Shown here piece after piece: positions 1 to 64,000 of a stretch of DNA of 64,000 nucleotides. The DNA is from Escherichia coli (GTDB lineage Bacteria > Pseudomonadota > Gammaproteobacteria > Enterobacterales > Enterobacteriaceae), in assembly GCF_003018255.1 (NCBI RefSeq), contig NZ_CP027440.1. One strand, written 5' to 3'. Every line of letters starts with the position of its first letter. Positions within the stretch are counted from its first letter, which is position 1. The notes below the pieces were generated by a model. It searched no databases. It had not been told where the DNA came from and saw only the letters and a program-made list of their open reading frames with translations. The position numbers and the translations under genes are program-made.

Positions 1-243
1 ATCTGCAACTTCCGTCTGGATTACGCTCCCATTGAGCAACAGTGGGATTTGCTCTTCGCTGATTACTTTGCCGAAGATCTCAAGCTGCTCGCCCCGTTAG
101 CAAAAGATGGGCTGGTGGATGTGGATGAGAAGGGAATACAGGTGACGGCGAAAGGTCGCTTGCTGATCCGCAACATTTGCATGTGCTTTGATACCTATCT
201 GCGCCAGAAAGCGCGGATGCAGCAGTTCTCTCGGGTGATTTAA
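1..243 (+). CDS. hemN: Oxygen-independent coproporphyrinogen III oxidase HemN, C-terminal part (5' end outside window)
   Basis: Frame open from base 1 to the stop at 241-243; ORF-track peptide ends ...QQFSRVI; position upstream of glnG as in E. coli. Confidence 0.75.
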   Translation: MCNFRLDYAPIEQQWDLLFADYFAEDLKLLAPLAKDGLVDVDEKGIQVTAKGRLLIRNICMCFDTYLRQKARMQQFSRVI

Positions 244-310
244 ATTGTGAATGGCGCTTCGTTTACAAAGTAGAAAACGAAAGCGCCATCAATGTGCTGA
301 GAACAAGATT

Positions 311-399
311 GCCTGATGCGCTACGCTTATCAGGCCTGCAAAATCTGTTGAAAATATTGCTTTTGTAGGCCGGATAAGGCGTTCACGCCGCATCCGGCA
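311..399. repeat. REP/BIME palindromic elements (gcctgatgcgctacgcttatcaggcc ... gtaggccggataaggcgttcacgccgcatccggca)
   Basis: Typical E. coli REP consensus read directly in the hemN-glnG intergenic region. Confidence 0.7.
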
Positions 400-432
400 T
401 GAACAAAGAGCACTTCATCAGCAATCTGAAAC

Positions 433-543
433 TCAACTAAACAGCCCAATCATCGCGGCACACAGCACGGCAGCAACAGCAGTTTGCGGTGTGTGGCTGT
501 CAACTGCGCCACTCGATACCAGATTAATTATTGATTCCAGCAT
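433..543 (-). CDS. yshB: Small protein, 36 aa (MLESIINLVSSGAVDSHTPQTAVAAVLCAAMIGLFS), YshB-like
   Basis: Hand-translated minus-strand ORF (ATG at 541-543, stop at 433-435), below the ORF-track length cutoff; identity from recollection of a small gene in this intergenic region. Confidence 0.4.
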   Translation of the reverse strand: MLESIINLVSSGAVDSHTPQTAVAAVLCAAMIGLFS

Positions 544-654
544 AATGACTCTCCCCGTTTTCCGGGCAAGATCATACTGAACTTATCGGAACAGTAAAGC
601 GCAAAACACCAGCAATTTGCGCTCAATAATCAATCTTTACACACAAGCCGTGAA

Positions 655-2064
655 TCACTCCATCCCCAGCTCTTTTAACTTCCGCGTCAGAGTGTTACGC
701 CCCCAGCCGAGTAGCCGCGCCGCTTCCTGTTTATGCCCTTGCGTATGTCGCAACGCGGTCGTCAGTAACGTCCGCTCCAGCTCAGGCTGCGCTTCGGAAA
801 GCAGATTTTGATGACCGGAACGCAGCGCTCTGTCTGCCCACTGCGCTAAAAGTGTCGCCCAACTGTCCGGTTGCATTTGAGAAGTACTCTCCGCAACCGT
901 TGATTCAAACAGTTCACCGGGCAAATCCTGAATCAACACTTCCTGCCCGGCGGCCATCACCGTTAGCCAGCGACAGGTGTTTTCCAGCTGGCGCACGTTC
1001 CCCGGCCACGCCAGGCGCGTCAGCGCGGCTTCGGTTTCCGGATGCAGCAACTTCGCTTCTACGCCCAGTTCGCGCGCGGCAACCTGTAAAAAATGGCGTG
1101 CCAGACGGGGAATATCTTCCCGACGCTCACGCAGTGGCGGCAGATGAACGCGGATGACGTTCAGGCGGTGGAACAGATCCTCACGGAACTTACCTTCCTG
1201 CACCCGCTGTTCAAGATTCTGGTGAGTGGCAGCGATAATCCGCACATCTACTTTCACCGGCGCATAGCCGCCAACGCGATAAAACTGACCATCTGCCAGT
1301 ACGCGCAGCAAACGCGTCTGCACATCCAGCGGCATATCGCCAATTTCATCGAGGAATAATGTGCCACCATCAGCCTGTTCAAAACGCCCCTGACGAATGG
1401 TATTCGCGCCGGTAAATGCGCCTTTCTCGTGACCAAACAGTTCGGATTCGATCAAATCCTTCGGGATAGCCGCCATATTGAGCGCGATAAACGGCGCTTT
1501 GGCTCGCGGACTGTGGCGATGCAGGGCATGAGCGACCAGTTCTTTACCGGTGCCGGACTCGCCGTTAATCAGCACGCTAATAGAAGAACGCGAAAGCCGA
1601 CCGATAATCCGGAACACGTCCTGCATGGCTGGCGCTTCACCGATGATATCGGTCGTTGGGCCGTTAAGCTGAACATTACGCGGCTGCTGCTGTTCCTGGT
1701 AATGACTGATGGCGCGCTCAACCAGCGCCACGGCTTCGTCGATATCAAACGGTTTGGGCAGATAATCAAATGCCCCTTGTTGATAGGCGCTGACGGCAGC
1801 ATCCAGATCGGAATGTGCGGTCATAATGATGACCGGAAGCATCGGATGGCGCTGTTTAATCTGCTTGAGCAGCGCCAGCCCGTCCATTCCCGGCATACGG
1901 ATATCTGAAAGCAGCACATCCGGCGTTTTGCTCGCCAGCGCCTCCAGTACCTCCGCGCCGTTCTCAAATGTTGTACAGGTTAAACCCGCTCCAGCGAGCG
2001 CACGTTCAAGCACCCAACGGATGGAACTATCGTCATCGACTACCCAGACTATCCCTCGTTGCAT
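655..2064 (-). CDS. glnG: Nitrogen regulation response regulator NtrC (NRI), sigma54 activator, 469 aa
   Basis: ORF 655..2124; start placed at internal Met ([23 protein letters not shown]...) giving 469 aa; receiver, AAA+ (GESGTGKE) and HTH domains. Confidence 0.93.
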
Positions 2065-2075
2065 AAACGTCACCT

Positions 2076-3125
2076 TTATTTCCTGATAGGCAGGTAAACC
2101 GAGAACTCGGTATGACCTGGCCAACTGGTAAATTCAATTTTGCCTGAATGCTGATCAATCAAATTACGGGCGATGGATAAGCCAAGCCCGGTGCCACCTT
2201 CGCGGCCGCTGACCATCGGGTAAAACAGCGTATCCTGCAAATGAGGCGGAATACCTGGCCCGTTATCTTCCACATCAATTCGCGCCGCCAGCCGATAGCG
2301 CTCGCCGTGTAAGGTCAGTTGAAACGCTGTGCGGGTACGCAGAATGATTTCACCACCCTCCGGCCCCAGCGCCTGTAGCGCATTGCGCACAATATTCAGC
2401 AAGACCTGTTCAATTTGATCCGGGTCGTGCGCCAGTTCCGGCAGGCTGGGGTCGTAATCCCGAATCAACCGCACGTTGTCCGGCAGTTCCATCGACACCA
2501 GCGTCACCACGCGTTCAGCTACTTTATGAATACTTTCGGTAACGCGCGTACCGGGCAGTTGCGGTCCCAACAGACGGTCGACCAGATTTCGCAGCCGGTC
2601 CGCCTGTTCGATAATCACTTTGGTATATTCGAGTAGTGACGGGTCAGGTAATGCTTTGCTGAGCAGCTGCGCCGCGCCACGTAAACCGCCAAGCGGATTT
2701 TTAATCTCATGTGCCAGGCCGCGCACTAAATCACGGGCAGCAACCTGCTGGGCGTGCTGTAGCTGTTCCTGACTTAAGCGGCGCTGGTTATCCATCGGTG
2801 CCATCTCCAGCAGGATCATGCCGTCCGGCATACGCTGGGCCGTCACAGAAAGGATATGCGAGCGCCCGTCGATGACCAGCGTCACTTCGTTATCAGTAAA
2901 ACCTTGCCCCGCCTCCAGACTTTCTTGCATCAGCTCGATATTTAATGAGAAGTAGCTCAACAGTTCCGGTAACGGTGTACCAAACAATTTGCGGGAGCTT
3001 TGGGCGAGCAGTTGTTGCGCGGCGGGGTTGGCGTAATGGATCGCCAGGTTGTCATCGATTAACAAAATACTGTTAATCAGCGAGTTGAGGATCTGCCCAG
3101 CATCGGGCTGCGTGCCTGTTGCCAT
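2076..3125 (-). CDS. glnL: Nitrogen regulation sensor histidine kinase NtrB (NRII), 349 aa
   Basis: ORF-track peptide [25 protein letters not shown]... with H-box HEIKNPLGG; 11-nt gap to glnG. Confidence 0.93.
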
Positions 3126-3213
3126 AAAGCAGTCTCCTGAACAGGTTGCACCATTTTAGTGCATTATAGCTTTTTACGGATAAAAAGCGCGAAGCATCAG
3201 AGAATTGACGGAG

Positions 3214-3238
3214 AAAAAAGCCCATGCAGAGATGGGCT
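3214..3238 (-). terminator. Rho-independent terminator of glnA (hairpin gcccatctctgcatgggc followed by a T-run on the minus strand)
   Basis: Plus-strand aaaaaag-cccatgcagagatgggc read at 3214-3237. Confidence 0.6.
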
Positions 3239-3298
3239 GAAAGTTTCCACGGCAACTAAATCCCGGCGTTGTTGCGCCGGGTAGTACAACTTCAACTA
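3214..3298 (-). ncRNA. glnZ: glnA 3'UTR, candidate 3'UTR-derived sRNA (GlnZ-like)
   Basis: Region between the glnA stop and its terminator; 3'UTR-derived sRNAs from glnA are described in enterobacteria; no structure-level confirmation here. Confidence 0.3.
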
Positions 3299-4708
3299 TT
3301 AGACGCTGTAGTACAGCTCAAACTCTACCGGGTGCGGAGTCATACGCACGCGGTCATCTTCTTCGCGACGCAGAGCGATGTACGCATCGATCGCTTCATC
3401 AGTGAACACGCCACCGGCTTTCAGGAACTCACGGTCCAGATCCAGTTCGTTCAGTGCTTCTTCCAGAGAACCAGCAACCTGTGGGATCTCTTTCGCTTCT
3501 TCCGGCGGCAGGTCATACAGGTTTTTGTCCATCGCTTCGCCCGGATGGATCTTGTTCTTGATACCGTCAAGACCGGCCATCAGCAGGGCAGCAAAGCACA
3601 GGTACGGGTTAGCCGCCGGGTCCGGGAAACGTACTTCGATACGACGTGCTTTCGGAGAAGAAACCACTGGAATACGGATAGACGCAGAACGGTTACGCGC
3701 AGAGTAAGCCAGCATTACCGGTGCTTCGTAGCCCGGGACCAGACGCTTGTAAGAGTTGGTGGTCGGGTTTGCCAGGGCGTTAATCGCTTTCGCGTGTTTG
3801 ATGACGCCGCCAATGTAGTACAGCGCCTGTTCAGACAGACCTGCATATTTGTCGCCCGCGAACAGGTTAACGCCATTTTTAGCCAGCGACATATGGCAGT
3901 GCATACCGGAGCCGTTATCACCGAACATCGGTTTTGGCATAAAGGTCGCGGTTTTACCGAAGCGGTGCGCTACGTTGTGCACAACATATTTGTAGATCTG
4001 AATTTCGTCAGCTTTTTTGGTCATGGTATTGAAGCGGGTAGCCACTTCGTTCTGACCAGCAGTCGCTACTTCGTGGTGATGGGCTTCAACCACCAGACCC
4101 ATCTGTTCCATCACCAGACACATTTCAGAACGAATATCCTGAGCAGAGTCTACCGGCGGAACCGGGAAGTAACCGCCTTTCACTGCCGGACGGTGACCTT
4201 TGTTACCACCTTCGTATTGGGTGGAGGAGTTCCATGCGCCTTCGATATCGTCGATAGCAACGTGAGAACCGGAGATAGATGATCCGAAACGGATGTCATC
4301 GAACAGGAAGAATTCAGGTTCTGGCCCGAACAGTACGGTGTCGGCAATGCCAGTGGAACGCAGGTAATCTTCGGCGCGCTTCGCAATAGAGCGCGGGTCA
4401 CGGTCATAGCCTTGCAGGGTGCCAGGTTCAAGGATGTCGCAACGGATAATCAGGGTAGAATCGGCGAAGAACGGGTCAATCACTGCGGTGGATGCGTCTG
4501 GCATCAGCACCATGTCGGATTCGTTAATGCCTTTCCAGCCGCCAATCGAGGAGCCGTCAAACATTTTGCCTTCTTCGAAGAATTCAGCATTCACCTGATG
4601 AGCAGGGATAGTGACGTGCTGTTCTTTACCTTTGGTATCGGTGAAGCGCAAATCAACAAACTTCACTTCGTGCTCGTTCAGCATCGTCAGTACGTGTTCA
4701 GCGGACAT
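3299..4708 (-). CDS. glnA: Glutamine synthetase, 469 aa
   Basis: ORF-track peptide [35 protein letters not shown]...; ATG read at 4706-4708. Confidence 0.97.
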
Positions 4709-4791
4709 ACTTTAACTCTCCTGGATTGGTCATGGTCGTCGTGGTAACGAAATCTGCAATTATTTTGGCCGTGTCGCCGTAAAAAAGATAA

Positions 4792-4808
4792 AGCGAAAAC
4801 TGTGCCAA
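4792..4808 (-). promoter_or_regulatory. glnAp2 sigma54 promoter (-24/-12 element TTGGCACagtttTCGCTT on the minus strand)
   Basis: Plus-strand aagcgaaaactgtgccaa at 4791-4808 is the reverse complement of the GG-N10-GC sigma54 consensus, about 85 nt upstream of the glnA ATG. Confidence 0.75.
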
Positions 4809-4860
4809 CTTTTAAATTGCCCCTAAAAGGCGTTATCATGCTTAACATCGTGCAAAAGGG

Positions 4861-4929
4861 CTGCACCATGATGTGAATGTTGCACCAATATAGTGCTTCA
4901 ATGGAAACATTAAGCACCATATTGGTGCA
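4861..4929. promoter_or_regulatory. NtrC (NRI) upstream activator sites for glnAp2
   Basis: TGCACC...GGTGCA-type dyads read at 4881-4896 (tgcaccaatatagtgc) and 4914-4929 (gcaccatattggtgca), plus a further tgcacc repeat from 4861. Confidence 0.65.
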
Positions 4930-5080
4930 ATGACCTTTGGATAACCCTTTTTATGCTCCGTGAAAGCGATCACAAAGGGACTCTGCAATACTTGTTTGCG
5001 GAGGATGTTTGTGATCCTGTTTTGTAGTGCGATTAATCCGTGTACAATAACGCGCTATTTCTAATGCCTGAGGCAAAGTT

Positions 5081-6904
5081 GTGATCGAAAAATTGCGTAA
5101 TATCGCCATCATCGCGCACGTAGACCATGGTAAAACCACCCTGGTAGACAAGCTGCTCCAACAATCCGGTACGTTCGACTCTCGTGCCGAAACCCAAGAG
5201 CGCGTGATGGACTCCAACGATTTGGAGAAAGAGCGTGGGATTACCATCCTCGCGAAAAACACCGCTATCAAATGGAATGATTACCGTATCAACATCGTTG
5301 ATACCCCGGGGCACGCCGACTTCGGTGGTGAAGTTGAACGTGTAATGTCCATGGTAGACTCAGTGCTGCTGGTGGTTGACGCATTTGACGGCCCGATGCC
5401 GCAAACGCGCTTCGTAACCAAAAAAGCGTTTGCTTACGGCCTGAAGCCGATTGTTGTTATCAACAAAGTTGACCGCCCTGGCGCGCGTCCTGATTGGGTT
5501 GTGGATCAGGTATTCGATCTGTTCGTTAACCTCGACGCGACCGACGAGCAGCTGGACTTCCCGATCGTTTACGCTTCTGCGCTGAACGGTATCGCGGGTC
5601 TGGACCACGAAGATATGGCGGAAGACATGACCCCGCTGTATCAGGCGATTGTTGACCACGTTCCTGCGCCGGACGTTGACCTTGACGGTCCGTTCCAGAT
5701 GCAGATTTCTCAGCTCGATTACAACAGCTATGTTGGCGTTATCGGCATTGGCCGCATCAAGCGCGGTAAAGTGAAGCCGAACCAGCAGGTTACTATCATC
5801 GATAGCGAAGGCAAAACCCGCAACGCGAAAGTCGGTAAAGTGCTGGGCCACCTCGGTCTGGAACGTATCGAAACCGATCTGGCGGAAGCTGGCGATATCG
5901 TGGCGATCACGGGCCTGGGCGAACTGAACATTTCTGACACCGTTTGCGACACGCAAAACGTTGAAGCGCTGCCGGCACTCTCCGTTGATGAGCCGACCGT
6001 TTCTATGTTCTTCTGCGTTAACACCTCGCCGTTCTGCGGTAAAGAAGGTAAGTTCGTAACGTCTCGTCAGATCCTGGATCGTCTGAACAAAGAACTGGTA
6101 CACAACGTTGCGCTGCGCGTAGAAGAAACCGAAGACGCCGATGCGTTCCGCGTTTCTGGTCGTGGCGAACTGCACCTGTCTGTTCTTATCGAAAACATGC
6201 GTCGTGAAGGTTTCGAACTGGCGGTATCCCGTCCGAAAGTAATCTTCCGTGAAATCGACGGTCGTAAACAAGAGCCGTATGAAAACGTGACGCTGGACGT
6301 TGAAGAACAGCATCAGGGTTCTGTGATGCAGGCGCTGGGCGAACGTAAAGGCGACCTGAAAAACATGAATCCAGACGGTAAAGGCCGCGTACGTCTCGAC
6401 TACGTGATCCCAAGCCGTGGTCTGATTGGCTTCCGTTCTGAGTTCATGACCATGACTTCCGGTACTGGTCTGCTGTACTCCACCTTCAGCCACTACGACG
6501 ACGTACGTCCGGGCGAAGTGGGTCAGCGTCAGAACGGTGTACTGATCTCTAACGGTCAGGGTAAAGCGGTCGCGTTCGCGCTGTTCGGTCTGCAGGATCG
6601 CGGTAAGCTGTTCCTCGGTCACGGTGCAGAAGTTTACGAAGGTCAGATTATCGGTATTCATAGCCGCTCTAACGACCTGACTGTAAACTGCCTGACCGGT
6701 AAGAAACTGACCAACATGCGTGCTTCCGGTACTGACGAAGCCGTTGTTCTGGTTCCGCCTATCCGCATGACTCTGGAACAAGCTCTGGAGTTCATCGATG
6801 ATGACGAACTGGTAGAAGTGACTCCGACCTCTATCCGTATTCGTAAACGTCACCTGACGGAAAACGATCGTCGTCGCGCCAACCGCGCACCGAAAGACGA
6901 TTAA
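5081..6904 (+). CDS. typA: Ribosome-dependent translational GTPase TypA/BipA, 607 aa, GTG start
   Basis: ORF-track peptide (V)[25 protein letters not shown]...; gtg read at 5081. Confidence 0.96.
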
Positions 6905-6927
6905 TTTCGCTTTTCAGTCATAAAAAA

Positions 6928-6954
6928 CCTGCCATCGCTGGCAGGTTTTTTTTT
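6928..6954 (+). terminator. Rho-independent terminator of typA (cctgccatcgctggcagg plus T9)
   Basis: Hairpin and T-run read directly downstream of the typA stop. Confidence 0.8.
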
Positions 6955-7120
6955 ACCTGTCGTGAGCGCACACCAATGCGAGTATCTCCCTTATAAGTCT
7001 GTGATTACGTCAATAGAGAGCTTTGTCACAATTATCTGCAAAGTCATACGCCGTTAATTGCTTTCTTTTTTGGCGTAAGCGTAAGATGCCTCATCTGGTT
7101 TAAACCAAAAGGATTAAACA

Positions 7121-7831
7121 ATGGCGGAGAATCAATCCACCGTAGAAAATGCAAAAGAGAAACTGGATCGGTGGTTGAAAGATGGCATCACCACGCCGGG
7201 TGGAAAACTCCCTTCAGAAAGAGAGCTGGGAGAACTGCTGGGCATTAAACGTATGACGCTGCGCCAGGCGTTGTTGAACCTCGAGGCAGAATCCAAAATC
7301 TTCCGTAAGGATCGTAAAGGGTGGTTCGTGACCCAGCCGCGATTTAATTACAGTCCAGAGCTGTCGGCGAGCTTTCAGCGGGCTGCAATTGAGCAAGGGC
7401 GGGAGCCTTCCTGGGGGTTTACCGAGAAAAGCCGTACCAGAGATATTCCCGAGACGCTCGTGCCACTGATTACAGTGACACCATCAACTGAACTCTATCG
7501 CATCACCGGCTGGGGAGCGCTGGAAGGACATAAAGTTTTCTATCACGAAACATATATTAATCCTGAAGTTGCCCCGGGTTTTATTGAACAACTTGAAAAC
7601 CACTCATTTTCTGCAGTCTGGGAAAAGTGCTACCAAAAAGAGACGGTAGTAAAAAAATTGATTTTCAAACCCGTCAGAATGCCGGGCGATATCAGCAAGT
7701 ATCTTGGCGGTTCTGCGGGTATGCCAGCGATCTTAATTGAAAAGCATCGCGCCGACCAGCAAGGCAATATTGTCCAGATAGATATTGAATATTGGCGATT
7801 TGAGGCCGTAGACCTCATCATTAATCTGTAG
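7121..7831 (+). CDS. yihL: GntR-family transcriptional regulator, 236 aa
   Basis: N-terminal winged-HTH (SERELGELLGIKRMTLRQAL); matches K-12 YihL in length and position. Confidence 0.85.
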   Translation: MAENQSTVENAKEKLDRWLKDGITTPGGKLPSERELGELLGIKRMTLRQALLNLEAESKIFRKDRKGWFVTQPRFNYSPELSASFQRAAIEQGREPSWGFTEKSRTRDIPETLVPLITVTPSTELYRITGWGALEGHKVFYHETYINPEVAPGFIEQLENHSFSAVWEKCYQKETVVKKLIFKPVRMPGDISKYLGGSAGMPAILIEKHRADQQGNIVQIDIEYWRFEAVDLIINL

Positions 7832-7838
7832 GTGTTTT

Positions 7839-8819
7839 ATGGTGACAATAAATAACGCAAGAAAGATTCTACAACGTGTCGACACTCTTCCTCTTTATTT
7901 ACATGCTTATGCCTTTCATTTAAATATGCGGCTGGAAAGAGTGTTGCCTGCTGATTTACTTGATATCGCAAGTGAAAATAATCTACGTGGCGTCAAAATC
8001 CATGTTCTGGATGGCGAGCGTTTTTCTCTTGGTAATATGGACGATAAAGAACTCTCTGCCTTTGGGGATAAAGCCCGCCGTCTGAACCTTGATATTCATA
8101 TTGAAACCAGCGCTTCAGATAAGGCATCTATTGACGAAGCCGTCGCCATTGCGTTGAAAACTGGGGCATCGTCCGTACGTTTTTATCCACGTTATGAAGG
8201 TAATTTGCGCGACGTATTATCGATCATCGCTAACGACATTGCCTATGTACGGGAAACGTATCAGGACAGCGGCCTGACTTTTACGATCGAACAGCATGAA
8301 GATTTAAAAAGCCATGAGCTGGTGTCGCTGGTCAAAGAAAGTGAGATGGAATCTCTTTCCTTACTGTTTGATTTTGCGAACATGATCAATGCAAATGAGC
8401 ATCCCATCGACGCTTTAAAAACGATGGCACCGCATATTACCCAGGTCCATATCAAAGATGCCTTGATCGTTAAAGAAGAGGGTGGCCTGGGTCATAAAGC
8501 CTGTATTTCAGGTCAGGGTGATATGCCGTTCAAAGCGTTATTAACGCACCTTATCTGCCTGGGTGATGATGAGCCGCAGGTGACGGCATATGGCCTGGAA
8601 GAAGAGGTTGATTACTATGCGCCGGCGTTCCGCTTTGAAGACGAAGATGATAATCCGTGGATCCCTTATCGCCAGATGAGTGAAACACCATTGCCAGAAA
8701 ATCATTTACTGGATGCGCGGTTACGTAAAGAAAAAGAAGATGCAATTAATCAGATAAATCATGTGCGTAATGTACTACAACAAATCAAACAAGAGGCAAA
8801 CCATCTTCTGAACAACTAA
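7839..8819 (+). CDS. yihM: Sugar-phosphate isomerase/epimerase (xylose-isomerase-like TIM barrel) family protein, 326 aa
   Basis: ORF-track peptide; position and length match K-12 YihM. Confidence 0.8.
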   Translation: MVTINNARKILQRVDTLPLYLHAYAFHLNMRLERVLPADLLDIASENNLRGVKIHVLDGERFSLGNMDDKELSAFGDKARRLNLDIHIETSASDKASIDEAVAIALKTGASSVRFYPRYEGNLRDVLSIIANDIAYVRETYQDSGLTFTIEQHEDLKSHELVSLVKESEMESLSLLFDFANMINANEHPIDALKTMAPHITQVHIKDALIVKEEGGLGHKACISGQGDMPFKALLTHLICLGDDEPQVTAYGLEEEVDYYAPAFRFEDEDDNPWIPYRQMSETPLPENHLLDARLRKEKEDAINQINHVRNVLQQIKQEANHLLNN

Positions 8820-8920
8820 TAAGTTTTAACTCATACGCTGTTAATAAAACCATTCCATATGAATGGTCGGTATCTTATTGCCTTTAAAACAGTGATTTTA
8901 AAAATCGCTTAGGGGATGTT

Positions 8921-10186
8921 ATGCTCACGAAAAAGAAATGGGCGTTATTTAGTCTATTAACATTGTGTGGCGGTACAATTTATAAATTACCGTCTCTGAA
9001 AGATGCGTTTTATATCCCGATGCAGGAATATTTCCATTTGACCAATGGTCAAATTGGTAATGCTATGTCGGTAAACTCATTTGTCACCACAGTGGGCTTT
9101 TTTCTGTCTATTTATTTTGCCGATAAACTACCGCGCAGATACACCATGTCATTCTCACTCATTGCGACAGGATTACTGGGTGTTTATTTGACGACAATGC
9201 CGGGGTATTGGGGCATCCTCTTTGTCTGGGCGCTATTTGGCGTTACTTGCGACATGATGAACTGGCCGGTCTTGCTCAAGTCGGTAAGTCGATTGGGCAA
9301 TAGCGAACAACAAGGTCGGTTGTTTGGCTTCTTCGAAACAGGGCGTGGCATTGTCGATACCGTGGTGGCATTTTCTGCGTTGGCAGTATTTACCTGGTTT
9401 GGCAGTGGCTTATTGGGTTTTAAAGCAGGCATCTGGTTCTATTCCCTTATTGTGATTGCCGTAGGCATTATCATTTTCTTTGTCCTGAATGACAAAGAAG
9501 AGGCACCGTCCGTTGAGGTGAAAAAAGAAGACGGAGCATCGCAAAACACCAGTATGACCTCGGTGCTGAGAGATAAAACCATCTGGCTTATCGCTTTCAA
9601 CGTCTTCTTCGTTTACGCGGTTTACTGTGGCCTAACATTCTTCATTCCATTCCTGAAAAACATCTATCTATTGCCCGTTGCTCTGGTGGGGGCTTACGGC
9701 ATCATTAACCAATACTGTCTGAAAATGATTGGAGGACCGATTGGTGGCATGATTTCAGATAAGATCCTGAAATCGCCGAGTAAATATCTATGCTACACCT
9801 TTATCATAAGTACCGCTGCGCTCGTACTGTTGATTATGCTGCCGCACGAAAGTATGCCGGTCTATTTAGGGATGGCATGTACGCTGGGCTTTGGCGCTAT
9901 AGTCTTCACACAGCGAGCCGTATTTTTTGCACCTATCGGCGAAGCAAAAATTGCTGAAAATAAAACAGGCGCGGCGATGGCGTTGGGTAGCTTTATTGGT
10001 TACGCCCCGGCGATGTTCTGCTTCAGTCTGTATGGCTACATTCTGGATTTAAATCCGGGGATTATTGGCTACAAAATCGTGTTTGGCATTATGGCCTGCT
10101 TCGCATTCTGTGGTGCGGTGGTTTCCGTAATGCTGGTTAAGCGTATTAGCCAACGTAAGAAAGAGATGCTGGCGGCTGAAGCTTAA
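8921..10186 (+). CDS. yihN: MFS transporter, 421 aa
   Basis: Polytopic membrane protein; position and length match K-12 YihN. Confidence 0.85.
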   Translation: MLTKKKWALFSLLTLCGGTIYKLPSLKDAFYIPMQEYFHLTNGQIGNAMSVNSFVTTVGFFLSIYFADKLPRRYTMSFSLIATGLLGVYLTTMPGYWGILFVWALFGVTCDMMNWPVLLKSVSRLGNSEQQGRLFGFFETGRGIVDTVVAFSALAVFTWFGSGLLGFKAGIWFYSLIVIAVGIIIFFVLNDKEEAPSVEVKKEDGASQNTSMTSVLRDKTIWLIAFNVFFVYAVYCGLTFFIPFLKNIYLLPVALVGAYGIINQYCLKMIGGPIGGMISDKILKSPSKYLCYTFIISTAALVLLIMLPHESMPVYLGMACTLGFGAIVFTQRAVFFAPIGEAKIAENKTGAAMALGSFIGYAPAMFCFSLYGYILDLNPGIIGYKIVFGIMACFAFCGAVVSVMLVKRISQRKKEMLAAEA

Positions 10187-10245
10187 TTAGTGGCCGGATG
10201 TGCTTAATCCGGCCAACGAAAACCGTATCAACCGAAGTTTCAATT

Positions 10246-11034
10246 TCAGGATACTTCTTGCTCGGCAACCACCAGTTCAACATTCTCTTCACTTAACAAC
10301 TGGCAGAAAGAATTGGGAGGCGGGGCATCAGTAAAAAAAGCCCTGACATTCCGTGCATTGCCAATTGAAACGGCAGCAGACGCGGTAAACTTCGTATGAT
10401 CGGCCACTAACAATGTATTCCGCGCATGTTTAATCATCGTTCTCGCGACTAACGCTTCATTGACATCAAATTCCAGTAGGGTGCCGTCATGTTCAATGGC
10501 ACCTATACTGGTGATTAAATAATCTGCGCGGAAGCCTTCAATAAAATCCACGGCTCCTGGGCCGATAATCCCACCGTTATGAGCGCGTAAAGTGCCTCCC
10601 GGCACCATCACTTCAATATCCTGATTCTTATAAAGAATCTGTGCCACACGCAGGCTATTAGTGATAATGCGTAAATCACGCCGGTTGAGTAATGCCCTGG
10701 CAACGGCTTCTACGGTTGTACCGATGGTGATAAAGACGGTACAGCGTTCGGGAAGGTAATCGGCGACTGCCTCAGCGATCGCCCGTTTCTCGGCGGTGAG
10801 CGAAAGTTCCCGTTGCTCAAAAGCGGTATTCATGACGCTGGAGACGCGCCCGGCCCCTCCATGATGACGGGTGATCAAGCCCTGCTCACTGAGTTTTCGG
10901 ATATCCCGGCGCACGGTTTGCGTTGAAACATCCAGCAGTTGTGCCAGTTCTTCAATATTCATATAACCGCGTTCTGCGATTAGATGAACGAGTTGGTCAT
11001 GGCGTGGATTACCTGTCACTTCGATGATACTCAT
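10246..11034 (-). CDS. DeoR-family transcriptional regulator (YihW/CsqR-like), 262 aa
   Basis: N-terminal HTH (IEELAQLLDVSTQTVRRDIRKL) and DeoR C-terminal sugar-phosphate-binding domain; ATG read at 11032-11034 with upstream RBS. Confidence 0.8.
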   Translation of the reverse strand: MSIIEVTGNPRHDQLVHLIAERGYMNIEELAQLLDVSTQTVRRDIRKLSEQGLITRHHGGAGRVSSVMNTAFEQRELSLTAEKRAIAEAVADYLPERCTVFITIGTTVEAVARALLNRRDLRIITNSLRVAQILYKNQDIEVMVPGGTLRAHNGGIIGPGAVDFIEGFRADYLITSIGAIEHDGTLLEFDVNEALVARTMIKHARNTLLVADHTKFTASAAVSIGNARNVRAFFTDAPPPNSFCQLLSEENVELVVAEQEVS

Positions 11035-11073
11035 GAATACTCCCTTGCCCCTCCTCGGTAGATGTTTACCATT

Positions 11074-11970
11074 TTACGCATAAAGTGACAAAAATGATTC
11101 GGTTTGCTCACGATTAGGAATGCCGGCCCGACCGCCAGGCTGGGTACATTTCATCGCGGCAACCGCACTGGCAAAACGAATAGCCTCTTTTGTTGGCATT
11201 TTTTCTGCCAACGCTACCGCGAGTGCGCCGTGAAAAACATCGCCTGCTCCAGTGGTATCAACCACATTGACAGAAAATGCCTCCTGTTGACACAAATGAC
11301 CATCTTCAATCCACAACGATCCTTCAGAACCCAGCGTAACATACACTTTACCTGCTGTTTGTGTCGTTGCCTGGAACAAACCTTCTTCAGGTGACTGCAG
11401 GCCAGTCATGCGTTTCAGCCCAGGTGTTGAGAACACGGCGTGATCGGCAAGCGCGACAAGTGGAGAAATATCCTGCGGTGTCATATCGGCGTCTAAAAGC
11501 GTTGTCACACCCGCAAGGCGCGCTAGCGAGAATGCTTTTTCAGTACCGCTATGCCAGCGAACATCGGCCAGAATCAGATCATAACGAGAGAAATCGATCG
11601 CTTCTAACCATTCGGCATCAGTACCGAGATCAGGACTTGGATAATTAACGATAATCCGTTCGCCATGCTGATCAACGAGGATCGCTGATTGCGACGAACG
11701 GGCGTTAGGATATCGGCGGCAAAATGCGGTATTGACGCCCCAACCCTCAAGTTCTGCAAGTAAGGTATTTCCACAACTGTCATCGCCGACGCGACCGATG
11801 AAATCAACCTCCACGCCAAGCTTTGCGATTGCAACAGCGGCTGTTGCTGCCGGGCCGCCACCAATCTCAAGATAATGATTTGCCTGATATTTCCCGCCGC
11901 CCTCCGGCAGAGTGGGCAAAGAATAAATCCTGTCCTGAACTGTGATACCCACGCATGCAATTCTGGTCAT
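11074..11970 (-). CDS. PfkB-family sugar kinase (YihV / 6-deoxy-6-sulfofructose kinase-like), about 298 aa
   Basis: ORF 11074..12021; start placed at internal ATG ([13 protein letters not shown]...); PfkB signature [18 protein letters not shown]. Confidence 0.8.
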
Positions 11971-12142
11971 ATTTGTCTTGTCCTGTTTAATTTTGTCGTC
12001 TTTGGTCAATTTAAATGACACAAATGATCAAATTAGTGATGCGTGTCGTGTTTTTGAACATAAATTACAAATATGCTCAAAAACAGACGAAAACGAATTT
12101 TCAATTGTCATTATTTTGTCAATGTCAGACAGGAGAGTATTC
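11971..12142. promoter_or_regulatory. Divergent intergenic control region between the kinase/regulator and reductase/aldolase operons, with TTGTCA direct repeats
   Basis: AT-rich 172-bp region; TTGTCA read at 12105-12110 and 12116-12121 (11-bp spacing), tgtcag at 12123-12128; RBS aggagag at 12131-12137. Confidence 0.4.
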
Positions 12143-13021
12143 ATGGCAACCATTGCATTTCTCGGGCTGGGGCAGATGGGTAGCCCAATGGCTAACAATC
12201 TATTGCAAAAAGGGCATTCATTGCAGGTATTTGATGTCAATGCACAGGCCGTCGATGTGCTAGTTACGCAGGGGGCCACTGCGGCACAAACCCCAGCGGA
12301 AGCAGCAGCAGGCGCTGAATTTATCATCACTATGCTTCCCAATGGTGACATTGTTCGACAGGTTCTGTTGGGGGAAAAAGGCGTCTGTGAGGCTGTTTCA
12401 TCTGACGCGTTATTGATTGATATGTCGACTATTCATCCCTTACAGACCGATGCATTAATACGGGAGTTACAAGAAAAAGGCATCAGTATGATGGACGCTC
12501 CCGTGGGCAGAACGTCCGTGAATGCGATTGATGGCACATTGCTGATTTTAGCGGGTGGCACTGATGAGCAGATTGCACGTGCACGCCCGATTCTCATGTG
12601 CATGGGTAATGAACTGGTCGAGGCTGGCGGCCCAGGAATGGGGATCCGCGTGAAGCTAATTAACAACTATATGAGCATTGCGCTTAATGCGCTGTCCTCC
12701 GAGGCCGCTGTGTTATGTGAGTCACTGGGATTAAATCTTGATGTCGCAATTAAGGTGATGAGTGGTACGGCAGCAGGGAAAGGACATTTTACGACCACCT
12801 GGCCTGGCAAAGTGCTGAAAGGCGATCTTTCACCCGCCTTCATGGTGGATCTGGCGTTGAAAGATCTGCGTATTGCAGTTGACGTCGCTCGGGAGACGGG
12901 GGCACCGCTCAATATGGGGATTGCAGCAGAAAGTTATTACGCCGCAGCAAGTCAAGACGGCAAAGGGCGGCAGGATTGGAGTGCCCTGCTAAATCAGGTT
13001 CGCCAGCAGGCTGGTCTTTAA
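12143..13021 (+). CDS. NAD(P)-dependent HIBADH-family reductase (YihU / 3-sulfolactaldehyde reductase-like), about 292 aa
   Basis: ORF 11942..13021; start placed at ATG 12143 ([20 protein letters not shown], Rossmann GxGxxG). Confidence 0.8.
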
Positions 13022-13045
13022 TTTTATCTATTAACAGGAGTTTCT

Positions 13046-13933
13046 ATGTCATCCCACTTCACCCCATTTACGCTGAAAGATATCTCCCGCCCAGGTGGTG
13101 GATTCGCCATGTTAGCTGTCGATCAGCGTGAGGCCATGCGCCTGATGTTTGCGGCAGCAGGGCAGCCAAAACCCATCGCCGACAGTGTACTCACCGATTT
13201 TAAAGTTGCCGCGACCCGAATCCTTTCTCCTTATGCTTCTGCCGTTCTGGCGGATAAACAATTTTGTCTTGAACAAATAGTCGAGCAGGGCGCTGTGGCT
13301 AATTCTTGCGGCCTGATTGTCGCTGCCGATCTTTTTATCCCAGGTAATGGCATCCCGGTTGATAGCGTTGAAATAGATATGTCCGTCGACCCGCATAAAG
13401 CCCGTGAAATGGGGGCTAAGGCAATGAAATTACTTGTACTCTGGCGTGAAGATGAACCCGCAGAGGAACGTCTGGCAATGGTTGATAAATTTGTTCGTCG
13501 CTGCCGTAGTGCCGGGCTGGTTAGCATTATTGAACCTGTGGTGCGTCCACCTCGTCGCGGTTGGGACTTTGATCGTGAAAGCGCCATTGTTGCCGCCGCC
13601 GCAGAGCTTGGTGGAACAGAGGCTGATCTTTACAAAGCCGAGATGCCATTAGGGGGCAAAGGCGATGAAAAAACCTTACTTGCCGCCTGTCAGCAACTTA
13701 ACGATCAGATGAAGATGCCGTGGGTAATTCTTTCTTCTGGCGTTGATGCCGATATTTTTGGCCGTGCAGTAAGTATTGCCATGAAAGGTGGTGCGTCGGG
13801 CTTCCTGGCTGGACGAGCGGTATGGGCGTCGGTTGTTGGTGCACAAGATCCACAAACCATGCTGCGCGATGTCTCCGTTCCACGCTTGCAACGGCTGGCT
13901 GAAATTGTCGATGAAGGTATCGCGCAACGCTAA
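13046..13933 (+). CDS. Class I aldolase of the LacD/DeoC family (YihT / sulfofructose-phosphate aldolase-like), 295 aa
   Basis: ORF-track peptide [29 protein letters not shown]...; family assignment from recollection. Confidence 0.7.
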
Positions 13934-13965
13934 TCCCCTATGGATATCGATTCTGGAGAATAACA

Positions 13966-14976
13966 ATGGATAAAATTACCCAGGTTTTATTTTCAGATAT
14001 TGGGAAAGTCACCACTCAATATGTTGAAGTACCACACCAGCAACTTAAACCGCACGAAGTACGGATTGCGCCCGTGTTCTACGGGATATGCGGTTCGGAT
14101 CTGCATGTTCTGAAAGGCGGTCATCCGTTTGCCAAGCCGCCTGTCGTCCCCGGTCATGAAATTGCAGCGCGCGTTACGGAAGTGGGCAGCGACGTTAAAA
14201 ATGTACAGCCGGGCGATCATGTTGTGGTCGATCCCATCATGGCTTGCATGGAATGCCGAGCCTGCAAAGCAGGACGTTTTAATCTTTGTGAACCACCGCA
14301 GGTTGCTGGTTTTCGCGCACCGGGCTTTGCTCGCTCACAACACATTGTTCCTGCGCGTAATTGCCATGTCGCACCAGCCTCTTTACCGCTAAAAGTGTTG
14401 GCCTTTGCCGAACCGGCGGCTTGTGCTCGTCACTGCGTTAACCGAATGCCGAAAGCTTCTCTGGAAAGCGTACTGGTGATTGGTGCCGGAACGATAGGCT
14501 TATCCATCGTGCAGGCACTGCGCATTATGGGGGCAGGTAAGATTACCGTGATTGAACCTGACGCTGCCAAACGCGCGCTGGCGTTAAAGCTGGGCGCAGC
14601 AGAAGTTTGGGCACCAGGTGAGCTGGCCGCAGATGTGAGATTTACGGGGGCGATTGATGTCGTTGCAGCGCAGGCCACGCTTAACGATGCATGTACCCGT
14701 GTATATGCCGGAGGCACCGTCGTGTGCATGGGCGTACCAAGTGGGCCGCGTGAAATACCATTACCGATGATGCAACGTTTCGAGCGTGACTTGCTCAACT
14801 CTGGCATGTACATCCCTGAAGATTTCGATGCTGTTATCGAATGGCTGGCGGATGGGCGGTTTGATACCAGTGAACTGGTTACCGATTTATTTGCCATTGA
14901 GGATGCAGCGGCGGCATTCGAACGCGCGCAGCAAAATGACTCCATAAAGGTCATGCTGCAATTTGCGCCGGAATGA
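13966..14976 (+). CDS. Zn-dependent medium-chain alcohol/polyol dehydrogenase (sorbitol/galactitol-1-phosphate dehydrogenase-like), 336 aa
   Basis: Catalytic-zinc motif CGSDLH...GHE, structural-zinc cysteines CMECRACKAGRFNLC, NAD-binding VIGAGTIGL. Confidence 0.8.
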   Translation: MDKITQVLFSDIGKVTTQYVEVPHQQLKPHEVRIAPVFYGICGSDLHVLKGGHPFAKPPVVPGHEIAARVTEVGSDVKNVQPGDHVVVDPIMACMECRACKAGRFNLCEPPQVAGFRAPGFARSQHIVPARNCHVAPASLPLKVLAFAEPAACARHCVNRMPKASLESVLVIGAGTIGLSIVQALRIMGAGKITVIEPDAAKRALALKLGAAEVWAPGELAADVRFTGAIDVVAAQATLNDACTRVYAGGTVVCMGVPSGPREIPLPMMQRFERDLLNSGMYIPEDFDAVIEWLADGRFDTSELVTDLFAIEDAAAAFERAQQNDSIKVMLQFAPE

Positions 14977-15045
14977 TTTTCTAAATCTCTGTCTGGCGCT
15001 GCGTCACGTCAGCGCCACCCTACAACAATTAAAAAGGACACTGCG

Positions 15046-16479
15046 ATGAGTCAAATCACCAGTCCTGCAACTTATTCAATTAGTCGGCCACAGGACGTAA
15101 TTGATATTGTTAATAAGAACTCTGCAATCAACACCAGTATCGGCGTTATTTTTATTGCTTTGGGCGGCATATTGATTGATGCCTACCAGGTGGCGATGGT
15201 GGGGTTTGGTAATAAATACATTGCCGCTCAATTCGGCATTTCTCCGGGTCTTGCTGCGACCGTCAATGCGTCAGTATTAATCGCCGCGTTAATTGGCGGT
15301 TTATTAGCGAACCGAGTAATAAACCGCTTTGGGCAAAAGCGGGCATTTATTATTGGCATGGGGCTGTGCACCATCGGTGCTGCAGCGGTAGCTATTGCTC
15401 CCAGTATCTGGTGGGTGCTGGTGTGCCGCGTCATCATGGGCTTTGGTTTAGGCATCGACTTCCCTTTGGCAACTAATGCCGTGGCAGAGCTTCGTGGTTC
15501 AACGTCGAAGAAAACCGGAACGTCGGTCAACCTCTGGCAAATGGCCTGGTATGTTTCGACAACCGTTGTTTATTTGGTGCTTTTGCCGCTGCTTCTGTCG
15601 GGTATCGCTGAAGAACAATTGTGGCGTTACGGAATATTCATCGGAGCTATTTTTGCAGTCATCTTCATGATTTTGCGTTACTTCTTTATTGGTGAATCCG
15701 CAATGTGGGCCGCACGCGTTGGGCGTTACCAGGAAGCGTGCGACATTCTGGGAAAACGTTATGGTGTTCAGGCTCGCGTTGCGGCATCGGGTACAACAGA
15801 AGCGAAATTCTCGGAAAAAGCAGAGAATAAATACAGTGGTGGATATGGCATCTTATTTAATGATCGTTACCGCAAACGCACCATTCTTGGCTGTGTCGTG
15901 GCAACCATGCAGGCGTGGCAATATAACGCCGTAGGTGTTTATCTTCCTCTTACGTTGGCGGGAATAATAAGTGGCGGGCTTACTGGCGCGTTGACCGGTT
16001 CTGCCGTCGTGAATGCCCTTTGTGGGGTGACAGGTGGGATGATCGGCTCGTTTATTCTCCAACGACTGGGTACTCGCCGACAGTCGATGTATGGATTTGC
16101 TGTTGTGACCTTAGCATTGCTGTCGTTAGGCGCACTGGCAACGACTAATCCTTGGCTGTCTTTAGGGTTATTGGGATCAATTATTTTCTTCCATTCAGCG
16201 GGTCCTGGTGGGCTGGGCATGACCATTGCCACACTCTCTTATCCTCCCGCTATTCGCCCTACTGGGGTCGGATTTGCCCGCGCTATTATGCGCACAGGGG
16301 CAATTGCAGGACTCATTTTCTGGCCGATGCTGTGGGGTGCGTTGAAAACTGAAGCGTTTTACTGGTTGGCAATCGTGCCATTCCTGGGATTCCTAACCTG
16401 TGTATTGATTAATTGGGAACCACTGGGTGCAAATGTTGATGCTGAGGACGCAGAGGTTCTGGCTGAATTGAAGAAATAA
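15046..16479 (+). CDS. MFS transporter, 477 aa
   Basis: Multiple hydrophobic segments; MFS motif A (GGLLANRVINRFGQKRAF). Confidence 0.8.
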   Translation: MSQITSPATYSISRPQDVIDIVNKNSAINTSIGVIFIALGGILIDAYQVAMVGFGNKYIAAQFGISPGLAATVNASVLIAALIGGLLANRVINRFGQKRAFIIGMGLCTIGAAAVAIAPSIWWVLVCRVIMGFGLGIDFPLATNAVAELRGSTSKKTGTSVNLWQMAWYVSTTVVYLVLLPLLLSGIAEEQLWRYGIFIGAIFAVIFMILRYFFIGESAMWAARVGRYQEACDILGKRYGVQARVAASGTTEAKFSEKAENKYSGGYGILFNDRYRKRTILGCVVATMQAWQYNAVGVYLPLTLAGIISGGLTGALTGSAVVNALCGVTGGMIGSFILQRLGTRRQSMYGFAVVTLALLSLGALATTNPWLSLGLLGSIIFFHSAGPGGLGMTIATLSYPPAIRPTGVGFARAIMRTGAIAGLIFWPMLWGALKTEAFYWLAIVPFLGFLTCVLINWEPLGANVDAEDAEVLAELKK

Positions 16480-16577
16480 TTTAATGCGCATCGGCTTAAG
16501 CCGATGCGCATTAATTCAAACTGCCCACGTTTAGTGGTTCGTATCCCAGATTTCTCGCCTACCAGGAGAGGAAAATT

Positions 16578-17927
16578 ATGTCTGAAAAGTTACCCGCACC
16601 GCGTGAAGGGCTTTCCGGTAAAGCCATGAGACGTGTCGTTATGGGCAGTTTCGCAGGCGCGTTAATGGAATGGTATGACTTCTTTATTTTTGGCACGGCA
16701 GCAGGACTGGTATTTGCACCGCTGTTTTATCCAGACAGCGATCCTTTTATAGGTCTTATAGCTTCCTTTGCGACCTTTGGTGTCGGTTTTCTGACTCGTC
16801 CTTTAGGGGGCATCGTCTTTGGTCATTTTGGCGATAAAATCGGGCGAAAAATAACACTTATCTGGACGCTGGCTATTGTCGGTTGCTCCACATTTTTGAT
16901 TGGTTTTATTCCGACGTATCAGGAAATTGGCATTTGGGCACCGCTTGTATTAATGGTGCTGCGTTTGATTCAGGGCTTTGGTCTTGGTGGCGAGTACGGT
17001 GGAGCGGCATTGATGACCATAGAATCAGCGCCCGAATCCCGACGCGGATTTTTAGGTTCACTCCCGCAAACGGCTGCGTCTGTGGGTATTATGCTGGCAA
17101 CCGGTATTTTTGCTCTCTGTAACCATTTTCTTACTTCGGAGCAGTTTCTCTCCTGGGGATGGCGCATTCCGTTTTGGCTTTCTGCGGTGATGTTGATCGT
17201 TGGGCTGTTTATCCGCCTACATACCGAAGAAACGCTGGATTTTCAAAAGCAAAAAACGACGAATAATAAAGAAAAGTCCGTTCCTCCGTTGATTGAATTA
17301 TTCAAAAAACATCCACGAAATATTTTATTGGCACTGGGTGCGAGGCTGGCGGAAAGTGTCTCCTCTAATATTATTAATGCCTTTGGTATTGTCTATATTT
17401 CCAGCCAATTAGCATTGTCGCGAGATATTCCCCTGACGGGTATGTTGATTGCCTCGGCGATCGGTATTTTCAGTTGTCCATTGGTTGGATGGTTATCAGA
17501 TCGTATAGGTCAAAAAAGTCTGTATTTGTCGGGAGCAGGATTTTGTGTCCTGTTCGCGTTTCCTTTCTTCTTATTATTGGATAGCAAAAGTACGCTCATC
17601 ATCTGGTGCAGTATGATCCTCGGCTACAACTTAGGTCCGACGATGATGTTTGCCGTGCAGCCAACACTTTTCACCCGCATGTTCGGTACCAAAGTACGAT
17701 ATACCGGCCTTTCTTTTGCTTATCAATTTTCCGCGATTCTTGGCGGACTAAGCCCCCTTATCGCCTCAAGTTTGCTGGCGCTAGGGGGAGGAAAACCGTG
17801 GTATGTCGCTCTGTTTTTATTTGCTGTCTCAGTTCTTTCCTTTGTTTGCGTCTGGCTGATTGAGCCGACCGATGAACAAGAAACCGCTTCTTACCGCTAC
17901 ATCAGGGAACAATCTCATGAAAACTGA
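16578..17927 (+). CDS. MFS transporter of the metabolite:H+ symporter type (ProP/KgtP/ShiA-like), 449 aa
   Basis: Characteristic N-terminus EWYDFFIFG and GHFGDKIGRK loop motif. Confidence 0.75.
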   Translation: MSEKLPAPREGLSGKAMRRVVMGSFAGALMEWYDFFIFGTAAGLVFAPLFYPDSDPFIGLIASFATFGVGFLTRPLGGIVFGHFGDKIGRKITLIWTLAIVGCSTFLIGFIPTYQEIGIWAPLVLMVLRLIQGFGLGGEYGGAALMTIESAPESRRGFLGSLPQTAASVGIMLATGIFALCNHFLTSEQFLSWGWRIPFWLSAVMLIVGLFIRLHTEETLDFQKQKTTNNKEKSVPPLIELFKKHPRNILLALGARLAESVSSNIINAFGIVYISSQLALSRDIPLTGMLIASAIGIFSCPLVGWLSDRIGQKSLYLSGAGFCVLFAFPFFLLLDSKSTLIIWCSMILGYNLGPTMMFAVQPTLFTRMFGTKVRYTGLSFAYQFSAILGGLSPLIASSLLALGGGKPWYVALFLFAVSVLSFVCVWLIEPTDEQETASYRYIREQSHEN

Positions 17928-18804
17928 ACGAAAAAACGAGCATTACCTGGCGCTACAACAGGCGTTTGACGCGCCATGGCCTGGGCCTGTAGGAGAGTTA
18001 GTGATGCTGGAAAAAGGCAATATTCACCTGCAGATTTATCCGCATGATGGTGCCAGGATAACCTCGTTAAAGGCATTTGGTTCTGAAGTATTACGCCAAT
18101 GGCAGCCGCAGCGCAGAGCTTTTCAGTATGGCTGTTTCCCAATGGTGCCGTGGGCAGGGCGACTGGGGAATGCGACGCTGAATGCTGGTGGGCAATGTTA
18201 TTCTTTACCCGCCAATAAACCACCACATGCGTTGCATGGTATGGCTTGTTACTCAACGTGGGAAATCATCGACAAAACAGCAGATTCCCTGACTTTACGT
18301 ATGCCCCTGGCTTCACCGTGGCCCTGGCAAGGGGAAGTGATTCAGACTTTTTTGCTGGAGAACGATGCGCTGGTTTTGCAACTGGAAGTCCATTCATATG
18401 CCGATACATTCCCGGCCTCCGCAGGCTGGCATCCGTGGTTTGCGAAAAAGCTGACTCCGCAAAATACAGAATCGTTGCAGGTGCTTTTTGATGCGGACTG
18501 GCAAGAAGAAGCGGGTAGTGATGAACTGCCAACTGGAAATCGTATCTCTCCTCAAGTCGGTCCCTGGGATGACTGTTTTGGTTTTTATGACGGGGTGAAG
18601 GTTAAGTTACTGTGGCCTGGTAAACTCGCGATGACCATGACCTCTTCTGCAAACAGTCTGGTGGTATTTGATAAACAGCCCGATGCCACCTGTATTAACC
18701 CGCTGACTCAGGCACCTAACGCAATAAATCTAACGCCGGAATTTGTGACACCAGATAAGCCGCTGGTCATCGAAACTCGTTGGCAATTTACACCTGAATC
18801 TTAA
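17872..18804 (+). CDS. Aldose 1-epimerase (mutarotase)-like protein (YihR-like), about 310 aa; alternative ATG at 17917
   Basis: ORF 17860..18804 begins at a TTG; ATG codons at 17872 and 17917; start overlaps the end of the upstream transporter gene. Confidence 0.65.
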   Translation: MNKKPLLTATSGNNLMKTERKNEHYLALQQAFDAPWPGPVGELVMLEKGNIHLQIYPHDGARITSLKAFGSEVLRQWQPQRRAFQYGCFPMVPWAGRLGNATLNAGGQCYSLPANKPPHALHGMACYSTWEIIDKTADSLTLRMPLASPWPWQGEVIQTFLLENDALVLQLEVHSYADTFPASAGWHPWFAKKLTPQNTESLQVLFDADWQEEAGSDELPTGNRISPQVGPWDDCFGFYDGVKVKLLWPGKLAMTMTSSANSLVVFDKQPDATCINPLTQAPNAINLTPEFVTPDKPLVIETRWQFTPES

Positions 18805-18944
18805 CCATTCATCTATTGCGAAAAAGACAGTGAAATTACTCTGCTTTTTCGCAATCAGCATCACAAGATTACCCTTATTGCCACATAGCCAAACCCATCC
18901 TTTCCCGCTACAGTTAATTTCTTGTGGCGCGAAAGGAGGCAAAA

Positions 18945-19544
18945 ATGCTCTATATCTTTGATTTAGGTAATGTGATTGTCGATATCGACTTTAACCGTGT
19001 GCTGGGGGCCTGGAGCGATTTAACGCGTGTTCCACTGGCTACGCTTAAGAAGAGTTTCCACATGGGCGAGGCGTTTCATCAGCATGAGCGTGGGGAAATT
19101 AGCGACGAAGCGTTCGCAGAGGCGCTGTGTCATGAGATGGCCCTGCCGCTAAGCTACGAGCAGTTCTCTCACGGCTGGCAGGCGGTGTTTGTCGCGCTGC
19201 GCCCGGAAGTGATCGCCATCATGCATAAACTGCGTGAGCAGGGGCATCGCGTGGTGGTGCTTTCCAATACCAACCGCCTGCATACCACCTTCTGGCCGGA
19301 AGAATATCCGGAAATTCGTGATGCTGCTGACCATATCTATCTGTCGCAAGATCTGGGGATGCGCAAACCCGAAGCACGAATTTACCAGCATGTTTTGCAG
19401 GCGGAAGGTTTTTCACCAGACGATACGGTCTTTTTCGACGATAACGCCGATAATATAGAAGGAGCTAATCGGCTAGGCATTACTAGTATTCTGGTGAAAG
19501 ATAAAACCACCATCCCGGACTATTTCGCGAAGGTGTTATGCTAA
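18945..19544 (+). CDS. yihX: HAD-family alpha-D-glucose-1-phosphate phosphatase, 199 aa
   Basis: ORF 18924..19544; start at internal Met ([17 protein letters not shown]...), HAD motif I. Confidence 0.9.
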
Positions 19545-20410
19545 AAACCATTCAGGACAAAGCCAGGCATCGTACCCGTCCACTATGGGCCTGGCTAAAA
19601 CTACTCTGGCAACGCATTGATGAGGACAACATGACAACCCTGGCAGGTAACCTTGCCTATGTGTCGTTGCTCTCATTAGTGCCGCTGGTTGCCGTTGTTT
19701 TTGCGCTTTTCGCCGCTTTTCCCATGTTTTCCGACGTCAGCATTCAGTTGCGTCACTTTATTTTTGCCAACTTTCTGCCTGCTACTGGCGATGTTATTCA
19801 GCGGTATATCGAACAATTTGTTGCCAATTCCAACAAGATGACCGCCGTTGGGGCGTGTGGGCTGATCGTCACAGCATTATTGCTGATGTACTCCATCGAT
19901 AGCGCGTTGAATACCATCTGGCGCAGCAAACGAGCGCGACCAAAAATTTACTCGTTTGCCGTGTACTGGATGATTTTAACGCTGGGGCCGCTGCTGGCAG
20001 GGGCCAGTCTGGCGATCAGTTCCTATCTGCTCTCCCTGCGCTGGGCGAGCGATCTCAATACTGTCATCGACAACGTGCTGCGTATTTTTCCGCTGCTGTT
20101 GTCGTGGATCTCCTTCTGGTTGCTGTACAGCATTGTTCCTACCATCCGCGTACCTAACCGCGACGCGATTGTCGGCGCGTTTGTCGCCGCACTCCTGTTC
20201 GAAGCAGGAAAGAAAGGTTTCGCGCTTTATATCACCATGTTCCCGTCATATCAGCTCATTTACGGCGTGCTGGCGGTGATCCCCATTCTCTTTGTCTGGG
20301 TCTACTGGACATGGTGTATCGTCTTGCTTGGCGCGGAAATTACTGTCACTCTCGGGGAATACCGCAAATTAAAACAAGCTGCTGAACAAGAAGAAGACGA
20401 CGAACCATGA
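19538..20410 (+). CDS. yihY: Inner-membrane protein YihY (formerly called RNase BN, rbn), 290 aa
   Basis: ORF-track peptide [21 protein letters not shown]...; overlaps yihX by 7 nt. Confidence 0.9.
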
Positions 20411-20844
20411 TTGCATTAATTCAACGCGTAACCCGTGCCAGCGTCACCGTGGAGGGAGAAGTGACGGGCGAAATTGGCGCGGGACTTTTGGTGTTATTGG
20501 GTGTCGAAAAGGATGACGACGAACAGAAAGCAAACCGTCTGTGCGAGCGTGTGCTCGGCTACCGCATCTTTAGCGATGCCGAAGGCAAGATGAATCTCAA
20601 CGTGCAACAGGCGGGCGGCAGTGTACTGGTGGTTTCCCAGTTTACCCTTGCCGCAGATACCGAACGGGGGATGCGTCCAAGTTTCTCCAAAGGTGCATCA
20701 CCGGATCGCGCAGAGGCGTTATATGACTATTTCGTCGAACGCTGCCGTCAGCAAGAGATGAACACGCAAACAGGACGCTTCGCTGCGGATATGCAGGTAT
20801 CGCTGGTCAATGATGGCCCCGTGACATTCTGGTTGCAGGTATGA
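20407..20844 (+). CDS. dtd: D-aminoacyl-tRNA deacylase, 145 aa
   Basis: ORF-track peptide [19 protein letters not shown]...; 4-nt overlap with yihY. Confidence 0.93.
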
Positions 20845-21830
20845 GCCAGCTTCCAGGGTTGTCACGGGAAACAAGAGAGAGTATCGCTATGTATCACCTT
20901 CGGGTTCCACAAACAGAAGAAGAATTAGAGCGTTACTATCAGTTTCGCTGGGAAATGTTGCGTAAGCCCCTGCATCAACCGAAAGGTTCGGAACGCGACG
21001 CGTGGGATGCGATGGCGCATCACCAGATGGTCGTCGACGAGCAGGGTAATCTGGTGGCGGTAGGCCGACTGTATATTAATGCCGACAATGAAGCGTCCAT
21101 TCGCTTTATGGCCGTTCATCCCGACGTGCAGGACAAAGGGTTAGGAACGCTGATGGCGATGACCCTCGAATCTGTGGCGCGTCAGGAAGGTGTTAAGCGC
21201 GTGACCTGTAGCGCCCGCGAAGACGCGGTGGAGTTTTTCGCCAAGCTGGGGTTTGTTAATCAGGGAGAAATCACCACGCCAACCACCACGCCGATTCGCC
21301 ATTTTTTGATGATTAAACCCGTTGCCACTCTGGATGATATTTTGCATCGCGGCGACTGGTGCGCGCAGCTGCAACAGGCGTGGTATGAACACATCCCGCT
21401 GAGTGAAAAAATGGGCGTGCGCATTCAGCAATATACCGGGCAAAAATTTATCACCACCATGCCGGAAACAGGCAATCAGAATCCGCATCACACGCTGTTT
21501 GCCGGGAGTTTATTCTCGCTGGCAACGCTCACCGGTTGGGGGCTTATCTGGCTGATGCTGCGCGAACGCCACCTCGGCGGAACGATTATTCTGGCGGATG
21601 CGCATATCCGCTACAGCAAGCCGATTAGCGGCAAACCTCATGCGGTAGCCGACCTTGGTGCCTTAAGCGGCGATCTCGACCGTCTGGCGCGCGGACGAAA
21701 AGCACGGGTGCAGATGCAAGTAGAAATCTTTGGCGACGAGACGCCGGGTGCAGTGTTTGAAGGCACGTATATCGTTCTGCCCGCGAAGCCATTTGGCCCG
21801 TATGAAGAGGGCGGGAACGAAGAAGAGTAG
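20841..21830 (+). CDS. yiiD: GNAT acetyltransferase / thioesterase-domain protein YiiD (FabY), 329 aa
   Basis: ORF-track peptide; 4-nt overlap with dtd. Confidence 0.88.
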
Positions 21831-21847
21831 GGGCGTTTTACTTGACT

Positions 21848-21876
21848 GAAAAGGTTTTCAATCTGAAAACCTTTTC
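21848..21876. terminator. Bidirectional hairpin terminator between yiiD and the esterase gene (gaaaaggttttcaatctgaaaaccttttc)
   Basis: Inverted repeat read directly between the two convergent stops. Confidence 0.6.
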
Positions 21877-21893
21877 TGGGCCCTGGTCCGGAG

Positions 21894-22877
21894 TTACCTT
21901 CCCGCTCTCCAGGCAACATCCCGTAGCGCCGATCGCGCAGCCTCGCTGATACCACCTAACTGAAAAAATCCGTGGATAACGCCAAGGTAGCGTTGGCAGG
22001 TGCATTGCACTCCTTGCCCTGTCATGCGGTGATACAACGCTTCACCTTCATCGCAAAGTGGGTCGTATTCAGCGGTAATGATATGTACAGGTGGCAAGCC
22101 ATTGAAATCATCGCGCCAAAGAGGGCTGGCTTCAGGATGCCTGCGTTCAATGCCTGGCAGGTACATCTCAAAGCCGCTCAGTAAAGTGTCGCGTGTGATG
22201 ATGTAATCGTGACCATTGCGTATGTAGCTTTCGAAATGCGCAGTCGCATCAAGCATGGGATAAATTAAGATGAGTTGTGCTGGTTGCCACTCGCCAGCAC
22301 GCTTCAATCGCAAAGCAGTTACCAGCGCCAGATGCCCTCCCGCACTGTCACCGGCAAGAGTTATTCGTTGTTTATCAACGCCGAGTCGTTCGGCGTGTTG
22401 CCGGACTAATTCTGCACCTCGTTGTGCATCATCATGGGCGGCGGGGAAAGTATGTTCCGGTGCCAGCCGATACTGGACGGCAATAATCCGACATTGCCCG
22501 TAATAGGCTAACTGGCGCAGCTGGTTGTCGTGAGTTGCGAACCCGCCGCTAACAAAACAGCCACCGTAGTAATAAATTATCGTCGGGAGTAATGTCGGGG
22601 CATTCAGCGGTGACACTATTCGTAAGGTCATCCCTTCAAGTTCGATAGTCTGAATATCTACCCGCGTTTCTGTCTCACCCGCAAGGACAGCGCTGGCGAT
22701 ATAGCCCTCTCTGCGCTGCGTAATACTTTGTTGGCGCGATGAGGGGCGACCCGCAGCGATAAACTCTTCGACTAACTCTGCAATTCCTTTTTCCAGTGCC
22801 ATAGTAGAACTCATTTTGCTGTATGAATGTACAGTTTTATACACCCGTTTTTGCTGGATGGATACAGGGAAATTCAC
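21894..22877 (-). CDS. Alpha/beta-hydrolase, hormone-sensitive-lipase (Aes-like) family carboxylesterase, up to 327 aa
   Basis: GDSAGG nucleophile-elbow motif; ORF starts at a GTG (22877), first in-frame ATG at about 22814. Confidence 0.75.
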   Translation of the reverse strand: MNFPVSIQQKRVYKTVHSYSKMSSTMALEKGIAELVEEFIAAGRPSSRQQSITQRREGYIASAVLAGETETRVDIQTIELEGMTLRIVSPLNAPTLLPTIIYYYGGCFVSGGFATHDNQLRQLAYYGQCRIIAVQYRLAPEHTFPAAHDDAQRGAELVRQHAERLGVDKQRITLAGDSAGGHLALVTALRLKRAGEWQPAQLILIYPMLDATAHFESYIRNGHDYIITRDTLLSGFEMYLPGIERRHPEASPLWRDDFNGLPPVHIITAEYDPLCDEGEALYHRMTGQGVQCTCQRYLGVIHGFFQLGGISEAARSALRDVAWRAGR

Positions 22878-22976
22878 GGGCGTGAAAAATCTGGAAAGCG
22901 CCTCGCAAATGTAAAGACAAACCCGGCAGAGACGTGGTTTTGCTGGAGCACTATCAGTAAGCTAGTGGTTTCAAGG

Positions 22977-22993
22977 GTACGTCAATGACGTAC
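22977..22993. promoter_or_regulatory. Perfect 17-bp palindrome (gtacgtcaatgacgtac) upstream of the toxin-antitoxin pair; candidate operator
   Basis: Read directly; lies between the divergent esterase gene and the toxin gene, upstream of a TATAAT at 23024-23029. Confidence 0.4.
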
Positions 22994-23030
22994 AAAAAGG
23001 ATTGTTACTCTAAGCCAATGGCGTATAATT

Positions 23031-23342
23031 ATGCTCTTCATCGAAACGGAAATTTTTACTGAAGATGTTCAAAAACTGCTGACCGACGATGAATTCAGTC
23101 GTTTTCAGTTTTTCCTGGCCTTGAATCCTGACTATGGTGAGGTAATACCTGAAACTGGTGGGTTAAGAAAGGTTCGATGGGTGTCAGGAGGAAAGGGGAA
23201 ACGTGCTGGTGTCAGGGTTATTTACTTTCATCAGGTTAAACATTATGAGATCAGATTACTGCTTATTTATCGTAAGGGTATTAAAGATGATCTGTCTCCC
23301 CAGGAAAAAGCAATGCTCCGGTTGTTAAATACGAGGTGGTAA
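23031..23342 (+). CDS. RelE/ParE-superfamily (HigB-like) type II toxin, 103 aa
   Basis: Small basic protein (MLFIETEIFTEDVQKLL...) immediately followed, with no gap, by an XRE-family HTH gene. Confidence 0.6.
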   Translation: MLFIETEIFTEDVQKLLTDDEFSRFQFFLALNPDYGEVIPETGGLRKVRWVSGGKGKRAGVRVIYFHQVKHYEIRLLLIYRKGIKDDLSPQEKAMLRLLNTRW

Positions 23343-23633
23343 ATGGATAAGGCACTTTTTGAGCGGTTGACTCACAGCATGGCCCAGATGAATGAAATTA
23401 TTGAAGGAACGCGACAGCCTTCGCGGACTTTTGAAGTTGATGCTATGAAAATCAAAGAAATACGCCGCGCTTCAGGGTTGTCACAATCTAAATTTGCCGA
23501 TCTTATTTCTGTAAGCGTAGACACGTTGCGTAACTGGGAGCAGGGGCGACGTTCACCGACCGGGCCTGCAAAGGCTTTGCTGCGAGCGATTGCCAATGAT
23601 CCGCAACATGTGCTGCAAGCACTTAACCGTTAG
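23343..23633 (+). CDS. XRE-family HTH antitoxin (HigA-like), 96 aa
   Basis: HTH (IRRASGLSQSKFADLISVSVDTLRNWEQG); start codon abuts the toxin stop (tggTAAATGg). Confidence 0.6.
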   Translation: MDKALFERLTHSMAQMNEIIEGTRQPSRTFEVDAMKIKEIRRASGLSQSKFADLISVSVDTLRNWEQGRRSPTGPAKALLRAIANDPQHVLQALNR

Positions 23634-24237
23634 AGGCATGGTTATGCCATACAGAAAGCACCAGCATTCAGAACTCCTGTGAAAGCGGCGTAGTGCCACC
23701 TGCTCAGGAGTTTTGCTATGACCCGTAATCGTGCTGACCGTTGCCACCCTATGATGCGATTAAAAAAACTCATCGTCGCGCCGATGATTGACGTCAATGC
23801 TATCGGATGATACCGGGGGTGTTCCGGAAGGAATTCCTTGTTTCCCGAACTGTTACCAACAAAATTATAACGATAAGCAAGTAAAGACCGGTTGGTGGCA
23901 GTACTGACCGGTCTGTGATGGATGATTAATTTCACCTTAAATCCTGGTGCTGTTAGGATGCTGACATTTTTCGGCTACACCATTCAGATTATGCAAATAA
24001 AGATCCAATCAAAAGATAAATATCCCTGAATATAATATATTTATAGCACCCATATCTCATCCTGGGCGATAACCCAACCATTTTTGATTAACAAATGAAA
24101 CAACTGCAACGTTCTTATTATTTCTGGAAAACGTCTCGCAAAAACAAAACAGCATGCAAAAATCCGCTTTTTTTAAATGATTTTTCGGCGTAATTTTCGC
24201 ACATACATTAATGAGTAATATATGTAAGGTATTGGTA

Positions 24238-24456
24238 ATGGCGATGAATACGGTTTTTCTTCATTTATCAGAAGAGGCAATTAAACGGCTGAACAAGCTT
24301 AGGGGCTGGCGTAAGGTTTCACGATCTGCAATTTTACGCGAAGCGGTTGAGCAATATCTGGAGCGGCAGCAATTTCCGGTGCGTAAAGCAAAGGGTGGCA
24401 GGCAAAGGGGGGAGACAGTAGTTGTTGATGATCAGTGTAAGGAGCATAAGGAATGA
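24238..24456 (+). CDS. yiiE: Ribbon-helix-helix (CopG-like) small regulator, 72 aa
   Basis: ORF 24211..24456 with start at internal Met (MAMNTVFLHLSEEAIKRLNKLRGW...); name from recollection of K-12. Confidence 0.55.
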   Translation: MAMNTVFLHLSEEAIKRLNKLRGWRKVSRSAILREAVEQYLERQQFPVRKAKGGRQRGETVVVDDQCKEHKE

Positions 24457-24670
24457 CAAAAAATTTATTATTCTTGAATATAAAAACCAGATGCCCTTAT
24501 TCTGGTATTAATACAAAGCTGTTTTACTTGAACTTATAATAACTGCAACTGTTACATCATATCTGGAAAACGCCTCGCGAAATACGAGAGATTTTGCGGG
24601 AATAGCAGGTGTCGTCATACCCTATGAACTGTAATCCGGGCGACCAGCGCCACCCGGAAAACGTCAGAGA

Positions 24671-25600
24671 TTACTCCCCTTCACCCGGAAACAGGAACGG
24701 GTTGATGGAACTACGGGCATAGCCTTCTTGCTCCATTCGCGCGTCCAGTACCAGAGAGGCGAGGTCATCTGCCACGGCTTCAACTTTCGGTTCTTTTTCC
24801 TGATAAAGAATCTTCAGGTAAGTGCCGCAGTCATCGCAGCTTTCGGCTTTAATCGCGGCCTGTTCGTCATCCAGCGACCAGTAATGCAGTTTGCCGCTTT
24901 GTTCACAGTTGCTGCATTTTACGCGTACTACGTGCCATTCAGTTTCACACAGGTTGCAGTGCAGGTAACGCAGCCCCTGAGTGGTGCCAATTTGCACCAT
25001 GCTGGACACCGGCATAGAACCACAAACCGGGCAATATTGACGTTGTTCGCCATATTCCGCACGCGCTTTGCCGGGGATCAGATTGGCCATCTGCGCCCAG
25101 TAGAGCGACAGTGCAGCCCAGATAAACGGCGCTTTATCGCTGCTGACGGACGAGAAATCAGAGGCAAACAGTGCGCTGGCCATATCTTCCAGCTCCTGAG
25201 TCGATGCCTTCTCCAGATTCTCAATCACTGCCAGCGCCGGGCCGCTCATTTCAGGTTTCAGCTCAGCAATCAGCGCCATCAGCAGCTTTTGCCAGTGCTT
25301 ATCACGCGGCAGAACGTGAATATCCAGCGGGGGCTTGCCCTGTGCGCTGGCTTCTTTAATGCGCGCGGTCAGATCCATCTCCAGCGGATGGTCGTACAGC
25401 ACCACTTCCTGGGCGTGGGCGATAAGCGCAGCAAAGCGCAGGTAATCACCCAGCGGATTATTTTCTGCCAGCTCGCGCAGACGCTCGGCGCGGCGGTTGT
25501 ATAAATTCTTGAGCCGAGGGAACAATAACGGCGGAATCATATCCGCCGTACGTTTCTCGCTCGAACCCAGCTCATCTTGCGGGATTATGCGAATACTCAT
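24671..25600 (-). CDS. fdhE: Formate dehydrogenase accessory protein FdhE, 309 aa
   Basis: CxxC cysteine clusters ([31 protein letters not shown]). Confidence 0.93.
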
Positions 25601-26232
25601 TCAGCTTTCTTTTCCGTTGTCTTGCGGACCTCACGGTACCAGCGCGGGTGATGTTTCTTCGCCCAGGCGCTGGTCACCCATCCTTCCACCATGGCGGTAA
25701 TCGTGCCTTTCACCCAAAGGGCGGCGTAGATATGCACCATGATAACCACAATTAACGCCACTGCGGCAAATGAATGCAGCATTAACGCGAATCGGATCAC
25801 CGGGATTGAGAAAGCAGGCGCAAAATAAGGACGCCAGATAATCACGCCGCTCACCAGCAACAGGACCAGGAAAATAATCGCCGCCCAGAAAACGCATTTC
25901 TGACCGAAGTTATAACGCCCGGTGTCACCTACTTCCTCGTTGACGACGATCTTACGAATATTCTTCGCCCAAAAGATATCATCCCGATTGATTAGGTTGT
26001 GATGCCAGTAACGGAAAAACATGATGATGAACGAGGCAAACATAACCACGCCGACAAACGGGTGCAGAATTCGCGCCAGCTGCGGTGTGCCCATGATTTG
26101 CATCAACCAGTTGAAGGACGGGAACAAAAAGCCCAGCCCGCTCACCGCCGCCAGGATGAAGCAGAAGGCGGTGATCCAGTGGTTGATACGTTCCGGCGCG
26201 GTGTAGCGCACGATGGTGTCACGTCGTTTCAT
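25597..26232 (-). CDS. fdoI: Formate dehydrogenase-O cytochrome b556 subunit, 211 aa
   Basis: Polytopic membrane protein; 4-nt overlaps with fdoH and fdhE. Confidence 0.93.
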
Positions 26233-27131
26233 TTGCGCTCCTCGTCTTTCTCTTCGTGCAGATTATTCTCTTCCTCATCCGCACGGTTCGGACCGACACC
26301 CACGTAGTGGAATATACTGGCTGCGAAGGTAGCCGCAAAGCCAACAGCTGCGAGCGGTTTCCAGATGCCTTTCCAGAATTTCACGGTTTCGCTGATTTCC
26401 GGGTTCTCCGGCAAGCCATGATACAGATTTGGCTTGTCAGCATGGTGCAGCACGTACATAACATGTGTACCACCGACGCCTGCCGGGTCGTACAAACCCG
26501 CATTGTCGTAACCACGGGTTTTCAGCTCCGCCACGCGCTCGCTCGCCAGCGTTTTCATCGACTCTTTCGTACCGAAGTGAATCGCGCCCGTTGGGCAGGT
26601 CTTCACGCAGGCCGGTTCTTGCCCAACCACCACGCGGTCAACGCACAACGTACATTTGTAGACGCGGTTGTCTTCCGGGTTGAGGCGCGGAATGTCGAAC
26701 GGACAGCCCGCAATGCAATAACCGCAGCCGATGCACTGCTCGGACTGGAAGTCGACGATACCGTTGGCATACTGAATAATTGCCCCTTCCGCCGGGCACG
26801 CTTTCAGGCAGCCTGGATCGGAACAGTGCATACAGCCGTCTTTGCGGATCAGCCATTCCAGTTTGTCGTTCTGCTCCACTTCCGAGAATCGCATCACCGT
26901 CCACGATTTGGCACTTAAATCATTGGGGTTGTCGTACACCCCAATGTTATTGCCGACGGTATCGCGAATGTCGTTCCACTCTGAACACGCCACCTGACAG
27001 GCTTTACAGCCGATACAGGTGGTAACGTCGATGAGTTTCGCCACTTCTTCCTGGAAGTCCCGCGCCTGAGGCGCGGGGGTCAGACCGTTAGTCGCGGAAC
27101 GACGAATGATATCTTGCGATTGATAAGCCAT
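26229..27131 (-). CDS. fdoH: Formate dehydrogenase-O iron-sulfur subunit, 300 aa
   Basis: Four ferredoxin-type Cys clusters in the ORF-track peptide. Confidence 0.93.
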
Positions 27132-27143
27132 ATGTCGTCTCCG

Positions 27144-30100
27144 TTACACCTTTTCCACATTCACAAGGAAGGACTTAAACTCCGGCGTCTGCGTGTTCGC
27201 ATCACCGACGAATGGCGTCAACGTATTGGCAATAAAGCCTTTTTTCGCAACACCTTCATAGCCCCAGTGAATCGGAATACCGATGGTATCGATATCTTTG
27301 CCGTTTGCTTTCAGCGTGCGAATACGTTTGGTCACTACCGCTTTGGCTTTGATATAGCCACGGTTGGAGGAGACTTTCACAGTATCGCCCTGGGCAATGC
27401 CAAGTTTATTCGCCAGCGACTCCCCGATTTCCACAAACTGCTCTGGTTGCAAAATCGCATTCAACAGCGCGTGTTTGGTCCAGTAGTGGAAGTGCTCGGT
27501 CAGACGATAGGTGGTTCCGACATACGGGAACTTATCGGCTTTACCCAATGCTTCGGCGTCGTCTTTAAAGATACGCGCAGCCGGGTTCGAGATAACGTTT
27601 GGATGCAGCGGGTTAGTTCCCAGCGGCGTTTCAAACGGCTCGTAGTGTTCCGGGAACGGACCTTCCGCCATCTTATCGAGGGCAAACAGACGTCCCATGC
27701 CTTCCTGCTGCATGATAAACGGCCCTACGCCGCTGCCCGGAGGCGCTGCGCTGTAGTCCGGAATATCCCAGCCGGTCCACTTAGTGCCGTCCCATTTCAG
27801 CAACTGACGCTTCGGATCCCATGGGTTACCCTGCGGATCTGCGGAGGCGCGGTTATACAGAATGCGGCGGTTAAGCGGCCATGCCCATGCCCAGCCCAGC
27901 GTGTTACCGAGGCCAGACGGATCGGCGTTATCACGACGCGCCATCTGGTTACCTTCTGGCGTCCAGCTACCGGCGAAAATCCAGCAGCCACAGGAGGTCG
28001 TACCGTCATCGCGCAGTTGGGCGAACGAGCTAAGTTGTTGGCCTTTCTTGACGATAACCGCACCGGTTGCCGGATCGGTAATATCGGCCAGCGCCTTACC
28101 GTTGCTCTCCATCGCCACTTCTTCCGACTTCGGCTCATGCGGAATGGCGTAGTTCCAGGTCATATTCAGCACCTGGTCCGGGTTTGCGCCACCCTGTTCG
28201 GCATACATCTTGCGCAAGCGCAGGAAGATACCGGAGAGGATCTCGCCATCAGTCAGCGCAATCCCTGGGGCGTCCGCACCTTTCCAGTGCCACTGTAACC
28301 AGCGACCGGAGTTAACGATTGAACCGTTCTCTTCTGCGAAGCAAGTCGATGGCAGACGGAACACTTCGGTCTGGATCTTCGACGAGTCAACTTCGTTCAG
28401 CTCACCGTGGTTCTGCCAGAAGTTAGAGGTTTCAGTGTTCAGCGGGTCGATGGTGACGAGGAACTTCAGTTTCGACAGACAACCGATCACTTTGTTTTTG
28501 TTCGGGAATGAGGCAACAGGGTTAAAGCCCTGGCAGATATAGCCATTGACCTTGCCTTCTTTCATCATCTCGAAGTATTGCAGGACGTCGTAGCCTTTAT
28601 CCCACTTCGGCAACCAGTCAAAGCCCCAGCTATTTTCCGCCGTCGCTTTATCACCAAAGAATGCCTTCATCATTGAGACGAAGAATTTCGGGTAGTTGCC
28701 CCAGTAGTTGACCTGGCCTTCCAGCAGTGGTTTTGGCGTGTTGGCAGCGAGGTAAGTTTGCAGATCGGTCTGCTTCTCGCTTGGCAACGTCATGTAACCT
28801 GGCAGACTCTGCGACAGCAGCCCCAGGTCGGTCAGCCCCTGAATATTGGAGTGACCGCGCAGGGCGTTAACGCCGCCGCCAGCCATCCCCATATTGCCGA
28901 GCAGCAACTGGATCATCGCCATCGTACGAATGTTTTGCGCACCAATGGAGTGTTGCGTCCAGCCGAGCGCGTAAAGGAACGAGGCAGTTTTATCGTGAGC
29001 ACTGGTCTCAGCGATGTATTCGCAGACTTTCAGGAATGCGTCTTTTGGCGTACCACAGATGTTTTCAACCACATCTGGCGTGTAGCGGGAAACGTGCTGT
29101 TTCAGCAAGTTCCACACGCAACGTGGATGTTGCAGGGTAGTATCGCGTTTGGCGAAGCCGTTTTCGTCCAGTTCGTAAGTCCAGGAGGATTTATCGTACT
29201 TACGTTTTTCCGCGTCATAGCCGGTGAACAGGCCATCTTCAAAGCCGTAATCCTCACGCACGATCAGGCTGGCGTTGGTATAGGCTTCGGTGTATTCGCG
29301 GTTGAATTTTTCATTGTTCAGCAGGTACAGCAATACGCCTGACAGGAAAGCAATGTCAGTACCGGAACGAATAGGGGCATAGTAGTCAGCTACCGCCGCC
29401 GTACGCGTAAAGCGAGGATCGATCACAATCAGCTTCGCGCCATTGTGAATTTTGGCTTCCATCGCCCAGCGGAACCCGACCGGGTGAGCTTCAGCGGCGT
29501 TACCGCCCATCACCACGACGAGGTTGGCGTTCTTGATGTCGACCCAGTGGTTGGTCATCGCACCGCGACCAAATGTTGGAGCAAGACTTGCTACCGTTGG
29601 TCCGTGTCAGACACGCGCCTGGTTGTCGACCGCGAGCATACCCAGCGCGCGGGAGAATTTTTGCGTTAAATAGCCGGTTTCGTTACTCGACGCGGAAGCA
29701 CACAGCATCCCGGTGGAGAGCCAGCGGTTAACGGTCACGCCTTCGGCGTTTTGCGCAATGTAGTTAGCATCGCGGTCTTCTTTCATCAGTTTGGCGATGC
29801 GATCAAACGCCTCTTCCCAACTGATTTGCTGCCATTTATCAGAACCTGGCGCACGGTATTCCGGAAACTTCAGACGGCTTTCGGAGTGGATGAAATCCAC
29901 CAGGCCAGCGCCTTTCGGACAAAGTGCACCGCGGTTGACCGGGTGATCCGGGTCACCTTCGATATGGAAGATAGATGCTTTGGCGTTTTTTGCTCCGTCA
30001 CCGAGGCTGTACATCAACAGCCCACAGCCTACGGAACAATAGGTGCAGGTATTACGGGTTTCGCGGGTGCGCAGCAGTTTATACTGCCGGGTTTCCGCGA

Positions 30101-30194
30101 GTGCTACGCTGGGTGCAAAACCCAGTGCCGCTGCCGTGGTGCCTGCCATACCGCCAGCGCAGATCTTAAAGAACTGCCTTCTGCTGACCTGCAT
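27144..30194 (-). CDS. fdoG: Formate dehydrogenase-O catalytic subunit, selenoprotein with in-frame UGA (Sec) at 29607-29609; about 1016 aa
   Basis: ORF track splits the gene into 29607..30194 (Tat signal MQVSRRQFFKICAGG...) and 27144..29558; both are in the same frame and the sequence after the UGA reads H-G-P-T-V-A-S. Confidence 0.92.
29560..29606 (-). promoter_or_regulatory. Putative SECIS element directing selenocysteine insertion at the fdoG UGA
   Basis: mRNA immediately 3' of the UGA (CACGGACCAACGGUAGCAAGUCUUGCUCC...) in the position of bacterial SECIS hairpins; structure not computed. Confidence 0.5.
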
Positions 30195-30387
30195 GGATTG
30201 CTCCTTGTTTCGACATTGTCACGTCCCATTTACATTCGCTTGCTGCGTGTGCAGGGAGTGGGAGTTATTTTTCTTTGCGGAAGGGGCCGCAAAGGTCCAG
30301 AATTGGCTCAATTTCCCTCCATCCAGGAAGGGTTTGTAACAGAATACCATAATGTTGGTGTGTGTGTTCTTATCTGGTTAAGAGAAA

Positions 30388-31221
30388 GTGAAAAAAACAC
30401 AGCAAAAAGAAATCGAAAATGTGACAAATATCACAGGTGTTCGTCAAATTGAGTTATGGCGGCATGATGATTTACAACACCCACGGTTAGATGAGGTGGC
30501 GGAAGAAGTTCCCGTTGCGCTGGTCTACAACGGTATTTCGCATGTGGTGATGATGGCGTCGCCCAAAGACCTTGAGTACTTTGCGCTCGGTTTTTCGCTT
30601 TCCGAGGGGATAATCGAAAGTCCGCGCGATATCTTCGGCATGGATGTCGTTCCTTCCTGTAATGGTCTTGAAGTTCAAATTGAGCTTTCCAGCCGCCGCT
30701 TTATGGGGTTGAAGGAGCGTCGCCGGGCACTGGCGGGACGTACGGGATGTGGCGTGTGCGGCGTGGAGCAACTTAATGACATCGGAAAACCGGTGCAGCC
30801 GCTACCGTTCACCCAGACGTTTGATCTCAACAAACTGGATGATGCATTACGTCATCTCAATGATTTTCAGCCAGTGGGGCAACTGACCGGTTGTACTCAC
30901 GCCGCCGCCTGGATGTTGCCATCTGGCGAACTGGTCGGCGGGCATGAAGACGTGGGTCGCCATGTGGCGCTGGACAAACTGTTAGGCCGCCGGTCACAAG
31001 AAGGGGAAAGCTGGCAGCAAGGTGCGGTACTGGTTTCCAGCCGTGCCAGTTATGAAATGGTGCAAAAGTCGGCGATGTGCGGCGTAGAGATTTTGTTTGC
31101 GGTGTCTGCCGCGACCACACTTGCTGTAGAAGTGGCTGAACGCTGTAATTTGACGCTGGTGGGCTTTTGTAAACCGGGTCGGGCAACGGTTTATACCCAT
31201 CCGCAGCGTTTGAGCAATTAA
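30388..31221 (+). CDS. fdhD: Formate dehydrogenase sulfurtransferase FdhD, 277 aa
   Basis: ORF-track peptide [28 protein letters not shown]... Confidence 0.93.
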
Positions 31222-31228
31222 TTAAAAT

Positions 31229-31270
31229 AAGTCCTGCGATATATATTAAATTGCAGGACTTATTCATTTC
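31229..31270 (+). terminator. Hairpin terminator after fdhD (aagtcctgc ... gcaggactt)
   Basis: 9-bp inverted repeat read directly after the fdhD stop, followed by a T-rich tract. Confidence 0.55.
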
Positions 31271-31933
31271 GTGAATTTTATTATTTTATTTATAAACAAA
31301 ACGCGTGTAGTGGCGTTAACGCCTGCGTTGCAACCTATTGATGGCGTGGCGGTGAGTTATATTGATGCTGCCGTAGCGTTGGGTAATACCATTAACGAAA
31401 TGGATAAATATTACATCCAGGAAAATTATAAAGACGATGCGTTTGCGAAAGGGAAAACGCTGCACCAGACATTCTTAAAAAATCTGGAAGCCTTTGAACC
31501 TGTAGCAGAATCTTATCATGCGGCGATTCAGGAAATTAATGACAAGCGCCAGCTTACGGAATTGAAAAATATTGAAGAAAGAGAAGGGAAAACATTCCAC
31601 TACTACTCTCTGGCAGTCATGATTTCAGCGAAACAAATTAATAACCTGATATCGCAAGATAAGTTTGATGCAGAAGCGGCAATGAAGAAAGTGTCTGAAC
31701 TGGAAACGCTGGTGGCGCAGGTCAAAGAAGCGGATAAAAGCGGCATGAATTTCTCGTTTATTAATTCGGCAGGCCAGTATCAACTCGAGGCTAAAAAATA
31801 CGTTCGCCGCATCAGAGATAAAGTCCCGTACTCTGACTGGGATAAAGAGCAACTTCAGGACGCAAACTCAAGCTGGATGGCCGAAGACTCATTTCCCGAG
31901 AGCATTATGCGAGTACAACGAAATGGTCGATGA
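31271..31933 (+). CDS. YiiG-position ORF, up to 220 aa from a GTG start; no signal peptide; possibly a 5'-truncated remnant
   Basis: Begins directly after the fdhD terminator; K-12 YiiG as recalled is a longer lipoprotein; first ATG is well inside the frame. Confidence 0.4.
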   Translation: MNFIILFINKTRVVALTPALQPIDGVAVSYIDAAVALGNTINEMDKYYIQENYKDDAFAKGKTLHQTFLKNLEAFEPVAESYHAAIQEINDKRQLTELKNIEEREGKTFHYYSLAVMISAKQINNLISQDKFDAEAAMKKVSELETLVAQVKEADKSGMNFSFINSAGQYQLEAKKYVRRIRDKVPYSDWDKEQLQDANSSWMAEDSFPESIMRVQRNGR

Positions 31934-32353
31934 AATATTTCAGTCAATTGTAATCGCGGAGCGGGTTTGTGATGAGCGCGGATATGTCACGAAGTCGTGA
32001 CAATATAAAGCAGAGTGAAGGATAAATTTTGTGAATAAAGTATCATTATTTAATGATTTTGTGAATGTTTAAATGTCTCAGATAATTTGTTTAAGCGTTA
32101 TTTATATTTGTGGCTTATGAGTCAGCGTGAATCATATCTAATATTTTTTACGATTTTTAGTTAAAAACGGCACTATTGTTATATTCCTCACGTTCCAGGA
32201 AATCAGCGGATTTACTCATATTATGCAGCGGGATACTATCCATCGGCCTGCTGAAGTTGGATTAAAAATTCGAAAGTGCACACCTTATATTTCTCTATAT
32301 ACGTATTCCTTTTGGAAAGCGTAGGGTCTCTTTTATTTCAGGGAACGTAAATA

Positions 32354-33748
32354 ATGAAAAAATCGACATTATCTTTAGCCATCGGTTTATTATTGGCATG
32401 TAGTACCGGAATGGCAAAAACACAGCATTTAACGCTGGAACAACGCATGGCATTGCTGGAAGAACGCCTGGAAGCGGCAGAAATGCGGGCAGCAAAAGCA
32501 GAGAGCCAGGTTAAACAGCTGCAGACACAACAAGCCGCTGAGATCCGCGAAATTAAGGCTGCCCAGGGCAATACGCCGGTAAATGGACAGGCAACGGCGG
32601 AATCTGCAAAGAAAAATTCCACCTCACCTAATCTTTTGCTCTCAGGTTATGGCGATTTAAAAATCTACGGCGACGTAGAATTTAATATGGATGCGGAAAG
32701 TAATCATGGCCTTCTGGCAATGACCAACGCTGATGTGAATAGCGATCCCACTAATGAACAGTGGAATCTCAATGGTCGTATTCTGTTAGGTTTTGATGGT
32801 ATGCGAAAACTGGATAATGGTTATTTCGCCGGGTTCTCCGCACAACCGCTGGGGGACATGCACGGTTCAGTAAATATCGATGATGCGGTATTCTTCTTTG
32901 GCAAAGAAAACGACTGGAAGGTCAAAGTAGGTCGTTTTGAAGCCTACGATATGTTCCCGCTGAATCAGGATACCTTTGTTGAACATTCCGGTAATACTGC
33001 GAACGATCTTTATGACGATGGCAGCGGTTATATCTATATGATGAAAGAGGGCCGCGGGCGCTCTAACGCTGGCGGTAATTTCCTCGTCAGCAAACAACTT
33101 GATAACTGGTATTTTGAATTAAACACGTTACTTGAAGACGGAACATCTTTATATAATGACGGTAATTATCATGGACGCGATATGGAGCAGCAGAAAAATG
33201 TTGCTTATCTGCGTCCAGTAATTGCCTGGTCGCCGACGGAAGAATTCACCGTTTCCGCAGCGATGGAAGCGAACGTAGTAAATAATGCTTATGGTTATAC
33301 CGATAGCAAGGGTAATTTTGTCGATCAGTCCGATCGTACCGGCTATGGTATGAGCATGACCTGGAATGGCCTGAAAACGGATCCGGAAAATGGTGTCGTG
33401 GTTAATCTTAATACCGCCTATTTAGATGCTAATAATGAGAAAGATTTCACTGCCGGGATTAACGCGCTGTGGAAACGTTTCGAGCTCGGTTATATCTACG
33501 CGCACAATAAGATTGATGAATTCAGCGGTGTAGTTTGTGATAACGACTGCTGGATTGATGATGAAGGGACGTACACCATTCACACCATTCATGCGTCTTA
33601 TCAGTTCGCTAATGTGATGGATATGGAGAACTTTAATATTTACCTCGGGACGTATTACTCCATTCTGGATAGCGACGGTGATAAAAAACACGGTGATGAT
33701 ACTGATGACCGTTACGGGGCACGCGTTCGCTTTAAATACTTCTTCTGA
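32354..33748 (+). CDS. Outer-membrane beta-barrel porin with N-terminal coiled-coil extension (carbohydrate-porin-like), 464 aa
   Basis: Signal peptide MKKSTLSLAIGLLLACSTGMA, heptad-rich segment LEQRMALLEERLEAAEMRAAKAESQVKQLQ, alternating beta-strand pattern, C-terminal ...RFKYFF. Confidence 0.7.
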   Translation: MKKSTLSLAIGLLLACSTGMAKTQHLTLEQRMALLEERLEAAEMRAAKAESQVKQLQTQQAAEIREIKAAQGNTPVNGQATAESAKKNSTSPNLLLSGYGDLKIYGDVEFNMDAESNHGLLAMTNADVNSDPTNEQWNLNGRILLGFDGMRKLDNGYFAGFSAQPLGDMHGSVNIDDAVFFFGKENDWKVKVGRFEAYDMFPLNQDTFVEHSGNTANDLYDDGSGYIYMMKEGRGRSNAGGNFLVSKQLDNWYFELNTLLEDGTSLYNDGNYHGRDMEQQKNVAYLRPVIAWSPTEEFTVSAAMEANVVNNAYGYTDSKGNFVDQSDRTGYGMSMTWNGLKTDPENGVVVNLNTAYLDANNEKDFTAGINALWKRFELGYIYAHNKIDEFSGVVCDNDCWIDDEGTYTIHTIHASYQFANVMDMENFNIYLGTYYSILDSDGDKKHGDDTDDRYGARVRFKYFF

Positions 33749-33756
33749 TGAAGTCG

Positions 33757-33781
33757 CGGTGCTGGATATTTTCCGGCACCG
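33757..33781. terminator. Bidirectional hairpin between the porin gene and rhaM
   Basis: Imperfect inverted repeat cggtgctgg...ccggcaccg between convergent stops. Confidence 0.45.
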
Positions 33782-33788
33782 CAACTCA

Positions 33789-34103
33789 TTAAGGCAGGTA
33801 AAACACTTCTTGCAGCTCGCTACTGACTGGGCTGTTATCCGGGTTAGTTGGCATAACGTCGGTCATATATTTCCACCAACGTTGGCAAACATCAGTACTG
33901 GCTACCGCATTCCACCGTTCTTCAGATTCAATCTCTACCGTGGCAAACAGCAGATTACGCGCTTTGTCGAGGTAAATGGCGTAGTTATGCGCACCGTGAG
34001 ATTTCAACACTGCTTCCAGTTCCGGCCAGATTGGATTATGACGACGCTGATACTCTTCGTGGGCGTCGGGGTTAACCTGCATGACAAAGGCTTTGCGGAT
34101 CAT
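33789..34103 (-). CDS. rhaM: L-rhamnose mutarotase, 104 aa
   Basis: ORF-track peptide [30 protein letters not shown]...; ATG read at 34101-34103. Confidence 0.93.
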
Positions 34104-34112
34104 GTTTGCTCC

Positions 34113-34937
34113 TTACAGCGCCAGCGCACTGGCGAGTGGTGTAACGCCGAAACGCTGGCCGAGCGCTATCAGCTCTTCACGACTGATGGTCTGTTTCATG
34201 CCGCCCATCGAATAAACCTTCACTAATACTTGTGCTGATTTTTCTGCGGTGTCGATTAAACCGAATGTTTCATCCAGTGTCGGACCGCTGCCGAAGACGC
34301 CGTGGAAGGGCCACAACACCAGCGAATGTTTTTGCATTTCCTGTGCGGTCGCCTGGCCGATTTCGTCGGTGCCGGGCACCATCCACGGCAAAATGCCGAC
34401 GCCATCCGGGAACACTACCAGACATTCGGTGCTGCCTTCCCACAGTTGGCGAGTGAAGACCGCGGTGTCGTTTTCCAGTACGTAGGTAAGGGCGATCAGG
34501 TTGGTGGCATGGCAGTGCATGATCACCCGATCTTTACCGTTGGTGGCTTTAATGCGCTCGCAGTGGGAGAGAAAGTGAGCCGGAAGTTCGGAAGTGGGGA
34601 CGGCTTTGTTGGTTAACCCCCAAAGAATGTGGTAGCCCGCGCCGTCGCTGTCGACTTTTACGATGCCTAAGTTAGCCGCAGGATCAAGCTGGACGTTACG
34701 GAAGAATTTGCCTGAGCCGGTGACAATAAACGGTGTATTTGCCAGTAAAGGCATGGGCTGGCTGAGCGGGATATAGCGCGGTTGTTGGTGAAAATTGTCG
34801 TGATATGGTGCGATATCGGCGTCATCCAGGCGCAGCGTCAGGTTGCCGCCGTTGCGCTCGTCCCAGCCTTTCAGCCAGGCGTCGGTGGTGGCTTTAATCA
34901 TTCCCTGGACAAACCAGGACTGAGTAATGTTTTGCAT
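34113..34937 (-). CDS. rhaD: Rhamnulose-1-phosphate aldolase, 274 aa
   Basis: ORF 34113..35030 with start at internal ATG ([32 protein letters not shown]...). Confidence 0.93.
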
Positions 34938-34969
34938 GTTCGGTGTTCCTGTTAATTGGACGTCCGTGC

Positions 34970-35118
34970 CTGTTGCCGGATATACGATCTGTAGGCCGGA
35001 TAAGGCACTCGTGCCGCATCCGGCAATCAATGCCTGATGCGACGCTGTCGCGTCTTATCAGGCCTACAACTATTGCCGACCCGTAGGCCGGATAAGGCAC
35101 TTGTGCCGCATCCGGCAG
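34970..35118. repeat. REP/BIME cluster in the rhaD-rhaA intergenic region
   Basis: Repeated gtaggccggataaggc...gccgcatccggca and gcctgatgcgacgc...cttatcaggcctac units. Confidence 0.75.
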
Positions 35119-35121
35119 TGT

Positions 35122-38134
<3,013 letters not shown>

Positions 38135-38971
38135 ATGACCGTATTACATAGTGTGGATTTTTTTCCGTCTGGTAACGCGTCCGTGGCGATAGAACCCCGG
38201 CTCCCGCAGGCGGATTTTCCTGAACATCATCATGATTTTCATGAAATTGTGATTGTCGAACATGGCACGGGTATTCATGTGTTTAATGGGCAGCCCTATA
38301 CCATCACCGGTGGCACGGTCTGTTTCGTACGCGATCATGATCGGCATCTGTATGAACATACCGATAATCTGTGTCTGACCAATGTGCTGTATCGCTCGCC
38401 GGATCGATTTCAGTTTCTCGCCGGGCTGAATCAGTTGCTGCCACAAGAGCAGGATGGGCAGTATCCGTCTCACTGGCGCGTTAACCACAGCGTGTTGCAG
38501 CAGGTGCGACAGCTGGTTGCACAGATGGAACAGCAGGAAGAGGAAAATGATTTACCCTCGACCGCCAGTCGCGAGATCTTATTTATGCAATTACTGCTCT
38601 TGCTGCGTAAAAGCAGTTTGCAGGAGAACCTGGAAAACAGCGCGTCACGTCTCAACTTGCTTCTGGCCTGGCTGGAGGACCATTTTGCCGATGAGGTGAA
38701 TTGGGATGCCGTGGCGGATCTATTTTCTCTTTCGCTGCGTACGCTACATCGGCAGCTTAAGCAGCAAACGGGACTGACGCCTCAGCGTTACCTGAACCGC
38801 CTGCGACTGATGAAAGCCCGACATCTGCTACGCCACAGCGAGGCCAGCGTTACTGACATCGCCTATCGCTGCGGATTCAGCGACAGTAACCACTTTTCGA
38901 CGCTTTTTCGCCGAGAGTTTAACTGGTCACCGCGTGATATTCGCCAGGGACGGGATGGCTTTCTGCAATAA
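38135..38971 (+). CDS. rhaS: AraC-family activator RhaS, 278 aa
   Basis: ORF-track peptide [44 protein letters not shown]... Confidence 0.93.
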
Positions 38972-39044
38972 CGCGAATCTACTCAACGTATTTGTACGCC
39001 ATATTGCGAATAATCAACTTCGTTCTCTGGCCGAGGTAGCCACG

Positions 39045-39893
39045 GTGGCGCATCAGTTAAAACTTCTCAAAGATGATTTTTTTGCCAGCGACCAGCAGGC
39101 AGTCGCTGTGGCTGACCGTTATCCGCAAGATGTCTTTGCTGAACATACACATGATTTTTGTGAGCTGGTAATTGTCTGGCGCGGTAATGGTCTGCATGTA
39201 CTCAACGATCGCCCTTATCGCATTACCCGTGGCGATCTCTTTTACATTCATGCTGACGATAAACACTCCTACGCTTCCGTTAACGATCTGGTTTTGCAGA
39301 ATATTATTTATTGCCCGGAGCGGCTGAAGCTGAATCTTGACTGGCAGGGGGCGATTCCGGGATTTAGTGCCAGCGCAGGGCAACCACACTGGCGCTTAGG
39401 TAGCGTGGGGATGGCGCAGGCGCGGCAGATTATCGGTCAGCTTGAGCATGAAAGTAGTCAGCATGTGCCGTTTGCTAACGAAATGGCAGAGTTGCTGTTC
39501 GGGCAGTTGGTGATGTTGCTGAATCGCCATCGTTACACCAGTGATTCGTTGCCGCCAACATCCAGCGAAACGTTGCTGGATAAGCTGATTACCCGGCTGG
39601 CGGCCAGCCTGAAAAGTCCCTTTGCGCTGGATAAATTTTGTGATGAGGCATCGTGCAGTGAGCGCGTTTTGCGTCAGCAATTTCGCCAGCAGACTGGAAT
39701 GACCATCAATCAATATCTGCGGCAGGTCAGAGTGTGTCATGCGCAATATCTTCTCCAGCATAGCCGCCTGTTAATCAGTGATATTTCAACCGAATGTGGC
39801 TTTGAAGATAGTAACTATTTTTCGGTAGTGTTTACCCGGGAAACCGGGATGACGCCCAGCCAGTGGCGTCATCTCAATTCGCAGAAAGATTAA
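39045..39893 (+). CDS. rhaR: AraC-family activator RhaR; GTG start giving 282 aa (alternative upstream starts at 38934 or 38955)
   Basis: ORF 38934..39893; GTG at 39045 precedes [17 protein letters not shown]; longer alternatives would overlap rhaS. Confidence 0.85.
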
Positions 39894-40924
39894 TTCGCCA
39901 TGCCCATGCCGACGATGTTGGCGGCGACAATAATCACCACACAACCGAGGCTCAACACCGTTACCGGACGGCGACCTGCATTGTTCCACTCTTTCAGCAC
40001 CAACCCGACGATACCGCCGCACAATACATAGAAGCTCATATGCAGCATCCAACTGATGTAGTCATACTGCGCCGGAATACGCGCGTGGCCCCAGGCATAG
40101 AAAAAGAATTGCAGATACCACATCAACCCGCCCAGTGCTGAGAGTAACACATTGTGAATGATCAGCGGTTTTGCCAGCGAGAAGTCGGCTTTTAGCGACA
40201 AATCCTTCACTTTTGCCAGACGAATGAAGCAGAAACCGAGGTTAATGATCGCGCCGCCGCCCATGATGACAACATAGCTTGGCAGAGCGACATACAGTGG
40301 ATCGACGCCCAGTGCAGCAGCGGCTTCATGCATCGGTTTTGCGGCGTTCATCGCAAAGGACATCCCGGCAGAGAAAATGCCGCACATCACCGCCAGCACC
40401 AGCCCTTTTTTCAGGTTGAACTCTTCGGCTTTAATGCCCATCTTGCGCTCTTTCAACTGCCCGGCGCGAGTTACAATCCCTACGCCAATCAGCGCCACCA
40501 GAACGCCGAGCAACGTCATGCGTCCGCCTTCGGTATTAATCAGCACATCGAAATTGCCGTTGATAATTGGCGTCATCAGCGTACCGACAATCAACGTAAT
40601 GCCAATGGCGATGCCAATTCCCATCGACATGCCGAGATAACGCATGGTCAGGCCGTAGTTGATATTACCGATCCCCCACATAGCGCCGAACAGAAAAACA
40701 GGCAGCAGCGTAGAGAGACTAAACGAGCTGTAATACGCCCAGAAATTCGGTAGTAACAGGGCGCTGATGGCCCACGGCAGGATAATCCACGAAACAATCC
40801 CACCGACTGACCACATGGTTTCCCATGACCATTTTTTTACTTTTTTGAACGGAGCGTAAAAACAGGCTGCACTGGCCGCGCCGATCAAATGCCAAAATAT
40901 CCCCATCGTAATCGCGTTACTCAT
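39890..40924 (-). CDS. rhaT: L-rhamnose:H+ symporter, 344 aa
   Basis: Polytopic membrane protein, peptide [29 protein letters not shown]... Confidence 0.93.
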
Positions 40925-41115
40925 CTTCTTATCCTCATCATTTTTCGTCGCGTCACATCTCCGACGAGATGAGTGTAAAAATCGTGCTGTCGATTAACCT
41001 TTCGCCTATTGCCGCCGCTGCCGATTTACTGGCAATCACGGCATTAAGTGGGTGATTTGCTTCACATCTTGGGCATTTTCCTGCAAAACCATACCCTTAC
41101 GAAAAGTACGGCATT

Positions 41116-41151
41116 GATAATCATTTTCAATATCATTTAATTAACTATAAT
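41116..41151 (+). promoter_or_regulatory. sodA promoter region: Fur-box-like element (gataatcattttcaatatcatt) and -10 TATAAT at 41146-41151
   Basis: AT-rich GATAAT/ATCATT repeats typical of Fur sites, upstream of sodA. Confidence 0.5.
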
Positions 41152-41208
41152 GAACCAACTGCTTACGCGGCATTAACAATCGGCCGCCCGACAATACTGG
41201 AGATGAAT

Positions 41209-41829
41209 ATGAGCTATACCCTGCCATCCCTGCCGTATGCTTACGATGCCCTGGAACCGCACTTCGATAAGCAGACCATGGAAATCCACCACACCAAACA
41301 CCATCAGACCTATGTCAACAACGCCAACGCGGCGCTGGAAAGCCTGCCAGAATTTGCCAACCTGCCGGTTGAAGAGCTGATCACCAAACTGGACCAGCTG
41401 CCAGCAGACAAGAAAACCGTACTGCGCAACAACGCTGGCGGTCACGCTAACCACAGCCTGTTCTGGAAAGGTCTGAAAAAAGGCACCACCTTACAGGGTG
41501 ACCTGAAAGCGGCTATCGAACGTGACTTCGGCTCCGTTGATAACTTCAAAGCAGAATTTGAGAAAGCGGCAGCTTCCCGCTTTGGTTCCGGCTGGGCATG
41601 GCTGGTGCAAAAAGGCGATAAACTGGCGGTGGTTTCTACTGCTAACCAGGATTCCCCGCTGATGGGTGAAGCTATTTCTGGCGCTTCCGGCTTCCCGATT
41701 CTGGGCCTGGATGTGTGGGAACATGCTTACTACCTGAAATTCCAGAACCGCCGTCCGGACTACATCAAAGAGTTCTGGAACGTGGTGAACTGGGACGAAG
41801 CAGCGGCACGTTTCGCGGCGAAAAAATAA
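41209..41829 (+). CDS. sodA: Manganese superoxide dismutase, 206 aa
   Basis: ORF 41203..41829; start at the second ATG ([33 protein letters not shown]) with GGAG RBS 6 nt upstream. Confidence 0.96.
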
Positions 41830-42088
41830 TCATTTGCCGCCTGCTGCAATGAGGCGTTTACGCCGCATATCAGCTTAAAAAATGAACCATCGCCAACGGC
41901 GGTGGTTTTTTTGTGATCAATTTCAAAATAAAAACAATGATCCGATAAAAATAAAACGATGTTTCAATTGATGTGGTTTTGATCACTTTTATTGATTAAA
42001 TGAATGTCTATCTTCGTTTCCATCAACACTGATGCTCCATTGAGGAATTACGCATCAGCCCTTAAAAATATGCCGACAGGTGATGGAA

Positions 42089-43072
42089 ATGCAGATAAAA
42101 CGCTCGATTGAGAAAATCCCGGGGGGGATGATGCTCGTCCCGCTATTCCTTGGCGCACTGTGCCACACCTTCTCGCCGGAGGCGGGGAAATATTTTGGAT
42201 CATTCACCAACGGGATGATTACCGGTACGGTGCCCATTCTGGCGGTGTGGTTTTTTTGCATGGGGGCGTCAATAAAATTAAGCGCGACGGGAACGGTATT
42301 GCGTAAATCCGGTACGCTGGTGGTAACAAAAATTGCCGTCGCGTGGGTGGTTGCGGCAATTGCCTCGCGCATTATTCCGGAACATGGTGTTGAAGTTGGA
42401 TTCTTTGCCGGACTTTCAACGCTGGCGCTGGTGGCGGCGATGGATATGACCAACGGCGGACTTTACGCTTCCATCATGCAGCAGTACGGCACAAAAGAAG
42501 AAGCTGGGGCATTTGTGTTGATGTCATTGGAGTCCGGGCCGCTCATGACGATGATTATTCTGGGCACTGCCGGGATTGCCTCGTTTGAACCGCATGTTTT
42601 CGTCGGCGCAGTATTACCGTTCCTGGTGGGCTTTGCCCTTGGGAACCTTGACCCTGAATTACGAGAATTTTTCAGCAAAGCGGTGCAGACGCTGATTCCA
42701 TTCTTTGCCTTCGCACTGGGTAATACCATTGATTTGACTGTAATTGCCCAGACAGGTTTGCTGGGGATCCTGTTGGGTGTGGCAGTAATTATCGTGACCG
42801 GTATTCCGTTGATTATCGCTGATAAATTGATTGGCGGTGGCGATGGCACTGCCGGAATTGCCGCTTCCAGTTCCGCAGGGGCCGCGGTAGCGACACCTGT
42901 GCTGATTGCAGAAATGGTGCCTGCGTTTAAACCGATGGCTCCGGCAGCAACTTCGCTGGTCGCGACGGCGGTCATTGTGACTTCGATTCTGGTGCCAATT
43001 CTTACCTCTATCTGGTCACGTAAAGTCAAAGCCAGAGTGGCGAAAATCGAAATTTTAGGTACGGTGAAATAA
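42089..43072 (+). CDS. kdgT: 2-keto-3-deoxygluconate permease, 327 aa
   Basis: ORF 42080..43072; start at ATG 42089 ([24 protein letters not shown]...). Confidence 0.9.
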
Positions 43073-43220
43073 ACCAACTTCCTTAATCCCCACAGCCGGA
43101 TGAACTAACGTTCGTCCGGTTTTCAATTGCGTTTCTGCCTGGATACTTACCGCGAAAACAGCACGCCTGACATAAAATAAATATGGTCTAATGGGGAAAT
43201 TTCTCGTGGAGAGGGAACAG

Positions 43221-43895
43221 ATGCGATATCCGGTTGATGTATACACAGGCAAGATTCAGGCTTATCCCGAAGGCAAACCCAGCGCAATTGCCAAAATCCA
43301 GGTTGATGGTGAGTTGATGCTGACGGACCTGGGGCTGGAAGGTGACGAACAGGCGGAGAAAAAGATCCACGGCGGGCCAGACAGAGCGCTGTGTCATTAT
43401 CCTCGTGAGCATTATCTCTACTGGGCGCGGGAATTTCCGGAACAGGCGGAGCTGTTTGTTGCGCCTGCGTTTGGCGAAAATCTCTCAACCGACGGTCTGA
43501 CGGAAAGTAATGTTTATATTGGTGATATTTTCCGCTGGGGAGAGGCATTAATTCAGGTCAGCCAGCCACGCTCACCTTGCTATAAACTCAATTACCATTT
43601 TGATATCAGCGATATAGCGCAGTTGATGCAAAACACGGGTAAAGTGGGGTGGTTGTATAGCGTAATTGCACCAGGGTTGGTATCTGCTGATGCGCCGCTG
43701 GAGTTGGTTTCCCGTGTCAGCGATGTGACCGTGCAGGAGGCTGCCGCCATCGCATGGCATATGCCGTTTGATGACGATCAGTATCACCGTTTACTCTCCG
43801 CCGCAGGGTTATCGAAAAGCTGGACGCGAACGATGCAAAAGCGCCGACTGAGCGGCAAGCTCGAAGATTTTTCCCGCCGTTTGTGGGGAAAATAA
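43221..43895 (+). CDS. yiiM: MOSC-domain protein YiiM, 224 aa
   Basis: ORF 43191..43895; start at internal Met (MRYPVDVYTGKIQAYPEG...). Confidence 0.88.
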   Translation: MRYPVDVYTGKIQAYPEGKPSAIAKIQVDGELMLTDLGLEGDEQAEKKIHGGPDRALCHYPREHYLYWAREFPEQAELFVAPAFGENLSTDGLTESNVYIGDIFRWGEALIQVSQPRSPCYKLNYHFDISDIAQLMQNTGKVGWLYSVIAPGLVSADAPLELVSRVSDVTVQEAAAIAWHMPFDDDQYHRLLSAAGLSKSWTRTMQKRRLSGKLEDFSRRLWGK

Positions 43896-43902
43896 CCCCG
43901 GA

Positions 43903-44045
43903 GTGTAGGCCTGATAAGACGCTATCAGCGTCGCATCAGGCATCCTGCTCAAATGCCGGATGCGGCGTAAACGCCTTATCCTGCCTACAAAACCCATAAA
44001 TTCAACAGGTTTTGTAGGCCTGATAAGCGTAGTGCATCAGGCATT
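43903..44045. repeat. REP/BIME cluster between yiiM and cpxA
   Basis: gtaggcctgataagacgc...gcatcaggc and gccggatgcggcgtaaacgccttatc units read directly. Confidence 0.75.
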
Positions 44046-44066
44046 TTTTTTACCTGAATGTTGACG

Positions 44067-45440
44067 TTATGACCGCTTATACAGCGGCAACCAAATCACC
44101 AGCCGTAAACCGCCCAGCGGGCTGTCTTCTGCCTTCACCCAGCCACGATGCTGCTGAATGGCGGTTTCTACAATCGCCAGCCCCAAACCTGTACCGCCAG
44201 ATTCACGATCGCGTGCTTCATCGGTCCGATAGAATGGACGGAAAATCTGTTCGCGATCTTCCGGGCTAACGCCAGGACCATCGTCGTCCACCGTAATGGT
44301 GATACCGTCTTTATCTACCGCAAAGCCCACTTCAATCTTCGTATGGGAATAACGCAGAGCATTACGAACAATGTTTTCCAGCGCACTTTCCAGGGCGTTC
44401 GGGTTGCCGTACAGCGGCCACGGCCCAGGTGGGAAGTTAACCGTCAACGACTTGCCCATTTGCTCGGCTTCGAACGCCGCGTTATCCAGCACTTCACTCC
44501 ACAACTGGTTGGCTTTGATGGTCTCGCTAACCAGCGCATTTTTCTGCTGATTACGTGACATCACCAACAGATCGTTGATCATGCTGTCCAGACGTTGCGC
44601 TTCGGTTTCAATACGCTCCAGTTCCTTGCTTTCACCGCTACGACGGCGCAGTAACGCCGTACCCAGTTGCAGACGCGTCAGCGGGGTGCGCAGTTCGTGA
44701 GAGATATCAGAAAGTAGACGCTGCTGAGAGGTCATCATGCGCTCCAGCGCGGTGACCATCTGGTTAAAACTGGCACCGGCGGCAAGGAATTCCTGTGGCC
44801 CCGCTTCCAGTTCCGGGTGCTGGCGTAAGTTTCCCTGGGCAACTTCATCGGCAGCGTTTTTCAGCTTACGCGCCGGTTTTGCCAGACTCCAGGCCAACCA
44901 CAACAGCAGCGGCGTACTGACCAGCATGGTGACAATCAGCAGTAATAGCGGGCGGTCAAACAGTAAGTTTATGAAATCGGATTGAGAACTGCTGGCCGGA
45001 CGAATCAGATAAAGTTGGTAATTATCTTCGCCATCACGCACGGAGAACGGACCGACCAGTTCCACGCGGCCATACTTTTTCTTCTGCGGATGATCGGCGT
45101 TATCGGCCTGACCAATAAAGTTACGAATGATCTGCATTTCGCTGCGTTCAGCGCCGATCACGCGGCCTTCGGTGGTCACCAATAACAAACGCTGTCCTGG
45201 CGGTGCCCACTTATCAATCGCCCGGAACAGACGCCGCCACCACATTAAATCGTTGGGCGGATCGTTCGCCAGCTCCGCTTCAACATGCTGCTCAATCATC
45301 AGACCCTGACGCTGTTCGCTATCCAGAAGCTCGGTCATCTGGCGTGAATCGAGCTTGGGTAACATCAAAACCAACATCAACACCAGCGCCAGCGTCAGCC
45401 AGAAGATGGCGAAGATGCGCGCGGTTAAGCTGCCTATCAT
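44067..45440 (-). CDS. cpxA: Envelope-stress sensor histidine kinase CpxA, 457 aa
   Basis: ORF-track peptide MIGSLTARIFAIFWLTLALVLMLVLMLPKLDSRQ... Confidence 0.95.
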   Translation of the reverse strand: MIGSLTARIFAIFWLTLALVLMLVLMLPKLDSRQMTELLDSEQRQGLMIEQHVEAELANDPPNDLMWWRRLFRAIDKWAPPGQRLLLVTTEGRVIGAERSEMQIIRNFIGQADNADHPQKKKYGRVELVGPFSVRDGEDNYQLYLIRPASSSQSDFINLLFDRPLLLLIVTMLVSTPLLLWLAWSLAKPARKLKNAADEVAQGNLRQHPELEAGPQEFLAAGASFNQMVTALERMMTSQQRLLSDISHELRTPLTRLQLGTALLRRRSGESKELERIETEAQRLDSMINDLLVMSRNQQKNALVSETIKANQLWSEVLDNAAFEAEQMGKSLTVNFPPGPWPLYGNPNALESALENIVRNALRYSHTKIEVGFAVDKDGITITVDDDGPGVSPEDREQIFRPFYRTDEARDRESGGTGLGLAIVETAIQQHRGWVKAEDSPLGGLRLVIWLPLYKRS

Positions 45441-46135
45441 GAAGCAGAAACCATCAGATAGCCACGACCACGCAGGGTTTTAAACCACGGGTGACCATCC
45501 TTACGATCCGGCAGTTTACGACGCAGGTTGGAAATATGCATATCGATAGCGCGGTCGAAAGGCGTCAGGCGCTTGCCCAGCACTTCCTGGCTTAAATGCT
45601 CACGGGAAACCACCTGACCCAGATGCTGTGCCAGCAAATAGAGCAGGGTAAACTCAGTACCGGTTAACTCCAGTGTTTGCCCGTCGAAGGTGGCTTCCTG
45701 GCGACCAGGATTGAGACTTAAGGCATCAACTTCCAGTGTCGGTGAACCGTTGTCGTTGTTTTGCTGTTGTTCGCTCCAGTGCGAACGGCGCAGGATCGCG
45801 CGAATACGTGCCACCAGCTCACGATCATTAAACGGTTTCGGGAGATAGTCATCTGCGCCCAGCTCAAGGCCGAGAACGCGATCAAGTTCACTGCCGCGCG
45901 CCGTCAACATAATGACAGGCGTCTGGTGTGTCTGGCGAAGTGCTTTTAATGTGTCGATACCATTTTTCTTCGGCATCATTACATCAAGCAAAAGTAAATC
46001 AATGCTGTCGTCCAGAAGATCAAGCGCCTGTTCCCCATCGTGGGCAACAATCACGTTGAAGCCTTCCATCTCGAGCAGCTCCTTTAATAGGGAAGTCAGC
46101 TCTCGGTCATCATCAACTAACAGGATTTTATTCAT
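45437..46135 (-). CDS. cpxR: Envelope-stress response regulator CpxR, 232 aa
   Basis: ORF-track peptide MNKILLVDDDRELTSLLKELLEMEGFNV...; 4-nt overlap with cpxA. Confidence 0.95.
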   Translation of the reverse strand: MNKILLVDDDRELTSLLKELLEMEGFNVIVAHDGEQALDLLDDSIDLLLLDVMMPKKNGIDTLKALRQTHQTPVIMLTARGSELDRVLGLELGADDYLPKPFNDRELVARIRAILRRSHWSEQQQNNDNGSPTLEVDALSLNPGRQEATFDGQTLELTGTEFTLLYLLAQHLGQVVSREHLSQEVLGKRLTPFDRAIDMHISNLRRKLPDRKDGHPWFKTLRGRGYLMVSAS

Positions 46136-46190
46136 TGTTTAAATACCTCCGAGGCAGAAATTACGTCATCAGACGTCGCTAATCCATGAC

Positions 46191-46205
46191 TTTACGTTGT
46201 TTTAC
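46191..46205 (-). promoter_or_regulatory. CpxR box (GTAAA-N5-GTAAA) in the cpxR-cpxP divergent region
   Basis: Plus-strand tttacgttgttttac is the reverse complement of GTAAAacaacGTAAA; an additional GTAAA at about 46236. Confidence 0.65.
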
Positions 46206-46284
46206 ACCCCCTGACGCATGTTTGCAGCCTGAATCGTAAACTCTCTATCGTTGAATCGCGACAGAAAGATTTTGGGAGCAAATG

Positions 46285-46785
46285 ATGCGCATAGTTACCG
46301 CTGCCGTCATGGCCTCAACGCTGGCAGTCAGTTCATTAAGCCACGCTGCTGAAGTCGGTTCAGGCGATAACTGGCATCCGGGTGAAGAACTTACGCAGCG
46401 CAGTACGCAGAGCCATATGTTCGACGGCATAAGTTTAACCGAACATCAGCGTCAGCAGATGCGAGATCTTATGCAACAGGCCCGGCACGAACAGCCTCCT
46501 GTTAATGTTAGCGAACTGGAGACAATGCATCGCCTTGTCACCGCAGAAAATTTTGATGAAAACGCTGTGCGCGCACAGGCAGAAAAAATGGCGAATGAGC
46601 AAATTGCTCGTCAGGTTGAGATGGCAAAAGTCCGCAACCAAATGTATCGCCTGTTAACGCCGGAGCAGCAAGCGGTTTTAAATGAGAAACATCAACAACG
46701 AATGGAGCAGTTGCGTGACGTGACGCAATGGCAAAAAAGTTCATCGTTGAAGCTATTGAGTAGTAGCAACTCACGTTCCCAGTAG
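46285..46785 (+). CDS. cpxP: Periplasmic Cpx-pathway inhibitor/adaptor CpxP, 166 aa
   Basis: ORF 46282..46785; peptide [36 protein letters not shown]... Confidence 0.93.
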
Positions 46786-46794
46786 TAAACCCTG

Positions 46795-46852
46795 TTTTCC
46801 TTGCCATAGACACCATCCCTGTCTTCCCCCACATGATGTGGGGGTTTTTTTT
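46795..46852 (+). ncRNA. cpxQ: cpxP 3'UTR-derived sRNA (CpxQ-like), ending at the cpxP terminator
   Basis: Segment from the cpxP stop to the terminator hairpin cccccacatgatgtggggg plus T8 (46826-46852); CpxQ is known to be processed from this 3'UTR. Confidence 0.45.
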
Positions 46853-46933
46853 ATCCTCAATTTGCCTGCTGCTTAATGCATTGCAGATGATTTGCTTCCG
46901 TTATACTAGCGTCAGTTGATAGCGGGAGTATTT

Positions 46934-47836
46934 ATGAATCAATCTTATGGACGGCTGGTCAGTCGGGCGGCGATTGCTGCAACGGCGATGGCTTCACTGC
47001 TATTGCTGATTAAAATTTTTGCATGGTGGTATACCGGGTCGGTGAGTATTCTCGCCGCGCTGGTGGATTCGCTGGTGGATATCGGCGCGTCGTTGACGAA
47101 TTTACTGGTGGTGCGATATTCCCTGCAACCTGCCGACGATAATCACTCGTTTGGTCACGGTAAAGCTGAGTCCCTCGCGGCGCTGGCGCAAAGTATGTTT
47201 ATCTCCGGTTCAGCACTATTCCTGTTTTTGACGGGTATTCAACATCTGATATCTCCAACACCGATGACAGATCCAGGCGTCGGGGTTATCGTGACAATTG
47301 TGGCGCTAATTTGTACGATTATCCTTGTCTCGTTTCAGCGTTGGGTGGTGCGCCGGACGCAAAGCCAGGCGGTGCGGGCTGATATGCTACATTACCAGTC
47401 TGATGTTATGATGAACGGTGCAATTCTGCTGGCGCTGGGGTTGTCCTGGTACGGCTGGCATCGCGCCGATGCTCTGTTTGCATTGGGAATCGGCATCTAT
47501 ATTTTATATAGCGCGTTACGCATGGGATATGAGGCGGTACAGTCATTACTGGATCGCGCATTGCCTGATGAAGAACGGCAAGAAATTATTGATATCGTGA
47601 CTTCCTGGCCGGGTGTTAGCGGCGCTCACGATCTTCGCACGCGGCAGTCAGGGCCGACCCGCTTTATTCAGATTCATTTGGAAATGGAAGACTCTCTGCC
47701 TTTGGTTCAGGCACATATGGTGGCGGATCAGGTAGAGCAGGCTATTTTACGGCGTTTTCCGGGATCGGATGTGATTATCCATCAGGACCCCTGTTCCGTC
47801 GTACCCAGGGAGGGTAAACGGTCTATGCTTTCATAA
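46934..47836 (+). CDS. fieF: Cation-diffusion-facilitator Fe/Zn efflux transporter FieF (YiiP), 300 aa
   Basis: ORF 46916..47836; start at internal Met ([36 protein letters not shown]...). Confidence 0.92.
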
Positions 47837-48016
47837 TCAGTATAAAAGAGAGCCAGACCCGCATTTTGTGTATAAAATACCGCCATTTGGCCTGACCTGA
47901 ATCAATTCAGCAGGAAGTGATTGTTATACTATTTGCACATTCGTTGGATCACTTCGATGTGCAAGAAGACTTCCGGCAACAGATTTCATTTTGCATTCCA
48001 AAGTTCAGAGGTAGTC

Positions 48017-48979
48017 ATGATTAAGAAAATCGGTGTGTTGACAAGCGGCGGTGATGCGCCAGGCATGAACGCCGCAATTCGCGGGGTTGTTCGTTCTGCG
48101 CTGACAGAAGGTCTGGAAGTAATGGGCATTTATGACGGCTATCTGGGTCTGTATGAAGACCGTATGGTACAGCTAGACCGTTACAGCGTTTCTGACATGA
48201 TCAACCGTGGTGGTACGTTCCTCGGTTCTGCGCGTTTCCCGGAATTCCGCGACGAGAACATCCGCGCCGTGGCTATCGAAAACCTGAAAAAACGTGGTAT
48301 CGACGCGCTGGTGGTTATCGGCGGTGACGGTTCCTACATGGGTGCAATGCGTCTGACCGAAATGGGCTTCCCGTGCATCGGTCTGCCGGGCACTATCGAC
48401 AACGACATCAAAGGCACTGACTACACTATCGGTTTCTTCACTGCGCTGAGCACCGTTGTAGAAGCGATCGACCGTCTGCGTGACACCTCTTCTTCTCACC
48501 AGCGTATTTCCGTGGTGGAAGTGATGGGCCGTTATTGTGGCGATCTGACTTTGGCTGCGGCTATTGCCGGTGGCTGTGAATTCGTTGTGGTTCCGGAAGT
48601 TGAATTCAGCCGTGAAGACCTGGTAAACGAAATCAAAGCGGGTATCGCGAAAGGTAAAAAACACGCGATAGTGGCGATTACCGAACATATGTGTGATGTT
48701 GACGAACTGGCGCATTTCATCGAGAAAGAAACCGGTCGTGAAACCCGCGCAACTGTGCTGGGCCACATCCAGCGCGGTGGTTCTCCGGTGCCTTACGACC
48801 GTATTCTGGCTTCCCGTATGGGCGCTTACGCTATCGAGCTGCTGCTGGCAGGTTACGGTGGTCGTTGCGTAGGTATCCAGAACGAACAGCTGGTTCACCA
48901 CGACATCATCGACGCTATCGAAAACATGAAGCGTCCGTTCAAAGGCGACTGGCTGGACTGCGCGAAAAAACTGTATTAA
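48017..48979 (+). CDS. pfkA: 6-phosphofructokinase I, 320 aa
   Basis: ORF 47921..48979; ATG at 48017 ([26 protein letters not shown]...). Confidence 0.96.
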
Positions 48980-49034
48980 TGATTTCGGAAAAAGGCAGAT
49001 TCCTTTAGCCTGAAACCGATGACAGAAGCAAAAA

Positions 49035-49135
49035 TGCCTGATGCGCTTCGCTTATCAGGCCTACATGAATTCTGCAATTTATTGAATTTGCGAACTTTTG
49101 TAGGCCGGATAAGGCGTTCGCGCCGCATCCGGCAT
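49035..49135. repeat. REP/BIME elements after pfkA
   Basis: gcctgatgcgcttcgcttatcaggcctac and gtaggccggataaggcgttcgcgccgcatccggca read directly. Confidence 0.75.
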
Positions 49136-49298
49136 GGACAAAGCGCACTTTGTCAGCAATATGAGGCGGATTTCTTCCGCCTTTTTAATCCCCCTACATA
49201 TACCCGCAAGTTATAGCCAATCTTTTTTTATTCTTTAATGTTTGGTTAACCTTCTGGCACGCTTTGCTCATCACAACACAACATAAGAGAGTCGGGCG

Positions 49299-50288
49299 AT
49301 GAACAAGTGGGGCGTAGGGTTAACATTTTTGCTGGCGGCAACCAGCGTTATGGCAAAGGATATTCAGCTTCTTAACGTTTCATATGATCCAACGCGCGAA
49401 TTGTACGAACAGTACAACAAGGTATTCAGCGCCCACTGGAAACAGCAAACTGGCGATAACGTGGTGATCCGTCAGTCCCACGGTGGTTCAGGCAAACAAG
49501 CGACGTCGGTAATCAACGGTATTGAAGCTGATGTTGTCACGCTGGCTCTGGCCTATGACGTGGACGCGATTGCGGAACGCGGGCGGATTGATAAAGAGTG
49601 GATCAAACGTCTGCCGGATAACTCCGCACCGTACACTTCCACCATTGTTTTCCTGGTGCGTAAGGGCAATCCGAAGCAGATCCATGACTGGAACGATCTG
49701 ATTAAACCGGGTGTTTCGGTGATCACGCCTAATCCGAAAAGCTCTGGTGGCGCGCGCTGGAACTACCTGGCAGCCTGGGGCTACGCGCTGCATCACAACA
49801 ACAACGATCAGGCAAAAGCACAGGATTTTGTTCGGGCACTGTATAAAAACGTCGAAGTTCTGGATTCTGGCGCGCGCGGCTCCACTAATACCTTTGTCGA
49901 GCGCGGGATTGGCGATGTACTGATTGCCTGGGAAAACGAAGCTCTGCTGGCAGCGAATGAACTGGGGAAAGATAAATTCGAAATTGTCACGCCGAGTGAG
50001 TCTATCCTCGCAGAGCCAACCGTGTCGGTGGTCGATAAAGTGGTCGAGAAAAAAGGCACCAAAGAGGTGGCGGAAGCCTACCTGAAATATCTCTACTCGC
50101 CAGAAGGTCAGGAAATTGCCGCGAAAAACTACTACCGTCCGCGCGATGCTGAGGTGGCGAAAAAGTACGAAAATGCGTTTCCAAAGCTGAAGTTATTCAC
50201 CATTGATGAAGAGTTCGGCGGCTGGACGAAAGCGCAAAAAGAGCATTTTGCTAACGGCGGTACGTTCGATCAGATTAGCAAACGCTGA
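49299..50288 (+). CDS. sbp: Periplasmic sulfate-binding protein, 329 aa
   Basis: Signal peptide [19 protein letters not shown] followed by the mature binding protein. Confidence 0.93.
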
Positions 50289-50393
50289 TTTCTCCAGGAT
50301 AATTATCAAACCCGGTGGTTTCTCGCGACTGGGTTTTTTATTTGTCACGATTTTGCGTTACCCTTGCATCTCTTTGAGGTACAGGGAAAAAAG

Positions 50394-51149
50394 ATGAAAA
50401 AAGCGGGTCTTCTTTTTTTGGTGATGATAGTTATCGCCGTTGTGGCTGCCGGTATTGGTTACTGGAAATTAACCGGTGAAGAGTCGGATACATTACGTAA
50501 GATTGTCCTTGAGGAATGTTTGCCCAATCAGCAGCAAAATCAAAATCCTTCGCCATGTGCGGAAGTCAAACCCAATGCCGGATACGTGGTTTTAAAAGAT
50601 CTTAATGGCCCACTGCAATATCTGTTGATGCCAACGTATCGTATTAACGGTACTGAAAGTCCTTTGTTGACCGATCCTTCAACGCCGAACTTCTTTTGGT
50701 TGGCCTGGCAGGCGCGTGATTTTATGAGCAAAAAATACGGCCAGCCGGTTCCCGATCGCGCGGTTTCTTTGGCGATCAACTCTCGCACCGGGCGTACGCA
50801 AAACCATTTTCATATTCATATCTCTTGTATTCGTCCTGATGTGCGCGAACAGCTGGATAACAATCTGGCGAACATCAGCAGCCGCTGGTTGCCACTGCCA
50901 GGTGGTTTGCGCGGGCATGAATACCTGGCGCGTCGGGTAACGGAAAGCGAACTGGTACAACGCAGCCCATTTATGATGCTTGCAGAAGAAGTGCCTGAGG
51001 CGCGGGAACATATGGGAAGCTACGGGCTGGCGATGGTGCGGCAGAGTGATAACTCATTTGTATTGCTGGCGACACAACGAAATCTACTGACGCTTAACCG
51101 TGCTTCAGCCGAGGAAATCCAGGATCATCAGTGTGAGATTTTGCGTTAA
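50394..51149 (+). CDS. cdh: CDP-diacylglycerol pyrophosphatase, 251 aa
   Basis: ORF 50364..51149; start at internal Met ([24 protein letters not shown]...). Confidence 0.9.
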
Positions 51150-51171
51150 GGCGAGGAGTTAAGGAAAGTAA

Positions 51172-51194
51172 GTGCCGGATATGAAATCCGGCAC
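51172..51194. terminator. Bidirectional hairpin terminator between cdh and tpiA (gtgccggatatgaaatccggcac)
   Basis: Perfect 8-bp stem read between the convergent stops. Confidence 0.65.
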
Positions 51195-51203
51195 CTGTCA
51201 GAC

Positions 51204-51971
51204 TTAAGCCTGTTTAGCCGCTTCTGCAGCTTTAACGATCACTGCGAAAGCGTCAGCTTTCAGAGAAGCACCGCCAACCAGCGCGCCGTCGATGTCTGGT
51301 TGAGCAAACAGTTCTGCAGCGTTAGACGCGTTTACAGAGCCGCCGTACTGAATGATCACTTGTTCAGCGATGTTAGCGTCAACTTTAGCGATGTGGTCAC
51401 GGATGAATTTGTGAACAGCCTGTGCCTGAGCCGGAGTTGCAGATTTGCCAGTACCGATTGCCCATACGGGTTCGTAAGCGATAACCGCACCTTCGAATGC
51501 CGCAGCACCCTGAGTTTTCAGTACCGCGTCGATCTGACGTGCACAAACTTCTTCAGTTTTGCCCGCTTCGTTTTCAGCTTCGGTTTCACCGATGCACAGA
51601 ACCGGAGTCAGACCCTGCTCTTTCAGCACCGCGAATTTTTTCGCGATCAGTTCGTCAGACTCTTTGTGGTAAGTACGACGTTCAGAGTGGCCGATGATGA
51701 TGTACTGTGCGCCGATGTCTTTCAGCATAGCAGCAGAGGTTTCACCGGTGAATGCGCCGGACAGGTTCAGGTCCACGTTTTGCGCACCCAGCATGATGTG
51801 GCTGCCTTCAGCTTCACGCTTCGCCATATCGATGTACATTTCCGGTGGTGCGATTGCAACCGCACAGCCAGCAACACCTGCCAGCTCTTTACGCAGGTTA
51901 GATACCAGCTCGTGAACCATGTGGCGGCTGCCGTTCAGTTTCCAGTTACCCATCACTAAAGGATGTCGCAT
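51204..51971 (-). CDS. tpiA: Triosephosphate isomerase, 255 aa
   Basis: ORF-track peptide [32 protein letters not shown]... Confidence 0.97.
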
Positions 51972-52078
51972 TTTAATTCTCCACGCTTATAAGCGAATAA
52001 AGGAAGATGGCCGCCCCGCAGGGCAGCAGGTCTGTGAAACAGTATAGAGATTCATCGGCACAAAGGCTTTGCTTTTTG

Positions 52079-52678
52079 TCATTTATTCAAACCTTCAAGC
52101 GATTCAGATAGCGCCAGCTTAATCGGTTCAACAGCGAAGGTCAGCCCCTTTTCGCCGTTGTCCGCGACAACATAACGCAGTGCACCTTCTGTCTCGGTGT
52201 AATAACGTTTGTTTTTCCCCGCCGTTAGTAGCGCCTGCAGTTTTTTCTGGCTTTGAGTTTTGGTCATTAATGGGGTGAGTGTGCGGATCACCGCTGCCAT
52301 GTATGCCTGAGCTTTCGCTTTCGCGGCTTTTTGCTCTGGCCCCTGGATGGGTAGCCAGGTCATTTGAATGCTTTTGATTTTTAAGGTACCGCGCTCCAGC
52401 GCAGTAGAAGCATACAAGTTCTCGTTAATTTTACTTGCTGCACGAGTGAGATTGGCTTTGTCGGGACTGCTGTCGATGGCACGAAATTCGTTCAGTGGCA
52501 GGCTGGGATTCTGGCTGTTAAAGTCTTCTCGAAACTGGCTGATGGAGAGATCGAAAGTAGGGGCTCCAGCCAGCAGATAAGGCGCGGTCGTTGCCGTATC
52601 TGGTGTTTGTGCATGCGCCGTTGTTGTAACGGTTAATGCAGAACATAAGAGAAAAAACAGCGTACACCCTGGCTTCAT
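52079..52678 (-). CDS. yiiQ: Exported DUF1454-family protein YiiQ, 199 aa
   Basis: Signal peptide MKPGCTLFFLLCSALTVTTTAHA. Confidence 0.85.
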   Translation of the reverse strand: MKPGCTLFFLLCSALTVTTTAHAQTPDTATTAPYLLAGAPTFDLSISQFREDFNSQNPSLPLNEFRAIDSSPDKANLTRAASKINENLYASTALERGTLKIKSIQMTWLPIQGPEQKAAKAKAQAYMAAVIRTLTPLMTKTQSQKKLQALLTAGKNKRYYTETEGALRYVVADNGEKGLTFAVEPIKLALSESLEGLNK

Positions 52679-52778
52679 TGACAGTACCTTTTGTTATGAC
52701 TGGCTCCGATTAAAACGATATCTGTCGCCCTTGTCAAAAGGGTAGAATCCTGGAAAAGACAACCATCAAGGAACTTAC

Positions 52779-53219
52779 ATGACCATACAGCAATGGTTAT
52801 TCTCATTTAAAGGGCGTATTGGACGCCGTGATTTCTGGATTTGGATAGGCCTGTGGTTTGCAGGCATGCTGGTGCTTTTCTCACTGGCGGGTAAAAATTT
52901 ACTCGATATTCAGACCGCGGCGTTTTGCCTTGTGTGCTTGCTTTGGCCAACAGCGGCAGTAACCGTTAAGCGCTTGCATGATCGCGGGCGTTCCGGCGCA
53001 TGGGCATTTCTGATGATTGTGGCGTGGATGCTGCTGGCGGGTAACTGGGCAATTTTACCGGGTGTCTGGCAATGGGCGGTGGGGCGTTTTGTCCCGACAT
53101 TGATTCTGGTGATGATGCTTATCGATCTTGGTGCGTTTGTTGGCACACAAGGCGAAAATAAATATGGTAAAGATACCCAGGATGTGAAGTATAAAGCCGA
53201 CAATAAATCAAGTAATTAA
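52779..53219 (+). CDS. yiiR: DUF805-family inner-membrane protein YiiR, 146 aa
   Basis: ORF-track peptide MTIQQWLFSFKGRIGRRDFWIWIGLWFAG... Confidence 0.85.
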   Translation: MTIQQWLFSFKGRIGRRDFWIWIGLWFAGMLVLFSLAGKNLLDIQTAAFCLVCLLWPTAAVTVKRLHDRGRSGAWAFLMIVAWMLLAGNWAILPGVWQWAVGRFVPTLILVMMLIDLGAFVGTQGENKYGKDTQDVKYKADNKSSN

Positions 53220-53430
53220 CCTTTAATATATCTCTTATCGCTATTTTTTTCCGGGATTGTTATTTCCACGATGCAAGTGACAATGCCCGGAAAATCCTTC
53301 TGAACTCTTCACCTTAAGCAATATCAAAAAAAATGGTAATCCATAAGATCATTACTTGTTTGTTCTTCCTTTAACGGCGCATTATTCTTAAGTCGTAATC
53401 GACAGAGAGGCGAATATACAGAGGTGCCCT

Positions 53431-53730
53431 ATGAAAGATGTCGTAGATAAATGCAGTACTAAAGGATGTGCGATTGATATCGGTACGGTGATTGATAACG
53501 ACAACTGTACCAGTAAGTTTTCGCGCTTTTTTGCCACCCGCGAAGAAGCAGAGTCCTTTATGACCAAACTGAAAGAGCTTGCCGCCGCTGCATCCTCTGC
53601 AGATGAAGGGGCCAGCGTGGCCTATAAGATTAAGGATCTGGAAGGGCAAGTTGAGCTTGATGCGGCCTTCACCTTCTCATGCCAGGCCGAGATGATTATT
53701 TTTGAGTTATCACTGCGTTCGTTAGCTTGA
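53431..53730 (+). CDS. yiiS: DUF406-family protein YiiS, 99 aa
   Basis: ORF-track peptide [26 protein letters not shown]... Confidence 0.8.
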
Positions 53731-53756
53731 TGGAGTTGCTTTAGAAGGAGTTAAAT

Positions 53757-54185
53757 ATGGCTTATAAACACATTGGCGTGGCAATTTCCGGGAATGAAGA
53801 AGATGCCTTACTGGTGAATAAAGCCCTGGAGCTCGCCAGACATAATGACGCTCACCTGACGTTAATTCATATTGATGATGGCTTAAGCGAGTTGTATCCG
53901 GGTATCTACTTCCCTGCAACAGAAGATATTCTTCAATTGTTGAAGAATAAGTCGGATAACAAGCTGTATAAACTGACGAAAAATATTCAATGGCCGAAGA
54001 CAAAACTGCGTATTGAACGCGGAGAAATGCCGGAAACACTGCTGGAAATTATGCAAAAAGAGCAGTGCGACCTCCTTGTCTGTGGTCATCACCACTCATT
54101 TATCAACCGTTTGATGCCGGCATATCGCGGGATGATCAATAAGTTGAGTGCGGATTTGCTCATCGTGCCGTTTATCGATAAGTAA
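53757..54185 (+). CDS. uspD: Universal stress protein D, 142 aa
   Basis: ORF-track peptide [40 protein letters not shown]... Confidence 0.9.
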
Positions 54186-54189
54186 CCGC

Positions 54190-54936
54190 TTACCAGTAAT
54201 GCTCCGCTGTCATATGGCCCGGTCGGCGACGTAAATGTTTCGTCATCTGCCGGGTCTCTTTCAGTAACTGTTGCGTATCGCGCACCATCTGTGGATTGCC
54301 GCACAGCATCACATGGCTGGTTTCTTTATTCATCGGCAGGCCAACCGCGCTTTCCAGTTCACCACTTTCAATTAATGCCGGTATCCGTCCGGTGAGCGAC
54401 CCCGCTGTCGTTTCCCGACTGACCACCGTCTGAATGCGCAGTTTGCCTTCGTAGCGTTTTTCCAGTTCTTGCATCAGTGGCAAATAGCTTAAGTCGGCGG
54501 CATAACGTGCGGCGTGAACCAGGACCAGATTTTTGAAGCGCTCTAAATCTTTGCCCAGTTGCAGAATCGATAAATAAGGGCCAATCGCTGTACCGGTTGC
54601 CAGCATCCATAGCGTTTCGCAATCTGGTACTTCATCCAGCACAAAGAAGCCAGCTGCTTCGCTAACCACCTGCACTTCATCGCCCGGTTTCAGTGCCGCC
54701 AGTCGTGGGCTTAATTTGCCATCGGGGACGGTGACCAGGTAAAACTCCAGATCGGGATTATCGGGCGAGTTAACATAGGAGTAGGCGCGCTGGACGCGTT
54801 CGCCGTCGATTTCAAGGCCAAGCTTGGTGAATTGCCCGGCGGTAAACGGAAGCACGGGGGCGTGAACGGTGAGACTAAACAGGGCGTCGGTCCAGTTCTG
54901 CACTTTAGTGACTTTGCCTGTTACCCAATCAGCCAT
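54190..54936 (-). CDS. fpr: Ferredoxin/flavodoxin-NADP+ reductase, 248 aa
   Basis: ORF-track peptide MADWVTGKVTKVQNWTDALFSLTVHAPVLPFTAGQFTKLG... Confidence 0.93.
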   Translation of the reverse strand: MADWVTGKVTKVQNWTDALFSLTVHAPVLPFTAGQFTKLGLEIDGERVQRAYSYVNSPDNPDLEFYLVTVPDGKLSPRLAALKPGDEVQVVSEAAGFFVLDEVPDCETLWMLATGTAIGPYLSILQLGKDLERFKNLVLVHAARYAADLSYLPLMQELEKRYEGKLRIQTVVSRETTAGSLTGRIPALIESGELESAVGLPMNKETSHVMLCGNPQMVRDTQQLLKETRQMTKHLRRRPGHMTAEHYW

Positions 54937-54983
54937 GTTTTTCTCCTGTTTTGATTGACTTGCCTTATCTTCGTTCTCCGAAC

Positions 54984-55010
54984 AAAAAAATTCCAGTCCC
55001 GAAGGACTGG
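54984..55010 (-). terminator. Rho-independent terminator of glpX (ccagtccttcgggactgg plus T-run on the minus strand)
   Basis: Plus-strand aaaaaaa-ttccagtcccgaaggactgg read downstream of the glpX stop. Confidence 0.7.
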
Positions 55011-55032
55011 AAGGCTCAATCGATCAAATCAA

Positions 55033-56043
55033 TCAGAGGATGTGCACCTGCATTTCTGGGTCTTTGCGATCCAGATAGTGGATAGACTGAATGCGGCGAA
55101 TGGTGCGTGACTTGCCGCGGATCAGCAGCGTTTCGGTAGTCGCGATATTGCCTTTGCGGCTAATACCTTCCAGCAGATCACCTTTGGTGATGCCGGTGGC
55201 AGAAAAGATGACGTTGTCGCTGCGCGCCATATCGCCCAAACGCAATACTTTACCGGCTTCGATGCCCATCGCTTTGCAGCGTGCCAGCTCCTGCTCGCCA
55301 ATGCGACGATTCTCTTCGTTGTCGCCTTTGACGTCATGACGCGCCAGCAGACGACCGTTCATGTCACCATCTAATGCGCGGATCACCGCCGCAGAAACCA
55401 CGCCTTCCGGCGCGCCACCAATACCGTACAGCACGTCAACTTCGCTGTCTGGCATACAGGTGAGAATTGAGGCTGCAACGTCGCCGTCCGGAATAGCAAA
55501 TACGCGCACGCCGAGTTGCTGCATTTCTGCGATAACGGCATCGTGGCGCGGTTTTGCCAGAATCGTTACCGTCAGTTCGCTCAACGGTTTGCCGAGCGCC
55601 GCCGCAACATTGCGCAGGTTATCCGCCAGCGGCAGGTTCAGATCAATGGTGCCTTTGGCTCCCGGTCCGACGATCAGCTTCTCCATATACATATCTGGCG
55701 CGTTGAGGAAGCAGCCTTTATCGCCTACTGCCAGCACCGCCAGCGCGTTAGCCTGGCCCATCGCCGTCATGCGCGTGCCTTCAATCGGATCAACAGCAAT
55801 ATCTACCGCGTCGCCGCGACCAGTACCGACTTTTTCACCAATGTAGAGCATCGGTGCTTCGTCGATTTCACCTTCACCAATAACGATGGTGCCGTCAATG
55901 TTGACCTGGTTGAGCATAATACGCATGGCGTTTACCGCCGCGCCGTCCGCGGTGTTTTTATCGCCGCGTCCTAACCATTTGTAGCCAGCCAGCGCCGCTG
56001 ATTCGGTGACGCGGGAAAATTCGATGGCAAGTTCTCGTCTCAT
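55033..56043 (-). CDS. glpX: Fructose-1,6-bisphosphatase class II (GlpX), 336 aa
   Basis: ORF 55033..56172; start at internal Met (MRRELAIEFSRVTESAALAGYKWLGRGDKN...). Confidence 0.92.
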   Translation of the reverse strand: MRRELAIEFSRVTESAALAGYKWLGRGDKNTADGAAVNAMRIMLNQVNIDGTIVIGEGEIDEAPMLYIGEKVGTGRGDAVDIAVDPIEGTRMTAMGQANALAVLAVGDKGCFLNAPDMYMEKLIVGPGAKGTIDLNLPLADNLRNVAAALGKPLSELTVTILAKPRHDAVIAEMQQLGVRVFAIPDGDVAASILTCMPDSEVDVLYGIGGAPEGVVSAAVIRALDGDMNGRLLARHDVKGDNEENRRIGEQELARCKAMGIEAGKVLRLGDMARSDNVIFSATGITKGDLLEGISRKGNIATTETLLIRGKSRTIRRIQSIHYLDRKDPEMQVHIL

Positions 56044-56109
56044 AGTAAACTCTAAGCAGTAAGGAATGGCGCGAAGTGTAGCACAGGGGAAGGGCGGGAT
56101 TATTGATGT

Positions 56110-56172
56110 GTGCGGGGTTGCCCCCGCACGATTCAGGACTACCGGATGCGGCATAAACGCTTCATCCGGCAT
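56110..56172. repeat. REP-like palindromic element between glpK and glpX
   Basis: gcggggttgcccccgc hairpin and ccggatgcggcataaacgcttcatccggca read directly. Confidence 0.55.
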
Positions 56173-56177
56173 TTACA

Positions 56178-59225
<3,048 letters not shown>

Positions 59226-59280
59226 TTACGCTTCATCTTTCGCGTAATTTCTTTACTGTGTAGGCCAACAGGTAACGCAG

Positions 59281-59310
59281 AAAAAAGGCACCTTGCGGTG
59301 CCTTTTTTAT
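59281..59310. terminator. Bidirectional terminator between zapB and rraA (aaaaaa-ggcaccttgcggtgcc-tttttt)
   Basis: Perfect hairpin flanked by A- and T-runs. Confidence 0.8.
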
Positions 59311-59795
59311 CATTCAATATCCAGCGGATCTTCTGAAAGAATAATCCCGGTATTGTCGGCGTAAAGATGGTCGCCGGAGAAGAAGGTTACACCGCCAAAA
59401 TTGACGCGGACATCGCTTTCGCCAATGCCTTCGCCAGCGGCACCAACCGGAATTGCGGCCATTGCCTGGATGCCGATATCCAGCTCTTCCAGGTCATCTA
59501 CCTGACGCACCGCGCCGTAAATGACCAGACCTTCCCATTCATTTTGTACTGCCAGACGCGCCAGTTCAGCATCGACCAGTGCGCGACGAACAGAACCACC
59601 GCCATCGACGACAAGAACACGACCACGGCCATTCTGTTCGAGCAGATCGTACAGCAACCCGTTGTCCTCGAAACATTTTACCGTGATTATTTGTCCGCCA
59701 AACGACGCCCGTCCGCCAAAGTTGGAGAACAGCGGTTCCACGACGTTAACATCTTCTTGATAGATGTCACAAAGCTCGGAAGTATCGTATTTCAT
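59310..59795 (-). CDS. rraA: RNase E inhibitor RraA, 161 aa
   Basis: ORF-track peptide [36 protein letters not shown]... Confidence 0.93.
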
Positions 59796-59887
59796 AGGCT
59801 TAACATTCAGTTGCTGCGAGAATTTTCAGTATATCGCGCTATGTAGGCTGTTGGCAAAATCATCAATTGTTAATTGATATTTGTCAG

Positions 59888-60814
59888 TTATGCTGCCCAC
59901 TGGCTTAGGAATATCCCTAAAACAAACAGCAGGTTAGTCAGTAACGCTCCCTTGACAGTGCGTTCCAGCATCGGTCGCATCGCCACCGGGTCCATTTCCC
60001 GCATCACATAACGGGCTTGCTTCACCAGTAATGGTGCCGCCAGCAGGAACAGCCAGCCCCACAGGCTATGCAGCGAAAAGAGATTAAACAGCGCCAGGCA
60101 CACCAGAGAGCCCATCAGCAGGCAGGCATGATAACGACGCGCGTTCACTTCACCTAAGCGCACCACCAGCGTGTTTTTGCCATTTTCGCGGTCGCTATTG
60201 ATATCACGCAGGTTATTAATGTTCAGTACTGCCGTTGCCAGCAGGCCGCATGCGGTCGCCGGAAGGATCAGCGCCGGAATCAATGTATGAGCCTGTAAAT
60301 ACCAGCTGCCCATGACGCTCAACCAGCCAAAGAAAACCAGTACGGAAATATCACCCAGACCGATATAACCATAAGGACGATTGCCCACGGTGTAGGTGAT
60401 AGCGGCAATGATCGACAACCCGCCAAGAATCAGGAAACCGACAAAATCGGCCAGTGTATGGCACGCCACTGCAACCAGTGCCAGCCCGGAGAGACAGATG
60501 AGCACGACGGTAATAATGAGCGCCCGTTTCATCTCTTGCTGGGTAATGACCCCTTTTTGCATGCCGCGTAGCGGTCCGATACGGTCAGGTTTATCGCTGC
60601 CTTTTACCGCATCGCCGTAATCATTGGCGAGGTTAGAAAGGATCTGTAATAGCCCGGCGGTAATCAGTGCCAGCAGGGCGACCAGCGGATCGAAGTGACC
60701 TTGCCACCATGCCAGCGCCGTCCCGACGATAATTGCAGCAAAGGCGAGGGGGAGGGTTTTAGGTCGTAAACTTTCCAGCCACGCCTGAGTTCGGCTAATT
60801 TGTTGTTCAGTCAT
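59888..60814 (-). CDS. menA: 1,4-dihydroxy-2-naphthoate octaprenyltransferase, 308 aa
   Basis: ORF 59888..60826; start at internal Met (MTEQQISRTQAWLESLRPKTLPLAFAAIIVG...). Confidence 0.9.
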   Translation of the reverse strand: MTEQQISRTQAWLESLRPKTLPLAFAAIIVGTALAWWQGHFDPLVALLALITAGLLQILSNLANDYGDAVKGSDKPDRIGPLRGMQKGVITQQEMKRALIITVVLICLSGLALVAVACHTLADFVGFLILGGLSIIAAITYTVGNRPYGYIGLGDISVLVFFGWLSVMGSWYLQAHTLIPALILPATACGLLATAVLNINNLRDINSDRENGKNTLVVRLGEVNARRYHACLLMGSLVCLALFNLFSLHSLWGWLFLLAAPLLVKQARYVMREMDPVAMRPMLERTVKGALLTNLLFVLGIFLSQWAA

Positions 60815-60880
60815 AATACGCGCCAATAAAAATGGGGCCTTTCAGCCCCATCAAACAATGATGAAAATGATTGAACGCGA

Positions 60881-62212
60881 TTATAGGATAAAACGGCTCA
60901 GATCTTCATCTGCCACCAACGCATCCAGATGTTTGCTCACATAATCTGCGTCAATAGTGATGGTTTGACCGCTTAAATCGCTGGCGTCGTAGGAAATCTC
61001 TTCCATTAAACGCTCCAGAACGGTATGTAAACGACGAGCACCGATGTTTTCGGTAGATTCGTTCACCTGCCATGCCGCTTCCGCGATGCGCTTAATACCG
61101 GAGTCGGTAAACTCGATATTTACGCCTTCAGTCGCCATCAGTGCTTTGTACTGCACGGTAATAGAGGCATTCGGCTCGGTCAGAATACGCTCGAAGTCGC
61201 TGGTGGTCAGTGCCTGCAGCTCAACGCGGATTGGCAGACGACCTTGCAGTTCCGGGATCAGGTCAGACGGTTTCGCAATCTGGAACGCGCCAGAAGCGAT
61301 AAACAGAATGTGGTCAGTTTTGACCATCCCGTGTTTGGTGGAAACGGTGCAACCTTCTACCAGCGGCAGCAGGTCACGCTGAACACCTTCACGAGAAACA
61401 TCCGGACCGGAAGACTCGCCGCGCTTACAGATTTTGTCGATTTCGTCGATAAACACGATCCCGTGCTGCTCAACAGCGTCGATAGCGTCTTGCTTCAGCT
61501 CTTCCGGATTCACCAGTTTCGCCGCTTCTTCTTCAATCAGCAGCTTCATGGCGTCTTTGATTTTCAGCTTACGCGCTTTTTGCTTCTGACCGCCCAGGTT
61601 CTGGAACATGGACTGCAGCTGGCTGGTCATCTCTTCCATGCCCGGAGGAGCCATAATTTCAACGCCCATCGGTGCTGCGGCAAGATCGATCTCGATTTCT
61701 TTGTCATCAAGCTGGCCTTCACGCAGTTTTTTGCGGAATGCCTGACGAGCAGCGGACGGTTCCTGCTGCTGTTCGGTCTGTCCCCAGTTGTTTTTAGCCG
61801 GTGGGATCAGTACGTCGAGAATACGTTCTTCTGCCAGTTCTTCAGCGCGATAACGGTTTTTCTCGATAGCCTGGACACGTACCATTTTCACGGCGGCATC
61901 GGTCAGATCGCGAATAATAGAATCCACTTCCTTACCGACATAGCCCACTTCGGTGAATTTGGTCGCTTCAACTTTGATGAACGGCGCATTCGCCAGCTTA
62001 GCCAGACGACGGGCGATTTCAGTTTTACCGACACCGGTCGGGCCGATCATCAGGATATTTTTCGGGGTCACTTCATGGCGCAGCTCTTCGTTGAGCTGCA
62101 TGCGACGCCAGCGGTTACGCAGAGCAATCGCCACGGAACGCTTGGCGTTGTCCTGGCCGATGATGTGCTTATCCAGTTCGCTGACGATTTCGCGTGGGGT
62201 CATTTCAGACAT
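60881..62212 (-). CDS. hslU: ATP-dependent protease ATPase subunit HslU, 443 aa
   Basis: Walker A GPTGVGKT; peptide [37 protein letters not shown]... Confidence 0.97.
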
Positions 62213-62221
62213 GGGAGATCC

Positions 62222-62752
62222 TTACGCTTTGTAGCTTAATTCTTCGATGGTGTGGAAATGGTTGGTATAGATGCAAATGTCGCCTGCAATATCCAACGCC
62301 TTTTCAGCAATTTCACGGGCGCTAAGTTCAGTGTTTTCTAACAGCGCGCGCGCCGCAGCCTGGGCGTAAGGGCCGCCGGAGCCGATAGCAATAAGATCGT
62401 TTTCTGGCTGCACCACGTCACCGTTACCGGTGATGATAAGCGAAGCGGTTTCATCCGCGACTGCCAGCAGTGCTTCAAGTTTGCGCAGCATGCGATCGGT
62501 ACGCCAGTCTTTTGCCAGCTCAACGGCGGCTTTGACCAGATGGCCCTGATGCATTTCCAGTTTACGTTCAAACAGTTCGAACAGCGTAAAAGCATCCGCA
62601 GTACCGCCCGCAAAGCCCGCGATGACTTTGTCGTTGTACAGACGGCGGACCTTTTTCACGTTGCCTTTCATTACGGTATTGCCCAACGTGGCCTGACCAT
62701 CACCAGCGATGACCACATGGCCGTTACGGCGTACGCTTACTATAGTTGTCAC
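62222..62752 (-). CDS. hslV: ATP-dependent protease subunit HslV, 176 aa
   Basis: N-terminal Thr protease peptide [31 protein letters not shown]... Confidence 0.97.
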
Positions 62753-62820
62753 GAGCTGACCCCTTGGTTACGAATACAGAGTACAAACCCCGTACAAAAG
62801 TACGGGGCATAATGCAATTA

Positions 62821-62848
62821 TAGATGGGGGGGATTTTGAGGGTTTCAA
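62821..62848 (-). promoter_or_regulatory. hslVU sigma32 heat-shock promoter (TTGAAAcc-N13-CCCCATCTA on the minus strand)
   Basis: Plus-strand tagatggggg (62821-62830) and ggtttcaa (62841-62848) are the reverse complements of the sigma32 -10 and -35 consensus. Confidence 0.7.
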
Positions 62849-63804
62849 CCCCCGGCGGCGAGCCGAATGCAGTTTGTATGACCCGCCATCTTCAAGCGAT
62901 TGAGGGTGCTGTCTGCGTTCTCTTTGCCTTTCACCGGGCCAATGACCACACGATTCCAGCCATTGTTGGTGGTGATTTTCGAGTCAAAGCCTTCAAACGC
63001 CAGCTGAGCACGTACCGTCTCTGCCTGTTCCGCGCCTCTGAACGAACCGCACTGCACCATCCAGCGGCGTTCGTCTTTTTTCTCCGCCGTCGGTTTTGGC
63101 GCGTCAGCGGCACGAGCAACCGGCGCAGCTTGCTGCGGCTTCGACTGCGCGGTCGTGTGCGCAGGGGTTTGCAGCAGATCCTGGTACGGCTGCTGAGTAG
63201 AAGCCGGTTTAGACTGGCGCGGTTGCGCCTGTACCGGCGCGGCTTGCGACGTACGCGTCTGCTGCTGCCAGCTTTGTTCAGTCGTACGCGACTGCTGAGC
63301 CAGGCGTTGCTGCTCCGCTAATTGCTGCGCCTGACGCTGGCGCTGTAGCGTTTGCTGACGCTGTTCCGGCGTCTGTTCATTCCACGGAACTTCAACCAGC
63401 TGCGTTGGCTGCTGGCGCATATCAGCCTGCATTTGCTCAAGAAGCTGGCGTTGTTCTGGTGTCAGTTGCTCCGGCGTTTTCACTTCACCACCGGCAGAAG
63501 GTTCTGTAGGCGCACGCACACCCGGCTGGCGACTTTCCAGCTCTTTGATGTAGCGCCAGCGTTCTTCTGGTTTTGGTGGTAGTCCGTTTCCGGTCACTTT
63601 CTGGCTTTGCAGTGTCTCGGACTCTTCTTTCTTGTGATGCGTAATGAAGTACAGACCACCGATAAAGGTCACAAGAACGGCGGCAGCAATAGCGACCATA
63701 GCGGGAGAAACCGCAGGCAGATTTCGTTGCTTTTTCCGTGAGGTGCTCTTTTTTCGCCGCGAAGGTGCCGGTTGGCTGCGGCGTACATAATCTCGTTGTG
63801 CCAC
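62845..63804 (-). CDS. ftsN: Cell-division protein FtsN, 319 aa
   Basis: ORF-track peptide MAQRDYVRRSQPAPSRRKKSTSRKKQRNLPAVSPAMVAIAAAVLV... with Q/P-rich periplasmic linker and C-terminal SPOR domain. Confidence 0.93.
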   Translation of the reverse strand: MAQRDYVRRSQPAPSRRKKSTSRKKQRNLPAVSPAMVAIAAAVLVTFIGGLYFITHHKKEESETLQSQKVTGNGLPPKPEERWRYIKELESRQPGVRAPTEPSAGGEVKTPEQLTPEQRQLLEQMQADMRQQPTQLVEVPWNEQTPEQRQQTLQRQRQAQQLAEQQRLAQQSRTTEQSWQQQTRTSQAAPVQAQPRQSKPASTQQPYQDLLQTPAHTTAQSKPQQAAPVARAADAPKPTAEKKDERRWMVQCGSFRGAEQAETVRAQLAFEGFDSKITTNNGWNRVVIGPVKGKENADSTLNRLKMAGHTNCIRLAAGG

Positions 63805-63895
63805 TATCGTTTCGCTGTATTTATTCGTTCGTCAGCCCGCCATGTTACTTAAGCGGCGGGCCTTTGACCAGTCACGGCAGTCTTAAAGGTTTACT

Positions 63896-64000
63896 TTAAG
63901 GTAACGCGCGTGTTGATCCCCGGATGATAAGTTCGCAGTCCATTAAACGAGAGCCACTGCCAACGTGTTGCCCCTGCATTTGATCAAGCAATAACAGCAT
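63896..64000 (-). CDS. cytR: LacI-family repressor CytR, C-terminal 34 codons (5' end outside window)
   Basis: Hand translation of the minus strand from 64000 gives ...LLLLDQMQGQHVGSGSRLMDCELIIRGSTRALP with stop at 63896-63898; identity from gene order and recollection. Confidence 0.55.
   Translation of the reverse strand: MLLLLDQMQGQHVGSGSRLMDCELIIRGSTRALP

What the first reader, a model, noticed from the sequence alone, without database searches (positions are those of the whole stretch)
54183..54192. Convergent uspD and fpr stops separated by only 4 bp with no hairpin between them
The two genes end tail-to-tail (uspD stop at 54183-54185, fpr stop at 54190-54192), so each transcript must terminate inside the other gene; this creates potential for antisense overlap and transcriptional interference.
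Basis: seen in the sequence. Interest (0 to 1): 0.2.

Follow-up and report, generated by a model that had tools for sequence, protein, structure and literature searches.

The report
Tail-to-tail uspD and fpr genes
Two E. coli stress genes, uspD and fpr, end four bases apart facing each other, so each mRNA ends at a hairpin inside the other gene and their tails overlap by about 197 bases; this is a real but common and already published arrangement.

Summary
uspD (53757-54185, +) stops at 54183-54185, fpr (54190-54936, -) stops at 54190-54192, and 4 nt (CCGC) lie between them. The window is E. coli chromosome, and the junction is present in 5425 of 5426 complete genomes.

Term-seq (Adams 2021) puts a strong minus-strand 3' end 126 nt past the fpr stop, inside uspD (window 54064, all three conditions). 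It puts a weak plus-strand 3' end 75 nt past the uspD stop, inside fpr (window 54260, LB OD 2.0 only). Both ends sit at hairpins written into the opposing coding sequence, and both regions show bicyclomycin (Rho)-sensitive readthrough.

The tails overlap by 197 nt. An RNase III-type 22-nt sense/antisense duplex from that overlap was captured with p19 (Huang 2020). ExcludonFinder (NAR 2025) lists uspD-fpr among 165 convergent excludons.

Tiny gaps are not rare: 4 of 14 convergent pairs in the surrounding 108 kb have 4 nt or less.

My additions are modest. Codon choice in fpr favours the hairpin, and other enterobacteria lack uspD here and abut fpr against yiiR, with a 0-nt gap in 6 of 8 genera.

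Verdict: ordinary and already known. Regulatory interference is untested.

The parts
53757..54185 (+). uspD coding sequence (universal stress protein D, 142 aa); stop TAA at 54183-54185
   Evidence: ORF list; RefSeq annotation of matching genomes
54186..54189 (.). 4-nt spacer CCGC between the two stop codons (CTGC in E. albertii)
   Evidence: Sequence; alignment of Escherichia lineages
54190..54936 (-). fpr coding sequence (flavodoxin/ferredoxin-NADP+ reductase, 248 aa); stop TAA read as TTA at 54190-54192
54216..54256 (+). Hairpin on the uspD-sense RNA, written antisense into fpr codons 227-241 (GGCCCGGUCGGCGACG / 9-nt loop / CGUCAUCUGCCGGGUC, dG -20.8 kcal/mol)
   Evidence: Folds. 0 of 3000 synonymous recodings of the fpr codons are as stable. 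Only 0.27% of all 43-nt windows in the 64 kb are as stable. It is 5 kcal/mol weaker on the fpr-sense strand.
54257..54264 (+). U-rich tail UCUUUCAG after the hairpin. The mapped uspD-sense RNA 3' end is at 54260 (K-12 4113796), 75 nt past the uspD stop.
   Evidence: Term-seq table of PMC7815308, LB OD 2.0 sheet, 1131 reads. Rho region peak at 4113800 (+), score 2.8.
54060..54097 (-). Hairpin on the fpr-sense RNA, written antisense into uspD codons 102-114 (GAGUGGUG-A-UGACC ... GGUCGCACUGCUC). dG is -16.4 in this strain and -10.2 in K-12, which has T instead of C at 54092.
   Evidence: Folds. Recoding test: 1.9% as stable, 0.6% jointly with the U tract. It is 6 kcal/mol weaker on the uspD-sense strand.
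54055..54059 (-). UUUUU tract after the fpr-side hairpin (AAAAA on the + strand, uspD codons Q100-K101)
   Evidence: Sequence. The tract is lost in the 85%-identity Escherichia lineage L005.
54064..54064 (-). Dominant minus-strand RNA 3' end (K-12 4113600), 126 nt past the fpr stop. It lies 1 nt after the upper stem and inside the lower stem.
   Evidence: Term-seq, about 50,000 reads on the LB 0.4 and LB 2.0 sheets, with a third occurrence after the start of the M63 sheet. Rho region peak at 4113576 (-), score 3.65, p = 3e-18.
54064..54260 (.). 197-nt region transcribed from both strands (complementary 3' tails of the fpr and uspD mRNAs)
   Evidence: Derived from the two Term-seq ends. uspD-fpr is listed as a convergent excludon.
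54210..54231 (.). Site of a p19-captured 22-nt RNase III-type duplex: UCAUAUGGCCCGGUCGGCGACG (502 reads, 5.9 RPM) and its complement (120 reads, 1.4 RPM)
   Evidence: Table S3 of PMC7373196 (table described). The sequence matches the window.
53431..53730 (+). yiiS (DUF406), 26 nt upstream of uspD. yiiS and uspD form a two-gene block that sits at this locus only in Escherichia.
   Evidence: The block is absent here in 8 other genera.

Best explanation
This is a convergent gene pair with no intergenic room, and the 3'-end signals of each mRNA are embedded in the coding sequence of the partner. RNA polymerase transcribing uspD crosses both stop codons and runs antisense into the last 25 codons of fpr. 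There the RNA forms a -20.8 kcal/mol hairpin followed by UCUUUC, and the RNA ends 75 nt past the uspD stop. Polymerase transcribing fpr runs antisense into uspD codons 114-100. There the RNA forms a hairpin followed by UUUUU, and the stable 3' end lies 126 nt past the fpr stop, at the foot of the upper stem. Untranslated antisense RNA is a Rho substrate, and both regions show bicyclomycin-sensitive readthrough. Termination is therefore most likely mixed: a weak intrinsic signal plus Rho, with the hairpins also blocking 3' exonucleases. The two mRNAs consequently carry 197 nt of perfectly complementary 3' tail, which can pair and be cut by RNase III, and polymerases can meet head-on. This is the 'excludon' layout. 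What is shown: the gene ends, the hairpins, the mapped 3' ends, the BCM effect, the captured duplex and the RNA-seq overlap call. What is inferred: that the hairpins cause or define the ends, that codon choice is selected for them, and that any regulation results.
For: Geometry. K-12 is identical at the junction and in the uspD-side hairpin. Term-seq 3' ends lie at 4113600 (-) and 4113796 (+), with Rho scores 3.65 and 2.8. As a check on the coordinate conversion, the glpX terminator end at 4114522 maps exactly into the U tract at window 54986. Hairpins lie immediately upstream of both mapped ends. Synonymous recoding gives 0/3000 as stable for the uspD-side hairpin and 1.9% for the fpr-side hairpin. 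Both hairpins are 5-6 kcal/mol more stable on the strand where they would serve the incoming transcript. Both are kept in E. albertii and in a lineage with 85% UspD identity, with G.U to A-U changes. No promoter-like site lies between the fpr stop and 54064 on the minus strand. The plus-strand end appears only in LB OD 2.0; from my own knowledge, uspD is induced in stationary phase. A p19 duplex maps in the overlap. The pair is in the excludon list, meaning overlap in at least 50% of 58 transcriptomes.
Against: All RNA data come from K-12, not this strain, which differs by one base in the fpr-side hairpin. The fpr-side 3' end lies 5-9 nt upstream of the U tract, so it is not a textbook intrinsic end. 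The uspD-side U tract is interrupted, with 5 U in 9 nt. The uspD-side end is weak (1131 reads, one condition). The duplex reads are low (5.9 and 1.4 RPM), and the same study finds at least 1 RPM of dsRNA for 87% of genes. Covariation across 12 taxa is not significant. No experiment links expression of one gene to the other.
Confidence: 0.8

Rival explanations
1. Termination is purely Rho-dependent. Rho loads on the untranslated antisense RNA and terminates diffusely further downstream. The two hairpins only stop 3'-to-5' exonucleases, so the mapped ends are processing products rather than termination sites.
For: Both regions are listed as Rho termination regions. On the minus strand the untreated upstream/downstream reads are 179/62 against 585/739 with BCM; on the plus strand they are 134/33 against 124/86 (method). 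The fpr-side end sits at the foot of a stem, upstream of the U tract. Lineage L005 keeps that hairpin but has lost the U tract. The authors themselves note that Rho-terminated RNAs are trimmed.
Against: The uspD-side end falls inside the U-rich tail, 4-6 nt after the stem, as intrinsic ends do. C over G enrichment is weak: C 0.31 vs G 0.25 on the uspD extension and C 0.24 vs G 0.25 on the fpr extension. Rho scores use 800-nt windows and rise wherever antisense RNA rises.
Confidence: 0.35
2. The hairpins are by-products of the protein sequences and codon bias, and the overlap has no function. This would simply be a compact junction where read-through RNA is tolerated.
For: There is no significant covariation; most stem columns are invariant and lie in conserved codons. 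The recoding test is weak in five genera, at 0.07-0.22. fpr uses rare Arg codons elsewhere too, 5 of 14 in all. dsRNA reads are low. One in four nearby convergent pairs is equally tight.
Against: 0 of 3000 recodings reach the E. coli hairpin energy, with 0.001 in Klebsiella and 0.007 in Scandinavium. The strand asymmetry from G.U pairs favours the incoming transcript for both hairpins. Experimentally mapped 3' ends coincide with both hairpins. The one genus where the hairpin is clearly lost (Intestinirhabdus, 0.83) has an 87-nt spacer.
Confidence: 0.2
3. The ends are set by head-on collisions of converging RNA polymerases, as proposed for overlapping bidirectional terminators.
For: Convergent transcription over the same DNA is documented here. 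The collision model uses RNA hairpins to position paused polymerases.
Against: That class is described as not depending on Rho and as having one shared hairpin region between the genes. Here there are two separate hairpins 197 nt apart and BCM sensitivity on both strands. The fpr-side end is equally strong in conditions where the uspD-side end is undetectable, so it does not need opposing traffic.
Confidence: 0.08
4. The mapped 3' ends belong to independent antisense RNAs with their own promoters inside the genes, not to the uspD and fpr mRNAs.
For: Adams et al. classify both ends only as 'antisense' and do not assign them to an mRNA.
Against: The consensus scan finds no promoter-like site in the relevant stretches. 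RNA-seq coverage is continuous enough from each gene for ExcludonFinder to call overlap in at least half of 58 data sets. The read count at 54064 (about 50,000) is of the same order as at the glpX terminator upstream (86,731).
Confidence: 0.05

Closest known systems
Convergent excludons, i.e. overlapping 3' UTRs of tail-to-tail genes (ExcludonFinder, NAR 2025, PMC12288877)
   Same: Adjacent genes on opposite strands whose transcripts overlap. This exact pair is in the published list of 165 convergent E. coli excludons and is singled out there as two oxidative-stress genes.
   Different: That paper gives no transcript ends, hairpins or mechanism for this pair, and reciprocal regulation has not been shown for it. 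It stresses synteny of excludon pairs, whereas I find the uspD-fpr adjacency only in Escherichia.
Intrinsic (Rho-independent) terminators
   Same: A G+C-rich hairpin followed by U residues, with an RNA 3' end a few nt after the stem on the uspD side.
   Different: Both signals lie inside coding sequence of the opposite strand. The U tracts are short or interrupted. The fpr-side end is upstream of its U tract. Both sites are BCM-sensitive. The consensus scan misses both.
Rho-dependent termination of antisense and untranslated RNA, with hairpin-protected processed 3' ends (Peters 2012 and Dar & Sorek 2018, as cited in PMC7815308)
   Same: The RNA becomes untranslated once past its stop codon, readthrough rises with bicyclomycin, and the stable end sits at the base of a stem.
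   Different: No clear C-rich, G-poor rut region. The uspD-side end looks like an intrinsic end.
Overlapping bidirectional terminators between convergent genes (Ju et al. 2019; Wang et al., bioRxiv 10.1101/2022.10.23.513370)
   Same: A convergent pair whose 3' ends overlap, with hairpins at the ends.
   Different: That class has one shared element in an intergenic region and is described as Rho-independent. Here there are two separate elements inside the genes, a 197-nt overlap and Rho sensitivity.

Membership tests
Convergent excludon | Neighbouring genes on opposite strands, tail to tail | tested here: met
Convergent excludon | The transcripts of the two genes overlap | tested here: met
   Public Term-seq ends at window 54064 (-) and 54260 (+) give a 197-nt overlap. 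The pair is listed in ExcludonFinder Table 1. These are K-12 data transferred to this strain by sequence identity.
Convergent excludon | The overlap forms dsRNA that RNase III processes | tested here: inconclusive
   One p19-captured 22-nt duplex with both strands at or above 1 RPM maps at 54210-54231. The level is low, and such reads are reported for 87% of genes.
Convergent excludon | Expression of one gene lowers expression of the other (mutual exclusion) | not testable with these tools
   No expression data were examined here, and I found no paper that tests it for this pair.
Intrinsic terminator | Stable G+C-rich stem-loop in the nascent RNA | tested here: met
   -20.8 kcal/mol on the uspD side and -16.4 on the fpr side (-10.2 in K-12)
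Intrinsic terminator | Uninterrupted U tract directly after the stem, with the 3' end in it | tested here: inconclusive
   On the uspD side the tail is UCUUUCAG and the end falls in it. On the fpr side the tract is UUUUU but the mapped end is 5-9 nt upstream of it.
Intrinsic terminator | Independence from Rho | tested here: not met
   Both sites are in the BCM-defined Rho termination regions of PMC7815308 (scores 2.8 and 3.65).
Rho-dependent terminator | Readthrough increases when Rho is inhibited | tested here: met
   Public DirectRNA-seq with and without BCM (method)
Rho-dependent terminator | C-rich, G-poor unstructured upstream RNA (rut) | tested here: inconclusive
   C/G is 0.31/0.25 on the uspD extension, 0.24/0.25 on the fpr extension and 0.22/0.17 further on.
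Overlapping bidirectional terminator (Ju 2019 type) | A single shared hairpin region between the genes that ends both transcripts, independent of Rho | tested here: not met
   Two separate hairpins inside the genes, 3' ends 197 nt apart and BCM-sensitive (definition)

The most novel reading that the evidence does not exclude
The last 25 codons of fpr may double as a terminator for whichever gene runs into fpr. The antisense hairpin plus UCUUUC tail is kept across Enterobacteriaceae. In 6 of 8 other genera yiiR abuts fpr with a 0-nt gap, and rare Arg codons CGG229 and CGA238 form the outer stem. In one of the two genera that have a real spacer (Intestinirhabdus) the hairpin is clearly lost. On this reading, the Escherichia-specific arrival of the yiiS-uspD block next to fpr needed no terminator of its own, and codon choice at the end of fpr is shaped by the neighbour's transcription. 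Homologous Usp modules elsewhere carry their own terminator-like hairpin.
Probability: 0.3. Interest if true: 0.35.

Novelty: already known. Interest (0 to 1): 0.15.

Why it matters
This locus is a clean, fully documented small example of how a compact bacterial genome ends transcripts when two genes leave no space between them. The signals are written into the other gene's codons on the opposite strand, with Rho as a back-up.

It matters mainly as a caution for annotation and for synthetic recoding. Synonymous changes near the 3' end of fpr or in uspD codons 100-114 could alter the partner's mRNA.

It adds little biologically. The pair is one of about 165 such pairs already catalogued in E. 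coli, and no regulatory consequence has been shown.

Tried and rejected
- **Rfam:** an E-value scan of 52500-56500 gave only two chance-level hits away from the junction.
- **Terminator consensus scan:** nothing at the junction, and both real hairpins were missed because of bulges and a 9-nt loop.
- **Genome-contig scan with UspD:** only E. coli and E. albertii came back, so I reached other genera through Fpr homologues and their contigs.
- **Covariation test on the fpr-embedded hairpin across 12 taxa:** 87.5% of cells are paired, against 29-55% for slid controls, but the result is not better than shuffles because the columns hardly vary. I do not claim covariation support.
- **fpr transcript in yiiR-convergent genera:** a search for an embedded terminator found an invariant 9-bp hairpin 60-85 nt past the fpr stop, but with no U tract and no covariation. 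I left this open.
- **Origin of the CCGC spacer:** I considered that it is a relic of the ancestral yiiR end '...TAC CGC TGA'. That fits Enterobacter-type sequences, but not Salmonella or Klebsiella, whose yiiR tails resemble E. coli's, so I dropped the idea.
- **Papers not reachable:** supplements of Dar & Sorek 2018, the ExcludonFinder paper and Altuvia 2018 are not held. Ju 2019 and Thomason 2015 are not held at all.

Full report
**What is in the sequence**

The window is E. coli chromosome. A 1.3-kb query across the site matches 5425 of 5426 complete E. coli genomes (one place covers at least 80% of the query in 5424), where RefSeq annotates yiiS, uspD and fpr. The local order is yiiQ< yiiR> yiiS> uspD> <fpr <glpX <glpK <glpF.

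- uspD is the ORF 53757..54185 on the plus strand, with TAA at 54183-54185.
- fpr is the ORF 54190..54936 on the minus strand, with its TAA at 54190-54192.
- The four bases between them are CCGC.

K-12 MG1655 has the same junction, with uspD at 4113293-4113721 and fpr at 4113726-4114472. K-12 is identical across the junction and the first 75 nt on the fpr side. Window coordinate = K-12 coordinate minus 4059536. I checked this conversion on the glpX terminator: its Term-seq end at 4114522 falls in the U tract at window 54986.

**Is it unusual?**

No. In 108 kb of K-12 around the locus there are 14 convergent pairs. Four of them have 4 nt or less between the coding sequences:

- rhaR-rhaT: -4
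- uspD-fpr: 4
- frwD-yijO: -14
- oxyR-sthA: -18

. All four appear in the published excludon list. The junction itself is fixed in the species. A 60-nt query centred on it is found in 5425 of 5426 genomes, identical in 3698 and with 1-3 mismatches in the rest.

**Where the transcripts end**

Supplementary file 1 of Adams et al. 2021 (PMC7815308) lists two relevant RNA 3' ends.

- **Minus strand, 4113600.** This end has about 50,000 reads and is classed 'antisense uspD'. It is on the LB OD 0.4 and LB OD 2.0 sheets, with a third occurrence after the start of the M63 sheet.
- **Plus strand, 4113796.** This end has 1131 reads and is classed 'antisense fpr'. It is on the LB OD 2.0 sheet only.

In window terms these are 54064 and 54260. 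They lie 126 nt past the fpr stop, inside uspD codon 103, and 75 nt past the uspD stop, inside fpr codon 226. Both mRNAs therefore end inside the partner gene, and 54064-54260 (197 nt) is transcribed from both strands.

The same paper's bicyclomycin experiment lists Rho termination regions at both places (method):

| Peak position | Strand | Untreated reads up/down | BCM reads up/down | Rho score | p |
|---|---|---|---|---|---|
| 4113576 | - | 179/62 | 585/739 | 3.65 | 3e-18 |
| 4113800 | + | 134/33 | 124/86 | 2.8 | 1e-5 |

**What sits at those ends**

Each end lies at a hairpin that the consensus scan missed.

On the plus strand, 54216-54256 folds as GGCCCGGUCGGCGACG / 9-nt loop / CGUCAUCUGCCGGGUC at -20.8 kcal/mol. 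It is followed by UCUUUCAG, and the mapped end is the third U of that tail.

On the minus strand, 54097 down to 54060 folds as a 13-bp bulged stem at -16.4 kcal/mol, followed by UUUUUG. K-12 has T instead of C at 54092, a synonymous His codon change. That puts an A.C mismatch in the lower stem and weakens it to -10.2. The mapped end lies one base after the upper stem and 5-9 nt before the U tract. This looks like a trimmed end rather than a textbook intrinsic one.

**Are the hairpins more than a by-product of coding?**

Three tests bear on this.

1. **Synonymous recoding.** Recoding the 18 fpr codons with local codon usage gives a mean of -12.6 kcal/mol (sd 2.4), and none of 3000 recodings is as stable as the real sequence. 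For the 17 uspD codons, 1.9% are as stable, and 0.6% when the U tract is also required.
2. **Genome background.** Only 0.27% of all 43-nt windows in the 64 kb, both strands, reach -20.8, and 2.0% reach -16.4.
3. **Strand asymmetry.** Both hairpins are 5-6 kcal/mol more stable on the strand of the incoming transcript than on the host gene's own mRNA, because several pairs are G.U.

The positions were chosen by an independent experiment, not by my folding, so the recoding test is not badly post hoc.

Against this, a 12-taxon alignment keeps 87.5% of cells paired (29-55% for slid controls) but shows no significant covariation, because the columns barely vary.

**Evidence that the tails meet**

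Table S3 of Huang et al. 2020 (PMC7373196) lists perfectly paired 21-22-nt duplexes with 2-nt overhangs captured by the p19 dsRNA-binding protein in cells with RNase III. One is UCAUAUGGCCCGGUCGGCGACG (502 reads, 5.9 RPM) with its complement (120 reads, 1.4 RPM), assigned to fpr. It equals window 54210-54231, inside the overlap. The level is low, and the authors report at least 1 RPM for 87% of genes, so this shows pairing occurs but not that it matters.

ExcludonFinder (PMC12288877) calls uspD-fpr a convergent excludon in at least half of 58 MG1655 transcriptomes and cites it as a pair of oxidative-stress genes. A search of the library for papers holding both gene names found no other paper that deals with their arrangement.

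**Comparative context**

The uspD-fpr adjacency with a 4-nt gap holds in E. coli, in E. albertii (spacer CTGC) and in a lineage whose UspD is 85% identical.

In eight other genera reached through Fpr homologues, yiiS-uspD is absent from this locus and fpr converges on yiiR instead.

- The gap is 0 nt in Klebsiella, Enterobacter, Pseudescherichia, Kosakonia, Scandinavium and Trabulsiella, for example TGG TAA|TCA.
- The gap is 106 nt in Salmonella, where I read the spacer as a REP-like element (not tested), and 87 nt in Intestinirhabdus.

So a near-zero spacer at the end of fpr is the general state, and Escherichia merely has a different partner.

The fpr-embedded hairpin and its UCUUUC tail are present in most of these genera. 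The recoding test (fraction of recodings as stable as the real sequence) gives:

| Genus | Fraction as stable |
|---|---|
| Klebsiella | 0.001 |
| Scandinavium | 0.007 |
| Salmonella, Enterobacter, Pseudescherichia, Kosakonia, Trabulsiella | 0.07-0.22 |
| Intestinirhabdus | 0.83 |

In Intestinirhabdus the hairpin is broken and a spacer exists. The outer stem is made by the rare Arg codons CGG229 and CGA238, which account for 3 and 5 of 100 Arg codons in eight local genes.

A DUF406-Usp pair with 57% identity sits beside sulfite-reductase-like genes in another genome and has its own downstream hairpin, GGCGACTTTTGGTCGCC.

**Mechanism I consider most likely (confidence 0.8 for the layout, lower for the details)**

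Each polymerase reads through both stop codons into the partner gene. The nascent RNA, now untranslated, folds the embedded hairpin. Release happens there weakly and is completed by Rho. The hairpins then protect the ends.

The fpr tail is present in all three conditions tested. The uspD tail appears in the LB OD 2.0 sample, which fits stationary-phase induction of uspD (my knowledge, not tested here). The complementary tails can pair and be cut by RNase III.

Whether this changes the amount of either protein is unknown.

**Rivals**

- Rho only, with the hairpins acting as exonuclease blocks (0.35; this rival overlaps with the main account).
- Hairpins as coding by-products with no function (0.2).
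- Polymerase collision (0.08).
- Independent antisense RNAs (0.05).

**Verdict**

The arrangement is common and this pair is already catalogued.

My additions are the assignment of the two 'antisense' Term-seq ends to the fpr and uspD mRNAs, the codon-level evidence for embedded hairpins, and the finding that fpr abuts its neighbour with no spacer across most of the enterobacterial genera sampled. These are small.

Interest is 0.15.

Noticed in passing
L012/L013/L014/L017/L018/L020 at 2245-2250; L011 2248-2353; L019 2248-2334: In eight non-Escherichia genera yiiS-uspD is missing from this locus and fpr converges on yiiR (DUF805). The two stop codons touch (0-nt gap) in six genera. Salmonella has a 106-nt spacer that looks like a REP element (my reading, not tested), and Intestinirhabdus has an 87-nt spacer.
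   Followed up: partly
L009 1172-1923 and downstream to about 2000 (GCA_910664845.1); also L010: A DUF406 + Usp gene pair with 57% identity to UspD and similar gene spacing lies next to sulfite-reductase-like genes. It is followed by its own terminator-like hairpin GGCGACTTTTGGTCGCC. The two-gene module therefore sits at different loci in different genomes.
   Followed up: partly
window 54092: There is a synonymous C/T polymorphism in a uspD His codon: C here and in E. albertii, T in K-12. It turns an A.C mismatch into a G-C pair in the fpr-side hairpin (-10.2 to -16.4 kcal/mol). About 45% of complete E. coli genomes (2450 of 5425) are identical to the window over 54048-54107.
   Followed up: partly
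window 54991-55012 (-), tail 54981-54990: This is a canonical intrinsic terminator of glpX (9-bp stem, UUUUUUU) in the glpX-fpr spacer. The K-12 Term-seq end at 4114522 (86,731 reads) falls in its U tract. fpr therefore has its own transcription unit downstream of it.
   Followed up: yes
K-12 4099491-4099494 (rhaR/rhaT, roughly window 39955-39958 if collinear); K-12 4147466-4147479 (frwD/yijO) and 4159390-4159407 (oxyR/sthA), both outside the window: Three other convergent pairs nearby have overlapping coding sequences (4, 14 and 18 nt). All three are in the published excludon list.
   Followed up: no
L012-L020, 60-85 nt past the fpr stop (alignment A4 columns 60-85): An invariant 9-bp hairpin (CCUGGGUGC...GCGCCCAGG) lies in the antisense of the yiiR codons for 'GAFVGTQG', downstream of fpr, in the zero-gap genera. 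It has no U tract and no covariation, and its role as an fpr 3'-end structure is untested.
   Followed up: partly
window 53209-53219 and 54180-54189: The hexamer AAGTAA occurs at the end of yiiR (TCAAGTAATTAACC) and again at the end of uspD (GATAAGTAACCGC), so it brackets the yiiS-uspD block. This could be a chance match or a trace of how the block was inserted.
   Followed up: no
window minus strand 16518-16476, 43941-43899, 51212-51170, 402-360; plus strand 46967-47009, 63331-63373: These are the only other 43-nt windows with dG of -20.8 or lower followed by at least 5 T in 9 nt. They are probably ordinary terminators of other genes and were not examined.
   Followed up: no

Follow-up and report, generated by a model that had tools for sequence, protein, structure and literature searches.

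The RpoH-dependent promoter of hslVU (clpQY) in Escherichia coli and the known mRNA-stabilizing stem-loop in its 5′ leader

HslVU (ClpQY) degrades sigma-32 and other regulators, and the heat-shock response is therefore subject to feedback from the expression level of this protease. Lien et al. (2009; PMC2681174) reported that rpoH is needed for both the expression and the heat induction of a clpQ::lacZ fusion, which were lost in rpoH mutants, and that the clpQ leader carries an inverted repeat. The level of clpQ mRNA was lowered by a 40-bp leader deletion, by deletion of the inverted repeat, and by replacement of its 3′ arm with Ts; in the deletion mutant, clpQ mRNA decayed faster after rifampicin treatment. 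A stem with swapped arms (GGGGCATG/CATGCCCC), equal in stability, restored the mRNA level. The same authors cited the stem-loops of ompA and papA as an analogy: these are likewise stable, lie near the 5′ end, and prolong mRNA life independently of their sequence. Two other groups of RNA elements share features with the hslVU hairpin. The ROSE, fourU, and rpoH mRNA thermometers are, like the hslVU leader, structured leaders of heat-shock genes, and Rho-independent terminators also combine a GC-rich stem with a short loop shortly after an upstream stop codon.

Here, we analyzed this locus in a 64,000-nucleotide stretch of E. coli DNA (referred to below as the window). An earlier note made from the letters of the window had proposed a heat-shock promoter ahead of hslVU, followed by a stem-loop that could modulate the translation or stability of the transcript. 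We consider it highly probable that the locus comprises the RpoH heat-shock promoter of hslVU (clpQY) together with the known mRNA-stabilizing 5′-leader stem-loop catalogued in Rfam as RF02401.

The hslVU locus and its heat-shock promoter

The genes ftsN, hslV, and hslU occupy the end of the window on the minus strand, and the list of open reading frames for the last 5 kb of that strand reads ftsN, hslV, hslU, menA, and rraA. A 401-bp query spanning the ftsN-hslV junction matched 5,425 of 5,426 complete E. coli genomes, many of them at 100%, and the annotation beneath the match names ftsN and hslV. Coordinates in K-12 MG1655 (NC_000913.3) equal the window position plus 4,059,535, a constant offset with zero indels, and the two sequences show 0 mismatches from 62448 to 62895, an interval that includes the whole ftsN-hslV spacer. 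This spacer measures only 92 bp and reads GGTTGAAACCCTCAAAATCCCCCCCATCTATAATTGCATTATGCCCCGTACTTTTGTACGGGGTTTGTACTCTGTATTCGTAACCAAGGGGTCAGCTCGTG on the minus strand. The genes, the promoter elements, and the start of the transcript are as follows.

60881-62212, minus strand: coding sequence of hslU (clpY), which follows hslV in the operon (open reading frame and annotation)
62222-62752, minus strand: hslV (clpQ) coding sequence with a GTG start (open reading frame and annotation in E. coli genomes)
62845-63804, minus strand: ftsN coding sequence, upstream neighbor of hslV, with its stop codon within the −35 element (open reading frame and annotation)
62848-62843, minus strand: −35 element TTGAAA of the sigma-32 hslVU promoter, overlapping the ftsN stop TGA at 62847-62845 (sequence)
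62829-62821, minus strand: −10 element CCCCATCTA of the sigma-32 promoter, separated from the −35 element by a 13-nt spacer
62813, minus strand: transcription start (A), corresponding to the capped 5′ end at K-12 4122348 (PMC6131387)
62753-62813, minus strand: hslVU 5′ untranslated leader of 61 nt, delimited by the capped start and the hslV start codon

The promoter has the layout TTGAAA-N13-CCCCATCT(A) on the minus strand and agrees in both elements and in their spacing with the sigma-32 consensus applied here (−35 TTGAAA, −10 CCCCATnT, spacing of ~13 to 15 nt). The pattern TTGAAA-N12-15-CCCCAT occurred once in the 64-kb window (0.05 matches expected). The comparison covered 80 hslV loci from a range of species; most belong to the Enterobacterales and a few to the Vibrionaceae or the Alteromonadales. 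A sigma-32-type motif preceded hslV in 68 of the 80 loci when a strict regular expression was applied and in 77 when a relaxed one was used, and the −35 form GGTTGAAA was kept in most of them. Lien et al. took TTGAAA as the −35 element for RpoH and found that a C-to-T change in the CCCCAT box (primer F3) abolished RpoH-dependent clpQ expression (PMC2681174). The near-consensus heat-shock promoter proposed in the earlier note is therefore the documented RpoH-dependent promoter of hslVU (clpQY).

Two further observations concern the promoter sequence. The −35 hexamer (GGTTGAAA) contains the TGA that ends ftsN, and this overlap is kept across most Enterobacterales, so the heat-shock promoter and the C terminus of FtsN are under mutual constraint. 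In addition, the −10 element of the sigma-32 promoter is overlapped at its 3′ end by a perfect TATAAT hexamer at 62822-62817 (minus strand; CCCCATCTATAAT), and CTATAAT or CTATACT is conserved in the Enterobacteriaceae. We considered a sigma-70 promoter acting through this hexamer and rejected it: the hexamer lies 19 nt from TTGAAA, the promoter scan made no call there, and the basal expression of clpQ also requires RpoH (PMC2681174).

The start of the transcript was taken from SMRT-Cappable-seq, in which the hslV-hslU unit extends over NC_000913.3 4120362-4122348 (reverse) under both growth conditions (Yan et al. 2018; PMC6131387). The resulting start, A62813, lies within 1 nt of the position predicted from the promoter geometry (62814) and 8 nt past the end of CCCCATCT, a distance in keeping with a sigma-32 start. 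According to the 2009 paper, transcription begins 71 nt ahead of the start codon (PMC2681174). That position corresponds to C62823 and is implausible because it falls inside the −10 box; the hslVU leader should be corrected to 61 nt rather than 71 nt. The earlier note had named a start downstream of the hairpin as the observation that would count against its proposal. The hairpin is transcribed from either start, 62813 or 62823, and the capped end at 62813 lies 5 nt upstream of the stem, which places the hairpin within the transcript. As for independent reports of an hslV start, the supplements of Kim et al. 2012 contained no entry or matching coordinates, and nothing was found in the ROSE in vitro data.

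The leader stem-loop and its conservation

The leader folds into a single strong stem-loop, whose parts and surroundings are listed below.

62787-62808, minus strand: leader stem-loop of 9 bp with a UUUU loop, −16.5 kcal/mol (folding and covariation)
62808-62800, minus strand: 5′ arm of the hairpin, GCCCCGTAC
62799-62796, minus strand: hairpin loop, TTTT
62795-62787, minus strand: 3′ arm of the hairpin, GTACGGGGT
62765-62760, minus strand: Shine-Dalgarno sequence AAGGGG, 7 nt upstream of the hslV GTG and outside the hairpin
62750-62807, minus strand: match to the cis-regulatory Rfam family RF02401 (ClpQY_promoter), full length (1-57 of 57)

The stem-loop spans +6 to +27 of the hslVU mRNA, is preceded by the unpaired nucleotides AUUAU, and consists of eight Watson-Crick pairs closed by an outermost G·U pair. 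Within the inverted repeat, a 20-mer, CCCCGTACTTTTGTACGGGG, forms a perfect DNA palindrome at +7 to +26. The earlier note had seen this repeat correctly but placed it at 62788-62809, one base away from its true position at 62787-62808. The 83-nt leader region gave a fold z-score of −2.5. Perfect 8-bp inverted repeats with 3- to 8-nt loops are common in the window (37, compared with ~7 in shuffled sequences), the usual excess arising from terminators and repeats; the case for the hairpin therefore rests on its conservation and covariation.

Two candidate features at the 5′ end were set aside. A longer helix in which the 5′ end is paired as well (UGCA/UGUA, UAU/GUA) was absent from the RNAalifold consensus across species and is thus not conserved. 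An AUG at 62810-62808 (minus strand), located at +4 of the mRNA and overlapping the first base of the stem, opens a 28-codon reading frame that overlaps the start of hslV and is out of frame with it. In the alignment this ATG gives way to CTG, ACG, CAG, and other triplets; it is not conserved, and the upstream reading frame is probably meaningless.

The match to RF02401 scored 63.6 bits (gathering score, 42; E = 3e-13) and runs through the Shine-Dalgarno sequence to the hslV GTG, the position characteristic of the family. In score, in location, in having a compensatory stem, and in the inclusion of that stem in the hslVU transcript, the leader element agrees with RF02401. The inverted repeat quoted by Lien et al. 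(PMC2681174) is identical to CCCCGTACTTTTGTACGGGG and has the same gene context. The element in the window and the RF02401 element are the same, with no difference of substance; the promoter and its leader hairpin are already known from RF02401 and from Lien et al. 2009.

Conservation of the hairpin was assessed in the 77 hslV loci that carry the promoter. A hairpin with a ΔG of −10 kcal/mol or lower that starts by +15 was present in 65 of these, and the median z-score of the 5′-proximal leader was −3.8. Of the 65 loci with such a strong early hairpin, 50 have a stem that begins at +5 to +7. Covariation was evaluated in a plain MAFFT alignment of 48 distinct Enterobacterales leaders, which was built on sequence only and not fitted to any structure. 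From this alignment RNAalifold returned exactly the 9-bp stem, with standard pairs in 93.4% of the stem cells, compensatory changes in all nine stem pairs, and changes on both sides in 72 cells. None of 500 shuffles attained any of the observed covariation measures, and controls with slid partners were paired in 36 to 52% of cells. G·U pairs outnumbered A·C pairs in the stem (20 versus 6), an excess that modestly favors the hslV-sense RNA as the selected strand. These results show that the pairing is under evolutionary selection at a fixed position, 5 to 7 nt from the 5′ end.

The stem sequences themselves vary widely among genera (GCCCCGTAC, GCCCTGAGC, ACTCCGCGC, GCCTTACAA, and CCCCACAC), and stem length ranges from 7 to 17 bp, reaching 14 to 17 bp in Serratia, Yersinia, Rahnella, and Photorhabdus. 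Longer hairpins at the same position behind the promoter were seen in Serratia (L018, L024, and L025), Yersinia (L037 and L044), Rahnella (L032 and L035), and Photorhabdus (L042 to L063); they comprise 14 to 17 bp or are bulged, have predicted energies of −20 to −29 kcal/mol, and lie ~60 to 100 nt upstream of hslV. Variation was also found within the genus: a locus labeled Escherichia coli strain SCPM-O-B-8794 (L002, ~790 to 815) carries GCCCCGCACAATTGTGCGGGGC in place of GCCCCGTACTTTTGTACGGGGT, which relative to the window amounts to a compensatory change from U-A to C-G, a change of the outer G·U to G-C, and a different loop.

This pattern also bears on whether the palindrome is a DNA element. 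A perfect 20-bp palindrome at +7 to +26, directly past the start site, occupies a typical place for a repressor, and CCCCGTACTTTTGTACGGGG could be read as the operator of a dimeric DNA-binding regulator rather than as RNA structure. What is conserved, however, is the pairing and not the sequence: the arms change completely between genera, the stems vary from 7 to 17 bp, and G·U combinations, which are mismatches in DNA, are tolerated. Moreover, the swapped-arm stem restored the mRNA level under a heterologous promoter (PMC2681174). We regard an operator as hardly credible.

The distribution of the Rfam family is narrower than that of the hairpin. Among 20 diverse loci, RF02401 reached its gathering score in 8, belonging to Enterobacter, Kluyvera, Erwinia, Pantoea, Hafnia, Serratia, Cedecea, and Yersinia. 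Loci of Tatumella, Dickeya, Pectobacterium, Edwardsiella, Budvicia, and Photorhabdus remained below the threshold despite a hairpin at the equivalent position, and the long leader hairpin of Rahnella was likewise missed. These sub-threshold hairpins represent a modest extension of the distribution of RF02401, not a new kind of element.

Effects on mRNA stability and translation

Sigma-32 polymerase recognizes TTGAAA-N13-CCCCATCTA and starts at A62813, so that the first 27 nt of the hslVU mRNA consist of AUUAU followed by a very stable 9-bp hairpin. In the reading that we consider highly probable, the hairpin acts as an autonomous module that slows decay and thereby raises the steady-state level of hslVU mRNA, and it neither senses temperature nor touches the ribosome-binding site. 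The mutants described above show that the positive effect of the hairpin on the mRNA level depends on its structure and not on its sequence. The earlier note had suggested reporter fusions with hairpin mutations as a check, an experiment that had essentially been carried out already in 2009 (PMC2681174). Of the two effects it had allowed for, stability is borne out by the mutants and by decay after rifampicin treatment, and translation is disfavored, the Shine-Dalgarno sequence lying outside the stem. The hslVU leader hairpin is among the few documented cases in which the mRNA lifetime of a protease operon is set by 5′ structure.

Regulation of ribosome access to hslV, with the hairpin serving as an RNA thermometer or translational switch, might be expected of a structure in the leader of a heat-shock gene, and the CCCC of the 5′ arm is complementary to the GGGG of the Shine-Dalgarno sequence, with which it is predicted to pair once the 3′ arm is blocked. 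Thermometers sequester the Shine-Dalgarno sequence or the AUG in a marginally stable helix. In contrast to ROSE, fourU, and the rpoH thermometer, the hslVU stem is very stable, excludes the Shine-Dalgarno sequence, and shows no predicted response to temperature: the Shine-Dalgarno sequence and the start codon lie at least 22 nt downstream of the stem, predicted pair probabilities in the stem stay at or above 0.70 across 30 to 80°C, and the predicted accessibility of the Shine-Dalgarno sequence is flat between 30 and 50°C (0.37 to 0.39). The authors of PMC2681174 likewise reported no thermosensitive segment (data not shown). The Shine-Dalgarno sequence itself is nearly invariant in the alignment of 48 leaders. 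Predicted accessibility was 0.43 to 0.44 in wild-type, hairpin-deleted, and swapped-arm leaders alike; since removal of the hairpin leaves it unchanged, occlusion of the Shine-Dalgarno sequence does not explain the deletion phenotype. Taken together, these predictions make a thermometer or translational switch very improbable.

The mutant with a disrupted 3′ arm (S-IR) requires separate comment. The change frees the C-rich arm, which paired with the Shine-Dalgarno sequence when the leader was folded alone; with the coding sequence included, the effect on accessibility was small (0.38 in S-IR versus 0.43). In these folding models, pairing of the freed arm with the Shine-Dalgarno sequence may partly confound this mutant, and this mutant alone. 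As a cause of the mutant phenotypes, occlusion of the Shine-Dalgarno sequence is thus unsupported for the deletion and possible only for the 3′-arm mutant.

With regard to the route by which the stem-loop stabilizes the mRNA, structure close to the 5′ end may hinder the 5′-end-dependent entry of the decay machinery (RppH/RNase E), and such hindrance could protect the primary transcript itself or come into play once the AU-rich 5′ tail has been cut for the first time. By analogy with the stem-loops of ompA and papA, hindered 5′-end-dependent entry is the most likely route. The analogy has limits. Protection of the ompA type at the 5′ terminus tolerates roughly 2 to 4 unpaired nucleotides. The five unpaired nucleotides ahead of the hslVU stem would exceed that range, a point that weighs to some extent against 5′-end protection. 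The hslVU hairpin also differs from those of ompA and papA in being active behind a vector leader: in the pBAD33 constructs of Lien et al. (primers F5 and F8, window 62787-62826; PMC2681174), the hairpin was placed downstream of such a leader and still worked. The “wild-type” construct in that series (primer F5) begins at CATCTATAATTG, ~10 nt upstream of the true +1. Because the hairpin worked behind the vector leader plus ~10 native nucleotides, strictly 5′-terminal placement is not required. A further difference from ompA is that no involvement of an sRNA or of Hfq was found (PMC2681174). We also considered the stem-loop as an obstacle to scanning by RNase E and rejected this as the main mechanism, since the scanning enzyme reportedly gets past simple orthogonal stem-loops (PMC9943677). 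Mutations in hslVU that arose during heat adaptation (Batarseh 2020) were coding or 3′-intergenic, and none fell in the leader.

The stem-loop and the end of ftsN transcripts

The position of the hairpin raises another question. On the strand that encodes ftsN, it begins 37 nt past the stop codon of that gene, and ftsN adjoins hslV upstream in at least 68 of the 80 loci. The hairpin could accordingly be read as an intrinsic terminator that serves ftsN and cytR-ftsN transcripts, either as its main function or as an additional one; on that view, the shortness of the spacer (92 bp) accounts for its place close behind the hslVU promoter. Any effect on hslVU would then be secondary, and in some genera the hairpin might even attenuate hslVU. 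Homologous hairpins followed by seven Ts and with terminator-like scores were found in Tatumella (L040, 1453 to 1483) and “Ca. Pantoea persica” (L073, 1447 to 1480), so that these homologs do combine a hairpin with the U-rich tract of an intrinsic terminator. Runs of five to seven Ts after the hairpin, with canonical terminator scores, also occurred in L061, L065, L070, L036, and L043, and T-rich tails are common in the Erwiniaceae, the Pectobacteriaceae, and Hafnia. SMRT-Cappable-seq, moreover, indicates that the cytR-ftsN unit ends somewhere after ftsN.

In E. coli, the findings differ. The hairpin is followed by UUUGUACU, and a consensus scan made no terminator call on the minus strand; the tail, TTGTACTC, is not the U-rich tract that, with a hairpin, defines an intrinsic terminator. 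Curated Term-seq data from three conditions contained no minus-strand 3′ end in K-12 4122200-4122499, an absence of evidence rather than evidence of absence, because ftsN is weakly expressed. SMRT-Cappable-seq also detected a read-through unit comprising ftsN, hslV, and hslU. The hairpin also raises, rather than lowers, clpQ expression (PMC2681174). In summary, the E. coli hairpin differs from intrinsic terminators in having no proper U-tract and no mapped minus-strand 3′ end and in its place behind an active promoter, from which transcripts continue past it. A role as the ftsN terminator, alone or in addition, is therefore unlikely, though not negligibly so, and a leaky ftsN terminator as a second role of the stabilizing stem-loop in E. 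coli is a possibility that we hold at a similarly low level.

A combined history, which we consider somewhat less likely still, is that the hairpin is bifunctional: an ancestral ftsN terminator whose U-tract decayed in E. coli, where the stem would have been kept as a stabilizer and would serve at most as a leaky terminator, and which in genera with U7 would be an attenuator of hslVU. If this were true, each hslVU transcript would have to pass a terminator hairpin in its first ~35 nt, and the hairpin would be a promoter-proximal attenuator of hslVU where the U7 tract is kept (Tatumella, some Pantoea, and Pectobacterium).

Two minor observations were made on 3′ ends and tails around the stabilizing stem-loop. 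Curated Term-seq data (Adams 2021, supplementary file 1) include a plus-strand 3′ end with a low score at window position 62812 (K-12 4122347, plus), which lies 4 nt past the hairpin on that strand, antisense to the hslV leader, and is not accompanied by a U-tract after the hairpin. A scan of 62200-64000 for a promoter that could be the source of an antisense RNA returned no sigma-70-like site, and the 3′ end looks as if an exonuclease had trimmed an antisense or read-through transcript as far as the palindrome. Finally, in the genera with U5-7 tails, a terminator-like hairpin stands downstream of a conserved sigma-32 promoter.
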